DNA of 64,000 nt, from contig OZ116698.1 of NCBI GenBank assembly GCA_964199315.1, positions 19,096,001 through 19,160,000 on the forward strand, written 5' to 3'. The stretch is from Orbicella franksi. Lineage: Eukaryota. The notes beneath the pieces were generated by a model, which ran no database searches, was not told where the DNA came from, and saw nothing but the letters and a program-made list of their open reading frames with translations. Position numbers and translations under genes: made by a program. Within the stretch, counting starts at the first letter, position 1. Every line of letters starts with the position of its first letter. Positions 1-64,000 of this stretch are shown here, piece after piece.

Positions 1-23
1 GTTACAACATCGTAGTGAAAAAT

Positions 24-275
24 AATTAACAATTAATCACCGAAGTGGAGGTAAATATCCATCACTTTCACCGACACTGAGGTGAATAATTGTTTTAGTA
101 TATACCACACAAGCTGAATAATTAGCGGACCAAAACTTTATTTTGTGTGACAAGCGGTCGGAAATTTTAAAATCTCTCGCGCCGGCTGCTCGGAGGTGGA
201 TAGTACTTGCTAATCACCTCCGAGTTAACCAATCAGAGTTCGCGAAAAGCACTATTCACTTGTGTGGCATATACT
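24..275. repeat. Interspersed repeat (TCACCGAAGTGGAGGTAAATATCC family); second copy ~58215..58436
   Basis: Shared blocks TCACCGAAGTGGAGGTAAATATCC, CCACACAAGCTGAATAATTAGCG, GCTCGGAGGT, GTTAACCAAT, AAAGCACTATTC in the same order at both loci. Confidence 0.85.
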
Positions 276-600
276 AATTACAGTTATACTCCGTTTTACG
301 GACTCCCGCTTGATTATTACGTGTGACACCTCCTTAAAACAGACGGTCCTTTTGGTCTCCACATAGCCATACATTTTCTTCCAAGGTAGTCACGGTTATC
401 ATCAATCGTTATTTGCCCTTTCGGTGCTCGTGTGAACAAGGATCGAAGGTGTACCTGAATCAATTAAGTTTTAATCAATTCATGATTTTGTTTCTGTAAA
501 CAGGTTTTTCAAGCTTTTCAAACGGTTGTAATCTGCACTCTGTATCGATTGGTTACCAGTAACTCTATATGTTCCCTAGATTATAACGGTCGCAAAAGAA

Positions 601-3600
601 TCAAATTATCGTCTCGTCGGGACCAAGTTCAGTCGCCAAATATAAAACAGGTGCTTCTCCTTCATCCCGGTCTCCTTGGTTATTCCTAGGCTGATCCCTC
701 GAGTAATTTTCACCTTTGCTTTGCTCGTCTGGGAAATCAAACTGGTCTGAAGCTCTTGCCTTGCTTGGACGGGATCGATTTGACTTCTCTGCCGTGTTTC
801 CATCATCAGAAACATCAACTCTTAGATTTACATCCCAGGCTTTCTGGTTATTCCTAGTGTGGCCATAGCTTTGATTCTCATATTCCACGCGTTCCTTTGC
901 GGAATCAAGATGGCCGGAATCCCTCGCCTCGCTTGATCGTGACCGATCTTTCTTCATTGCGGTGTCTCCCTTTCCAGAGTGGCTTCCGTCATCTTCTGCA
1001 TTATCAAAGGCAGCACCTCTTTTAGGTCCGTAATTTTCGAGCTTGGGATGTACGGAGTTCACATTACGGAACTGATCTCTTGATGAACGACTCCTTCGAG
1101 GATCTGTGTTGAGTAGACGTGACGGGTCAAGTTGAGCATATCCATCAAACTCATTGCCTTTGCTTGGTTGCTCGAGACTCATACCCAACGGAGCGTAGAA
1201 GTTGTTATTTCGTCCGTCGTCAACGGATGGGTCAAGGGTTGAGGCAGGGCCGAACATTTTACCTGGAGGCTTCGAATAGTGCGGTTCCTCACGTTTAAGG
1301 GCGTCTTTGTGGAATTCTCTCTTTTCCAAGCTTGAATAACCAGAATCGGGGTTTCTTTTGGGGGAAACGAGCCTAACTCGCTGTTCACCTGAGGGGGACT
1401 TCTTTCGCTTAGCTTTATCATGACGGTCTTTGCTGTTTGAAGAAAAGTTTATTTTTCCGTTTTTAGGTTTAGAATTGAATTCCTCGGGGAAAGCTTCGTA
1501 AGTAGCATTAAAAGCAGCAATTGGGTTTGAGCGTTTTCGGCCATGGTGTTTCGCAATATCATTGTGTATCTGAGTAGGGAGGCGTCCATTTGCGCGGTGC
1601 TTTCTTTCAAACGCCTGATCACTGGCTTGTCTCAAATGGGCTTCGCCATCGTGTTGGTGATCACGTGTTTCCCTCATCTTAGCCTCTAGCGATGGGGCTA
1701 TTTCAGCGTATAGAGGGTCCTTCTCGCGCCTGGAAGAAGATATTCTTTGACTTCGGTACCCTGTCTCTGAGGACATGACAGGTGATATTTCCTCGTAATC
1801 TGGTATGGTGAAGGGAGCCGCGTCTGAATCATCGTTATTGAAGTCACGGGGTTCGAAGCCCGGATTGTTGAATGAACATACCAATGTATCCCGAAGCGGT
1901 CGTCTTCGAGACCTTTAAAAAAAAAAAAATACAGGTGTAATTGGCTATGAAACGCTAACTCGTTGTCTGTTTGTTAACAGGCTATCTAGCTAAGAAAATT
2001 CCATTTATTGACAAATTGTGAAATGTATTAACAAAATCGACCAGCTCAATGCTACGAAATATCTACTGCCTTGATTTTAGCAAACTGGGCTCACGGTCTC
2101 TTCGGTAATGTCTGCGCGATTTCGCAAAATAATTGTCTTATAGCAGTTACGATTCAAGATTCGCGCGGAGATAATAACATATGGCATACCACAAGCCAGA
2201 AACATGCTCGATTTAAAAAAGAGACATTTTTATCAGTGAAATTCTGACGATGTGTGTAGAAATAGCCGCCTTTTCTATTACTCGCTGTTATAGCAGGGAG
2301 TTCGTTATGTCAGTTGCACTGCCCTACAACATTTGCGCTCACATAAGGAAAGCATTCGAAAAATGAACTGCTCAAATACGAAATAATGTTTGATGAAGTA
2401 GTTTGATAACAGTTAAAATTTTGACTGCTTACCTGTAAAACAAGAGAGCAACAACGATAATGATCATCAGGAGTATCAAAGTGCCGACGACAGTGCCAGC
2501 TACTCCAACAGAAGATAACTTCTCTTGCTGGCGACCTGCGGCTTGCGTCCTTTTCGCACTGGTATTATCATCATTGCCTTCTGAATCCGATACACATGGT
2601 GGATCTTTCTCTCCATTTATCAATTCTATAGAGGTATCACCCATGTACTCTGAAATCCGCTCCCACGTACTCACCACCATTCTGCAAAGAATGACAGCTG
2701 GGATGGTCTCCCGTTCAGCTATTGACTGTGGTTCATCTAAGGGTATGAGTACCGCCGCAACGACAGTAAACAATCCTGGTTTGTCGGCTTCAGAAGACCG
2801 ATTGACCACTAGGACGTCGTCTGGTCGAAAAGCAACATTAGCGATTACCTCCCTTCTGCGCAATGTGGTTCTATCTTCCGGGCTAAAAGATAAAGAATGA
2901 AATTCATTGTGATTTTTTCCTTGTTATCTGCAAGCCTCTCTGTTAGATAAAACTCAAAAACCAACACTTTGTGAAGCGGGGAAATACCTTGATTTTGAGT
3001 TGAGAGCTAAAAGGGTGATAGGAACAATCACAATATACCTGTGACGAAGATTGCAGGGGGATTTGTCCCTGCAGTACTCGGTGAAAGCCCTTGAAATGCT
3101 CTTCCGGAAGGTATCATCTTTCCACTTAAAGCAAATAGGCAGAGAAAATAAGGTCAAACTCAAAGCAAGGCTTATTTTAATCAATATGAGGTCATTTTTA
3201 CTAATGTCATGAAGTCATAATGGACTCACTTGGTCAACTGCCGTCTTGAATGCTATTTCCACAACATCGTTACCTGGCAACATAAAGGCAAAATTAAGGC
3301 TAAATGCTCGTGCAAGTTTGAGAGAATTTCAAATATTACTCATAGGGTAAGTCCCTAATTGCACTCGCATTCATGCGATTACCTAAACTAATGCATCGGT
3401 AAATAGCGCTAAATACGCACCCTACGACTCGGGTTTCCCAAATCTTATGATGTCAGTCTATTTCAGGGTCTCATTCAAGTCGTATACCAGCAATGGGCAA
3501 GGGATCAGGCAAGTCGATGCCAGCTAAATTATTAAAATAGCAAACTTAGACTCCCTAAGGTTAAGCAAAATTTGAGAGCTACTTGTCCCAAGGGCAAGCT

Positions 3601-6600
3601 AAAATTCATAAAGGACGAGTTTTTTCGAGCCCTGGACTTACTGTTTTGCATCGATCGTTGTTTGAATTACCAACAGCGTCACACCAGACAAATAAAGATA
3701 GTAGTAGAGAGGAATACAAAGTGGAAAATTACGAAGCATTCTGCACTGGGATTCTTTACACGTAACGACAGTAGATTCAATTTAAAAATCAACAAATTCA
3801 CATCTGTGCTTCTTACAGGCCATAATTGATACATACCTACAAGGAGTTGACAGCGTGACAACCCATACCTCATAGGGCATACACAACTGAATGCACCTTG
3901 TTTTCCTTTTATACAAGTGCCACCATTCTGACACGGATTTGAGATGCACGGATCTCTTGAGGATGGCGATGTCGCAGAGGAGGCCAATAATATATTTGAA
4001 GACACTGATGGCGATGGGGTCATTGTTGTCTCACTTAATGAAGTTGACTTTATGAAAGATGAATGTTTTGTTGACATATGTGACGAGGTAGGCTTTCCTT
4101 GTGAGTTCCTTCGTGTAGCAGCAATTGATGAAGACGAAACATGCAGTATTTGTGACCTCGAAAACAAAGGTACCCTGAATAAAGTGGTTGAGAGCGATGG
4201 TGCATGTGATAACGACCGCGAAGATGAAGATGAGGACGATGATGGGGGTGAGGATGAAGGTAAGGGTGACGGTTTTTGTGAGGGTGAAGATGAAGATGAA
4301 GGTGAAGGTGAAGGTGAAGGTGAGGGTGGCGGTGACGGTGGCGGTGACGGTGACAGTGACGGTGACGGCGAAGGAGAAGGAGAGGGTGAAGGTGAAGGTG
4401 AAGGAGAAGGTGAAGTTGGAGGTGGAGGTGGAGGTGAAGATGAGGATGAAGATGATGTTGAAGGTGATGGTGAGGGTGAAGGAGAAGGAGAAGAAGAAGG
4501 AGAAGGAGAAGATGAAGGTGAAGGTGAAGATGACGATGAGGATGAAGATGGTGGTGACTGTGATGACGACGGTGATGTTGAAGAAGAAGGAGAAGGAGAA
4601 GGTGACGGTGAAGGGGAAGGAGAAGGTGCAGGTGCAGGTGCAGGTGGAGGTGGAGGTGAAGATGAGGATGAAGACGATGGTGAAGGTGATGGTGACGGTG
4701 AAGGGGAAGGAGAAGAAGAAGAAGAAGAAGGTGAAGGTGACGGTGAAAATGAAGATGAAGGTGAAGGTGAAGGTGAGGGTGACGGAGAAGGTGAAGGAGA
4801 AGGAGAAGGAGAAGGAGAAGGAGAAGGTGATGGTGAAGGAGAAGGAGAAGGTGATGGTGATGGTGAAGGTGAAGGTGACGGTGACGGTGAAGGTGAAGGT
4901 GAAGGTGAGGGTGAGGGTGACGGAGAAGGTGAAGGAGAAGGAGAAGGAGAAGGTGATGGTGAAGGAGAAGGAGAAGGAGAAGGTGATGGTGAAGGTGAAG
5001 GCGATGGTGAAGGTGAAGGCGACGGTGAAGGTGAAGGTAATGGTGACGGAGAAGGTGAAGGAGAAGGTGACGGTGAAGATGAAGGTGAAGGTAACGGTAA
5101 AGGTGACGGTGACGGAGAAGGTGACGGTGAAGGTGAGGGTGAAGGTGAAGGTGAAGGTGAAAATGAAGGTGAAGGTGATAGATAAGATGAAACTGTTGAT
5201 GATGGGAAAACAGGTGTTGTTTTACAGGAAATGCCAACGGCAACATTAGCAGGACACGCACACTGGTAACCCCCAGGTTTTAAGAGACAGAGATGTGTAC
5301 ACCAACCGTTAAACAAGGTGCAAGGGTGATTGTCTGAAACGTGAAACAATGAAAGTTATAAGTTATGATTTACAAGGCACTGACCCATCTGACCCATTTC
5401 AAGCTATGTATTTGTCTTTTACAGAGGCTTTAGAAGGTCTGTCATAAAGCTAAATCTTCCGTCATCGCATCAGGTTAAATGCAATGCCCTTAAAATTCCG
5501 ACCGAACCCATTATAACTTGTAATTATTCCTTGAAATAGCTTGCTGGCGTTGGAAAGCAACTGTAACTTAATCTAATCATGATTAGTTTTCGTTTTGAAG
5601 CTCATTTATCTACATGCAATCTGTCATTGCAGACGTTTTCCAGAACTCGACCAGCACAAAACTAAGGCAAATACCCAAAGTAAAGGAATCAATAGTGAGA
5701 GAACATCTAAAGTGCATATTAAAACTGGTCTATTGACATACCAGGTATCCCGGTATAGTTATGGTAGACATGAACGTCTCGAGGTCTCGAGAAGCTTCCA
5801 GCGAGACGTTTCACGTTACTACCAGTCATCTTATCTGCCGAATAAACAGATCCAAAAGTACTCCAATACAACGTATTTTCTTTCAGTGTTAATCCGTAGG
5901 GCTGGAATAAATACGCACTTCCCACAGAGAGGGTAACCTTAGCACCATTTCCTTGTTGTAAGTCAGTGTACTGTATTACAGAGTTGCTCGTGTCAACCCA
6001 GTAAAGTCTCCTATTTTCGGGATCTAGTGCTAATCCATTTGGTTTCGACGATTGCCACCAGGCGCTGGAGAATTGTACTAGGGTTTTCCTCATGCTTCCG
6101 TCCATAGAGGCACGTTCAATAGTAGGTTGTGTATTACTCCAGGAGGACCAGTACATGATCCTTAAGAAAACATAAAAATTCCATTAAAATTACAAAAAAA
6201 AAAAAAACATCGTTGACTAGCTGTCGCCTGTGTGGAATAAAATGCAGATTTACAGGCAGCAAACCAGAATTAAAGAGCAATGCTGGCAAGAGTGTAAATA
6301 GAGTAAAAGAGCTAAAAACCGGCAATTGATAATTATGTCCAGCGACTTAAAGACTGGGTTAGGTGGGGCTGGACGAAAAAGTAATTGTTTCGAGGTTAAA
6401 ATGTACAGTGCTTGGAAGCGCATCGAGCGGCTTACAAAATGGCTTGAGCGGAATGTTTAGCTCTGTGACACAGTAGAGCCATTCAATAAGTGTTTTTTTT
6501 TACTAGACCACTGTTATCTGTTTAAATTTTGTTGAACAATCGAGGAAGTGTTTTGGTTTCTTACAGGTCATTTCTGCAGGTTCGGGAATGGACTAAAATT

Positions 6601-9600
6601 CAGTAGCTTGTAACGGAGACTATAGTGCTGGAAAATCTCATAAAAACAACCTCGCGTAATTTGCATTTGAAAATACTCCACCTCATTAGCCTGTATTGGC
6701 CTTTCGCAACAACATGCTGCATGGCAAAAGAATGCATCAGCCTACAAAGAAGCGACTTCAAACATTTAAGCTTCAGTTTTCTGTGTTTTACATACCCTAG
6801 TGCAGGCTTGTCATTCAATATGGTCGATTTTTTACTCATGATGGGCTACTGTTATTTAAATGCAATTCTTTCCGGGAATATTTAAATGTCATATTGCTAT
6901 GAACTGCTGACGTGCGTGGATGTCTGTCAGAATTTCATTTTGCAAACTCGAGGTATTGGCTCCTGTGTCCAGAACACGACCTGAGGAGCTCCCGCTCTCT
7001 ATATGTACTCATTGTTTATATATTCTTACCCGTTCTTCAAGTCCAACACAATATCCATAGGCTTCTGATTGTTCTGAGAGACTAGAACCTTCCTTTCTGA
7101 TCCATTGAGTTTTGACACTTCAATCCTATTGGCATCAAAGTCTGTCCAATACAGATTCCGTCCAACGTGATCCACTGCAAGTCCTTTAGGACTTTGCAGA
7201 CCGTTGTTGACAATAATCTTTTTTGCGCTACCATCAGGATGAGCACGTAATATCTGACGCAGCTGCAGCTCGGACCAGTAAATGAAGCGTTCCTGTGGGT
7301 CATAGTCCAGTGCTTCAGGTTCTGGCGTATTGCCTAATTTCACAGCAGTTGGTTGTGCTTGTGGGTTATCCAAATTAATCAGGAATATCTTCCGTCTACT
7401 TGAGTCGGCATACAACAAAAATTCGCTAAAATAACCTGCAATATAGAAGGAGACGACAATAACTTATCCAAACTATTATGGTTTTTATCACGACGAGGTT
7501 TTTTTGCTTTTGTCTATGTTGACAACCAAACGTTTACATGGTAAGCATAATTATGACTCATTTCACGTGGCCTGCAGTTGTTTCAATTTAAGTGTGGTAC
7601 CGGTGATTCTATCTATTTCGCGGTACACGCCAACCACAATTATTGCGCAGTAGAGCTCATTTGATCATTATGGGCTACAAAGTAACTATAGTAATGTTTA
7701 GGTTAGTTTCAGGCAAGACTGTTAAAAATTTCAATAAAAGCTTACAATTTTTCTTGTCAGTCTTCAATTTCATTTCATTAGGACATGCGCACTGATGTCC
7801 ACGCGGCGTCAGTAAACAAAGATGGCTGCAACCTCCGTTGTTTATCCCACATGAGGAATTTACTGCGAAAGAAAGGCATAATCGAAACGTGAATATTTAG
7901 GTGCAAGAATTAAACAAACAATAAAAACAAGAATAATCAAAGACATTTTTTAAAGAAGAAATAACGAAAGATTTCTTTTTTGTGGTGCAAAGTCTTACAA
8001 CACTCATTTAATTTCATCCATTTTTTTTTTTTTTTTTTCGCAATTTAGCCACACGTACCTGTTTGCACAGTGTCATTCGCGTCATATACGCAGACATCTT
8101 CTGGTCCACGCAAGTTATCAACAATTTTTTTATTATTTCCACCTGATACTCTATCAGCCCTGTAAACTGCCCCACTCTGTCCCTGCCCTTCTGTCCAGTA
8201 GATGTAATTTCCATGTAGTGCTACACCCTTTGGATATCTAAAGGAAGGTCTTGTCAAAAACGTGGATCGTGTATTAGTGCTGAGGGAAACAAAGCTGATT
8301 TCAGTGCTTAGTCCGACCACATAATAAAGACGATTGCGTTCTTTGTCCAAAGCGAGGCCATTTGGTGTTCCAAAATGGAAAAAGGTCAAAGTGATTATCA
8401 CTTTTCTATTTGTCCCGTCCATATCGGCTCGTTCTATCTTTGGGTTGTTGAGTCCACTCGCTCCTTCAGCCCAATACATGTACCTGCCAAGAAGGTGCTA
8501 AGTTGTAAAAATAATGCTTAAGAAATAGAAAACATGTACCGTGTTTCTGTTGGGTTTTAGTATAAATCTACAAAATGGGAATAAATCTTTGCGCAAGTTA
8601 AAATCATGACACATGCTGACATCTAACTGGCATCCACAAACTCTGAAACTGGAGCAAGCTAGACATCCATCTGTTTATTGAACAAGCTAATGAAATCCCG
8701 GCCTTCAATCAAATTCAAGGCTTAAAAAAATCAAGGTTTTTTGGAGAGCCGACAAATCATAGGTGTAAACAAGGTCAAACAAACGAAGCAAAGATGAATC
8801 CTGCATATATGGCTTTCTTTAACGAGGCGAGGAAGGCGAAGTGATAATACATAATACGCACGCACTGCTGGCATTTACAAAGAAGCAAAGCTCATAACAT
8901 AGACTTTTCTTTATATTTCCGTTCTGATCTCACATTTGGTGACGAAACATATTCTGTACAAGGAGAAACACCTTTTCTAGGTTTACGAGCGTTTTTGAAC
9001 CGATCAAGTGATTGTTGTGGGCGTAGGAATTTTTTTACGGTCAAAACTGAATAATTTGATCGTCTTAGATGCTCAAACCACAAAAACAACTTCTCCGATA
9101 ATCTGATAAGTAGGCTAATGCCGAGCTCAATCGCCTCAATCGCCCTTATCTTTCATTAGGTTCATGTACATTCCTGATTACCCCTAATGCCCACCGAAAC
9201 TTTTAGCAGCTTTTGGAATAATTACGCCAGACGAAAATTTTAGAGAACGAAGAAAACCGTCCGAAAATTATGGGACATGATAAAAGTGAGCACATCAATT
9301 CCGAAGATTAAAGAGAAACTTTATAGTTTTCCGAAAAAAATTGAAAAATCTAGAGCGTCGCTGGGAAACAAAATTCGAAATTTTTAGGTAATCTTCCATC
9401 CGAACAGATATTTTACCGAAATATTCCGTTGGGTGCCCCCGAGCAGTGTGCGCTTGTTAACAAAATAATGGCCGCTTCTTGAATTGGCGTTTTCGAAGTG
9501 TCTGTGAAGAGGATTTAGATAAAGTTCTGAACGACTAGTAGATTTATACTAAAACAATTAGATTATTCGCTCGCGATTTCTATGCGTGATAGTTGACTCG

Positions 9601-12600
9601 GGCAGCGCCCTCGTCAACTATCACGCAATAGAAATCTGTAGCTCATAATCTATTTGTTTAAAATATAAACACGAGTGGAAGGTTGGGAGAACGAGAAATG
9701 CTGTGGGAACACGAACCGACAGGCGAGTGTTTCCACAGCTTTTTTCGAGTTCTCCCAAACAGGAGACAAAACGAAACATCTCTAGAAGCACGAGGACTAT
9801 TGAAAGGTAACTGCTCAGTCAGAAAGAGATTAATTACATCTTTTTCAAATATTCAATATTCAGGATCATCGCAGTTTTACACACGACTTAAGCAGTTGTG
9901 AAATTAACGCCTGAAAATCCCGTTCAGGCCTGAATTTTTTTTCAGACTTTGATTTCACAACTGCTTAAGTTGTGTGTATTACTGCGATGATCATGTTTTC
10001 ATGTCTTTCTCCGCAGTACAGAAATAAATTATATGATCTCTCATATATGCACTTGTATTCAAGATTCAGTTTCCGAACCTATACCGTACATGCAGTGATC
10101 TCTCTGGGTTTGAGGCCCCATTAGGCAGGTCCTGGTATACCACCTCCCGTTAATTTTTGGCCTAAATGTCCTGTATCAACAATTCTCTCGGCTGCGTAGC
10201 AGGCTGGATTTTGAACTCGACTCATTAACAAACCTCTCGCAGCTTCGTCACTCGTGTTCGCGGCCACCGTCAAAAGAAAACCACTCGCGCGCGAACTCTC
10301 GTCAGCTGGGCAAAGGTAACAATTTTCATACTCGTTATCTCAGGATATCTGATCTAGAAAACCCGTATTCCATTAATTTTTTCCCCCCAAATATCCTGTA
10401 TCCCGTTAATTTTTTTAATAAATATCCCAAATCCCGAAAACCTGTAATATAATATAAGGCCTCAAGTTTGATTGATAATCGAAAGACATTAAATTCACAC
10501 TTACCCATTTTCCATGTCCAGGACAATATCAACAGGGTCATAAAGATTTTGATACACGAGCGTCTTCCTAAAGGAACCATCCAGTTTGGACACTCCTATT
10601 CTATTGCCTGTCCTGTCTGTCCAATATAGATTCCTTCCAACAGAGTCCACTGCAATTCCATCTGCTGTTCCCAGCTGATCCACTACCTGCTCCTGAGAGC
10701 TACCATTCAAATGCGCGCGAAATATTTCATCTCTGGAGCTATCAGACCAGTAGACGTACCCCTCGACGGGATCAAAGTCCACCCCTGCTGGTCTCCTGAC
10801 ATCATTGAGTGGAAGGGCTGTAGCGGTTGTTGAAACCGAGGAACCGGGTAACAGAGGGATTTGGAAGAGTTCTTGCTGCGTTCTATCGACAAGCAGCAGG
10901 CGCGCAGAGCTCCCTACAAAATGGAACGAAAATAATGTTAGCTAAATGATCGCTATTTTTCTGCTTTGCCGTTTCTACTTTAGATAGTTAATCAATTCAA
11001 GATTGTAGGAAAGGAAACAGGCAAATTCTATCCATTCAAGGTAGAAAAATAAATGCAAAAACTCAAAGTCCTCACAGAAGAAGTATCAATGGTAACTGCA
11101 CTCTATTTCTCCTCTTGAAATGAACTCTTGTTAGCAACTACATGCCCATTCATTATTATTATTACTGGCAGACAGCCGGTGAAAGTTCACTTAAGACTTT
11201 CCCTGCCGTGTACACCGTTGAAATTGTGAAAGATTTGGTTTTCTAGCTAGAATATTCCGAGTTTAGTAACCAAAAACAGTGTTTATCAATCATCTATACA
11301 GGTTTGCTTTCTTGAATGAGGAAGAATATTCGTGCCATGGTCTTATCTAACAATCTGCCTAATCATGCTTACTATTTTCATGCATTTGGTTGCGTTTTTT
11401 CCAATTGCTAAGAGATCGCAACGGAAAGTCGACTTTCTTAGGGGTCTTTCTCATTTTATCGTCGTTACAAAACCCAGTACCTTCATCATCACACGTCTTT
11501 CCATCAGACTTCAAAATCTCTCCTGGTGGGCACGCGCATTGGTTCCCTGCTGGTGATAACAGGCAGAAGTGGCTGCATCCGCCATTGTGGTGGCAAGCGG
11601 AGCTACCTAAAAATGTAAGTGGCACTTTTGAAAAGAGTGGAAGTCGGAGAAAATCTGGCCAATTATGCTGCCATGCAGGGAAAGAATAATTACCTATTTA
11701 AAAAGCTAACGCGATCAAGGTTGGCTGCCAAACTGTTTTAAGTCTTAGCAGCTGAATTTTATCACATTTAAAATAGGACCTTGTCCTTGGACATTATCTG
11801 TTCCTCAAAGCTCACAGTTTTCCTCGAGCAACGCTCTCGGGAAGCAGCTGTTCACTTTTCGGATCAGATAATGTCCACGTACAAATATTCTAGTATATTT
11901 TCTCGCCAAATGGAGGCTATTGGTTATATAGCTGCTGCAACTATTTCTGAACATGCTGATAGATACATACCTTTCGGTTGTCGCACAGGAGAAAACATGG
12001 CCAGCCTTAGAACGTTACTTCCTCCAAGCCCCGTGTAGCTTCCAAGGGATTGCTTCGTTGCTTTGTCGATCTTGTCGATACTTTGGCTGCTCGTGTCGCT
12101 GTAGTAAAACACTCCGCTGTACAAAACAATGTCGTAAGGTCGGATACTGAAAGGGAATGTCTTAAAACTCTGTCTGCTGTTTCCATTGAAGTCAACGCTT
12201 TCTATTCGTCTGGTCTGAGAATCAACCCAGTAAAGACGGTTTGCAGAAAAGTCGAGGGTTATTCCATTCGGTCTAGGTGGCCACCATAGGCTGGTAAAAC
12301 TGACCAAGGTTGTCTTACTGTCTCCAGATAGAGTGGCTCTCTCGATTCTCGCTCGAAGACCGCGGCTTATCCAAAACATGTACCTACAAAACCAAGAGAG
12401 TAGTTGAGAAAATAAATGCCCTTGGGATGTATGATTTACAAAATGATTGGCGATGATATTAAAGCATGGTCAAATTTCAGGCCGCTAGCCTTCACATTTT
12501 GCCATGAATCTAAAGTACAAGTCTAACATCTCCTGCCTCAAAAGCGTGAAATGTGGGAGGTACCATCTCTTTTATAGCAGAACGTCTAATGGCCCTCCCT

Positions 12601-15275
12601 TTCCCTTGCCAGCCCTCCCTTGTCGCAGATTGGATACAAACAGGACAAAAGAGTACGAGAATGGAAGAATAGAGCACTTTCACTTACGTGTCAAGCAGCC
12701 ATGCAAATTTGTGGCAACAAAAGAAAATTTTTACATGAGAAAAGAGTTTTGGAACACCAATATGGCTGCCGTGACGTCATGTGAAAATACTCTATATGAT
12801 CCCTCGTTTTCTATTTGCAACGCATACCCCTTTCGTGGATCTACAGCTATTTCCCGTGGGCGGCGGATTCCTGAAGTGATCAGAGTTCGTCTGTTTTTGC
12901 CATCCAGTTGTGCCACCTCAATACGTTCATTGGTGTAGTCAGTCCAGTAAATGAGGTCACTCTCCCACTCCACTGCTAATCCGTCAATCTCGCCAAGATT
13001 GCTATCTGTTAAAATGTCGTCTACCTTTCCACTAGTAACATTCAATCTCTTTATGGCGTTTGGCCGAGTCTCGGTCCAGAACACCAAGTTGAGTTTCACG
13101 TGAACGTCGACAGCCTCAACGGAGTTGAGATTGCTTAAGACTGTGTGCACTTTGGAGGAGTTGATTTCAATCGCTTTTAGTGTATTGCCGTTACCATAAT
13201 ACAGACAAGGTAACGATTGACACGAACTTGATGATACGCCTGGCAGGAACGAAAAAATGATATGTTAATTCCCTTTGTTATTTCCACTAACAAAACACAA
13301 TAATTAACAATTATTCCACGAGCGCGCGTTGGATATTTGCTCATACACCATAATGACTGAGCCAATGAAAAGTCCTGAACTGCATTATCCAATGGTCCAG
13401 TTTTTTTTTTTTTTAATAATTTCTGTTCCATTCTATTATAAACGGTTTGTAATCCTCCCCTCGCCTATCTGGTTAAAAATGTACAGGTGTACCCCGCTAG
13501 CCATCTCAAACTCTTAAAGGAAACAAAAATAGTTCGAGATGTCGGGGGTTCGAGATAGCCGATAGCAAGAGACCAAAAAAGTAATTCCAAGAGAAACTGA
13601 CTTAAGTTCGAGACTGAGTGGAAAGTTCGATACAACCGAGTTCGAGATGCTCTAATGTTACTGACTATTTTAAGGCGGTTTTTTTTTTAAGAACAAGGAA
13701 GTCTTCTCGCTGGGAGACTAAATTCTCTTCAGTGACATCACAAGAAATGTTTAAACATCAGTAAGGAGAAATGATCATCATCTACCGTGCGCAGCTGTGC
13801 TCTCTGCCTCCTTAAACTTTTCACTTCCAGAGTCAAACGTCAAGTCATTTTGACGTTCTTAATTTAATCTTATATTTCTTTGAATGATGAAGACCCATTG
13901 TGAGATTATTCAAATGAAAGCTAACGAACACTGCTATTATGTGCACTGCTTGTTTTTCATATTTCAAGATATATTTCAATAATTCGTTTTGAAATTGGCC
14001 GTCTTGGAGCCTGGTACTCATGAGAGGCAAAAAAACATTAAATTCACTGTGTTTCTTGGAAAATTAATTAATTTTAATTTTATAATTTTCTTTTTGATTG
14101 TCCCCAATTAGTAGAGGGTCTTAACCCTCGGCTATATATTCTGAACCTTTAAAAAAGTCGTTGATTGACTGAATTGTGATGTTTGAGTAATCCGTCAAAC
14201 TACGCTCTGCCAATGACAGTCGCAGCTATCAATATAAGGGTTCGTTTCTTCAAGAAAATCCAAGATTGTTTTCTTGAATCCGAAAAGGAATTTTGCGTTT
14301 CTTTTCTAAACAGATTAATTCAAGATCTCTCGGATCATGGTGTATCAAAGGAACTGAAGAATCCACTCTGGGCAAGGATTCTTTGGTTCCTTTGATGCAC
14401 CATGATCCAAGTAATCTAGGATTGATCTGTCTAGTAAAGAAACGCAAAATCCGTTTTCGGATTTAAGAATTAACACAATCTTGGATTTTCTTAAAGAGAC
14501 ACACGCTAAGTTTCTAAGGCCGGAATCTCCATACCACTCTGGTCATTACAGCGGTTGCTTAGTGACATGAACGGTGGCAGTCTGGTTTGTTCGTGCCGGC
14601 ACGTATTAGCTAAATTCTTTCCCTGTTTAACTGAAAGTTATCCAGTGGTGCAGATTAAATGGCCCTTTGTGATCGTTATGCAGAAAGTATTTTTCATTTA
14701 CATTCGCGTTTTTTTACACAAGTAAAGAATAAAAAATAAGAACGCCGTAATTTCAAACAACGATGTTTCGTCTTTGAACTAACCATATATCATGTATGTA
14801 TTAAATAATTTACTCGCAAACTTCCGCGAAACGTGACACCGACAGAATTGGTGCCGTATATCTGTTGTAAAGCCGAACAAAACTAGCTTTATACAATACT
14901 GGACTGCAAATGTGCAAAAATTTGTCATATGTGGTGAAATTTTAAGCTAAATAACTAGGAAAAATGTCTTCTGAAAAAATGACGAGATATTTACTTTGAA
15001 AATTCTAGTCTGAGATTATGCAAAATGTTAACGTTTGGTATACTTCAGTGAGGGATGATAATGACCCCCGTTTGATCTGTAATGGGTATAGGAAAGATGA
15101 TTTAGGTAAGCTAAGGACAAGGTGTTCGTGTAGTGCACCGCCACCTTAACTTACTGTCGGTTTTCTGGTTAACTCCCTAGACAGAGATACTCAGCATACC
15201 TTCGTAAATGAGCAGCCATGTCATTACTATCAAAAATCCTCGAAGAACGGAGACCGGCGACGATTTTACAGCCAT
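601..15275 (-). CDS. LRP-like type I receptor, 2063 aa: signal peptide - 3x(YWTD beta-propeller + EGF) - Ser/Pro stalk - EGF - unassigned domain - TM - long cytoplasmic tail. complement(join(601..1912,2433..2882,3039..3124,3230..3273,3837..5333,5742..6160,7030..7435,7746..7862,8059..8483,10505..10913,11481..11606,11971..12383,12828..13239,15200..15275))
   Basis: All 13 introns are GT-AG with compatible phases; total 6192 nt = 2064 codons. Signal peptide [30 protein letters not shown]-type repeats IYWTD, LYWVD, VYWSD, LYWTD, IYWSE. EGFs [74 protein letters not shown]. Exon 1 was chosen for signal peptide plus phase-1 donor and is slightly less certain. Confidence 0.92.
4215..5180 (-). repeat. 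Coding low-complexity repeat, mostly (TCACCT)n/(TCTCCT)n = (Ser-Pro)n, ~320 aa, with poly-Ser and poly-Pro runs
   Basis: Plus strand reads (gaaggt)n/(gaagga)n/(gacggt)n. It lies inside the in-frame 1497-nt exon 3837..5333, between two EGF domains. Confidence 0.95.
9552..9659. repeat. ~108-bp imperfect palindrome (hairpin-type interspersed repeat)
   Basis: AAACAATTAGATTAT...GATTTCTATGCGTGATAGTTGAC..GGGC pairs with GCCC..GTCAACTATCACGCAATAGAAATC...ATAATCTATTTGTTT around an AGC loop. Confidence 0.85.
9864..10055 (+). mobile_element. Truncated second copy of the tRNA-bearing family, again with an inverted 5' segment and a 14-bp TSD
   Basis: TATTCAATATTCAG (9850..9863) vs TATTCAAGATTCAG (10056..10069), 13/14. 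ACTTAAGCAGTTGTGAAAT is inverted against ATTTCACAACTGCTTAAGT. Keeps the tRNA 3' end CCCGTTCAGGCC. Confidence 0.75.
10110..10465. mobile_element. MITE with TGAGGCC/GGCCTCA termini and CCCGTTAATTTTT subterminal repeats, probably with a nested repeat at ~10185..10315
   Basis: Terminal 7-bp inverted repeat; repeated CCCGT..ATT motif. Confidence 0.5.
12669..12795. mobile_element. Short MITE (ATAGAGCAC...TTTCAC / GTGAAAATACTCTAT); related fragment at ~58465..58575
   Basis: Imperfect terminal inverted repeat and the shared internal CCAATATGGC.GCCGTGACGTCATGTG motif. Confidence 0.6.
14238..14506. mobile_element. Almost fully palindromic MITE with TAA TSD (PIF/Harbinger-like)
   Basis: Arms such as GGATCATGGTGTATCAAAGGAAC / GTTCCTTTGATGCACCATGATCC and AAAATCCAAGATTGT / ACAATCTTGGATTTT; TAA on both sides. 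Confidence 0.8.
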
Positions 15276-16271
15276 TTTGAGGTGACAATCAGTGCACTGA
15301 CCACATCAAAGGTAGAAGATGCTATAAAATAAAAGAGAACTTACTTTCAAAAAAATATAATTTGAGTTGCATGTACACAAAAACACAAAGAGAGACACTA
15401 AAAGTTTACAGCAGAAGACAGTACCAACATAACCCACGGTATTGTAAACAGTGCTGCTGTTAAACTTTGCAGGTAAGAGAAGAGCAATAAACTGTACAGT
15501 AAGTTTAACTTTGACCTGTACCCGAGGCTATCATGATTTAGCAACTTTAAAACCGCCGTCTAAACTCGAATCAGTCGTTCTAGTCATCCTAACACAACGG
15601 TCTGGAACTAACTTCCGGAAAAATACATTTATGCAGGAAGGCTTCCCCACACTGACAGAACATATATTACACACATCACAAAATTACCTTGGCCGTCTTA
15701 CTGTCTGAATCTTGCTCGGAAATAAATCTTAAGAGATAGACGGGACGACTCAACGAGAGAATGTTTTTAAAAGGATCTTGCGTTTCGCAGGTTGATATCG
15801 CAGCTAAGGCAATCTGAGCTATACAGTTAGCAAAGGCAGCGAGATCTGTTTCCACGGTCTTTGCGGGTTTATGATTGGTATTGCAACATAAGGAAATATA
15901 AGTTTCATCGTTTATGTTTGGCTAAAAAGAGTGAAAAAAGAACTGCAGCCGAGGTGACCTGGTTTTAGCTGAGGTCAAGGAAGTAGCGCAAAGGGAAGTG
16001 ACTGTCAAAACAGTGACAACTCTTGACTTATTGAAATAACCAATTAATATTCTTTGCACGTATCGCGGGAAAAACAGCCAGCTATAATCGCTCTACGAGA
16101 AACAAAAGCTAACATGGGGAGCGCGCCTTGATTTCGCCATTCGAAGACATTGCATCATATTTTAATCTTCCTCACGCGCGGCGCTCTCGATCTATCTGAC
16201 GACAACAAGAATATGTCAAGATCAAATGACCCAATAAATTCGGCCATACAGTTGAACCAAGACAATCTCCT

Positions 16272-16543
16272 GGTTGAACCATAGTTAATAGAGGGGAATG
16301 GTGACAAGACTCGACCAAGTTCTTTGTTGTGTGTTTTTGTCCTCGTTTTTGGCCTTGAGTTGTTTACTACTGACCGAGGAACTAACCAGTAGAAACGTTT
16401 GGGTTACGTAACTCATGAACGCCAAACAAAAGATTGTGCACGGTCGTGGACCTTCCAACATAAGCCTTGGCATCTTTCTTTGCTCCCTTGATGTTTGCCG
16501 GCTTCATAACCATTCCCCTGGCTCTATTAACTATGGGTGAACC
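16272..16543. mobile_element. MITE with ~30-bp imperfect [35 protein letters not shown]
   Basis: The right end ACCATTCCCCTGGCTCTATTAACTATGGGTGAACC is the near reverse complement; TSD not resolved. Confidence 0.7.
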
Positions 16544-18903
16544 TCGCTAGTATCTTGAGCATCTTGGATATGCTTTTTCAGTCACTTACTAGTAGCTTTC
16601 CTGAGCACCGAGCACCCGACGTTTCAAACTTTTTTTTCGTTTCCCTTGTGAGGTCGAGATAACGGGGGTTCAATTGTAGGTACCTTTTTCTCCAACAAAT
16701 TCGATACTTATGGTATCGATCGAGTTCCTACATTCCAATTCTCTACACCCTGTGTCTTTCGCTTGCCTCTATAGATTTTTTGGTCGTTTAAATAAAAGCG
16801 GAGTCACGATGTCACCAACGTGTATCGAATACTATTACGGCTGATCAAATGTTGAACTGTGTACACTGTCAGAGCCTAGATCTGACAAGCCCGCGCACAT
16901 GACAGAAAGAGAAGAGATACGAAGAGCGTCTTCATGTCTCCGTTGTATCCATACTTCTAAGATCTTTAGGAAGCTTATGAAGTTTAATTCGCTCGGCGAG
17001 AACACTAGGAAAGATACCAAAGCAGATACCTAATTTTTCATAGACAATGGTAATATACAGCATTACATCGAGGGGTATTCAATAGCCGTTGCTCGGAGAC
17101 GCGGAACATTTGGCAATTTTCGCTCGCCCATACGCGGAAAACTGAACGAGACAATTAAAATTCAAAAAAGGAAAAAATAACTTACTTGCGTCTCTGTTTT
17201 CAATTGCTAGCCAAAACTTATCACGTACTGAGCGGCTTCGAGCTGTGTCCGCTATTTCCTTGACCCCGTCACTGAGTAAATCCCAGCGGAAATAAGGCGA
17301 CTCGTGTTTATTATCGACTTTTGCAGATCAGGTTTTGCAATGTTTGACATTTGAGTATCGACTTTCTGTCTTTGAATTGTTCATAAGCGTCGTGACCTCT
17401 TTGCTAAATCTCTCTTTTTTCCCCGTTAATCGAGCTTCCAGAATTCCTGAACTCAAATGTGGCATGTAGAGCCTATTGGCTCTTATTAATTTCATCCAAC
17501 TCAGCAAAATCTTTTACGGTGCTATTAATTTCTTAGGATACATTTTCTATAAAAATGGTTTGCAGCAGCTAGTGCCGTGGCTGATTCAAGCCAGGAGTTT
17601 GCACGTTGTTGTGCATATTTAGATAAACGAATGCGTCTAGCATCAATAAAAGACTTCAGATAGAACGAAATATAAATTCGCACAACCAAGCATACTTTAA
17701 GATGCAGTGTTGTTCGCCGGTTTCCGTAGTTACAGTTCTCAAGTCAAGATGCTTTTGTCTGAATGCAAATCCCAGCCATTATTTACATTCTGACGTCAAA
17801 AGAAACAATATAAACCATATAAATTACGCATGAAAGCGTGACAGAAACACGGGCTATAGTGTTATTCGAAGGTGTCGACAAAGATTTCCTTTCGGAAGCT
17901 ATAAAAGGCTCGTGATTGCGAATCTGGGGGTCCTTCAGAAGAGACTAGGTCAGCAACTGCTGAAGCTAAGGTAAACTGGCAAACAGAAGGGAACGCTGCA
18001 TTCGCATTCGCTGATATTCTTTGCAGTTAAAATGTGTGATTTATTTGTCAGACGTCAAATGGAAAGTGACTTCATGTATCACATGGTTTAGAGATCAAAA
18101 TGCGGACCAGTAGTATTTATCCACGGTGATTTTTGAAAATACGCTTTGACCAAAGTTAATAGATGCTTTGACTCTTCACAAATCAAGGGCTACCAGTTTG
18201 GCAATTCGGCCATTTGGTACTCGGGATCGATTTTTGTCCATCAGAAAATATTCAAATCGTTGTTGATACTATTACTGTGTTACTTGCCGACAACCTGGCA
18301 AATATAGCGTTATAAAAGACACTTGGAAAGTGTTTACTCTTCTCCACGCGCAAAATGTATTGTTCCCAGTCGCCAACTACAATTCAGCAGCGGATGATAG
18401 GGCGGCAGAGTTTATCAACTTTTCATGATTGTTGAGGTCAAGCGACAGTAATCTCACTTTCTTCATTTGCAATTATAATCTTGATAATGGTGAAGCTTGT
18501 AAAACACACCGCTGGACCCTTTTGTCCATTTCATGCGTTTTTCTGATAGTTGTTTCGAGTACAAAAGACGGCTACCTTACAATACACAAACTTAACTCGG
18601 AACTGAAATCGAAACTGAAATGATATCGTTTATTTTTATTATACCGAAAAAAACGACAAAAAAAAAGCGACAACACTGGCATCAACGATGCATGTGTACG
18701 GTCTGTCCATAGCTCGATATTACTCCTCCTCTATTCCTCCATTTACATGGTTTCACCGTATAAAAATGTTCCCTCCTATAGAGAACATCCAAACATTTCT
18801 CTTAAGAGGTCAATTTTCGTTCCGTTTTTTGATTCCATTTGACAGCGTCTTTTTCTTTTTCTTTCTTTTTTTTTTTTTTTTCTATAAAGGCATCCACGCC
18901 CTG

Positions 18904-20408
18904 ATGATTAGCCTCACTGCTTGGGCACGTTTGTTGTTTTACGCTGTCTTGCTGACTGCCTGCTTATATTTGACAAGTGATGGTAATAAACTGAATCGAT
19001 CATTGTGATGACTAATTACATACATTCATGGAGGGTGTCCCAATGGACTGTCCAACATTTTAGACTGCATTATATTCGTATTTAAGTGTAGATATCTTAT
19101 TCTTCTCAGTTAGTCCGTGTCCCCTTATTAGTATGGGTTTCTCCCAGGCTACATGGTTGGNNNNNNNNNNNNNNNNNNNNNNNNNNNNNNNNNNNNNNNN
19201 NNNNNNNNNNNNNNNNNNNNNNNNNNNNNNNNNNNNNNNNNNNNNNNNNNNNNNNNNNNNNNNNNNNNNNNNNNNNNNNNNNNNNNNNNNNNNNNNNNNN
19301 NNNNNNNNNNNNNNNNNNNNNNNNNNNNNNNNNNNNNNNNNNNNNNNNNNNNNNNNNNNNNNNNNNNNNNNNNNNNNNNNNNNNNNNNNNNNNNNNNNNN
19401 NNNNNNNNNNNNNNNNNNNNNNNNNNNNNNNNNNNNNNNNNNNNNNNNNNNNNNNNNNNNNNNNNNNNNNNNNNNNNNNNNNNNNNNNNNNNNNNNNNNN
19501 NNNNNNNNNNAACTGGGCACTTTGATCGACATTGTCCAGTAGCTACGTTAGCAATTTCAGGCAAACAAGTCAAACAAGCTTAGTGATCAGTGTGACTCTT
19601 TTTTTCGCATTCAGCGAATTGCATGGTTCACTAGGATGGCTCTTTTCTTGTGACCAATTCAAGAATAATCTAACAGTCACTAGAGCTCAGGGAAAGCGGT
19701 TATACGGTATGGAGTCACATCCAAACATGAACGCAATGAAGACTGTTCTACAAGCACGAACAAGTCAACTCAGCCAAATTTCTAGTTCAGAATCAACGCA
19801 CATGTTTTTATCAACTACTTAATGGTACCAGTCAATTTCTGTTCGGTGGGCAAATCTCCATGAGCGGGCACGCACATTCCTTTTATCGAGCTGATCTGTC
19901 TGTCTACTGGCATAAAGACCATTTACGGGAGCGGTCGAACTTGGATCGTTTCATGACGGGCTATACTAAATGGTCAAAGAATAAAGGGTTGTGGAAAATG
20001 TCAATTTGTTTCGTTTCAGGTGCTGCGACTTGCTATTACTGCAACTCAAGAGATGACAGCTTTTGCATTCCAGAATCACTAGATGGAGTCGGCACAAGAA
20101 GTTGCGAAAGCGGCGAGACTGTCTGCGCGGTTGCCAAGACGGAACCACCGTCACCTGATGGTAATACATCTAATCATCAATACGTCCGATACTGCGCCTC
20201 GGAGTGCTTGAAATTCAACACCACATTTACGACAAAAGGCCCAGATGGTATCACGAAACACTGCGTCCTCTGCTGTTCCGACCAGGACCTTTGTAACAAC
20301 TACACCATGGACCCGTGTAATCCATCCATGGCGGGACGCCTGGGACACGAGACTTTTACCATTGCACTTCTTGGTGTTCTTGCTGTAGTTTCACGCTACG
20401 TCTTGTAA
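18904..20408 (+). CDS. GPI-anchored Ly6/uPAR (three-finger) protein 1, 155 aa. join(18904..18982,20020..20408)
   Basis: Signal exon MISLTAWARLLFYAVLLTACLYLTSD-G has a phase-1 donor matching the acceptor at 20019. Domain CYYC...C...C...C...C...C...C-x2-CC-x5-CN, then a hydrophobic C-terminus FTIALLGVLAVVSRYVL. The intron spans the N gap, so a hidden exon cannot be excluded. Confidence 0.88.
19161..19510. other. Assembly gap (350 N) in the intron of Ly6/uPAR gene 1
   Basis: Run of N. Confidence 1.
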
Positions 20409-22505
20409 ATCAAAAGTTGGTATTGAATACTACATGGCATTAGCACGGTATTACGTGTGGACTGTTTTGTGTATGCGGTCTAATCACAGTCGCGGTATCA
20501 TAGCAATCACTGACACAGCATAAGTTAAATCCATCTTCAAAATGCATTACATGGACCGTTAATATGACTGCATCAACTCACTCCCGGTTGAGTCATTACA
20601 CTGTCACGGGTGGGAAATGAGTCACAAACTGTAAGAAGAAAAGAACCCATTGCACTGAACTTAAAGACGCAAAGTAAAGTAAGAAGTTAAGCCGAGAAAA
20701 CCACGAGTGTCAGGTATCGCTATGTTGCTGCCTACCAATGGTGCAACCCCTTTGTTTCACACTCAATGCCCTCATTTTCGCTAAACTGTTCGTTTAGACG
20801 TAATCAAACCATGTTGTCATAATGATCTGCAAAGTACTCTCATCTATTTTTCTATGCTAGCTATATATATTATATTACAGCGATTATAATAAAGACATCG
20901 TTAATCTGATACGCTAGCTGGGAGATTACTCTTTCGAGAAGTTAATTCTGGATGCATAACAGCTCTGTTATTTTTGTTGTTGCCGTTGCTGGAGGGAGGG
21001 GAGGGGTGGACATACAAGATATGACTAACTATCTCCTACTAGTCTCCTTCACTGGAGAATCTTATTGTGCATTCAGTTTGTGCAACGCGGTCGTGGCCGT
21101 GCAGCGGCCAGACGAAAATTCTTACCGAGGCAACGTTAAAAAGCCCCGGGCTTTTCTTCACGTTTATTTATTAGCTATGCATAACCTCAGGAATCTGAAA
21201 AAGATGATTGAATTTTGTTAACTAGACAAATGCGTCGGTAATTCCCCGCACAAGTTATACTATAACAGCAAAAGTCAGTCTGACCACATCAAGGTGCAAG
21301 CCTGTTGGTCCAGCTCAATTATCATTCAACCAGCGTAAATCATGACGTCACAGATTGCTCAGTCTCTAAATAACCCAGCGACCACTCAATGGTAGCGCCA
21401 GCATCATAATATGGCTCCTTAGCTCTAGGGCGTTCTGTTCAGCTTTGCTGTCTGACTTGAAACCGCAAGAAAAGTTTAACCCACAACGACATTTCAATGA
21501 GCATCAGTGAGTATTTAATAGTCGCAAGCGAGTTTAGCGCCGCACTGTAATTAATAATGCCACGGTGTAAGGACAGGTGCTTTCTCAAGAAAATCATGTT
21601 TCAGTTTACGTTTCGAGCTTACTCAATCTGTCCAAAAAGCAAGAACAAAACAAGAACAAAAGATATAACTTTTGCTTTCCCTTGTTTTTTTTTTTTTTTT
21701 ACTACATATTATTATTAATCAGTTTTTTACCCCCCGCTTCTCGTCTTCTTCCCTTGTTTACTGTTGGCTATCATCTGGTGTGCTTTTAGCCACCATTTGC
21801 ATATTCAAATTCAGAACCGAAATTCTGTTTACTGTCATGCAGCTGATTTTGTTGCGAAATATTAACTCAGTTTCATTTTTAAGATGAGGATAAATTTTAC
21901 CAGTCAGTGTCTGCGGGATCAGGACGATTCACTGTGGATACATGGCCATTTCTTTTCAGAGTTTTGTTAAATACATAAGTGTTTACAATATGCAGGGCAA
22001 ATGCATTTTACTTCATAAATTAACCCAGCGGTAGTTTCACAAGCTAGTACATGGTGAGCCATGGTTTTCTGTAAATTTTACAAGTGTTAAACATTTTTTA
22101 TTTTGCCCAAATGCGATTTTGAGTTTCTGAAAGTAAATTTATAATTCTACATGGCAAAATAGAATAAACTGAACCACCTATTGTTTCAGGGGTCTTATAT
22201 AAATAACAATTAGTTTATTTTTTTGCACTGTGTTATGGATGGCGGTGGGAATTTTCCGTTGCTTCTTCTTCTTTTTTGGATGGGGAGGAGAGGGAGAAAG
22301 GAGCGTACCCACGAGTTCAAAAGAATCTAGCTTGCCATTACAGCAGCGCTTAGATGATATTTAACGTATTCAATGATAACTCCTTCATTGTATTCATTAC
22401 TTCAGGTGCCGTAGAGAACGTACATGGGGTAACGCTGTGCAATGTCAGTTGCTCCTTGTAAGGCGAGAAGAAGACTATAGACACATCTTGGTTTTTTTTC
22501 TACAA

Positions 22506-23633
22506 ATGCTTTGCTCAAATTTTCCCGGCGTCTTATTGTTCATCATGCTGTTTGCGGATGTGCTTGTAATAGAAGGTAAATCTATTTTAGAACTCAGAAT
22601 GATCCGACGTACAAAATTATTTGGCATCGTGTACGAGTACGACTCTTCAATTCTAGTTTGCAGTCTCCACATTATCAAGTCACATACCCATCCCACCCAT
22701 TGAGCTGCCCTCTACCTAAAACCAACATGAAGGGCAGGGGCTTGGGAAATGTCACTGGTTCGAAATTCGAAAATCGTACTCGTACTCAATCTCATTCTCG
22801 TAGTTCAATCTAAAGCTCCCTAATTAATATCTGGGTCACGCTCCACCGCCCAATGACTCACTCCATGGCGGCAACATACGCGCAACAAATCTTGTATTTT
22901 AATTCTTGGGATGTCATCATTGTTCAATGTTCAAATTCAACTGAGAGTCACGGCGCGGTTCCAACGATCTCTTTCGAGAGAGCTGATCGGGTTGACTGGT
23001 TGTTGCATGTGTTCTTGAGGGAGGATACTGTATTGTTACAGTGCCTCCGTGAAAGGCTATCAAAGAACTGCCAGGGCAACCAACAAATACTTGGATTATC
23101 AGCAATCAGATGGAACAGCATGTCATTTGAGGCGGGCAAACAACAGAAACCTGAAATCTCATGCAAGCTCTTGTCCCATTAAGCCATCAGGCCTCTCTGA
23201 TCCTCTTAATAAGGATAAACAGTCGATAAAAGACTGAATGGACCACCAGTTAACCTTTCAAATTCACTCTCTCGTAGGCCTCATCAAGTGTCACTTTTGT
23301 GACACCAGGGAAGGGCCTTGTGGTACGGACACTTTGCAGGGAACAAGGCAACGAACGTGCTCCCGTTGGTTCAACCAGTGCTCGCTCTATAGGAGGGTCT
23401 TCCCTAATGGAACAACAGCACAAGTTGTGAGAGGCTGTGACAGGGATTGCAACAAACCCTCCATGAAGTGGACACTTGGCCGATACCAGAAAACTACTCA
23501 CTGCAAATTGTGTTGCGACAGCGACTTGTGCAACACACATCTGGATGATCCTTGCAGTAGATCGTCTACTTCGGTGGCTTCTACAATACTGTGGTTGTGC
23601 GTGTTGGTTACTTTAGGACTGTGTCAAAACTAG
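22506..23633 (+). CDS. GPI-anchored Ly6/uPAR (three-finger) protein 2, 141 aa. join(22506..22575,23278..23633)
   Basis: Signal exon MLCSNFPGVLLFIMLFADVLVIE-G (phase 1, GTAAAT donor) joins LIKCHFC...HCKLCCDSDLCN...DPC and a hydrophobic C-terminus STILWLCVLVTLGLCQN. Same Cys spacing and gene structure as paralog 1. Confidence 0.88.
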
Positions 23634-23688
23634 CGCACGAATGGAGGGTGATCTTTAGCGCTGCGCAGAGAGATACCGACCCTTTAAT

Positions 23689-24071
23689 CTCGGTGGGGCG
23701 ACTCCCATATGAAAAGGAAGAAGGATGCTCGTCGGAAAATTTGAATTAAACCCCTAAAGGACACAAATCCAGGCGTGACTCGAGCTATATTTGACCTCTA
23801 TAGGCTCGATTACCAGCCGCTGTTCAGGAAAGGAGCCCGCGCTAGTGGACCGGACTTGAGAGAATGGCAGAAAACGAGCCCAGAAACTGAAAGAAGAGCG
23901 TTTTAATTAATTAATAGTATTTCTTCGAGTGCACCCTAAAAGATACTTTGAGAGCTAAAAATAGCGGCGTTTCGTCATCAACACCCTAAGTGAGACCAGA
24001 ATACTTGATTTCTATCCCTAAGCGAGACGACAATCATCCTAGACCTTTTCATATGGGAGTTCCTGCCCGGG
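23689..24071. mobile_element. MITE with C/G-run termini (ACTCCCATATGAAAAGG / CCTTTTCATATGGGAGT)
   Basis: 17-bp perfect inner inverted repeat at ~23701 and ~24044; right end CCCGGG. Confidence 0.7.
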
Positions 24072-24504
24072 CCCTTACTTCCACGAAGGGCTATCCCTCG
24101 ACACATCAGCTTCCAAAGCCTCAGCGGTTAACTGTTTTAAATGAATTATCAAAAGGATGGAACATTTATCTTCTCTGCAGCCTATACTCGAGCTAGACTC
24201 GTGAAACTCTACACCCAGCAATCAAAGAGCAGCATGTCTATACCTGAAGTAGGAGTTTATTATCCGTTTTATCATACGGGTATTGGCACAATCTAGAAAA
24301 CACGCGGAATATTGTAATTTATTTTTATCTTATTCAAGTATCTGTTTCCAGTCAACAACCAGGTACTCTAATTTCATCCAATTCCGCGGCAAAAACTCTT
24401 TATTTCTATGTGAATCGTAAAAGGCATCATTAAAATGTATAACGTTGTTCCTTTCCCACAAACCGACCATTATCACAGACAAACGAAGGTATAAACGATT
24501 ATCA

Positions 24505-24671
24505 ACTGCGCGGCCTTAGGCCGAGCGTGGTTCATGTTTTGCCGAGGTGATGTTTTTTTTTTAACCGCGCGGCCATGGGCCGAGCGCGGTTCATGGTTTA
24601 CCCGTGGTTTTTTTAACCGCGCGGCCATGGGCCGAGCGCGGTTCATGGTTTACCCGTGGTTTTTTTTTTTT
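24505..24671. repeat. Three tandem ~52-bp GC-hairpin units (AACCGCGCGGCC-ATG-GGCCGAGCGCGGTT...poly-T) heading a non-coding interspersed element that extends to ~25590
   Basis: Copies 2 and 3 are identical apart from T-run length; copy 1 is diverged. Each has an 8-bp AACCGCGC/GCGCGGTT stem. Confidence 0.85.
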
Positions 24672-27494
24672 CGACTTCGGTGCGAGCAGACCCAAGCTTC
24701 CACTCGGCCAAATTTTGAGTCACGCAACCTGTGATGTTTACTCGCCAAAAGCTGTCGAAACAATAAATCTCATCTTTCGCGGGAATAAATTAAAAACCCA
24801 GCGCTCGTCAAAAATTATATTTTTTCACCAGAAATTTAGCTCGGAACATATACATATTTATATTTGTTTGAATCGTCGATGAAATGACCTATTCCGGATA
24901 TTTTTTCCTTCGGGGTCAACCGAAACCTCAGATTACAAAATCACGCCGAACCCACATGTTGCAAAAAAATCTCTTCAAAACCCTGACTTTGAAGCGATAT
25001 AACACTTCAGCGTTAATAGCTACCACACATCGGCAGGCGGTAAATCTATCCCTTAACAATCCAGCTTTATCGTGTTAAAATTTCAGCGAAATCGAACAAA
25101 ACCAGAATTAATTCGAATTTTTTTGTGACCTCACTCCCCAGACTTGTCCTAACAAAGGAAGCAACGGTCGCCCATAGCAACCGAAAGACACCAACATAAC
25201 AAAGCCGACGTTTCGGCCAAAAAACTCCACAATTATCGCCTGAGAGTTTAAACTTGAATGGGAACATCTTTTTCGAACCTTTTTCAACTGATTTAGACGA
25301 AAGACTGGCCTCGGCGGGCTACAAAAACGACAAAGAGAAAAAACAGAACAAGACAGCAGAACAAGCCGATAATATTTCATCGCGTGGCTTTCGACACGAA
25401 CACAAAAATACAGCTTACTTCTGGATAAATTCAGCCTTAGAAGCCAGCAACCGGTCCCAAATTACTTTCTGTATCCTTACAAATGTCCTGATTTCCATCT
25501 CCGAAAGATTTTGCCCCAATTTTGAGCAAATAAACATTTCGCCGGCGGCGACCGCCATTACGGTGGCTTGCATACTAAATTAGCTAACTTAACAAAATTC
25601 TCCCGAGGGGGGAGATACGACAAATTTGGTGAGAATCAACAGTAACGCCAATTTTCTGTCACGTTTTCAATCTGTGGTCACTGGAGTGACCAAAATCGAT
25701 ACATCGGTCGGGATAGGGTTTTTTTATGACTTGTGTGACTACTTTGCTAGCCCTTTACTCGTGGAAAACACCAATTAAATTTAATCATGACTTTTAAGAA
25801 AGAAAGCTGTTGTTAATAGTGTTATTATTGTGTCGTTGATATCGTTCATGCCCATACATATCCCGAAGAAAGTTCTAGATTAAGACCGATTTGTCAACGG
25901 CTACCACTGATGGTGCAATAACACAGTTTGTGTTGATCAAGTGATGTGATGTCTACAGTAAGAAAAGAATCATCAATGACTGCTTTGGAATGTGCACTGC
26001 GTTCCGACGGTAGTGCTAAGCGAACAGTTAAATTTTAAAAGCGCGGTTATAAGATCTAACAGATCTTCTTGTTTTTTTCGACTTCGGTGCGAGCAGACCC
26101 AAGCTTCCACTCGGCCAAATTTTGAGTCACGCAACCTGTGATGTTTACTCGCCAAAAGCTGTTGAAGCAATAAATCTCATCTTTCGCGGGAAAAAATTAA
26201 AAACCCAGCGCTCGTCAAAAATTATATTTTTTCACCAGAAATTTAGCTCGGAACATATACATATTTATATTCCTTTGAATCGTCCATGAAATGACCTTTT
26301 CCGGATATTTTTTCCTTCGGGGTCAACCGAAACCTCAGATTACAAAATCACGCCGAACCCACATGTTGCAAAAAAATCTCTTCAAAACCCTGACTTCGAA
26401 GCGATATAACACTTCAGCGTTAATAGCTACCACACATCGGCAGGCGGTAAATCTATTCGTTAACAATTCAGCTTTATCGTGTTAAAATTTCAGCGAAATC
26501 GAACAAAACCAGAATTAATTCGAATTTTTTTGTGACCTCACTTCCCAGACTTGTCCTAACAAAGGAAGCAACGGTCGCCCATAGCAACCGAAAGACACCA
26601 ACATAACAAAGCCGACGTTTCGGCCAAAAAACTCCACAATTATCGCCTGAGAGTTTAAACTTGAATGGGAACATCTTTTTCGAACCTTTTTCAACTGATT
26701 TAGACGAAAGACTGGCCTCGGCGGGCTACAAAAACGACAAAGAGAAAAAACAGAACAAGACAGCAGAACAAGCCGATAATATTTCATCGCGTGGCTTTCG
26801 ACACGAAAACGAAAATACAGCTTACTTCTGGATAGATTTAGCCTTAGAAGCCAGCAACCGGTCCCAAATTACTTTCTGTATCCTTACAAATGTCCTGATT
26901 TCCATCTCCGAAAGATTTTGCCCCAATTTTGAGCAAATAAACATTTCGCCGGCGGCGACCGCCATTACGGTGGCTTGCATACTAAATTAGCTAACTTAAC
27001 AAAATTCTCCCGACGGGGGGGATACGACAAATTTGGTGAGAATCAACAGTAACGCCAATTTTCTGTCACGTTTTCAATCTGTGGTCACTGGAGTGACCAA
27101 AATCGATACATCGGTCGGGATAGGGTTTTTTTATGACTTGTGTGACTACTTTGCTAGCCCTTTACTCGTGGAAAACACCAATTAAATTTAATCATGACTT
27201 TTAAGAAAGAAAGCTGTTGTTAATAGTGTTATTATTGTGTCGTTGATATCGTTCATGCCCATACATATCCCGAAGAAAGTTCTAGATTAAGACCATTAAG
27301 TCATCGGAGATTTGTCAAAGGCTACCACTGATGGTGCAATAATACAGTTTGTGTTGATCAAGTGATGTGATGTCTACAGTAAGAAAAGAATCATCAATGA
27401 CTGCTTTGGAATGTGCACTGCGTTCCGACGGTAGTGCTAAGCGAACAGTTAAATTTTAAAAGCGCGGTTATAAGATCTAACAGATCTTCTTGTT
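24666..27494. repeat. Tandem duplication of a ~1.41-kb unit (copy 1 ~24666..26074, copy 2 ~26075..27494)
   Basis: Constant 1407-bp offset (e.g. ORFs 24884/26291, 25254/26661), scattered substitutions, and a short insertion near 27295..27310 in copy 2. Ends ~260 bp upstream of the ITPA ATG. Confidence 0.95.
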
Positions 27495-27753
27495 ACTATA
27501 GTTTTGGTAGTGACTTATCCCGTACCGCTGCGCGGTCAGCAGCAACGCTTTGCAGCGCCGATCGAAAAGCAAATAAACCTGGAAAGTACGAACGTTTTAG
27601 CACATAACAAAGAAGTCATTTGTGTCGTTTCCATTGTCACGCTCGAAAAGGCCTGGCGATGAGTTTAATTGTTTCAGTTTCGCGCCCGCAATTTATTGAC
27701 TGCGGGAGAGTGAAAGAAGATCGAAGAAGATCGCGAAGAGAGATCAGAACAAA

Positions 27754-30700
27754 ATGTCGAGAAATACGTTAGCATTTGTGACGGGGAATCACAACAAGCT
27801 CAAAGAAGTAAGTACGTCAAGAAAGAGTAGCTGGTCCGCTCATTCAGATCAGTCCATTTCCCCGACCTATTAAAGTTGATTAAACAACGAAGTATGCACA
27901 TCGTCCATTTCAATATCCACATCTGTGTAGAGGGCTAAACTTCAGCTGCTCGAATCCCTTGAAAATTTAGGTATTGTCAAACTCCATTAGAGTTGGAGTT
28001 TATACTAAAAGTGGGCCGTAAACAGGATTGTAAACTGTACCATCTTACCCTGATTCGATCGTCCGGAACCGCCATTTTGACCCGGGCGGGGGGCGGGGTA
28101 CTTTGGGAATTTCTGGGTAGGGATGTGCCGCTGGGACCCTGGAACCCTTAGCCTAAACCAGAGCTAGTTCAGCTGAATTTTGCTACCCTATACTAGAGTA
28201 AACTCCCCAAATCCCTCCATCTATCGACACTGTGGAGGCTTATTTGCGTAAATTTAAACTAACCGATTTCACTTTTTTATATTTTTGAGTGGCAATTCCT
28301 GGTTTCCTTAGTCTAAATAAAATCTTCAACCAACTGGTCAGTTTCGCGAAAAATGATACCCTATACTAGACCCAAATGCTCTGATTTATATACCCTATCC
28401 CAAAGTAAACTGCTTGAAAACCATACCCTTCATAGCAGCACATACCTATGTAGCACATATATGACAGTGCCCCCCCCCCCCGGCATTTTGAATATGTAGT
28501 GTGAAAAACTACATGGTCATACGACGGTAAAACATGGCCAGGGTATGAGCAAGCAAAGGAGGTACGGTTCATAACTTGTGCTGAGAGTTGTAAAGTATTG
28601 AAATATGTGTAGGTGCAAATTCGAATGTCTTAAGCTTTATAGCATAGTAATATACGCGATCATGTGTACAAGTCCTAACCTTCTCCGATTGTTTTGAAGG
28701 TTGTTGCGATATTAGGAGACACATTTCCCTGGAAAGTGGAATCCAGGAATATAGATTGTAAGTACGATAACTTCCAGAGAACCATTCAGGCTTTAAGGTG
28801 TAAATATTTTAAAATATAGACTGTAACTATTAATCATGCGATCAAATCGCCAGACATGACACTCGATTGGCTGGTCAGGTGCATTCTATGTTGTTATGAA
28901 TGAGAGGGGCAGAGAGAGGCATCATGACCTGGGTCCACAAATTTACAGTTCTCATTCTTTCAGTATTTTCTACCATTTCTGGAAAAACTGGTTCAGAGTG
29001 CTAGAGATTATCCCTTTTTCTGTAGCAAGGATCAGCTAGACAAAAACAACAAAAACAACAACAACAACAAACAAAAACAGAACAAAAAACAAACAAACAA
29101 ACAAACAGAGAAAAGAAGCAACTAGTTGTATTTGATACTCTGCCTGGATCCTGGATTCTAGTCCATTGCAAGTCCCCCACCCCTATAACTGGCATTTTTT
29201 CAGGAGTTAATATCCTCTAAGGTGAAGAGAAGTGCTCTTCCCTAAGAACACACCATAATAAACCTGTCTAGTGCTTGAACCTGGGCTGCTCAGTCCTTAG
29301 CCCAATGCACCATTATTTTCATTTTTATTATTTTTAATTTATTTATCCCCCATTTCCTGCCTTGTCAACAATCCTGCTCCCTGCCTTGCCCTCTCATCCA
29401 GAACCTTCTTGCCTTTTTTTTTTTCTGTTGGTTCATGCCTCCCCCCCCCCCCCCCCCAAAGAGCAACTTGTTACATTAATTTTAAATAATTTGAATACAG
29501 CCAATCACAAATATTGCCCTTCATCTCTCTGTAGTACCTGAATTTCAAGGTGAACCTGATGAAATCTCTGAGGAGAAGTGCAAAGTTGCTGTTAGAGAGG
29601 TTTGGTTTTTAAAAACTCATTGCACTGAATCACAACTAATGTTTAGTCTTCATTTATTCAGGTTTTGCACATGAATAATATTATTTGTATCAATATTACT
29701 TGATGATATTACTTTTAAGTAGATGTTGCACTATGTAGATAAGGGCAAAAAAGCCATGGAAGATTTACAGAAGATCATTTAATGGTTACCCCCACACCCA
29801 ATCCAGACACACAATTTCCCTCCTCAGTGAAAACTTGAAGAATTTAGGTCAATGTTTCCAAGATGAATAAACCTTGACTTCATCTCTTTTACATGTTACA
29901 AAAATAACTTCAACCAGAACTTTGATGCATGTTGTTTTATTGTTGCGCTTTCTTTTCTTGATTTGTGTGTGTAATTAGATTGGAGGTCCAGTGATAGTTG
30001 AAGACACATGCTTGTGTTTCTCTGCCCTAGGAGATCTTCCAGGACCTTATATGTGAGTATTATTTTGAAATTTTTTTCTTAAGAGTAATAATTAGTATTC
30101 CTAGCAGTCCAAGGATACATGTAAATTTAAAATCATAGAGCAGTGACTGTTTAAAGAGGACAAAAACCTCTCAATACTAAAAACAATGCTTTCAGACAAC
30201 AAAATGTAGGGTTGCTGATGATAAGCCTTGTACATTTTCATGTACTTCAAAATAGAATGCATGTACATGTTTTTATGTGCAAGTACCAGTAGTTTCAAGA
30301 AAGCACCACTTCCTGTCACATGTGATACTAACAAGGTGATCTCTCTTGCTACATGTGTAAGTTTTTTCTCAATTACTTTAAAAACTCTCCGATATCTCTA
30401 CATATCTACCTGGTTGTTGAGACAAGTCCCACCCATGGGTTCTGTCAGTCTTCTGGTGGCCCATGATAACTGATAAATCTGGAAATATAAATAAATCTGC
30501 TGGAACTTTAAATGTAGTATTACTAACAGCAAATGTTATAATTTTTTTCCGCATCATTTTTAGAAAGTGGTTCTTGAAGAAGTTAGGACCAGAAGGTGAG
30601 CACACGGTATTTGCTTTTTGCAGGGCACTAATAAACTAAGAAACAAAAGTATAAATAAACGTACAGGTAGCATAACACAAAGTTCTGAGGTTTAAATGTT

Positions 30701-31366
30701 GCTGTATCTTGGCCAAGAACCGAACAGGGTTGTTGTTCATTTGAACACAGAGCTGCAATTGCCTGGAACTCTTTACCTGACACTCAAACAGTTTGAAAAC
30801 CCTCTCTCTTTTAAAAGAAAGATAAAATCGATCAAGACCTATGTCAGAAACCTCAGTTTCCAAAAGGAATGCTCTGTAAATTATAATTATAAGAACCCTG
30901 AATTTAGGTATTTTTAAATTAATTGATTACTCCTCTTATCGTTATTGTATAGTATTTTCGCTTTATGACAATTGTATTGTAAATTTCTGTTTCTCTTATT
31001 TAGACTTAGTAGTTGTAGGTCCACATCAGCTGTACAGTTGTTTATTTTAAACCTACTTATCAAATAAATGTATCTATGCGTGTATGTATGTATGTATGAG
31101 TAGTGTAGATACATGTACTGAAATTGCAGATTTCTGAATGGTTTACTCGGTGATGCTTTCTTGTTTACATATAACATCCTGAATAATTGAAGACATTATC
31201 TTATACACCTGTAGTGTTATGTCTTAGCCATGTAAGTCTTTTTTTATGGGGAATGGAAGTGGGCATGTGGTTGGAGATAGGAGGTGAGCACACTAACTAG
31301 GAGGCCACCATGCCTCCACATATTGTGAGAAAGCCTCCTAATTAAAGGTTATTATTATTATTATTA

Positions 31367-31428
<62 letters not shown>

Positions 31429-33573
31429 GCTCTAAGGGCTTTCTCCTGGTACTCTGTTTTCCTCCCTACACAAGAACCATTACTCCAAAATCCAATTTGA
31501 CTAGGATAGGGGACCCGTATAAAGTATCTAAGGCTGATGTAGCATTGTTTCTAGTATTGTAATTTATTTTCAGTTATTTCATAGTAAATTTGAGAATGCA
31601 CTACCAGTGTATCTCAGGATATAATTATTTATATTATTGTTAATCTTTTATTAGGTCTATACAGACTTTTAACAGGATGGGAAGATAAGTCAGCATATGC
31701 ACTTTGTACCTTTGCATATTCAACAGGAAAACTTGAGGACCCTGTCATGCTTTTTAGAGGAAAAACAATGGTATTTACTCCAAATGAAAAGTAACTTTGT
31801 GTTTATTTTTTGTCATTTAAACCAGATTTGAGACTTGTATAGCAATCACACAAACTTACCTGTAACTACACAAATTAGATATTACAGTTAGTCAAGTAAG
31901 CCTTGTTGGTCAGTTTGGTCATATATCCATGTTTTGGATGTCATGTAAAACTTCATATATGACACAAAGTCAATGTGTAAACATGTACAATACAAAATCT
32001 GCCAAGATGTGACCAGCAATGCTTAGTTTCAGACAGCACTCAGAAGTGTGGTTTCATGAAAATCAAAGATCTGCACAAAGTGCAAGTCAAGAGTCAAGTG
32101 AGTCAAAATGCCAGCTATTCTGGTTAGGCTACGTAACAGTCTAGTTAGCCTAAATAGCCCTCCCCCCCCCCCCCAAAAAAAAAAAGGGGTTGTTAGCCTT
32201 AGATCCAGATGTGTAGGGATTACTGGGTTGCATGGCTCCCTTGCGGTTTAGCCTATACATGTATAATGCTCCTATAAGCCTACATTGTAACTAGCACTCC
32301 ATTTAGTCTAAATAAGTGAATAGCAGTCTGGTGAGCCCAAGGTAGCTTAGTTAGCTTGTGGTTAGCCGTTTTGTTGGGTTCAGGGATCCTGCCTTGCCAC
32401 TGAGCTGGTTTGCATATTAGTAAATGCAATACTCAAAATAAAAAAACTCATTATATAAAGTCATACTTTTCTTGTTACTTTCAAAGGGCAAAATAGTTGA
32501 ACCCAGAGGTCCAAGGAATTTTGGATGGGATCCATGTTTTCAACCAGATGGCTTTGAACAGACGTGAGTCACATTGTACAATGACATTCTGTAGAAACTA
32601 TTTTTAAGTTAAGTACTGTTAATCATTTTTACTGAGTTTTTACAGTATGTGTACATTCTAAGGCTTTTCGCCAGATACAATGTATGATGTGTGACAAAGC
32701 TACATTTTCAAAATGTAGGTAGCTTTGTTGATAAAAATAAATACCGGTAGTTGTAAAATAACATATTAAACAGTTTCAGTTGGTAACATGTAAAAGTGCA
32801 ATATTTTACTAGACGTGGGCAGTCTGTTTTTCTCTTGAAATCAGGCAAGGATTTTGAGATGAGATGTTTCAGACTAGAAGTAGACAGCTGGTAGCCGGTC
32901 TTTTCTCTTAGGTTCAGATGGCTGCTTGTTTGTGAAGACAAATATGAAAGGGCGGTATGGGCAAAAGGGATTGAGGCAAAACGAGAAAAAAAACTAGTCT
33001 GAAACATCTTACCACAGAATCCCTGCCTGATTTCAAGAGAAAAACAGACTGCCAGCAGTTAACACTAGAAGGACACATGTATGGCTCCCAGCAGTCTAAT
33101 AATTATTTTATAGGCAGGATATACATGTATATGCATTAATAAACATACATGTACATGTATTCCAAACTTGCCTTCACGTTAGCTGTGCTTGGTGTTCAGT
33201 AATTAGTAACAATACATGCAAGTCAAACGAACACTCTAGGTACATGGAGAGACATGTCCATGTACATGTTATTGTAGCTTTTAGACGTGTATCATGCAAT
33301 GAGTCAAAGAAAAAATCTGTATCATGGGATATTTTTTAGTTCTTGTGCTGTATTTTTATTAGTAAACGTGTGTACACATCACCCTGACCTTCTAGTTTCT
33401 GCATTCTCCCCAGGTATGCAGAGATGCCATCAGAAATCAAAAATTCCATCTCACACAGGGGTAAAGCTCTGAAGGCATTAAAGGAACACTTTGAGAGTAC
33501 AGTGACAGCCAATGAAAATCAAAGTGATGAACCAGTAAATAAGAAACCCAGGAACTTCACTGAGAAAACATGA
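27754..33573 (+). CDS. ITPA: Inosine triphosphate pyrophosphatase (HAM1 family), 211 aa. join(27754..27807,28700..28757,29535..29599,29979..30052,30564..30595,31655..31770,32487..32563,33414..33573)
   Basis: Not in the ORF track because the exons are short. Spliced product has [66 protein letters not shown] and the SHR motif ([10 protein letters not shown]). All junctions GT-AG and in phase (636 nt). Confidence 0.97.
28081..28482. mobile_element. MITE with CCCGGG(G)n...(C)nCGG termini in ITPA intron 1
   Basis: G-run/C-run inverted termini followed by GTACT/AGTGC; no ORF of note. Confidence 0.6.
31260..31570 (+). mobile_element. Decayed L2/CR1-type 3' tail, (ATT)n microsatellite (31349..31428) and V-domain SINE-like fragment (~31436..31570) in ITPA intron 5; similar L2-type tail at ~29140..29310
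   Basis: CACTAACTAGGAGGCCACCATGCCTCC resembles the L2 3' terminal stem-loop; GGGCTTTCTCCTGGTACTCTGTTTTCCTCCC resembles the V-SINE core; ~26 ATT units. Recalled similarity only. Confidence 0.5.
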
Positions 33574-34465
33574 ACAGCATCAATATTGATACTGCATGAA
33601 AGTAACATTGGTCACTTGATGTACATTGTATATTTAAATATTTTCTGCTTCTGTTGAGTTAATTATTAAAAAAAAATCATTAACATTTTTAGTGTTTCAC
33701 TCTTTTGTTTCACACCTTTTTATTAGTCATGATCAGTTATTTCAACATACATGTACAAATCTCCTATACTAACTAGTCTCCATTATGATAGTCTTATTGT
33801 ACATGTATTACATGTATCACATAAATGGTATATTGGAAAAACTGAACCTAGTGGCAGGTATCACATCATGTGTCATGACTGTGACATTAAGAATTTTAAT
33901 GCTTTTTCCCCTTTTTATAATGGCATAATGCTATTATAAACTGGAAGGAATAATTTATCTTGATATTGCCTCCCCTTACCGGTAAATCCTTTCTTATATT
34001 AAACTTTAGAATTATAAGAAATTTCTTAGAAATTATCTCTAAAAGCTGTGGGTAAAGTTGTGATCTTTAAACACTTCTTTTTGTGTTGAACTATGTAAAT
34101 ACCAAAATTTTTTTTTTACACCATCAATAATTTATTGTAATTGATAAAAAATAATTAAGTTTGAGGGGAACCTCCAATTTTGAAAGATTATTTTGCTTTA
34201 CGCTTTACTGCTATTTCATGATAGATAAAAACCTGTTACAAGCTACTGATGACTACTATACTTTTGCCACTGCTACTGCTGTTTATGTTTTTTTGATATA
34301 CTGTATGTGCTTATTAAAGTGACAATCAAACTTGTGATGTTTCTTTCTTACAAAATGGTTCAAAGAAAGTGTGGCAATGGCATTGATGAATATAAAAAGT
34401 GGCCTATGCAATTAGATTGTATGAAAATTCAAATTTGAGCTGCATTGCTGACGAATTTTAGTTAA

Positions 34466-36080
34466 CTACCATTTGGGAACCCACCCACAGCTGGTGCATA
34501 ATTTCATGTCATTCTTGTGAGCACCTCTGCAGTTCTTTTGCCTTTCTGTTACCAGAGCTGGAAGGCTGACATGGGTTGCATCACAGAGGGGTGGATTCTT
34601 GGTGTGTTTACAGCAGCAAATTGAGTAGATTCTTTGGGGATGGTCAGGAACCTTCCATTTCAAAGACTTGAAACCAGTTTTCTTGTGAGCTCCTATAAAT
34701 ACAACACTGATATTCATCCATCTATTTGTCTCAAATTTCCATTCAATTCTTTTCTGTGCAGTCAGTCAGTCAGTAACCTGCCATCAGGTGCATTTCTTTT
34801 TCTTTTCTTTTTTAAAGAGAAGGAACAGAGAAAGGCTTGAATAAAGGGATGGAGGGTATAATCAGAGGTTTAATAGTTGTTTGGTAAGTCGGTTATTTAG
34901 TCATTCAGTCTGCTTACCTACCTGCCCATCAGTGAATTGTTCACCCAGTCAGACTAGACACCAATCAGACTCTCTCCCCTAAGCACATGCTCCCTAGGGG
35001 AAAGGGAGGTGAAATGGGAGTTGGAAGGCACATGGGGGACGATGGGAAGTGCACTCTGAGCACTTCCGTTATTCCCTCTCCCCAGCCTCGGAACTACCAG
35101 CCTACACAGTCAATGCAACACAATAGAGGCCTTTGAAGAGGAGAGAGAGTCAGCCTTTGTTTTATTTGAAATTGTTTGATCAAATATGGTTGAACTCACC
35201 ATCACACCATGGCTGGGTTTTACTCAGCCCACAAGTACACCACTTCATGGTCTTGCCAGGTTCCAAATCTTCAATGTTGCAAGGTCCATACTGTGATACG
35301 TTAAGAACAGAAAAAGAATAGTGCAATAAACTACAAGTTGTTCAGGGAAACAGCCGTGGATAGCATTCTTGGACTTTCCAATACTAGAAATCACAACAAA
35401 CTGTCACAAGTAGCTAGAGGTCACTTTAAAAATTAGTGACCTTTTTCATCCTCAGTCAACCACTCTCACCGGTACCCCCTCTGAAGTCATGTGCTCTGCC
35501 TGAAACAAACACACACACATACACATACACTTTATCTAAACACGGTAGAAACATCAGTTATATTACAAGGTTGAGATTAAAAAAAAAAACAATAAACCAA
35601 AAAATTAGTCAATGCAACATTGGGGGGGGGGGGGGGGGAGGGGGTATGCTTTCCGTATTAGACTTGTGTAGTTGTACACGGTCACCTCTCCCCATGCCAG
35701 CCTAGCTGAACCCCTATTTGACAAAAATGATGTTCGGGAGGTCATGGGTTCGATTCCTGTCGGGGACTCAGAATTTTTCTTTGTCCCACGCTCGTGTCAT
35801 GTTGATTAATTCACCTTCACATTTCATTTCCCAGCTTAAAATTCACCATCTTTATTAACTTATCAAAAATGATATTTGTTTGGAAATGTACGGTGAAAGT
35901 GCATTTCATGGATTTAATGAGAAAATTCGTTAGCGGAAGACACTGAGAAGACCCTATTCGGAAGTCACTCAATGAAAATAATGAAAACCGTACCATTGCC
36001 ACCGCTGGACACAGCTCACCAATATTTGACACCTTCTTCCCATTATCACACGAAGCACCGTCAACAAGAAGTTGGCTCAT
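34466..36080 (-). CDS. CISD3: CDGSH iron-sulfur protein, CISD3/MiNT-like (two CDGSH motifs), about 134 aa. complement(join(34466..34692,35200..35290,35994..36080)); the 5' end is uncertain
   Basis: Motif 1 WCTCGLSKTQPWCDGAH and motif 2 ICCCKHTKNPPLCDATH both fit C-x-C-x2-S/T-x3-P-x-C-D-(G/A)-(S/A/T)-H. The N-strand PAVAM|YGPCNIEDLEPGKT joins in phase 0. An in-frame TAA lies four codons upstream of the ATG at 36080. Confidence 0.85.
35735..35865 (+). mobile_element. Fragment of another tRNA-derived SINE-like repeat in a CISD3-like intron
   Basis: GGAGGTCATGGGTTCGATTCCTGTCGGGGACTCAG: B box and tRNA 3' half followed by a T-rich body. Confidence 0.55.
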
Positions 36081-36099
36081 CGTCAGAAATTAATTTTTT

Positions 36100-37051
36100 C
36101 CACAATAAATATAGACAAAAGTGATGAAAAAGAGTGAAGATACTTTTATATGATCTCAGAAAGGTTGTCCAACCTTCTCACCGGCTTTCAGCTTTGTAAC
36201 CATTCTTTGCTTAGTAGCCTGGCTTTGTCTTTCCCCAAAATGGCGGGAGAGTTCGCATTCCTAAACAAATGAAAGAAAGGTCGATTTTGTTTGTTTGTGT
36301 ATGAGATCAGCCATTAAGGTAAGCTTAAGATGTCTTATTAATCCGTAGAGAATTACAGCCATAGACGTTTAAAGATCCTCTGGACTGATTCGAATTCTGT
36401 GGCGTGCGATCTCTTACTGGAGCTGGAGCTGGAGCGGGGAGCAGCGGATATTAATCATGTTCGTTTCGCTGCGATGAAGGGTCATTTCGTAGAAACAGCT
36501 GAGACACAAAAATGCCAGTTTTGCTCTAACATTTGAAAGAAGAGCAAAATCAGGTGCTTTCTTTCAATATCGCTCCTTTGTTTTCCATGTGCTGAACAAC
36601 AGATATTTTTGCACCAGTCAAAATAGTTTACCCTGGCCTTCCGTGGGGGTTTGACGAGAAATCCTGGGCTGTCAGAACTAGAAGAAGATCTTTAAATAGG
36701 AGGAATTATAATGCAGCTACAGGAAATAGCCATATTCACACCATGATTGCTCACTGGAAATTCCGAGAGGTTTATAGGAGTAGTAGGGAGGGGGGGAGAG
36801 GAGGCAGGAATGAGGGATGAGGGGCTCAAACCAGGGAAACACATTAAATATATACAGTGTATATTCTCTTGCCATGTAGACATATTTTTTAGAATGTAAA
36901 GCTTAAAGGTGATCTTGACCCCTCCTTTACCACCCTCTACAATATAATTTATATATATGCAACTCAATGTTTGAACATTCTTTTATAGAAAGTTAAGATC
37001 ATACAGTGAGGCAGAGTACGGACATAGTTATACCAGTCACAGGCCTGCAAG
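36100..37051. promoter_or_regulatory. Probable bidirectional promoter/leader region shared by the CISD3-like gene and RAD50; contains a YY1-like motif AAAATGGCGG at 36237..36246
   Basis: Divergent ATGs 972 bp apart; locally CpG-rich patch ~35950-36660 inside CpG-poor flanks. Candidate plus-strand leader donor (AAG|GTAAGC ~36318) and acceptor (TTTTATAG ~36988). No transcript data, so TSSs are unknown. Confidence 0.55.
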
Positions 37052-40000
37052 ATGTCGTCCTTAGAGAAGATGAAGATTCAAGGGATCCGGAGCTACTCCC
37101 ATCTTGAGCCTAGTATCATTGAGTTCCAGAAGCCTTTGACATTGATTGTTGGATCAAATGGAGCAGGAAAGACTGTAAGTGGCTTAATGAACTACTTCAT
37201 GAAAGGGCTGTTGTCTGATGAAATTCTAACTGCATTAGACATACAATGTACATGTAATGGCTAGACAAGTTTTCTTTATTATCATTGATGGCCTTCTTTA
37301 TTGAAGGCTCAAACACTACTAACTTAACTTGGAGTGTGTTTGCTCAATGCGTGTCAGGACATTGTAGTGGAGCCTCATACGTTAGAAAATTTAGTAACCC
37401 ATTGATCTAAAAAAATTGGTTGTCATGTGACTGTCCATCTGTACATACGTACATATGTCCGTCCATTACGCATATGCCACTTGCACTGCGTTTATGTGAG
37501 CTGAGCCTCATGTATATCTTGAAAAATAATAGAGTAGCGCCATTACTAATAAGTACATCTTTGATATTAGACATCCATGTTATGGTTAATTGACAGCTGT
37601 CAAAACAAGCTATCCATCGATCAGTATCATGTGACCATATTGTGGGCTTACGTTAAGTTTAGAGCTCATCAACATTGCATGTTTTTTTTTTTTAAGTTGA
37701 CTGCTGCCCAGGTACTGGGTTTTGATTGGATTGCAGGCTCCAGCCAGGTTATTACTTTGGGGAAAAGGACAGGGTACTTGTAAAAGCGAAATTTCACACA
37801 AATTAACCCCCTTTTCTTCCAAGATATTCCTTCCACCATCATCTTTTTGATTTGTAAATGTATATGTAACAGTTTGACAATCTCACTCAACTCAAAAGTG
37901 AACTAAGATTAAGGGGCAAAACTGATGAAGTTAAATGCAATAAGGAGCTCAAACCTTCCATGTACAGTACCGTTGCAGTTGGCGGTGTTTTGATTGGCAC
38001 ATGCATCAGTATTCCACATGATCTTAGACCTAAGGGCATACTGGCAATCTGTATTTACAATGTAGTCAGTGTTTTCTTGAGTGTTAACATTTTGTTAAGC
38101 GTGGAAACTCATCTCAGAAGTTTTTCTCCCCCACCTCCTTCCATCTCTGCCCACTGTTTTATTAGTGTGACAGGTGCTTATTTGCTCCCCTCCATGTGGA
38201 GGCTTCATGCTGGGTTGCCAAGATTTGGAAGCCATGGGAGAGGTCTCCATTTACATGTGGGAGCTGGGTGCCAATATTGGAAGCTCCTGGATGACTCAGG
38301 CACCCAACTTCCATTTGAGAGGCAGGTGTTAATTGGGGCTTATTCCATCTGTCAGTTTGTTTTTCCCTTTAGATCGTTTTGTTCCAGATAACATCAAAAC
38401 ACTGTACATGTGTCTCTCCTATGGATGTTGTTCTAGCTTGAACCTCTTTGCTCTCTAGAACTACTTTTGAAAATCTGGCTTCTGAAACACCCCTCCCTCT
38501 CTCAACTTCATTCATACAGTGTACATGTATGAAGACATATCAATATTTATATCAAATGAATGTAAATTTTAATTTTAACCAAAGTGGATGACTTAGTTGA
38601 ATACATGTACACCTGTAATAACTTTTACAATGCTTAAGTCTTGCACACAGAGAAACAGTATAGCAGTCAGCCATCTTGCCCTATTCCCAACCCTACATAC
38701 ATGTATGACTTTTCCAAAGAGACAAATTTTCTACTTTGTGATGGGTAGGCATTTTCCTCCCTAGACCTCAAATTCCATAATTTATGCTTTGATGTTTCCT
38801 TATGTTGGTGAAATTTTGCTTCCTGTTTTACAGTCAATTATTGAATGCCTAAACTACATGGCCACCGGAGACATGCCTCCAGGCGGCAAAGGAAATTTGT
38901 TTGTTCATGACCCTAAGGTAGGATGTACAAGAATAATTAGCTCATGATGATCAGTACTGGTACCAGTAATTCAGAGAGATTTTACATGCAATTAGTGATT
39001 TACAGACAAAAGCCCAATGTACTTGAATCATGAATGATGATACATTATATAACAAAACAGCCCATTGTACATGTACTTACAGTTTGTTTGAATCCTGACT
39101 TATGATACATTATATAACATAGAAAAGTCATGCCATCAGTGTTCATGTTCATATAAATGTGCATCATAATCCTATGATTATCACTCATAATTTGAGCTGG
39201 GTTAAGTTTGATTTGCCATTTCAATTGGCAATGTTTAAACTGCAATTATAATTTATTACTGATTCATCCTTTCAAGCTATGATTCACTTGGGAAATTTGG
39301 AGAACACTCAAGAAGATAGAGTTGCTCTCAACTGTACCTTGAGCAATGCAACTCTCAGGCTTCTTTCATGCTCCAAACTTCCTCATGTCTCATAACTTGA
39401 TGCACGCTTAAAACGTCAAACTTTTGGATCATGCGTACTTAAAGCAACTGCGGTTGGGTGTCAGTTGATACCTTCAATTGATGCCCTTTATAGATGTGTG
39501 ATCAACATCCCAATCTACATGTATACTCGATCGACTCTCGATTGACACTTGATCAACAGTTAGTCGCTAGTTGGCGGTCTCTTTTGCATTGTTCAAAATT
39601 TAGTCGACTGTTGACTAAGATGCTTATGGAACGTCAATCAAGTGTCAACTAATATGTCATGTAGTGTGTTGATTGATGGTTGATTAAGGGTATCGATCCA
39701 GGGTATCAATCCAGGGTATCGATTGATACAGCTGTACTTGACTGTGGATTCTCTTACATGTACACGTAAAACACATGGTCCAGATTTTCTTCGGATCATT
39801 TGTACTTCAGGCATCTGACAACCGAGTATCGACAGACACTATTGGTCAACGTGTTGACTGAGTGTTGGTATATATATGGACTGAGTATTGGCTGATACTT
39901 GACCGACACTCGGTCGCCATACCTAAAGACCAGCATTGGTTGCCTCTCCACTGATGTGCATGTCAGACAATGCTCGGTCAACACTTGGCCTATACTTTGC

Positions 40001-43000
40001 CGACATGCTCAGCCGATACTTTACTGACACTTGGCTGACAGTGGTCATTTGGTTAGCTCTTGTTACTGAGTTATATCAGGAGCCCATGGCTGTTTGTTCT
40101 ATCTTCTCTACTCAAATATTAGACAATTTTCTCTAGCCCTTTGAAAGTGACTTTTGGTGGCCATCATCTGTTCTTGAACTTTCATGCAGGCAACATTCAT
40201 CTATGTCAAAGACTGTTTATTTTCAGCATGTCTTTTTTCTCATCATCACTTTTACAGTGTATATAATGCAAAACAGCTATGGTCTAAAACAATAATAAAT
40301 AGAAGAGTAGGTGTTAAGCAGTCATTGATTCAACTCTCAACTGCTACTGATTTTTTAATGAAGTGTTTATTTGTTAGTTACATTTCTTCATTCATTTCTT
40401 CAGTTATTCCTTCCTATCAGAGCTTGTTCAAACCTCAAGTTACGTTAGATATGTATTTGAAATGTCGGTTGTTCGAGCTGTATCCTCCCTCTATCAACAT
40501 GGTGCATAGTCAATAGAGGCTCTTCTTTTACATTTTTAAAGGGAAGGGGCTAGGAGATTGCTGTCATTTCAGTAAAACAAGGGTCAACAATGTACAATAC
40601 CACTGACAGTCAACCAGTACACCACTGACAGTCCAATAATTATGCAGTTGACTGTTGATTGTAACATACATGTAACAGGTGAAGTGTCGACCAACATATC
40701 GAACAAGTGCCAACCAATATTGGCGACCGATGGTCTACCAACTTGAATAACATGTCGACTGACACTTGGCCGAATTTCAGTCAACATATTGGCATATAAT
40801 GATACATGTATCAACTGACACTCGGTCAACATGTCGACTGATAATATCGACTGATACTTGACTGAAAGATGCCTTTCTCTGTTTTCAAAGTGAATATGTG
40901 ACACTGCCCCTTTGAAATATCTACATTCATTCCTTTTTATGTTGTTTGGGGATCTGATTTTTATGTTGAATTCATTGAGGTTGCTGGTGAACTTGAAGTA
41001 CGTGGTCAAATTAAACTGAAATTCAGTGATGTCACTGGTAGTCCTATTGTTGTTACACGGACATTGGTATCTCAGCAAAAGGTACATGAGAATACACGGT
41101 AGCCTAACTGATTGTTTTATACATTGTATTGATATTATTATTGTTCTTGGAATCCAGTCATCAAGCACATTTGCACATTCTGTTTGTCACTGTCCAGTTA
41201 TTTTCTTTAATTTTAATTTGAACCACATTTTCAAATACATTGTACTTTGAGCTAGACTACATTTTAAAGGTGTATCAAGCACGTAATAACGTGCAAAACA
41301 GCTAGTTACATGACTGTACATTTTTTCTCGTGTCTTTGGTCCTCACTTGTTTAATATCTGACTTACCATTTGACTTGTGGCAATTCTTCATCATTGCCAA
41401 ATGACTCATGATCATAGCCTGCAGAACAGGCAGATTAGTGGAGCAGTGAGTGAGACGCGATACACGAGCGCGGAGCGTGACCATGATTTTTTTCGTCTTG
41501 CGCTTTGTGCTCGTGGTTGCGCTCCCTGCTTGTGTTTGGCATTTCACTCTAGCGTTTTGCTCTCTGCCCCACTAATCCACGTGTTCTGCAGGCTACATGA
41601 TCAGAGCTTTGCAGTCTTTAGTGTCATTTTAATGCTTAAATGCAAAACAAAACTTGACATTATTTACAGGGTAAAAAGGTGGAAACAAGGACAATGGAGG
41701 GAAACATAATGCGAGAAGTCCATGGAGAGGTACTTACAATCTACTTTTTTGACATGACTGCAAATCAAGTAACGCACACTTTGTTAATAAGGTTTCTGAC
41801 TTACATAGTTACATGTAAGTACATATGCATGATTGTATGTTTGATGATACAAGACATATACAGGAAGCTTTTGAGGGCTTGAAGTTTATAGATGTGTACA
41901 TGTACTTTTGTTTAGAGACGAAGTCTAAGCTCAAAGTGTGCTGATCTCAATAGAGAGGTAAGGATACATGCAACTGATTTGTGAAATATAGGCAAAGTTA
42001 AAATCTGAAAGCCAATGCTGGCCAATGGTCTGTCCGATAATATTATGTGAGGGGTACTGGGAGGAGTACCCGGGGTAATGCCATGTGTGCTTTGCTTGCA
42101 ATGTTTTCCTTGCTTGCTTGGTTTTCCCTCCCTTCAACTTAGGTAAGTATATCTTGCACATACTGTCTTTTCATAGTGCTGTGTTGACAAGTGCATGGAG
42201 GTAGCCTGTGTCTGGACTGCCATAATAGTGATCTCCTTGCTGTAGTGGATATTATGTGTATGTGCTCTCCTCTTCTGCTGCCTTTAAAGCACCTACCCCA
42301 TAATATTTCAATTGGTTTAGAGTTTAATGGGATTGATATTGCTACTGTGTTGATTTTCATTACGTGCTGTGTTTTGTGAGACTACAATATCAAGACAATA
42401 CATGTACCCCATAGTTGTTGCCTTCTGTACCAGCATGTCCTTTCTCCGCGAATAATCAAGTGTGTGAAGCTGTCTGGAATTAAGAGATTCTTGAATGATA
42501 AGACCGGGCATACTGTGGTTGAATAACTTACATGTATATATACACTTTACTTTTGTACATGTGTGTGGGGAGAAGTGTTTGCGCATGCACTAAGACACAA
42601 TCAACATTACATGTTGATCATCAGAGATCTATATGTGACATCTGAATACTTTACCTTGCATGAGATGGAAAGTCAAAATCATCATTTTTATGTACCATGA
42701 AGACTATTTCTTGTACATTAAATGAAATTATGTAACATGCTATAGGCTAAAGACAAAGTAACAAAGCCTGTTGGTCATGTGTTGCCTTGTTACAGAGATT
42801 GTGTTCTGAAATTCAATGGCCAATGAAATCGTTTTTGAAACCTCTGACCATCTTTACATATTGTATGCTTATGATGCAGGGTAACAAAGATTTATTATGT
42901 GCAATAATGTTACTTTAATTGTAAATAACTTTTGCATATTCTAATATTTAATTTTTTTTCAGATGATTTCATTCCTTGGAGTATCTAAAGCAGTCTTAGA

Positions 43001-46000
43001 TAATGTGATTTTTTGCCATCAAGAGGAGTCTAACTGGTGGGTATTGGATTATCTTGTTTATGAGAAGTAGGTTTCTGTTCTTACTAAGTAGCTGTGCATG
43101 TCTAGGTTAAAGGTCTATAGCATGGTACAAATTAAATAGTTATGTATCTTGGCACAGCTGTTTATAAAATTATGTCATAATTTTTTTCCCCTATTTTAAT
43201 TTTAATTACAGGCCTCTTAGTGAGGGAAAAGTGTTGAAACAAAAATTTGATGATATTTTTGCTGCAACAAGGTATAATGTCTCTGATCTTAATTATTACA
43301 TGCTCGTATACATGTATGCAAGTACTGGTGTACATGTAGAACTACACAACTAATTCTGTGATTGACAGGATATTAATAATGCTGAATTATGTTGAACATA
43401 ACAGCACAAAGATTAAATACAGAATTGCTTCATAACTTGGAAATATTTTCAAAAATGTTATTACTGCAGACTGTAGATGTTAGTGACTGACTTGTTTAAA
43501 AGTTTTTCTGTACTAATACAAGCTACATGTACTGTAATCATTACTTAATAAATGAATTGAAACTCAATTTGTAAATAACTCTCTTGTTATCAGATACATC
43601 AAAGCACTGGAAGCTATTCGTAAATTTAGACAAGAACAGGTTGGTGCAATGGGGTTTCTGTTTAATCTTCTTTTGAAAATATAGTTGACGAAACAGTTTT
43701 TCTCAAGTGAAAGTTTCACTTATTGGTTGCACCTTTCATAAAAAAAAAGAATTGTAAAGAAAACAGGTAAAAGAGTGAACTAAGATGTACTTTGCTGATC
43801 ATGGGCTTCAAATTGATATCAACAAGAGAGTGCACAGTGAAAGCATTGTATTATTAATTTTTGAATTCCCAGCATGGCAAGAATGTTTAAGTCCAGGGAA
43901 AGTAATATCATTTACAATATTCCTGTAATTATGGTTACTTGTAAATGTGATCCTATTAGAGTTAGCAAGAAGAAGGCCAGTGCTTCTGTGCATGTACCAT
44001 AATGTAATCCATACAAGTTATGTTAAGTTAGTTGTATGAGGCTGACAACAGAAACTTGTCTGGCATTTTCACGTTTCACAAATTCAAGTTGCTCACAACC
44101 AGTTGAGAGCATTGCTATTGGCATTATTTTGTTTTTGATTCTGCAGGCCCAAACTGTGAAAGAGTATTCCATAGACTTGACCCACTTAAAGGCAAAGAAG
44201 GAAAAAGCAGAAGAGGTAAAACAGTACTATGAAATTCAGTTGCTCAGTGATAACATACTGTTGTTAAATACAAGGCGGCTATAAGTAAAGATAAGAAACC
44301 TTGTGAGTTATATTAGACATGTATACTGTGAACACTTTAAAGTGACCCTTTAAAGCAAGATGTCAGTAATAATTGTTTTAATTGCACTTGGCAGATAGCC
44401 AATGAAATGAGAGAAACACAAGGAAAGGTTGAAGCATCCAAAGACACAGTCAAGGAGCTGAATAAACAACTTGAACCAGTAGAGGTAATACATGGCCTTG
44501 TACTATGAACCTACAGTGAAACCTGTATCAAGTGAACACCCTTTGGACCCTCACTAGTGTCTGCTTAATACAGGGTGTCTGCTCAAACCAGTTTCTAGTT
44601 TGTTGTGCAATAATAGTTAATTATTAACCCTTTTGTAACAGTGTAACACAGTGTAAGATCAAAGACTAGCTAAGACTGCTCATAGTACAAAGTCCAGTCG
44701 ATCAATGCATCAGTCTGGAATTATAATCACTTAGCTTTAAAAGGATATCGCTGAACAATGTTAAGGAGTCTCAGCTGAACCTTTAGAAGTAAAATGAGCC
44801 TTAAAGTGTCGGCTTATTGCAGGTTTTGTACAACAAAATGGCTTAATGTTGATGTCCGTGTCCGTTTAATAGAGGTGTCTGCTGAATGCAGGCTTATTAA
44901 TTTTTATAGTAAATGTGGGAAGAAAATCTTGGGACTTGAGCTGGTGTCCACTTAATAGAGGGTGTCCGCTTAATATGGGGTCCGCTTAATACAGGTTTCA
45001 CTGTATATGTTTGCTTCTTATGGAGTTATCCTTACTGCTCGGGTGTCGTGGGTCTTTTCTCAAACTGTATGCCATGTTTCTTGTCAAAGTACACATTCAG
45101 ACATAATGTGATCGTGTTTTGTTACAGCTGAGGTTAGCTGAGCTTGCAAGCATTGCAGATGATGTGTTTCAGCTAGAGAAAAAAGTTGGTAGGTGCTGAG
45201 CTAACTCTGAGTCTGCCCTTATTTTGTAGCTATTAAAATACAATCGTTAGTAAACATGTGCATATAGTATTACTGACAGTACTGTGCCCTCCCATGTACA
45301 CTGTACATTGTATAGTACTCTTTATAAAAACAGAATTTCCATATTATAGAAAAAGCACTATTGCACCAGAAGTTGAACTATTGTCATCAGATGATGAATC
45401 CAGAGTGGATGTGAAAGTGTAAATTGTTGGGCACCGTTACTCTCACAGTCCCTATTTGGTACCTTTGTATGTACTTGAAGGTGTTCCACTCTTATTTAAA
45501 ACATTTTTTAGGAGTTGATTTGTATTAATTTTGTATCTATTTTGTATCTTTTCATTACAGAGTCCTTGTCAACAGAAAAGAGGCAACTCTTAAAGGTGGA
45601 GGCAGATCTCAAAGAAAAAATCACAAATCTCTTTGATGGTAATACCACATTCGCCATAACTTACTGTAAATTTTGCTATCAGTACCATTTTATAAGTGTC
45701 TCAATTCAGTTTCCAATAGGTTAACTTTTGAACTACTGTAGCCTGGAAAAAATGTTCTCATAACATCTGAAACATTCTTTCTATTTTGTCATTAAATGCT
45801 GTCATTTATGTTTAGGTTCTGTGGAGGAACTTCACCAGATCTTTGAAGCGTTTCGATCAAAAGTAATGGAAAAGGAAAAAACCTTGAGAGAGGTAAGTCG
45901 GATTGTATTTTATGGACTTTAGCATTGTGAAGATTCAGTTGATCGCCCTCAGAATATTCATAAGGATTCTGAACCTGAGCGTTTGAGTCTGTGTTCAAAA

Positions 46001-48607
46001 TACCGCTTTCTGACTTGCCTCTGAATTGTTAATTACAAGTTAGAGAATTGTAACACCGAACTCAGTAATTTTTTTAAAAAAATCTAGTTAACGTTGTAAG
46101 TTGAGAGCCTGATTTGACACTTTCACATAGTGACTCGGATTTGAATCAAACTTCAGGCTAAACAGGAGTTTTGAAAGATCAAATAAAGAGTTTGCTTTTT
46201 CACAACCCATCATAATTGTTAATACATTCCAGAATGATCGCAAACTACAGACGCTGAACGAAGACCAGCAGATACTGACTGCTGACCAGAATCAGCTACT
46301 GTTGGATCATGGGAAACTTGAACAGAAGGCTCAGGTAACATTAAATGAAAACAAACTGCTAAATAAATGATTTATAAATAAATGTATTATAAATTACTGA
46401 AGGGCAGTTGTGGTACAAGGTAATAAACAGTGACACATTGCAGAAGGGATTACTCAGTAGATGATAAGATAGTCAGATGATATAGAGAGAAATAAATGGA
46501 ACATATCAAAATGATTAACGGTCGTCATAATAATTGATGCACAGATCCTAGGCATGGATAAATTATGATAAGGACAACAAATACTAGCTGGTGTGAACAA
46601 GTGACCATTGATGTTGGTTTGACCGAATTCCCAACTCTTTTAAAGTGTGTTTCTTTAGTTCGTGTTGGAGACAACTTGTGTCGTCCTTGTTTTTTATCTT
46701 CACGCATTTTCCTTTTCATTTTCCTCTTTCATAGCTGTTAGTTGGATTGGAAAACAATCTTTAACTGTGCTACAACCAAAATACTAATAATACACTGTAA
46801 AATAGCCACTGTGAAAGCGGCACTTACAGCACCACACATTAAGCTATAATAATTCCTTCTTCTTCTTTTGACAGAGACACAAACAGAATCTAAGTGAGAG
46901 AGACCAGTATATTACAGATCTTGCTGAGAAGTATGACTTCAGAGGTACTTGTACAGATTATTCAATTCACATGTACACTTCAGAACCTTGGGACAATGTG
47001 GCTTCTTTTTGAAGGGCTAATTTGTGTACGTTTATGGATTAAAAACACTCAACGATGAGTTATAATTTATACACAATGATTAATTAGTGTTTATGCAAGT
47101 CTTATGCAGAAAATCCAAAGTCTCAAAGGGTACTTTTGGGAAAAAAATATATCAATATAATGATAGAAGAATTTTTTTTTGATAGGTTATGAGAAAGGCC
47201 CCTTTTCTGAGGAAAAAGTAGATCGTTTTCTTGGAGAAATGAAGAAAAACTATCAAACCGTTATTGATGACACAAAACGTCAAAGGGTAAGCAAATAGTT
47301 CAAATTCATAAGGAAGGTTACCAACGTTCTCTATACATTTGGTGTTTGTATTGTATTTGAAGGAAGTGCTTTTCCAGTGATTCTATGATTTAACAGTTTA
47401 TTACAATGATCGTGAATATACAGTACAGTGGATAAAAACTGTTAAATATCCTTTCAAAGAAAAATGCTCTTTTAATATGTATACTGCGACCGTTGCACAA
47501 TACTCTGAAACAGCTCAACATTTTTTAAAGATATTAAGTTTAAAAATGCTATACACCTGTATGGGATTTGAATTGGCCTAAAATAATGTCTTTACTCTTT
47601 TTTTCTTTTACTTTTTTCATGTAATATTGCATTTTTTATTGGATGAATTCCACAGCAAGTATTTGACGAGAGCCTGAGCAAGGTACAGAAGAAACTTGAC
47701 GATATGAAGAAAAGTCAAGCACAGCGCGAGGAAACCATTCGACTCAAAAACAAACTCATGGTAATGAACTACAAATTTAATTTCAGTACAGGTTTTCGTT
47801 CGTGCACCTCATTCACGTTCCATTGAGATCTGATAGATTAGGCATTAAGAGAGCAAAGGAGAGAGTGTTGTTGGAAATAGAGTGAAACACGGCATGGTAC
47901 GACTGAATTAAGGAAACGGGTCTGTCTTGACAGCAGTACAAAACAGGCTTACTACTTTTGATGGCCGGGACAGTAGCACCATTGACTGACGGAAAACGTT
48001 TTACCTGATTCTGAGCGAGACGACTTCTCTACTCTGCGATCATACCCTCCCTCCCTGCAAAAAGAAAAAGTCTGATTTCAGGCTACCCCTTCTCAGGTTG
48101 TCGAAACGTCAGTTACAAACAACAGTTCCACGTGGGTTTGATTAATGTCCACTGTATGATCTTAGATATACAGAACGCATTTTTTTCAACGTGATCTTGC
48201 ATTGCAGAGGGAAAATCAACAGAAACTGAAACAAATAGGTCAGGAACTGAGTAACGTGGATGCTTCGGCCAACAGACTGAAAACACTGGAGGAAGAACTG
48301 CAGCGGGCGGTGTGTATCAAACTATCAATTCTTCTTACTCATTGGCACGTCAATGTCTGATGCAAATAGCTAAGTGGCTTAAGTGTTCGAAACTACTTAG
48401 TAAAGCCAACTCTTATGGTGGCTTGATACCGTAAAAACGCGATATTTCAGTTTGCCGGTGAGAAAATGATTGACGGAAAGCAAGTACAGCCAAGTTGTCG
48501 GCTATCAATAACCAATAGTTGTAAAAAAGCGTCGTGTTTTGCGATAGCTGTAACTTCATTCCAATGACTTACTAGGCTCTTACAAGCTACAGAGACTTAG
48601 TGCATTA

Positions 48608-48654
<47 letters not shown>

Positions 48655-51600
48655 ATGTATGATAATTGTAACACCTTTACAGAGGCGTAATATTGTTCTA
48701 GTTAACAATTATTCCACGCGCATTGGATTTGAAATGACAAATATAGCCGCCTCATTGGCTGTAGCCATCTCATGTCCAACAAGTGTGATTGGAAAAATAA
48801 TTGGTTTATAAAAACGCTCCCAAAACTATAGAAAACTAAACTAAAACAAGACATAGACATGGAATATATAAAAAAATAAACACATAAAAAGTTAAAACAC
48901 CACCCCCCCCCCCCCTCAATAAAAAGTCTTGAATTGTATTATTCAATTACTCAGTTTTAATAATACGCGATAGCTGTAACACCCTTTCAGTATAAGTTAC
49001 AGAGGTTCAGTATAGTTACCTTTTTACTTGCAGGAGAGAGAGCTGGAAGGTGCTCAGGAAAGTGGCAATGTCAATGTGTTATGCAAGGAGATTGATAAAC
49101 TGCAAACTGACAAGCGTGAAGTGGATAATGAACTACGTCGGCTAAGAGAAGAACAGCAAGCGATGCACATGCAGTCCACAACTCAGGCTAAACTGGACAT
49201 GCTGGCCAAAGACAAGAGCAACAAAGAGGATGCTATCCAGAAAATGTGAGAGAATGTGACGCGCGCCAGTGTGGCCAATTGATTCATTTTGTTTCATTTA
49301 ACAGCGTTTTCACACGCATGCATTTCCGATGAAAACAGTCATCAGTGTAGCGTGGACAGAGGGCGAAAACGCAGAAAATATTGCTTTTTTAAACGAAAAC
49401 ACAGTAGTGTGGACGGGGCAACAGATGACAACCTCCTTCAAAGACAAAAAAAGCCCAAAATGGGAAAGAAAAAGAAATTGGTCAACTACAAGCAAGATGA
49501 TTTGTTGACAACCAACAGATTTGATGAACTGCGATCCATTTCCACCCTTGTAATCCTTATCGTCAGTGCCATTTTCCTCTTTTTCCTCTCTTTCTGCCAT
49601 TTTCTTCTTTTTTTGTATGTACATTAAATGACGTCCTCAATTAACAACATGGGAATTAGGAAAGCTAAAAATAATCAGCCGGGGCGCTGTCCCTTAAAGA
49701 CAATTAAAATTCCCAAACAATTTGTTTTGTCGCAAATCTAAAGAATCAGAACGTCCTCTCGCGAGTTCCTTGTTGTCTCATTCTAGACATCCATTGCTAT
49801 ATTTTGGTTTTCTTTTATTCAGTATGGACCGTCATGAAGAAGATCTGAAATCCACGCTGGGCGCACGTGGTACGTCAGAGAGCCTGCACACGAGATTACA
49901 AGAACATGTGAGGGTCAAACAAAGAGAACTGAAGGAAATGAGAAACAATCTACAGAAACAGAAACAACTACTGTCCTCCAAACAAATGCGAAAAAAGATG
50001 ATCACGTAAGAATCATGACTTACTAGAAATTAGAAGTAAAAATTCCATTGAAAACTGTCGAGTTTACACACTGTAAGAAGAATGCAGATTTCAGGTAACT
50101 ATTTGTACTTAATTTTTTACTGTTCTTTAACAGAGAGAACTTAAAAGAAAAGGAGAATCAGGCATGGCAGCACAAAAGGCAGATATCCGAGGCGTGTGGG
50201 GAGAATGACTATAACACCACAAGGGAAATCATTAGCAGCAACATCGCCTCTCTACAAGAGTAAGTTACAGCTCCGGAAACAGGTGTCGTGTCTGTTTGAT
50301 TTTTGTGAAGATCGTTATCAACCAGTAAGGAGTTGTGTGAGTACTCGCGAGCAATCCGAAAATTGCCACGTCAGCTTAACGGCATAGAGTATCCCCATGT
50401 TACTCAGAAACGACAGAAATCGGCCTTGAAAGCGAGAAGCCTCCGGCTAGATCTTATCTTGTGAATTGCTTTGTACTTTTTTTTATCGCTTTTTTTAGTA
50501 GTTATATGCTACTTGATTGTTTCAAGAACGTCTCACAACATGACATAACCTAATAGAGTGAGAATATCCGTTTTGGCTGAGCTAAGCAGTTGACAAAAGA
50601 AAAAAAAAAACGTTTGGCAATTCCGATATAAGTTTATTTATGTATATTAAAAATAATATATATATACATGTATTACACTTGTTGTATCCATGAAAACTAG
50701 TCTTTTGATCAGTTTCCTGCGGTTTTACGATTTTACGTTTGTAGACATGCAGGCAATATCACCAGTAGTCAACATGTTAACATGTTTTGTTGTTCTTGTA
50801 TCGCATCGCGCAGTGAACGAGGTATTATCGGCTCATTGGAGAAAATCTATTCCAAGTATGTTTCTAAACTGGAGAGTGAAGATGTGCACACGAGTGGCTG
50901 TCCTCTGTGTCACAGGACATTTGAGAACAACAGGCAGATTGCTGCTCTTGTCACTGAGGTAACGTATCATGATAAAATCTGTCTACACGGTTGAATCTCT
51001 CTACAGTGGTCACTCTGGAACGGAATAAACGTGGACATTGCAGTAGAAAAGTGACCATTATTGTGGCCGCTATAGGGTTGACTGGCTTTTTTGAAATGCT
51101 AATTAAATTTTAGTGAAGTATTCTTTCTCTGTGATAAAAAAAGAAAATTCAGTTAGGTCTCAAAACTGAAAAACAGCTCATTTCTTCTTACAAAGCCAAC
51201 ACAATGTCCAGTTGACGGGTAACGAGACTTATAAAGTCATCAACTTGAGGATAGTTTCGATGTTCAACCAAATTCTTTCATCTAACATTGAACGAACTCT
51301 ATGGTAACCAATAAGGAGAACTGAAACTACTCTTGGTACGAAAAGAGTTAGAGGCTCTTTTGAGCTCACGATCTGATGACTGCATGCATAAACAACTTGT
51401 TGTCGGTGACTGCTGAGGATGAATGTATGGTAACATAAAAATATTTTACTGCCAGCTAGCCTGTTTACGACTACGCCAATCCAGGATTAAGTTAAATTTT
51501 GATTTGGTTTTTGAACTCTTCAGCGATGTTTTCAGTTTACAGTTTTTTCCCTTCCCCTCCCAGTTTTGACGTGTGGACTAATTTCAAACCCCGCAAAACA

Positions 51601-54600
51601 TTAGCAATGGAGAACAATTTTACATAAATAACTGTAAATGAATTTTTGAGCAACCCGTCATGGGTTTTAAAGCAACAGTATCCCTAGTAAACCATAATCA
51701 GAAGTTGTAATTTTAGTATTTTCCCTTCTACATGAAGAAACAAAAAGTCATTAATTTTGTTTTTTCCTTCAACAGCTGAGGACTAAGATTCGAACTCTGC
51801 CCGACAAAAGAGTATCAAACGAGAGGAACCTTTCTAATGAACAAAAACGCTATGACCGCATTCTTGAACTGGCCCCAGCTAAAGAAACTGTGAGTATTTT
51901 TTGCTTTTTGTTTGGTGGGAGTCTTGGAAGTGGTCACTGGTAACAGAGAATACTATTGTATAGTCTGGCCTGCCGAGTAGTGAAGAGCAAAAAAGTAAAA
52001 AGGCAACTGGTTAACCTCCCGCCAGTCAGCATTCTTAGAACGTTTTGATTGTTTACGCTACCTCCAAGCAGCACAGCAGTGCTAAATACACTGACTCTCA
52101 AACAGATTGATTGATTGATTGATTGATTTCTATATTTATTGGTATATTTATTTTTCTCTTTATCCATTTTTCTAGTTGGAATCTCTTGAGAACAATGAAA
52201 TTCCTGACGTTAAATCCAAATTGGAAGAGATAGAAAGAGAAGTGCAAAGAATTGAAGAGGAAATTACTGAGGTACGTTATGTAACAACACTGAGTTATGT
52301 CGTGAAGCTACACTAAACAGAGGGAATGCTGATGGGAAACCCTGCGAGTCATCTATTGCTAGAAAATGCAAGCTCAAGTTTTGGTATGGATTATTTGATT
52401 GCAGCATCAATATGAAAGAAATAAGGAGTTACACAATAGATTGAATCACTGAGACCTCAGGTGATTTTCATAGCCGCCATTAGCAAGCGGATTAAAGACC
52501 ACGTATGAGACATAATAAATATTTCTTGTCTACCAAAAAAGTGGTTTGAAAGTCTTATTTATAATCGCTCATTTCTGTATTGATTTGCATGTATGTATAA
52601 CAATCCAAGAAAAGTCCGTTCCGCATGTACCAAGAATTCATCAGCAACAATTGTTACCAAAAGACAACTTGAGAAAGTGGCTTTCAAAAGCTGATGCATG
52701 AAGCCAATCACTCTGGCTATAGAACATATGCTAGCATTTATGAATCTGCAGGTGCCTGTGTTTTTAACAGAGAATTTATTTGCAACAGCAAAACGGCGAA
52801 GGTTGGCGAAAGATGATCAGTAATTGGCTTAACTTCGTAAGTCTGTTTCTCTTCAGCTTGAAGACCTTCAAAGCATAACTGAAAGTGAAGAACAGAGTGC
52901 CCGACAAATGGAACCAGACATCCGCATGTTGGACAAGTACAAGACAGAGCTGAAGGAAATGGACAGGAATATATCTTTGCTGCAGTCCAAGCTACATGGA
53001 GTTGGTTAGTCCTGGTTATATAATGCACTATGCCTAATGCGGGGGTTTTATTAACATTTTCAGCAGGAAGGCAATTGGTTTTCACAGTATCAGAAAACCT
53101 TTCTTCTAGATGGTCAAACCAGGCAGGCAAAATCACAGCCGTTCCGCGGCCCTCATTGAAACTCGACTATGGTCACTGTTCCAATTACTGTAGTGTAATG
53201 TGTTCTTTACATCTATCGATTTTCACCTTATTCATTACCAAGGGACCGTTCATTTTTTATGAGGTAGGGGGGGCTGGTGGGATTTGGGGGGGGGGCATGC
53301 GAAAAAAATGGCTTTCGAGGGGGGGGGCCATCCCAAAAAAATAAGGGAAAAAGGGGGGGGTCACGTGAAATACTTTAGTAAAACTTTAAAATGGCATAAT
53401 GTCTGAATATCAAAAAATTGCTATAGAATAAACATAGAAGGCAGGATACAAATGTATTACAAACTTTCCTTCTGCTTTAAAAAAACGTTTGGCGACAAAA
53501 AGCATTTGTAGATACTGAAACAAAGTATTTAACACTGTTATTTTGGAATGCAACTTTCATTGGCACTCATCTTCATCTTTGCTGTCGTCGAGTTCTTCGT
53601 CGCCGCTTGTGCTGCTATGGGAGTCTCTTTCACCAATGCTGCAAGAAGCAGCAATGCTTTCCGTCAGAGTGTACTCTTCAGGGTACATGAAGGTGTAAAC
53701 ACAATCTCTGAGTTCCTGCTCAAGGTTGGTGGTGATTCTGCTTCTTGCAGCATTGGTGAAATAATTCCCTTCCAAGAGCTGTGCGACGTATGGCCCATCT
53801 CTTCTAAATAACGACGTGGCAACATCCTCAACCTTAATACACTCTTCCGGGACGGCCGCTCTAGGAGGGTACACAAGGCATTGTGGAAGATCATTTCCTA
53901 GCGGGTTTCCAACACAGATTCCATAAACTCGTTGGACGTTGTTTTCAGTCCGCTTGCTCTTTCTTTCATTTGACTTTCTGCGGTTTTCTTTTTTCCTTCT
54001 CCTTTTGTTGACGTGCTGTTTGAGTATGCCCTTGAATATGCTGTTATGATTGCTCTTCTTATTTTCTAGTGCTTCCATGTCCTGCGTGACCTTCGTCAAC
54101 TTAGCTTCTATACATTTGATCTGTTTTACATTAAAACTGTGGGCAAATTCTTCGCCCTGCTTTAAAGCAAGCCCATTGGACTGAAAGAGTGTGGAATCGT
54201 GTTCCTTTACATCTTTCAATATGACATTCAACTTTTCCACCATTGCTCTGTGTTCTTTGATGGAGAAGTTCAGTTTTCTTCCATCACTGGGTTTCAACTG
54301 GTACCCTGGCATGGAAAACTCACTCGCCCTTTCTGAACGGCCATCCGCACTTAGAAAGATTGCTTCTTTTTCTTAAACCAGTTCCTGACCATTCCTGCCT
54401 ACCGGAATACCACTACCTCTCCTACCAGAAGACCCCAAAAGAAGGGCGTGATCCAGATGACTGGCAGCCAAGGGTCCAAGCGAAGAAAGAGCATGGAAGT
54501 GGCAGGCTGGTTTTATCTCACCCGGAGAGCGTTGCTCTATTTGCAGATAAGTTTATTGTCAAATCAAAGTTTGTGGTGGATTATCTTCAGCATCGTGAAG

Positions 54601-57600
54601 TGCTGGAATTAAAAAGGAAAAGAGAGCAGAAGAAAAGGCAAAGTTAAGTAGGGACGCAAAAGATAAATCATATGAGGATTATCCTTGGACTGAGTTGTGC
54701 GAAGATCTAACCAAGCTTAAAACGCTACGTGTTCCAGAACTAAACAAGTACTTGAACCACCTCGGGCTGAAGCAGCATTTGAAAAGCAGCAAGAGTGAGA
54801 AATTAAAGGCAATTGTAAGACATTCATGCTTGTAGCAGAAGAGTCCTCTCAGAGCTGGCCAACCAACACTGACAAATGCCAGGACATTGACACAAAATGA
54901 CAACAGGGCAAGTGCTGACAGCAGTGAAACGGATGAAAGTGACAATGATGAGTATGACAGTGATGCCATTGACTCTGGGGGAGAAGATGACTCAAGTAAC
55001 GTCATTCTTGCATTCATCAATTCAGATGAGGAAGATGCCAATGAGAGGCCAAATGCCACACGCTCAGGGCGAGCCATAACTAGGAGATCCGAAATTGACT
55101 TCTCTTTCTTTTGATTTGTTTTTTAAACAACAGCTCTCTGTAGTATAGGGATTGTAAATATTGTCTTCATAGTGAGCACAATAACGTGAAGTAGGGGGAT
55201 AATAGAGAAATATTAGAAAAGTTGAAATCTAAATATTGTTTGTTCAATTTTTTTTTTTGGGGGGGGGGGTCATCCCAAAAAATTACCGCTATAAGGGGGG
55301 GGGGGCATGTGAAAAGATTGGTAAGCTGAGGGGGGGTCATGTGATTTTTAAATGGTGCTTCCCAAATCCCACCAGCCCCCCCTCCCTCATAAAAAATGAA
55401 CGGTCCCCAAGGTGACAAGTCACATAGTTGATAACCCAATCAGTTCAGGAAATGCGTTTCAAAGCTGTCAACTGGGATTCCATCGTTTTCAATGACTTTC
55501 TCTTTCACAAGAGAACGCCTACTCTTTAGCAGCGTAGTTTTTAACCATATGTTAACTACATTTCTCTGTAGCTCCTGGTCGCACCATGCAGTCGGTGTCT
55601 AACGAAATCGCGGACAGACAAGATCGATCGTAAGTGTCAATACGAACAACTTGCAACGAATTCGTTCCCCATCCTTCTCAAACTCATCAATAATTCATCA
55701 AGATAAAACAAAGAAAATCACAAACGTGAAGGAGATTTGGATTCCCGGTCTTAAGTAGCATAGATTTTGACGATTTTACTTCTCCGTTTACTCCTTAGTT
55801 TTTGTTTCGATTGAGAAGATATATCAAACACTCGAGACAGTGTTTCATCGGCTATCCAAACACCTCGAATTTCGTCAAAAATACTCCGCTGCGCGTCGTA
55901 TTTTCAACTCTCTTCTCGGTGTTTGGATATCCCGATGAAACACTGTCTCTCGTGTTTGATATATTGCTTGAACGATGGGCACTGGGAACAGGGTTGGCGC
56001 TTGAGTCTTCTCCCCTTGCTACCAATATCTGAGTTTTTCTTGATTTCATGGTTTTATGTTTTATGTTGTAACCCCAAAGTGTGAAGACATGGTTGATCAT
56101 CGCAAGTATACACACAACTTTTAAAAGCAGTTGTGAAATTAAAGCCTGAACGGGCTTCGAACCCATGACCTCTGCGATACCGGTGCAGTGCTCTACCAAC
56201 TGAGCTATCAAGCCAACTGGGAGGTGATCACATTGTGAGTTCGTAATACACCCGCAGATGTTGAAGAATGCAAATGAATATATGAAAGATCATATATCTG
56301 AACTGCGGAGAAAGATATGAAGACATGATTGATCATCGCAGTTATACACACAACTTAAGCGACTTAATAACTGCGATGATCAATCATGTCTTCATATCTT
56401 TCTCCTCAGTTCAAATATATGATCTTTCATATATTCATTTGCATAACCCCAAAGTGTCATCACATGGTTCTAGTGAGAGGCCTAGTATTGTTTCTAGCCG
56501 TTAATTAGAGCTATCGCGCTAACTTCATTGGAATTCAAACCAAATTAGTTTTCGTTGTGAAGTCAACTCTCTCGCGCATGAGTTTCTTCGTCTTTTTACT
56601 TTGACTTTTAACCGTCAGGGACACTCTTAACAACAACGTTGACAGAAAAAGATCACAGCTGAGCCAACTACAACGGCAAATTAGTGAGCTGGAAAGTAAC
56701 GTACATGATCTCAAGTCACAGAAGGTAAAATGATTCGCAAAGAATCCTTCGTAGGAAAAAAAAAAGATGGCGGCTGTACATTTTACCGCAATACCATGGG
56801 AACCTAACACAGCCCATTAGGCATAAGGAAATCCATATTTTTACACTGTGTATACAAGATTTGAAGATTATAATATAGAACATTTCTCTACGTTTTTTAT
56901 GAGCCTTGTTAAGGCTAAGAATTATACGCTAAGAATTATGGGTACATGTACAAGTCGCCATGTTTATTTTTTTCCTGCAGAGGATTCTGGTTGTCAATTT
57001 GATATTTAGTAATCCAATCTGATTTACTTGCTGTTTAATTTTGAATTCTTCTAGCTACGCCTAAAAGCTCAGTTACAGACGAGAACACACTTGGAGCAAC
57101 AGAAAGCTGAACTCACCGCAAACAACAGTGCCTTTACAAGAGAGATTAAGGTTAGTCACAGATCTCAAAAATAGGTCCGCGTTGCGTGCATGTATGTACT
57201 GAAACTCTAACACATGCATGAATACATGAAAAACAATCAAAAGGATAGCAAGTTATTGTGGACAGTGGTGGTCAGTGATAAGAGAACATAAACTCCTTGC
57301 TTTCTCCTAGCCCAGTAAAGTGGTTGCATTGTTGAAAGAAGAAGTCGTTATCAGTAGTGTTTGAACTGTGGCTGTAATTTTTATCTTTTCAAAATTTACT
57401 CGAGCCGAGACAAGTTTAATGAGCTATTGATTTCTTCATATACTTTTGATTCCGTTACAGGAAGCAGAGACTGAACTAACTCCTATTGCTGTGAGTAGAG
57501 ATTTTTAACCCGTTTACCGTTTGTGCAGCTTTTGGTGTAGACATTCTGTCCTCATTTGTTCCTTTATGCTAGAAATTTTAATGGCAAAAATAGAAGGGTC

Positions 57601-59145
57601 TGGGTGAATGACTGGTAACTAAGGCCTCGTAGTAAGTTCCATGTGTAATTAACGCAAATCCCAGATGAAAGGTTAACATTTTTTCTCCTTTGCTTACCGT
57701 TTCACTTGTCTGGCGACGAAAAGCACCAGTTTCCCTAGAAAATATTTTTTGAAGGTGATTTTGTTTTTTTTTCGGTGCATGGAACTTTTCACCTGGTTGA
57801 CGCGAAAACAGTGTTTTAGTCCCAAAGTTTTCTACGTCGTGCTAAAGGAGGTACCTCATTGACCGCGCGGCCAAAACGGTCACATTACAACCCTGCAAGG
57901 TAAATAGGTGTAGCAACTCGAAATGCTACGGCCATCATGACCTACAGTAGAGTTGAGAAAAGAGGTAGACATGGACACGGACATTGCTTTTTACCACATA
58001 AAGACATTTGATCCTGTGTGAAAGCTGCTATACACTTGCATATCCTGGAACATGTCAACAGTTTAACTAGCTTCATGACGTTCCTCGTCTTTCAGGCAAG
58101 ACTTGAAGAGCTCCAGGCTCAAAAACTGGGCGTTGTCAGTCAGAAGGAAGCTGCGGACGATGGGAATCGCAAGTTGGTTAGTGCAGATTTTTTTGTTTGT
58201 TTAATAGGTAACACTTATTCACCGAAGTGGAGGTAAATATCCACCGCTTTCACCGAGACTGATTTGAATCTGCCACACAAGCTGAATAATTAGCGAACCT
58301 ACAAATGACTTTATTTCTTTCTGATAATAAACCGACGAACTGTCGGAAATTTCGAAATCTCTGCTCGGAGGTTCATATAGTACGCTGCTTATCGCCTCCA
58401 AGTTAACCAATTTAAAACGCGTGGAAAGCACTATTCTATGGCCTTTACGATATCACATCCATATGATAGGTTTTCACATGACGTCTTGGCGGACAAGTGA
58501 GCTGTTCTCAAACAATGGGATTTCCCAATGTAAAAATGTGGTATTATCATGGAACACAATATGGCCGGCGTGAACTTAAATTGATAGATTAGTTATTTCG
58601 TTTTACGGTGGAGAAAAGGGAAGACCACTTTTTGCGGTCGCTCCTCCATGGTCTTTCTTCTGCGTGATCAAAATTTAGGTTTAGATACATATTGCCCACT
58701 TGGGACAAGAGCGAAACCTCCTCCAACCTTATCTATCTCTACGCTTTTCAAAGGGGCTCTACCTGTACTGTTATTGAAATTCAAAACATTTTTATATCAG
58801 TTATTTTATTCAGTAAATGGTTTGAACCCAGGAGTATCAGTAGTTCGTATAGTGTGATCGTCCGGGTGAGTGTAGTTCTGAAAAGAACTGTTGATCAATC
58901 AATCACCAATCACGTTCAACGGATCAGACTTATAAGATCATCGACCGACAAACACTATTCACTTGACTCTGAAGATGACTTCCGCTCAGGTTGTCGAAAC
59001 GTCAGTCACCAACAACAGTTCTTTTCAGAACTACACTCACCCGGACGATCACACTATACGAACTAGTTATTTTATTGTTTTCACAGCTTAACGAAATAAG
59101 GACGAGCGGAGACAAAGTGCATGAAAAAACCGCTGACATAAGACG
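37052..59145 (+). CDS. RAD50: DNA repair protein RAD50, 5' partial (31 exons, 966 codons; continues beyond the window). join(37052..37174,38834..38917,40980..41081,41670..41729,41916..41957,42963..43036,43212..43271,43594..43639,44147..44215,44395..44484,45128..45188,45561..45638,45816..45892,46233..46334,46875..46944,47186..47286,47656..47760,48208..48309,49034..49245,49823..50005,50134..50259,50814..50958,51776..51889,52176..52271,52857..53004,55572..55629,56619..56724,57055..57150,57461..57490,58096..58176,59087..59145)
   Basis: N-terminus [15 protein letters not shown]...[13 protein letters not shown] (Walker A); [16 protein letters not shown]; FVHDPK; [26 protein letters not shown] (Q-loop); [16 protein letters not shown]; coiled coil; zinc hook GCPLCHRTF (exon 50814..50958). 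All 30 junctions are in phase. Signature and Walker B exons were not found before 64000. Confidence 0.96.
39425..40875. mobile_element. Three decayed MITE-like copies with (T/G)CGAC/TTGAC subterminal repeats (~39425..39770, ~39795..40030, ~40590..40875) in RAD50 intron 2
   Basis: Two start with GGATCAT.TGTACT; dense GTCGAC/GTTGAC/GTCAAC words. Confidence 0.5.
41415..41595. mobile_element. MITE with TAG...CTA termini and 8-bp TSD CATGATCA (hAT-like)
   Basis: TAGCCTGCAGAACA / TGTTCTGCAGGCTA; CATGATCA at 41407..41414 and 41596..41603. Confidence 0.85.
44514..45003. mobile_element. Tc1/mariner-type MITE, 490 bp, TA TSD
   Basis: TIR CAGTGAAACCTGTAT(C/T)AAG, 18/19 identical; TA at 44512..44513 and 45004..45005; GTGTCCGCTTAA subterminal repeats. 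Confidence 0.9.
48092..48128 (+). mobile_element. Fragment of the same Penelope-type hammerhead repeat (3' half only)
   Basis: CTCAGGTTGTCGAAACGTCAGTTACAAACAACAGTTC matches ~58985..59021; the CUGAnGA core is absent. Confidence 0.7.
48609..48653. repeat. (GTCT)n microsatellite, ~11 units
   Basis: Direct reading. Confidence 0.95.
53557..54372 (-). CDS. Transposon-borne ORF of unknown function (open for ~270 codons; 251 aa from the first Met), coiled/basic middle and acidic C-terminus; probably the 3' part of a longer gene
   Basis: The frame stays open upstream of the Met at 54312 to a TAA at the junction near 54375. It lies wholly inside the TIR element. Confidence 0.55.
   Translation of the reverse strand, partial: EKEAIFLSADGRSERASEFSMPGYQLKPSDGRKLNFSIKEHRAMVEKLNVILKDVKEHDSTLFQSNGLALKQGEEFAHSFNVKQIKCIEAKLTKVTQDMEALENKKSNHNSIFKGILKQHVNKRRRKKENRRKSNERKSKRTENNVQRVYGICVGNPLGNDLPQCLVYPPRAAVPEECIKVEDVATSLFRRDGPYVAQLLEGNYFTNAARSRITTNLEQELRDCVYTFMYPEEYTLTESIAASCSIGERDSHSSTSGDEELDDSKDEDECQ
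54376..55114 (+). pseudogene. C-terminal remnant of a probable transposase ([12 protein letters not shown]...DDWQPR; SAP/HeH-like [18 protein letters not shown]; acidic tail)
   Basis: Colinear peptide pieces broken by a 1-nt frameshift near 54635 and a TAG near 54833. The transposase call is inferred from position inside the TIRs. Confidence 0.55.
55817..55964. repeat. ~150-bp imperfect palindrome (hairpin-type interspersed repeat)
   Basis: ATATATCAAACACTCGAGACAGTGTTTCATCGG.TATCCAAACACC vs GGTGTTTGGATA.CCCGATGAAACACTGTCTCTCGTGTTTGATATAT. Confidence 0.85.
56083..56443 (-). mobile_element. tRNA-bearing short retroelement: inverted segment + A-B-tRNA-A partial tandem; 14-bp TSD
   Basis: TAACCCCAAAGTGT at 56069..56082 and 56444..56457. 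~56269..56350 and ~56365..56443 are inverted copies. The A segment is directly repeated at ~56083..56125 and ~56319..56360. Confidence 0.85.
56143..56214 (-). tRNA. Pseudo-tRNA (Thr, GGT anticodon) inside the repeat; not a functional tRNA
   Basis: 72-nt cloverleaf GGCTTGA/TCAGGCT, D arm GCTC/GAGC, T arm ATGGG/CCCGT; A box TAGCTCAGTTGG, B box GGTTCGAAGCC. Position 33 is C instead of U, and G34 Thr tRNAs are not normal in eukaryotic cytosol. Confidence 0.6.
58811..59065 (+). mobile_element. Penelope-like element 3'-end insertion with inverted 5' segment; 53-bp perfect inverted repeat; 11-12-bp TSD
   Basis: 58841..58893 is the exact reverse complement of 59013..59065. (A)GTTATTTTATT is repeated at 58799..58810 and 59065..59076. 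The insert contains a hammerhead motif. Confidence 0.85.
58964..59008 (+). ncRNA. Minimal type I hammerhead ribozyme (Penelope-type); predicted cleavage after C59003
   Basis: Stem I UGACU/AGUCA; core CUGAAGA(U); stem II GAC/GUC with inner CC/GG; GAAA; helix III reduced to palindromic ACGU; GUC cleavage triplet. This matches the dimer-dependent minimal hammerheads described in Penelope-like elements. Confidence 0.8.
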
Positions 59146-59705
59146 GTAAGTCGAGTGTGCAACATCTTCATTAAACGAAATTTGCGTATTGAGGATAATG
59201 TCTTCATGACTCATCAAGTTCCCAGAAATACCGTCAAGAGACGACATTTACTAAAGAGAATGAATGTTTCAGGATGCTGTGACACAAGCTATTTAACTCC
59301 AAACTCCAAAGAGAGTCGAAATAAGACCTTCCCAGCTGCGTTCAGACACTCAGTGCTACCCTCTATCTGTAGTTTTATTTACCTTTTGCAAGTTTAGCGT
59401 GTGAACGCTACAAGACAAGTTCGAACTTAGGAAATGCGTCTGGTTATTGGACGTGACAAGGGTTGCGTCTTATGGCCGACACAATAAGTGAACGACCGAA
59501 GAGCTATCTCGACATGGGACACGTGCTTAGAAATATGACAAGAAATTATCCACACATTGTCATTCCTGTAACTCCTTCAGAGAAACCGGCTAACGTACTA
59601 CACATCCACTATTTACACAGCTAACAGGCAGATATGTTGCGAATTTAAAGTCTAGTTTTATAGTTTAGGTGTGAACAAGCATTTTTTTTCTCCCAAAACG
59701 TCAAT

Positions 59706-60370
59706 TTACGGAGTGTTACGCCTTAGACTGTTTACAGTTCTGTTATTCTGTGGCTCGTTGTCCTGGTGAAATGTTCCCAGCTGCATCGAGGGTGCGTCCT
59801 CTACTAGACTACTTCTCTCTGGCCTTGTTTTTATGACAATTACAAAGATCAGCAACACAAAACTAAACTCATAGCTTCTTAAAAGGAATGAAACACCAAA
59901 CCTGATCCAGATTGAGTTCTGGTTGAATTCTAAACCTCTTATAGCACCAAAATTACCAGCAGACACACACATAACCAGCGTTAAAGAAATTGCGGTAACC
60001 ACAGATAAGTAAAGGACAGTAGCACAATATTCTTGAGTCTTTTTTGTCTGCGAGAATTATTCGTCTGTCGCGAAGATCTCGAGTTACGCGAAATTCTAAG
60101 ACCAGCCACCGCGTATCCGACAGAAATCAATGTCCCCCGAATATACAGGGTCAGATTTGAAATAAAACGCCAGAATTCCCTGTCTGCGAATACAACCAGA
60201 AAGTTAGACGTAGCCAGGATTGTCGTGAAGGCAGCTGTAATGGAGAGCAGTACCCAGACGTTTTGAAGGCGATGAGACGCAAGTGTAATCTTGGTTGTCT
60301 CGAGTAGAATTAACAGCAGTATGCTGTAGGCGGACAAATTAAACGCTAGTGAAAAGCTATAGAGCATCAC
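59706..60370 (-). pseudogene. Frameshifted, 5'-incomplete multi-TM (7TM-like) coding remnant resembling the PRRT3/PRRT4-type family that is expanded in corals; nested antisense in RAD50 intron 31
   Basis: Two overlapping ORFs (59981..60370, 59706..60002) join by a 1-nt frameshift near TTT ACT TAT CT GTG GTT and give consecutive hydrophobic helices (LSAYSILLLILLETTKITLA; GTLISVGYAVAGLRI; LVMCVSAGNFG; FLLRSYEFSFVLLIFVIV). Family call is from recalled similarity, not a search. Confidence 0.65.
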
Positions 60371-60419
60371 TGCAGTACCAGGAAGGGGAATTCATACAGA
60401 GGCTTTAACTGCCAACTGC

Positions 60420-63400
60420 TAGGCATCACCCTCGTCAGCCGTTGACCAGGAACTATGGTAGTGTCGGCGGCTAGTAACGGGACTACAGTTCCTGGCGCCG
60501 CCAGCGGCAGATGCCACTGGGTGATGCCTGGTCAGGCGTAATAGCAGCAAGCGTGTGGTGTATGCACAAGGAGAGTCCAGGCAGCAGAGAACTTTACTGG
60601 ATGCAGTTTAATAAGATATTGTGATCAGCGCAGATTTAGGCACTGCGCGATGACTGCCAGATCCAGCTGGATGCTGCCTCTGCTTCTTCTTGAAGAGCCT
60701 TGATTGTTGCTCGGAGAGCTTTCGTTGGGAGTCCGATGTTTGACAGGAAGGACCTGGTCGATCTTGCAATGAAGCCGCGGCAACCGACTTCGACGGGTAC
60801 AACACTGCAGGCCCAGCCACGATCTTCACAGCTAGCACGGAGAGGCTCGTAACGGGTTCTCTTGCGTTCGTTAGCAAAGTCAAAGTTCCCTTCCCAAGGC
60901 ACAGTTAGTTCGACCAGATACACGCATTTACGGGAGTCGGACCAGATTACGATGTCTGGGCGCATTGTTGTGATGGCAATGTGACATGGAAAATGCAGGG
61001 CTGTAGATAGATCAGCCAGCATTTGCCAGTCTTGGGCACCCTTAAGTAGCCTCCGCTGTTTCGCTCTCTTCACAGCGGCTGGTTGGGGCTGCTCACCTTC
61101 CCTGTGGAACTTGATGCCTTGATTTGTCACCTCCTTAACTGGTGCCTTATTAGTGCTGGCGCATTGGTCCTGTGTGGCTTCGGCTATAACCCGCAACACT
61201 CTGTTGTGCCTCCAGGTGTGCTTCTGAAGTGACTTATTGCAAGCCGTTAACACATGCTCTAGGGTAGCACGCGTTTGGTTGCACGCGCGGCTAATGTCGT
61301 CGTCGATAATACCCCACTGTTTGAGGTTTGTAGGCGTAGGAAGGAGGTCGTACGTAGACCTCAGTAGGAAGCTGATCCTCAGTGGCTCCATCTGGGCAAG
61401 GGTGGGCCAGCTGAGTTTTCTCTGTTCTGCCTCTTTCCAGCACGACCAAGCACACTGTTTAGCGAACCCGGCTGCTGTAGCTGATCTTTTTTCTTCGTAG
61501 ATGGCGCGTACCTCCTCGATGACCGTCTCACGACGGCCTTTCAGGGCTCGAAATTAAAAAAATCGTGAGGTCGCCTTTTGGCGACCAACTGGAGAAATTT
61601 AGTCGCCAGATGCAAATTTTTAGTCGCCAGTTTGTATAATCAAAAGAATATTACTTTTGGGGCTGGTTGAAAGTGTTTAATCTTGCTTAACTTCATCATC
61701 CGGTTTCTGGTCGCGTGGAACTCACTCACACAAGTAATTACGAAAATACGAGGACAAAAAACTAACATAGTTATACAAAACAATCTTACCCAAACTTAAT
61801 AAGTAAATAAGAGTTTCTAACCGCTATCTTTGTAGCTTACGGGAGCCAAACACGACTGTATGGAGATAGCACGTACGAAGGAATCAACATGGCCGATTCC
61901 ATTCATTACCAGATCTCCTCTTTGTAAGGACACCGCTTGCCACTGAAACAAAGGCGCAGTAAATGACGCAGATCTTTTATGGTGCGATCCATCAGATTTG
62001 TGATTGAACGTTTGTTTGATTTGTGTTCTCTTGGAAACCGGCGGAAACCCAAGCGGAAACCCCGTGAATATGTGAAAATCAAACACTTCGTTCCAGCGGT
62101 CGTTTTGCAAAATTCTGCGCCCGCGGTACCAAGGGAATGGCGTCGAAAATATCGCGGACAGAAGTTGGTAGAATTTGGCCCGTTTTTTTTTTACGACGAA
62201 AGCAAAGCAAGACGAGACAAAATGTTTGTTTTACCTTTAATCTTCTAATTTAAATCTAAATCATAGAAAAATCTGGTCGCCACATTGGCGACTAAACCAG
62301 AATTTTTAGTCGCCAAAGAGAGAATGTTAGTCGCATTGGCGACCGTATCGGTCGCAATTTCGAGCCCTGCCTTTTGGACCCTGCGTAGAGAACCAGCGAT
62401 GTACGTTATTACCCAGACCAGCTCTACTATCTTGCACCGCACCTACGATGTCCTTAGTTCGAAGGCTGGCTTCTGCTTCAGTCACGGCCTGTTCAGCAGT
62501 CCATTTCCGGCCAGATTTCACCACGGGTTGTACCTCGCGGATTACTTGGTCAGGCGAATCCCGGAGCATCATGTGGAGACGCACCTTGCCAGCCTTAAAT
62601 TCATCCACAACGGAAGAAAGTGGTAGCTGTACCTTTGCCGAACGGCTGTACAGCCCGACAGTTGCAAAGCTGGGAGGGATCCTTAGCCATTTTCTGAGGC
62701 ATTTGTTGACGTGCCGTTGGATTGCTTCAACACGAGTGAGTGTTACCTCGTAAATCTGTAGCGGCCAAAGAAGGAGAGGAAGGAGGTCATGCTGGAAAAT
62801 CAATGCCTTCAGCTTTCCAGGGAGATCTGTCTCATTGATGGCTATTAAACCTTCCTTTGCAGTCTTCTCAATTTCGGTACCGCGATGGCGGTCAGTAAGT
62901 GGGATGGTATACCACCGGCCGAGACTCTTTACAGGTTGTTCTTTAACGGTTGGAATCTGGTCGCCACCAATGGAGAAGTGGATTTCTTTGACTTGTCCGT
63001 GCACGATGGAGAGACTGCGGCATTTCTTAGGCTTGGCTTTCATACGGCACCATTCAAAAAGTTCATTCAGGCGCTGAAGGAGGAGCTCTGTCCCAGTCCT
63101 GGATTCAGTAAGAGTTGTAATATCGTCCATAAACGCTTTCATTGGTGGTAGCACTATGCCTCCATCCACTATCTCCCCCTCAGTTGCATCTTTGGCTCCC
63201 CGTAACAGCATCTCCATACACATGATGAACAGGAGTGGAGAGATGACGCAGTCCATCATGATGCCAATCTCCAACGATTGCCAGTTGGTTGTGTAGCGCT
63301 GGGTAGTAAAGCGCATGAAGGCTGAGTCGAAGTACTTTTGCAGGAGCACCTTGATCTTTCCTGGGATGTAAAAGAAGTCGAGGGAACGATAGATCAGGTC

Positions 63401-63932
63401 ATGGGGGACTGATCCGTAGGCATTGGCGAGGTCAAGCCAGACCACATGCAGTTCACTTTTGTCTTGCTTGGCCGTCCGGATAGAGTTCCAGATCATTTGA
63501 GCATGCTCCAGGCATCCACGGAACCCTGGGATACCGGCTTTCTGCACAAAGGTATCAATAAGCCCATTGTCCATGAAGAAGTTTGTCATTCGGCGAGCGA
63601 TAACGCCAAGGAAGATCTTGCCCTCTACGTTAAGCAGCGAAATCGGGCGAGAGTTGCCAATGCCAACTGAGTTCTTCTCTTTGGGGATTTGGATACCATC
63701 CGCGAGGCACCAGTCTTGAGGTATCAGGTCCTCTTTCCAGGCCCGTTGCAGGAGGACCGTGAGCTCGCCAAGCACGAGCGGACAGTTCTTATACAGCTTG
63801 TAGGATAAGCCATTCATGCCAGGAGCACTCTTGGTACGGGCTTTCCGCACGAACTCACGAACTTCTTTCGCTTTGAGGTTGGACATATCAAAGGCTACAC
63901 CTGGTGGGGCTGGCCTCGTCATGCTGGCCTCG
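60420..63932 (-). mobile_element. 5'-truncated non-LTR retrotransposon with RT plus restriction-like endonuclease (R2 superfamily, probably Hero/NeSL clade); 817-aa ORF (63922 to 60636) split by an 828-bp insertion
   Basis: RT motifs QKAGIPGFRGCLEH, WLDLANAYGSVPH, GIMMDCVISPLLF, FMDD. Degenerate zinc knuckle (SRAC...HVLTAC), WRHNRVL, RLE motif RPDIVIW...ELTVPWE...ERKRTRY. Removing the insert and one TSD copy restores a continuous frame (QGPKG|RRETVIEEV...QMEPLR). The 3' UTR boundary is approximate. Confidence 0.9.
61542..62369. mobile_element. Non-autonomous DNA transposon, 828 bp, 14-bp TIR CAGGGCTCGAAATT, 5-bp TSD CCTTT (hAT5-like)
   Basis: TIRs at 61542..61555 and 62356..62369; CCTTT at 61537..61541 and 62370..62374; multiple subterminal TAGTCGCCA/TGGCGAC repeats at both ends; no transposase ORF. 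Confidence 0.9.
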
Positions 63933-64000
63933 AAAATTTGCTGTGAACTTTTTTTGTGAAACTAGTGAAATCGGCCATACGGTTTTAACGAAACAACAAC

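Follow-up and report, generated by a model that had tools for sequence, protein, structure and literature searches.

In the LDL receptor family (LDLR/VLDLR/ApoER2, LRP1, LRP2/megalin and LRP4), clusters of LDLa repeats are combined with six-bladed YWTD propellers followed by EGF modules, a Ser/Thr-rich region of the kind that carries O-linked sugars before the membrane, a single transmembrane (TM) helix and a membrane-proximal motif of the FxNPxY type; some members also have a PDZ-binding C-terminus. LRP5/6 (Arrow) have four propeller-EGF modules, three LDLa repeats and PPP[ST]Px[ST] motifs. The gene described here, from a 64-kb window (the whole stretch of DNA that was analysed) of the genome of the coral Orbicella franksi, shares the YWTD propellers and EGF modules of this family and, at motif level, its TM helix and FxNPxY-type tail, but it lacks any LDLa repeat, the first propeller following directly on the signal peptide. 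Compared with the O-linked domain of LDLR, its stalk is roughly tenfold longer and is nearly pure Ser-Pro, and an extra EGF module and a membrane-adjacent domain (MAD) lie between stalk and membrane. Where LRP5/6 have four modules the coral protein has three, and it has neither of their other two features.

Gene structure and the propeller head

The locus is a genuine coral gene, is expressed, and encodes a predicted type I membrane glycoprotein of 2063 aa. As rebuilt from the sequence, it comprises 14 exons on the minus strand (15275..601), with GT-AG borders at every intron and an open frame that begins with the ATG at 15275 and ends with the stop codon at 603-601; the length of the protein is that given by the first-pass annotation, and the domain order proposed there is borne out by the rebuilt model and by Pfam searches of the exons. 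The frame is unbroken over 6.2 kb, and the locus is single copy in the genome. The start codon has a Kozak-like context and is preceded by an in-frame TGA 33 nt upstream, itself downstream of the sole good acceptor-like site. The features, with the evidence for each, are as follows.

15200..15275, minus strand: exon 1, start codon and predicted signal peptide (MAVKSS...LLIYEG); ATG, in-frame stop 33 nt upstream, GT donor, hydrophobic h-region
12828..13239, minus strand: exon 2, propeller 1 first half, directly after the signal peptide; Pfam Ldl_recept_b E 6e-15, AG/GT borders, correct phase
11971..12383, minus strand: exon 3, propeller 1 second half; Ldl_recept_b E 2e-8
11481..11606, minus strand: exon 4, EGF1; Pfam FXa_inhibition E 1.3e-10, Cys spacing 5-3-8-1-12
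10505..10913, minus strand: exon 5, propeller 2 first half; Ldl_recept_b E 6e-19
8059..8483, minus strand: exon 6, propeller 2 second half; Ldl_recept_b E 5e-14
7746..7862, minus strand: exon 7, EGF2; open frame, Cys spacing 6-3-8-1-12, GT-AG borders
7030..7435, minus strand: exon 8, propeller 3 first half; Ldl_recept_b E 1.6e-20, a loose RNA-read end at 6161 fits the exon 3' end
5742..6160, minus strand: exon 9, propeller 3 second half; Ldl_recept_b E 4.6e-13, RNA joint 5333/5742
3837..5333, minus strand: exon 10 (499 aa), coding for EGF3, 332 aa of Ser/Pro sequence, about 90 Ser/Thr-rich aa and EGF4; RNA joints at both borders, EGF matches
4278..5178, minus strand: core array of (TCN CCN)n hexamers coding for (Ser-Pro)n; TRF period 6, 149.7 copies, 81% matches
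3230..3273, minus strand: exon 11, MAD strand beta1; RNA joints 3124/3230 and 3273/3837, transcript-contig ORF P0019
3039..3124, minus strand: exon 12, MAD helix alpha1; RNA joints, P0019
2594..2882, minus strand: exon 13, 5' part, MAD beta2-beta3-alpha2-beta4 (FRPDDVLVV ... INGEKDPPC); structure matches
2435..2509, minus strand: exon 13, 3' end, TM helix followed by RSRRR; sequence
601..1912, minus strand: exon 14, 437-aa cytoplasmic tail and stop codon; RNA joint 1910/2431 (cut +2), highest read depth, orthologous tails
1855..1872, minus strand: FNNPGF, an FxNPx[F/Y] motif 15 residues past the TM helix; motif in related tails
604..615, minus strand: C-terminal ETII, a class I PDZ-ligand pattern; conserved in relatives

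Raw polyA RNA-seq reads from two runs (X23, X24) contain joints at 1910/2431, 2882/3039, 3124/3230, 3270/3834 (cut +3, that is 3273/3837) and 5333/5742, and so back the five 3' introns, including both borders of the Ser-Pro exon. Read depth at the two ends of this exon is similar to that of neighbouring exons. The exon, for which long-read confirmation had been proposed, therefore has both of its borders marked by RNA joints, and no joint that would skip it was seen among the polyA reads, which cover its ends and not the repeat core (4212-5184). As independent evidence, the transcript-contig ORF P0019 (633 aa, 99% identical, 31 member sequences) has the same splicing from exon 11 through 12 and 13 to 14.

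Pfam places Ldl_recept_b in six exons (best E 1.6e-20), with 13 YWTD-like motifs over the three propellers, and FXa_inhibition/EGF matches at the three EGFs that follow the propellers and at EGF4, whose Cys spacing is 4-5-9-1-8. The best solved relatives of the propeller 3 exon are LRP4, LRP2 and LRP6, and nidogen is also among its relatives. The reported absence of LDLa repeats held: no exon has a PF00057 match in Pfam, a regex scan for DCxDxSDE-type motifs was negative in all six frames of the 64-kb window, and no Ldl_recept_a family is listed for the orthologous gene pieces of Desmophyllum pertusum, of which the N-terminal one (446 aa) has a length that fits the signal-peptide exon plus propeller exons. 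PPPSPxS motifs of the LRP5/6 type were likewise said to be missing, and indeed no PPP[ST]P occurs anywhere in the 2063-aa protein. The gene would show that the 'EGF-precursor' head of LDLR and LRP can be used in the absence of LDLa repeats, binding ligand on its own at the end of a very long spacer.

The Ser-Pro stalk

The stalk spans residues 973-1396 and its 424 aa include 201 Ser, 144 Pro and 16 Thr, with a longest perfect (SP)n run of 92 aa. Codons of the array have C at position 2 in 284 of 290 cases and C or T at position 1 in 284 of 290, while position 3 is A in 119, T in 130, G in 29 and C in 12. These counts mean that variation sits at synonymous sites and that the Ser-Pro frame has stayed open for about 1 kb; the variation is not that of a neutrally decaying microsatellite. 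Stalks of (SP)n, about 300-540 aa long, are found in three other coral assemblies (L002, from D. pertusum; L030, with about 540 aa; and L032), and at the three loci measured the dominant hexamers differ (TCACCT, TCACCA and TCGCCA). Judged from these comparisons, the tract is kept as protein and not as DNA across the window and the three other loci.

An artefact, in which a microsatellite was wrongly drawn into the gene model or the gene is a decaying pseudogene, has some encouragement from the abundance of TCNCCN arrays in the genome as perfect microsatellites, although the genome-wide pattern is uninformative, since six-unit TCNCCN matches are fewer (912) than those of the reversed control (1947) and perfect microsatellites dominate. 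Such an explanation is already close to refuted by spliced polyA reads that tie both ends of the Ser-Pro exon to its neighbours, by the 6.2-kb open frame, by the restriction of array variation to third codon positions and by the presence of (SP)n in the corresponding exon of three other assemblies. As a side observation, gene callers either break the gene at the repeat or call an antisense poly(Gly-Glu/Asp) frame, so that current annotations of corals probably overlook or split it, as is the case in D. pertusum and in the prokaryote-style ENA calls.

In more distant members of the family the corresponding exon codes for mucin-like Ser/Thr/Pro stalks of the ordinary kind, 123 and 282 aa long, among them classic PTS repeats such as VTPSPSVTPSHT. 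Ser-Pro composition is thus, as far as the sequences of these relatives tell, not essential to the gene family. The best reading of the Ser-Pro stalk is therefore that of a mucin-type spacer in a lineage-specific variant, which would be renewed by slippage while selection holds the Ser-Pro frame. The stalk is predicted to be heavily O-glycosylated and extended and, at about 0.25-0.31 nm per residue, would span some 100-130 nm, lifting the head clear of the glycocalyx or mucus; the rigid polyproline-II rod with O-glycans put forward by the first-pass annotation is plausible. The tract clearly exemplifies a coding hexamer array that turns over in DNA while its dipeptide product is kept, and is well suited to the study of selection on low-complexity spacers.

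Extensins consist of Ser-Hyp4 blocks with Tyr cross-link motifs. In the coral stalk the alternating SP pattern dominates, with four SPPP+ sites and no YxY, and it is not assigned to the extensins. The long (SP)n run noted by the first-pass annotation stands, while its 'extensin-like' label is imprecise; alternating (SP)n is of the non-contiguous-Hyp type (arabinogalactan or Chlamydomonas) (PMC3355594). A literature search for Ser-Pro stalks in animals gave no relevant result.

Membrane-adjacent domain, tail and related genes

The region between EGF4 and the membrane, which had been left as an unassigned domain, can now be placed through its D. pertusum orthologue (about 59% identical to the window protein), on which the structure was modelled. 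An initial AF2 model (9 sequences, TM helix included) reached a pLDDT of 53 and was set aside; with a trimmed 15-sequence alignment pLDDT was 82.8 and pTM 0.78, with elements E4-10, H18-35, E66-73, E79-87, H103-120 and E126-129. This model aligns to CELSR1, PCDH15 MAD12 and CDH23 MAD28 with VIA Z scores of 11.6, 11.1 and 10.0 (rmsd 2.4-2.5 A over 91-98 residues, at 10-16% identity to the cadherin MADs), and the next group of structures, which includes the SEA-class GPR126 and IA-2, follows at Z of about 7. On this modelling evidence, the 140-aa juxtamembrane domain is by its fold a ferredoxin-like, cadherin-type MAD, and would represent the use of such a domain in a non-cadherin protein.

Further matches consistent with the MAD fold came from Foldseek against AFDB, to the juxtamembrane region of cnidarian 'mucin-like' proteins (E 3e-7), and from the ESM Atlas; against the PDB, Foldseek returned nothing at E<=0.001, the top rows being the collectrin-like neck of ACE2 and MADs. 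Sequence searches found no cadherins, a profile search of PDB sequences recovered only TM-helix look-alikes (DAP12, ErbB2 TM), and Pfam gave nothing real on the juxtamembrane exon and its relatives. The D. pertusum fragment does have a precomputed Pfam match, to PF26284 (DUF8077).

Identity with a SEA domain was considered and rejected. There is no match to Pfam SEA (PF01390) at E<=10, a genome-internal hhalign comparison of the family profile with ten SEA domains gave a probability of about 1%, and the G/SVVV autoproteolysis site is absent, the equivalent stretch reading FRPDDVLVV. An ESM-Atlas feature search did rank SEA clusters first, but at 0.82, a value often reached by shuffled sequences. 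At most, the domain could be said to be of a 'ferredoxin-like, SEA-related fold class'.

The disordered tail of 437 aa carries FNNPGF, degenerate NPxY motifs, the tyrosine motifs YEEI, YAEI and GYAQL, and the C-terminal ETII. The first motif of O. franksi ends in Phe and not Tyr, and the second and third NPxY are degenerate (DPLY, NATY). These tail motifs are conserved across eight related loci whose tails are 25-79% identical: every related tail compared has a motif of the SFNNPG[F/Y] type or one that differs little from it (FNNPGY in L030/L031; variant in L004, L005 and L006), and the C-terminus is ETII, ETTI, EETII or ETGV in L003, L030, L032, L007 and L004. At motif level, the tail thus appears to carry an LRP-type endocytic and PDZ-binding signature. 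The conserved FxNPx[F/Y] and other tail motifs point to endocytosis or signalling and not to pure adhesion; of the 'adhesion or recognition receptor' suggested earlier, recognition is retained as the probable role and pure adhesion is not.

The YWTD-headed, stalked gene family was seen only in coral-type assemblies. As the first-pass annotation had supposed, no described orthologue of identical architecture was found; the one named relative, that of D. pertusum, is annotated as separate 'hypothetical proteins', and no relevant description of a coral YWTD/mucin receptor was found in the literature. Two SRCR-headed genes on contig C4 of the O. franksi genome have juxtamembrane exons that match the family profile with an hhalign probability of 92-95%. 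Because these two genes carry a homologous unit, the stalk-EGF-MAD-TM cassette would seem to be common to all three and to act as a reusable chassis. An NPxY-bearing exon was not found within about 2-3 kb downstream of the SRCR paralogues. The shared chassis makes this a concrete gene set for testing.

Proposed function and comparison with known systems

Domains and short linear motifs together suggest that the protein is most likely a stalked endocytic or recognition receptor, a reading that we hold with somewhat more belief than doubt. Ligand would be bound by the propellers themselves, as it is in LRP4, LRP5/6 and nidogen. As in LDLR, LRP1 and megalin, PTB-domain adaptors would be recruited by the membrane-proximal FxNPx[F/Y] and bring about clathrin-mediated uptake, and the C-terminus would dock to PDZ scaffolds. 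It is this combination of propeller binding, FxNPx[F/Y] uptake and PDZ docking that makes a stalked receptor of this kind the most likely interpretation. With its endocytic motifs and its reach through the mucus, such a surface receptor is a candidate for a part in uptake or recognition where the host meets its environment or its symbionts. A bolder and distinctly speculative extension, which we consider unlikely as a whole, is that one chassis, made up of a long O-glycan stalk, an EGF, a MAD and a TM helix, underlies a whole family of stalked receptors in stony corals. Their swappable heads (YWTD, SRCR) would sample ligands, microbes or symbionts in the surface mucus at a distance of about 100 nm, for internalisation; the YWTD member at least would add a signalling tail, and its near-pure (Ser-Pro)n rod might be modified in a way unusual among animals, through dense O-glycosylation of Ser or even through prolyl hydroxylation of the kind seen in algal (SP)n glycoproteins. 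Prolyl hydroxylation of the stalk is not expected from the specificity of collagen-type P4H.

Other roles can be envisaged. The protein could be mainly a membrane-tethered mucin that builds or senses the glycocalyx and mucus, its stalk a barrier or lubricant, its MAD unfolding or shedding under force (compare SEA in MUC1/3/12/13/17 and MAD12 in PCDH15) and its head only a matrix tether. The order of stalk, EGF, juxtamembrane alpha/beta domain, TM helix and tail is like that of transmembrane mucins, distant relatives have classic PTS repeats, the nearest AFDB folds are in cnidarian 'mucin-like proteins', and MAD12 is mechanically weak in simulations (10.1101/460097). Yet the domain has no Pfam SEA match, only about 1% hhalign probability against ten SEA domains and no G/SVVV site, and the conservation of three propellers and FxNPx[F/Y] speaks for selection on ligand capture and uptake, so that we think a mainly mucin-like role improbable, if conceivable. 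A molecule that anchors cells to matrix or skeleton, with a nidogen-like propeller binding laminin-type partners and an ectodomain perhaps shed into the skeletal organic matrix, seems to us quite improbable. Nidogen is indeed among the solved propeller relatives, a protein with five YWTD domains occurs in the skeletome of Corallium rubrum (PMC7853314), and ectodomains of TM proteins occur in the skeleton of Acropora (PMC4890752); but the protein is absent from the coral skeletal proteome literature searched, in which the 'LDLr' proteins are LDLa/MAM proteins (PMC4890752), and endocytic tail motifs are unexpected in a static anchor. A divergent signalling co-receptor of the LRP4 or LRP5/6 type, acting in Wnt or agrin-like pathways after loss of its LDLa repeats, would accord with the best matches of the propeller exon (LRP4, LRP2, LRP6), but is very unlikely given three propellers in place of four, no LDLa repeats or PPP[ST]P motif, a tail of the NPxY type, a stalk, EGF and MAD that have no counterpart in LRP4/5/6, and a gene family seen only in coral-type assemblies.

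Beyond the LDL receptor family, the architecture has several partial analogues. Transmembrane mucins (of the MUC1 and MUC3/12/13/17 type) also have a long Pro/Ser(/Thr) repeat stalk encoded in one large exon and varying in length between species, and beyond it an EGF, a compact juxtamembrane domain of alpha/beta type, the TM helix and a tail that bears tyrosine motifs; the coral juxtamembrane domain is not a canonical SEA, however, the N-terminus is a globular triple-propeller head and Thr is scarce in the stalk (16 of 424 aa). Pro-EGF is likewise a type I protein that combines YWTD propellers with EGF modules, one of them close to the membrane, and lacks LDLa repeats, but it has two propellers against three and no long stalk, and EGF4 of the coral protein, with its spacing of 4-5-9-1-8, lacks the CX7C spacing of EGFR ligands and is separated from the TM helix by the 140-aa MAD. 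Dimerisation and mechanical weakness of MAD12 have both been described. The MAD fold itself has also been described, the weakness of MAD12 being a prediction of simulations (10.1101/460097); in PCDH15 (MAD12) and CDH23 (MAD28) the domain lies directly before the TM helix, as in the coral protein, and in CELSR1 a domain of this kind lies between the cadherin and EGF regions, whereas the coral protein has no cadherin repeats and aligns with these domains at 10-16% identity. The long alternating Ser-Pro runs resemble those of plant and green-algal Hyp-rich glycoproteins, in which this motif is a P4H substrate in Chlamydomonas and an arabinogalactan glycomodule in plants (PMC3355594), but the coral gene is an animal one, has no dominant SPPPP or YxY blocks and has relatives with normal mucin stalks. 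The receptor is an unusual new arrangement of known parts, rather than a new kind of system.

Gene structure and transcription

We show that the receptor gene on the minus strand of the window encodes an expressed type I protein in which a head of three YWTD-propeller/EGF modules is followed by a Ser-Pro stalk, a fourth EGF, a juxtamembrane domain, a transmembrane helix and a cytoplasmic tail. Rebuilt by hand from open frames, splice signals and reading phase, the gene has 14 exons between 15275 and 601 of this 497-Mb coral genome, with GT..AG borders in 13 of 13 introns and a 6192-nt coding sequence that translates into 2063 aa, the length already given by the first-pass annotation.

Exons of the window gene (E1 to E9 placed by open frame, splice signals and phase, with any further evidence as listed)
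E1, 15275-15200, minus
E2, 13239-12828, minus: Pfam Ldl_recept_b
E3, 12383-11971, minus: Pfam Ldl_recept_b
E4, 11606-11481, minus
E5, 10913-10505, minus: Pfam Ldl_recept_b
E6, 8483-8059, minus: Pfam Ldl_recept_b
E7, 7862-7746, minus
E8, 7435-7030, minus: Pfam Ldl_recept_b
E9, 6160-5742, minus: Pfam Ldl_recept_b; RNA joint 5333/5742
E10 (Ser-Pro exon), 5333-3837, minus: open frame, phase; RNA joints at both borders
E11, 3273-3230, minus: RNA joints at both borders; P0019
E12, 3124-3039, minus: RNA joints at both borders; P0019
E13, 2882-2433, minus: RNA joints 2882/3039 and 1910/2431; P0019
E14, 1912-601, minus: RNA joint 1910/2431 (cut +2); P0019

Raw polyA RNA-seq from four runs under the same species label was aligned to 601-6200. 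Two runs, X23 and X24, placed 698 and 2566 reads on these 5.6 kb at an exon depth of ~10-140x, and their five spliced joints (1910/2431, cut +2; 2882/3039; 3124/3230; 3270/3834, cut +3, that is 3273/3837; and 5333/5742) all fall exactly on predicted exon borders, and a loose end of reads at 6161 extends into exon 8 at its 3' border. The E11-E12-E13-E14 junctions are identical in P0019, a transcript-contig ORF from another data set (633 aa, 99% identical). Skipping of the Ser-Pro exon had been named beforehand as evidence that would count against the model; no joint removing it was seen among the X23 and X24 reads on 601-6200, and its unique ends (3780-4340, 5089-5333) have a depth similar to that of neighbouring exons. 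The repeat core (4212-5184) was masked in read mapping, continuity there resting on the open frame and comparative data, and in the gene's 5' half the junctions were set by GT-AG borders, phase and Pfam continuity rather than by reads.

Runs X21 and X22 had zero reads on 601-6200; they could come from another tissue or stage or from a sample with another organism, or the gene could be silent in them. Within the intron between exons 10 and 11 (3274-3836), a depth of 5-13x, against 20-50x in the adjoining exons, loose read ends at 3563 and 3593, and the start of P0019 (MLPG...) point to partial intron retention, unspliced pre-mRNA or an internal start. At 13 sites in 674-4177 the two RNA-seq runs with reads depart from the assembly (12 fixed, site 779 polymorphic); seven of these differences are non-synonymous (e.g., G2040E, N1931D, L1873P, E1874V, R1707K and P1391L), all of them in the tail or S/T-rich stalk and none within conserved motifs.

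The Ser-Pro stalk

The stalk (residues 973-1396; 424 aa, with 201 Ser, 144 Pro and 16 Thr) contains perfect (SP)n runs of up to 92 aa and is Ser/Thr-rich from about residue 1307 on. Its DNA is a hexamer array of 150 copies with 81% matches (TRF), in which every Ser is encoded by TCN, the first two codon positions hardly vary and the third is mixed (A 119, T 130, G 29, C 12). The equivalent exon encodes (SP)n in three other coral assemblies, with stalks of 344 aa at L002 (the Desmophyllum pertusum locus), 378 aa at L032 and ~540 aa of S/P at L030; among the loci measured, the main hexamer is TCACCT in the window, TCACCA/TCGCCA at L002 and TCGCCA at L032. The uniform TCN codons, the mixed third positions and the persistence of (SP)n with differing hexamers show that selection acts on the Ser-Pro dipeptide and its frame, not on the DNA; the array is thus renewed by slippage in each lineage while its Ser-Pro reading is retained.

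Two further loci bear on how far this composition matters. L004 (42% identity in the juxtamembrane exon) has an ordinary Ser/Thr/Pro mucin-like stalk of 123 aa between its EGFs, and L005 (25% identity) has one of 282 aa with repeats of VTPSPSVTPSHT type. Since the best match of both in the window's genome is the window gene, they look like orthologues from more distant taxa. The stalk is thus a spacer free to vary in its exact composition, (SP)n being derived and limited to part of the family. The label 'extensin-like' in the first-pass annotation does not fit, as the stalk is alternating SP with four SPPP+ sites and no YxY. Under the Hyp-contiguity scheme alternating SP is of the non-contiguous type; Chlamydomonas P4H1 was crystallised together with a (Ser-Pro)5 peptide (PMC3355594). 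Read antisense, the array gives a long open frame of poly(Gly-Glu/Asp) (413 aa in the window, 3944-5185, plus strand), which prokaryote-style gene callers predict in place of the real exon at L030 (7375-8844, minus) and L032 (6728-7840, minus); such calls are an annotation artefact.

Head, juxtamembrane domain and tail

Single-exon Pfam scans matched Ldl_recept_b in E2, E3, E5, E6, E8 and E9 and FXa_inhibition or EGF in EGF1, EGF3 and EGF4; EGF2 is called on Cys spacing (6-3-8-1-12), without a Pfam scan. There are 13 YWTD-like motifs across the three propellers, which start five residues past the region of predicted signal-peptide cleavage, and the best solved relatives of a propeller exon are LRP4, LRP2 and LRP6, with nidogen and LDLR lower in the list. 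The earlier reading that LDLa repeats and LRP5/6-type tail motifs are lacking holds: LDLa had no match on any exon (Pfam) nor in any frame of the 64-kb window, and the tail contains no PPP[ST]P. Coding exons upstream of the ATG in the same frame are unlikely, since an in-frame TGA stands 33 nt before it, downstream of the only good acceptor-like site. Additional LDLa exons there, the earlier reading's own counter-case, are further disfavoured by the LDLa-free window and by the annotated N-terminal piece of D. pertusum (446 aa), which lacks the Ldl_recept_a family and has the length of a ~25-aa first exon plus propeller exons.

A full HMMER scan with exon 13 against 1.84 billion representative proteins found only nine relatives, eight being fragments of 72-175 aa (that of D. 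pertusum a spliced gene model) and the ninth, a repetitive 1623-aa protein, spurious; a word-indexed search added nine further fragments. The sole named relative is 'hypothetical protein OS493_028958 [Desmophyllum pertusum]', whose gene model covers the whole juxtamembrane domain. A SEA identity is counted against by the lack of any Pfam match on the domain and by an hhalign probability of 1% against ten SEA domains from the same genome. P0003, a D. pertusum fragment from the end of EGF4 to this domain, has a precomputed match to PF26284 (DUF8077) in the protein database, and so the domain may already be catalogued as a DUF.

In an exhaustive structural comparison, the predicted model of the D. 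pertusum domain scored highest with CELSR1 (Z 11.6), PCDH15 MAD12 (Z 11.1 to 9.6), the Nup54 ferredoxin-like domain (Z 11.0) and CDH23 MAD28 (Z 10.0), and well below these came IA-2 (Z 7.3), the GPR126 SEA region (Z 7.0), and dystroglycan-complex and Notch HD (Z about 5). Foldseek/AFDB returned the juxtamembrane part of cnidarian 'mucin-like proteins' (E 3e-7), a 'SEA domain-containing protein', Fat/CELSR cadherins and KIAA0319L, and an Atlas search was concordant, adding ACE2/collectrin. MAD12 is a membrane-adjacent domain described as ferredoxin-like, Nup54-like, mechanically weak and dimer-inducing (10.1101/460097). At the level of a predicted model these comparisons show the fold class, and we file the coral domain as MAD-like by fold; because structural-alignment identity is only 10-16%, it may or may not share descent with those domains.

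After the transmembrane helix (VGVAG...LLFY) come RSRRR and a stretch of 437 residues, mostly polar, of which 73 are acidic, 75 basic and 13 Tyr. Comparison with the tails of eight related loci shows conserved motifs, overall tail identity among close relatives found by search being 49-79%.

Tail motifs across related loci
SFNNPG[F/Y] or close variant, 10-45 residues past the TM helix: every locus compared; Tyr in L030/L031
[DE]YEE[ILM]: five lineages
Second NPxY position: NPLY/NPAY in L032, L006, L007; DPLY in the window gene
Third NPxY position: NPTY/NPIY in L030, L004, L032; NATY in the window gene
GYA[QK]LDPS: six lineages
ETII, ETTI, EETII or ETGV at the C-terminus: five loci

In LDLR, LRP1 and megalin, FxNPxY is bound by PTB-domain adaptors and drives uptake through coated pits, and LDLR accepts an aromatic residue other than Tyr at the final position of the motif. 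Class I PDZ domains bind S/T-x-hydrophobic C-termini. By this analogy the tail motifs are the main reason for favouring a receptor for endocytosis or recognition over a mucin or adhesin with a purely structural role. In such a receptor the propellers would bind ligand, as those of LRP4, LRP5/6 and nidogen bind their partners; the stalk would be O-glycosylated and extended over ~100-130 nm (0.25-0.31 nm per residue); the MAD-like domain may dimerise or serve as a compliant element; and PTB adaptors would mediate uptake while the C-terminus docks PDZ scaffolds. L005 and L007, from one ENA sample (ERZ25072724), are different family members (P0008-type and P0007-type), each with three clean NPxY motifs in its tail, so that some taxa may have two paralogues against one in the window's genome.

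A shared chassis and comparison with known receptors

Searching the genome with P0005, a distant family member, gave two weak matches on contig C4, both within tandem genes with several SRCR exons (Pfam E 1e-14 to 1e-22).

SRCR-headed genes on C4
L041, ~10,694,000-10,700,300, plus: SRCR exons, juxtamembrane exon
L043, ~10,722,000-10,729,700, plus: SRCR exons, juxtamembrane exon

In both, an S/T/P-rich stretch and EGF exon ends '...CEVYVG' (window gene '...CQLLVG'), and the next, juxtamembrane-plus-TM exon is a homologue of the window gene's MAD exon, with hhalign probabilities of 92% and 95% against the family profile (E 8e-7 and 2.5e-8). In this coral the stalk-EGF-MAD-TM unit thus carries heads of at least two kinds. 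The 2-3 kb downstream of the SRCR genes revealed no NPxY tail exon.

At L002 (GCA_029204205.1, MU826854.1, 1-15000) the orthologue is split into three models (446, 411 and 175 aa), the one retrieved being named a hypothetical protein; its 1.3-kb (SP)n exon (8783-10057) is without annotation, and the TM segment lies in another frame (13633-13815) with only a short tail-like ORF, containing PYAEI, which could be an assembly frameshift or a real truncation. A well-described orthologue of the same architecture, which would have made the receptor a known one, was not found among proteins within the search length range; this range excluded full-length annotated models, so automatic 'LRP-like' annotations may exist. 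Every part of the window gene is of a known kind. What is new is the combination of an LDLa-less triple propeller with a very long (SP)n spacer, an EGF, a cadherin-type MAD and an LRP-type tail, together with the confinement of the family to coral-type assemblies and the chassis common to the window gene and the SRCR genes.
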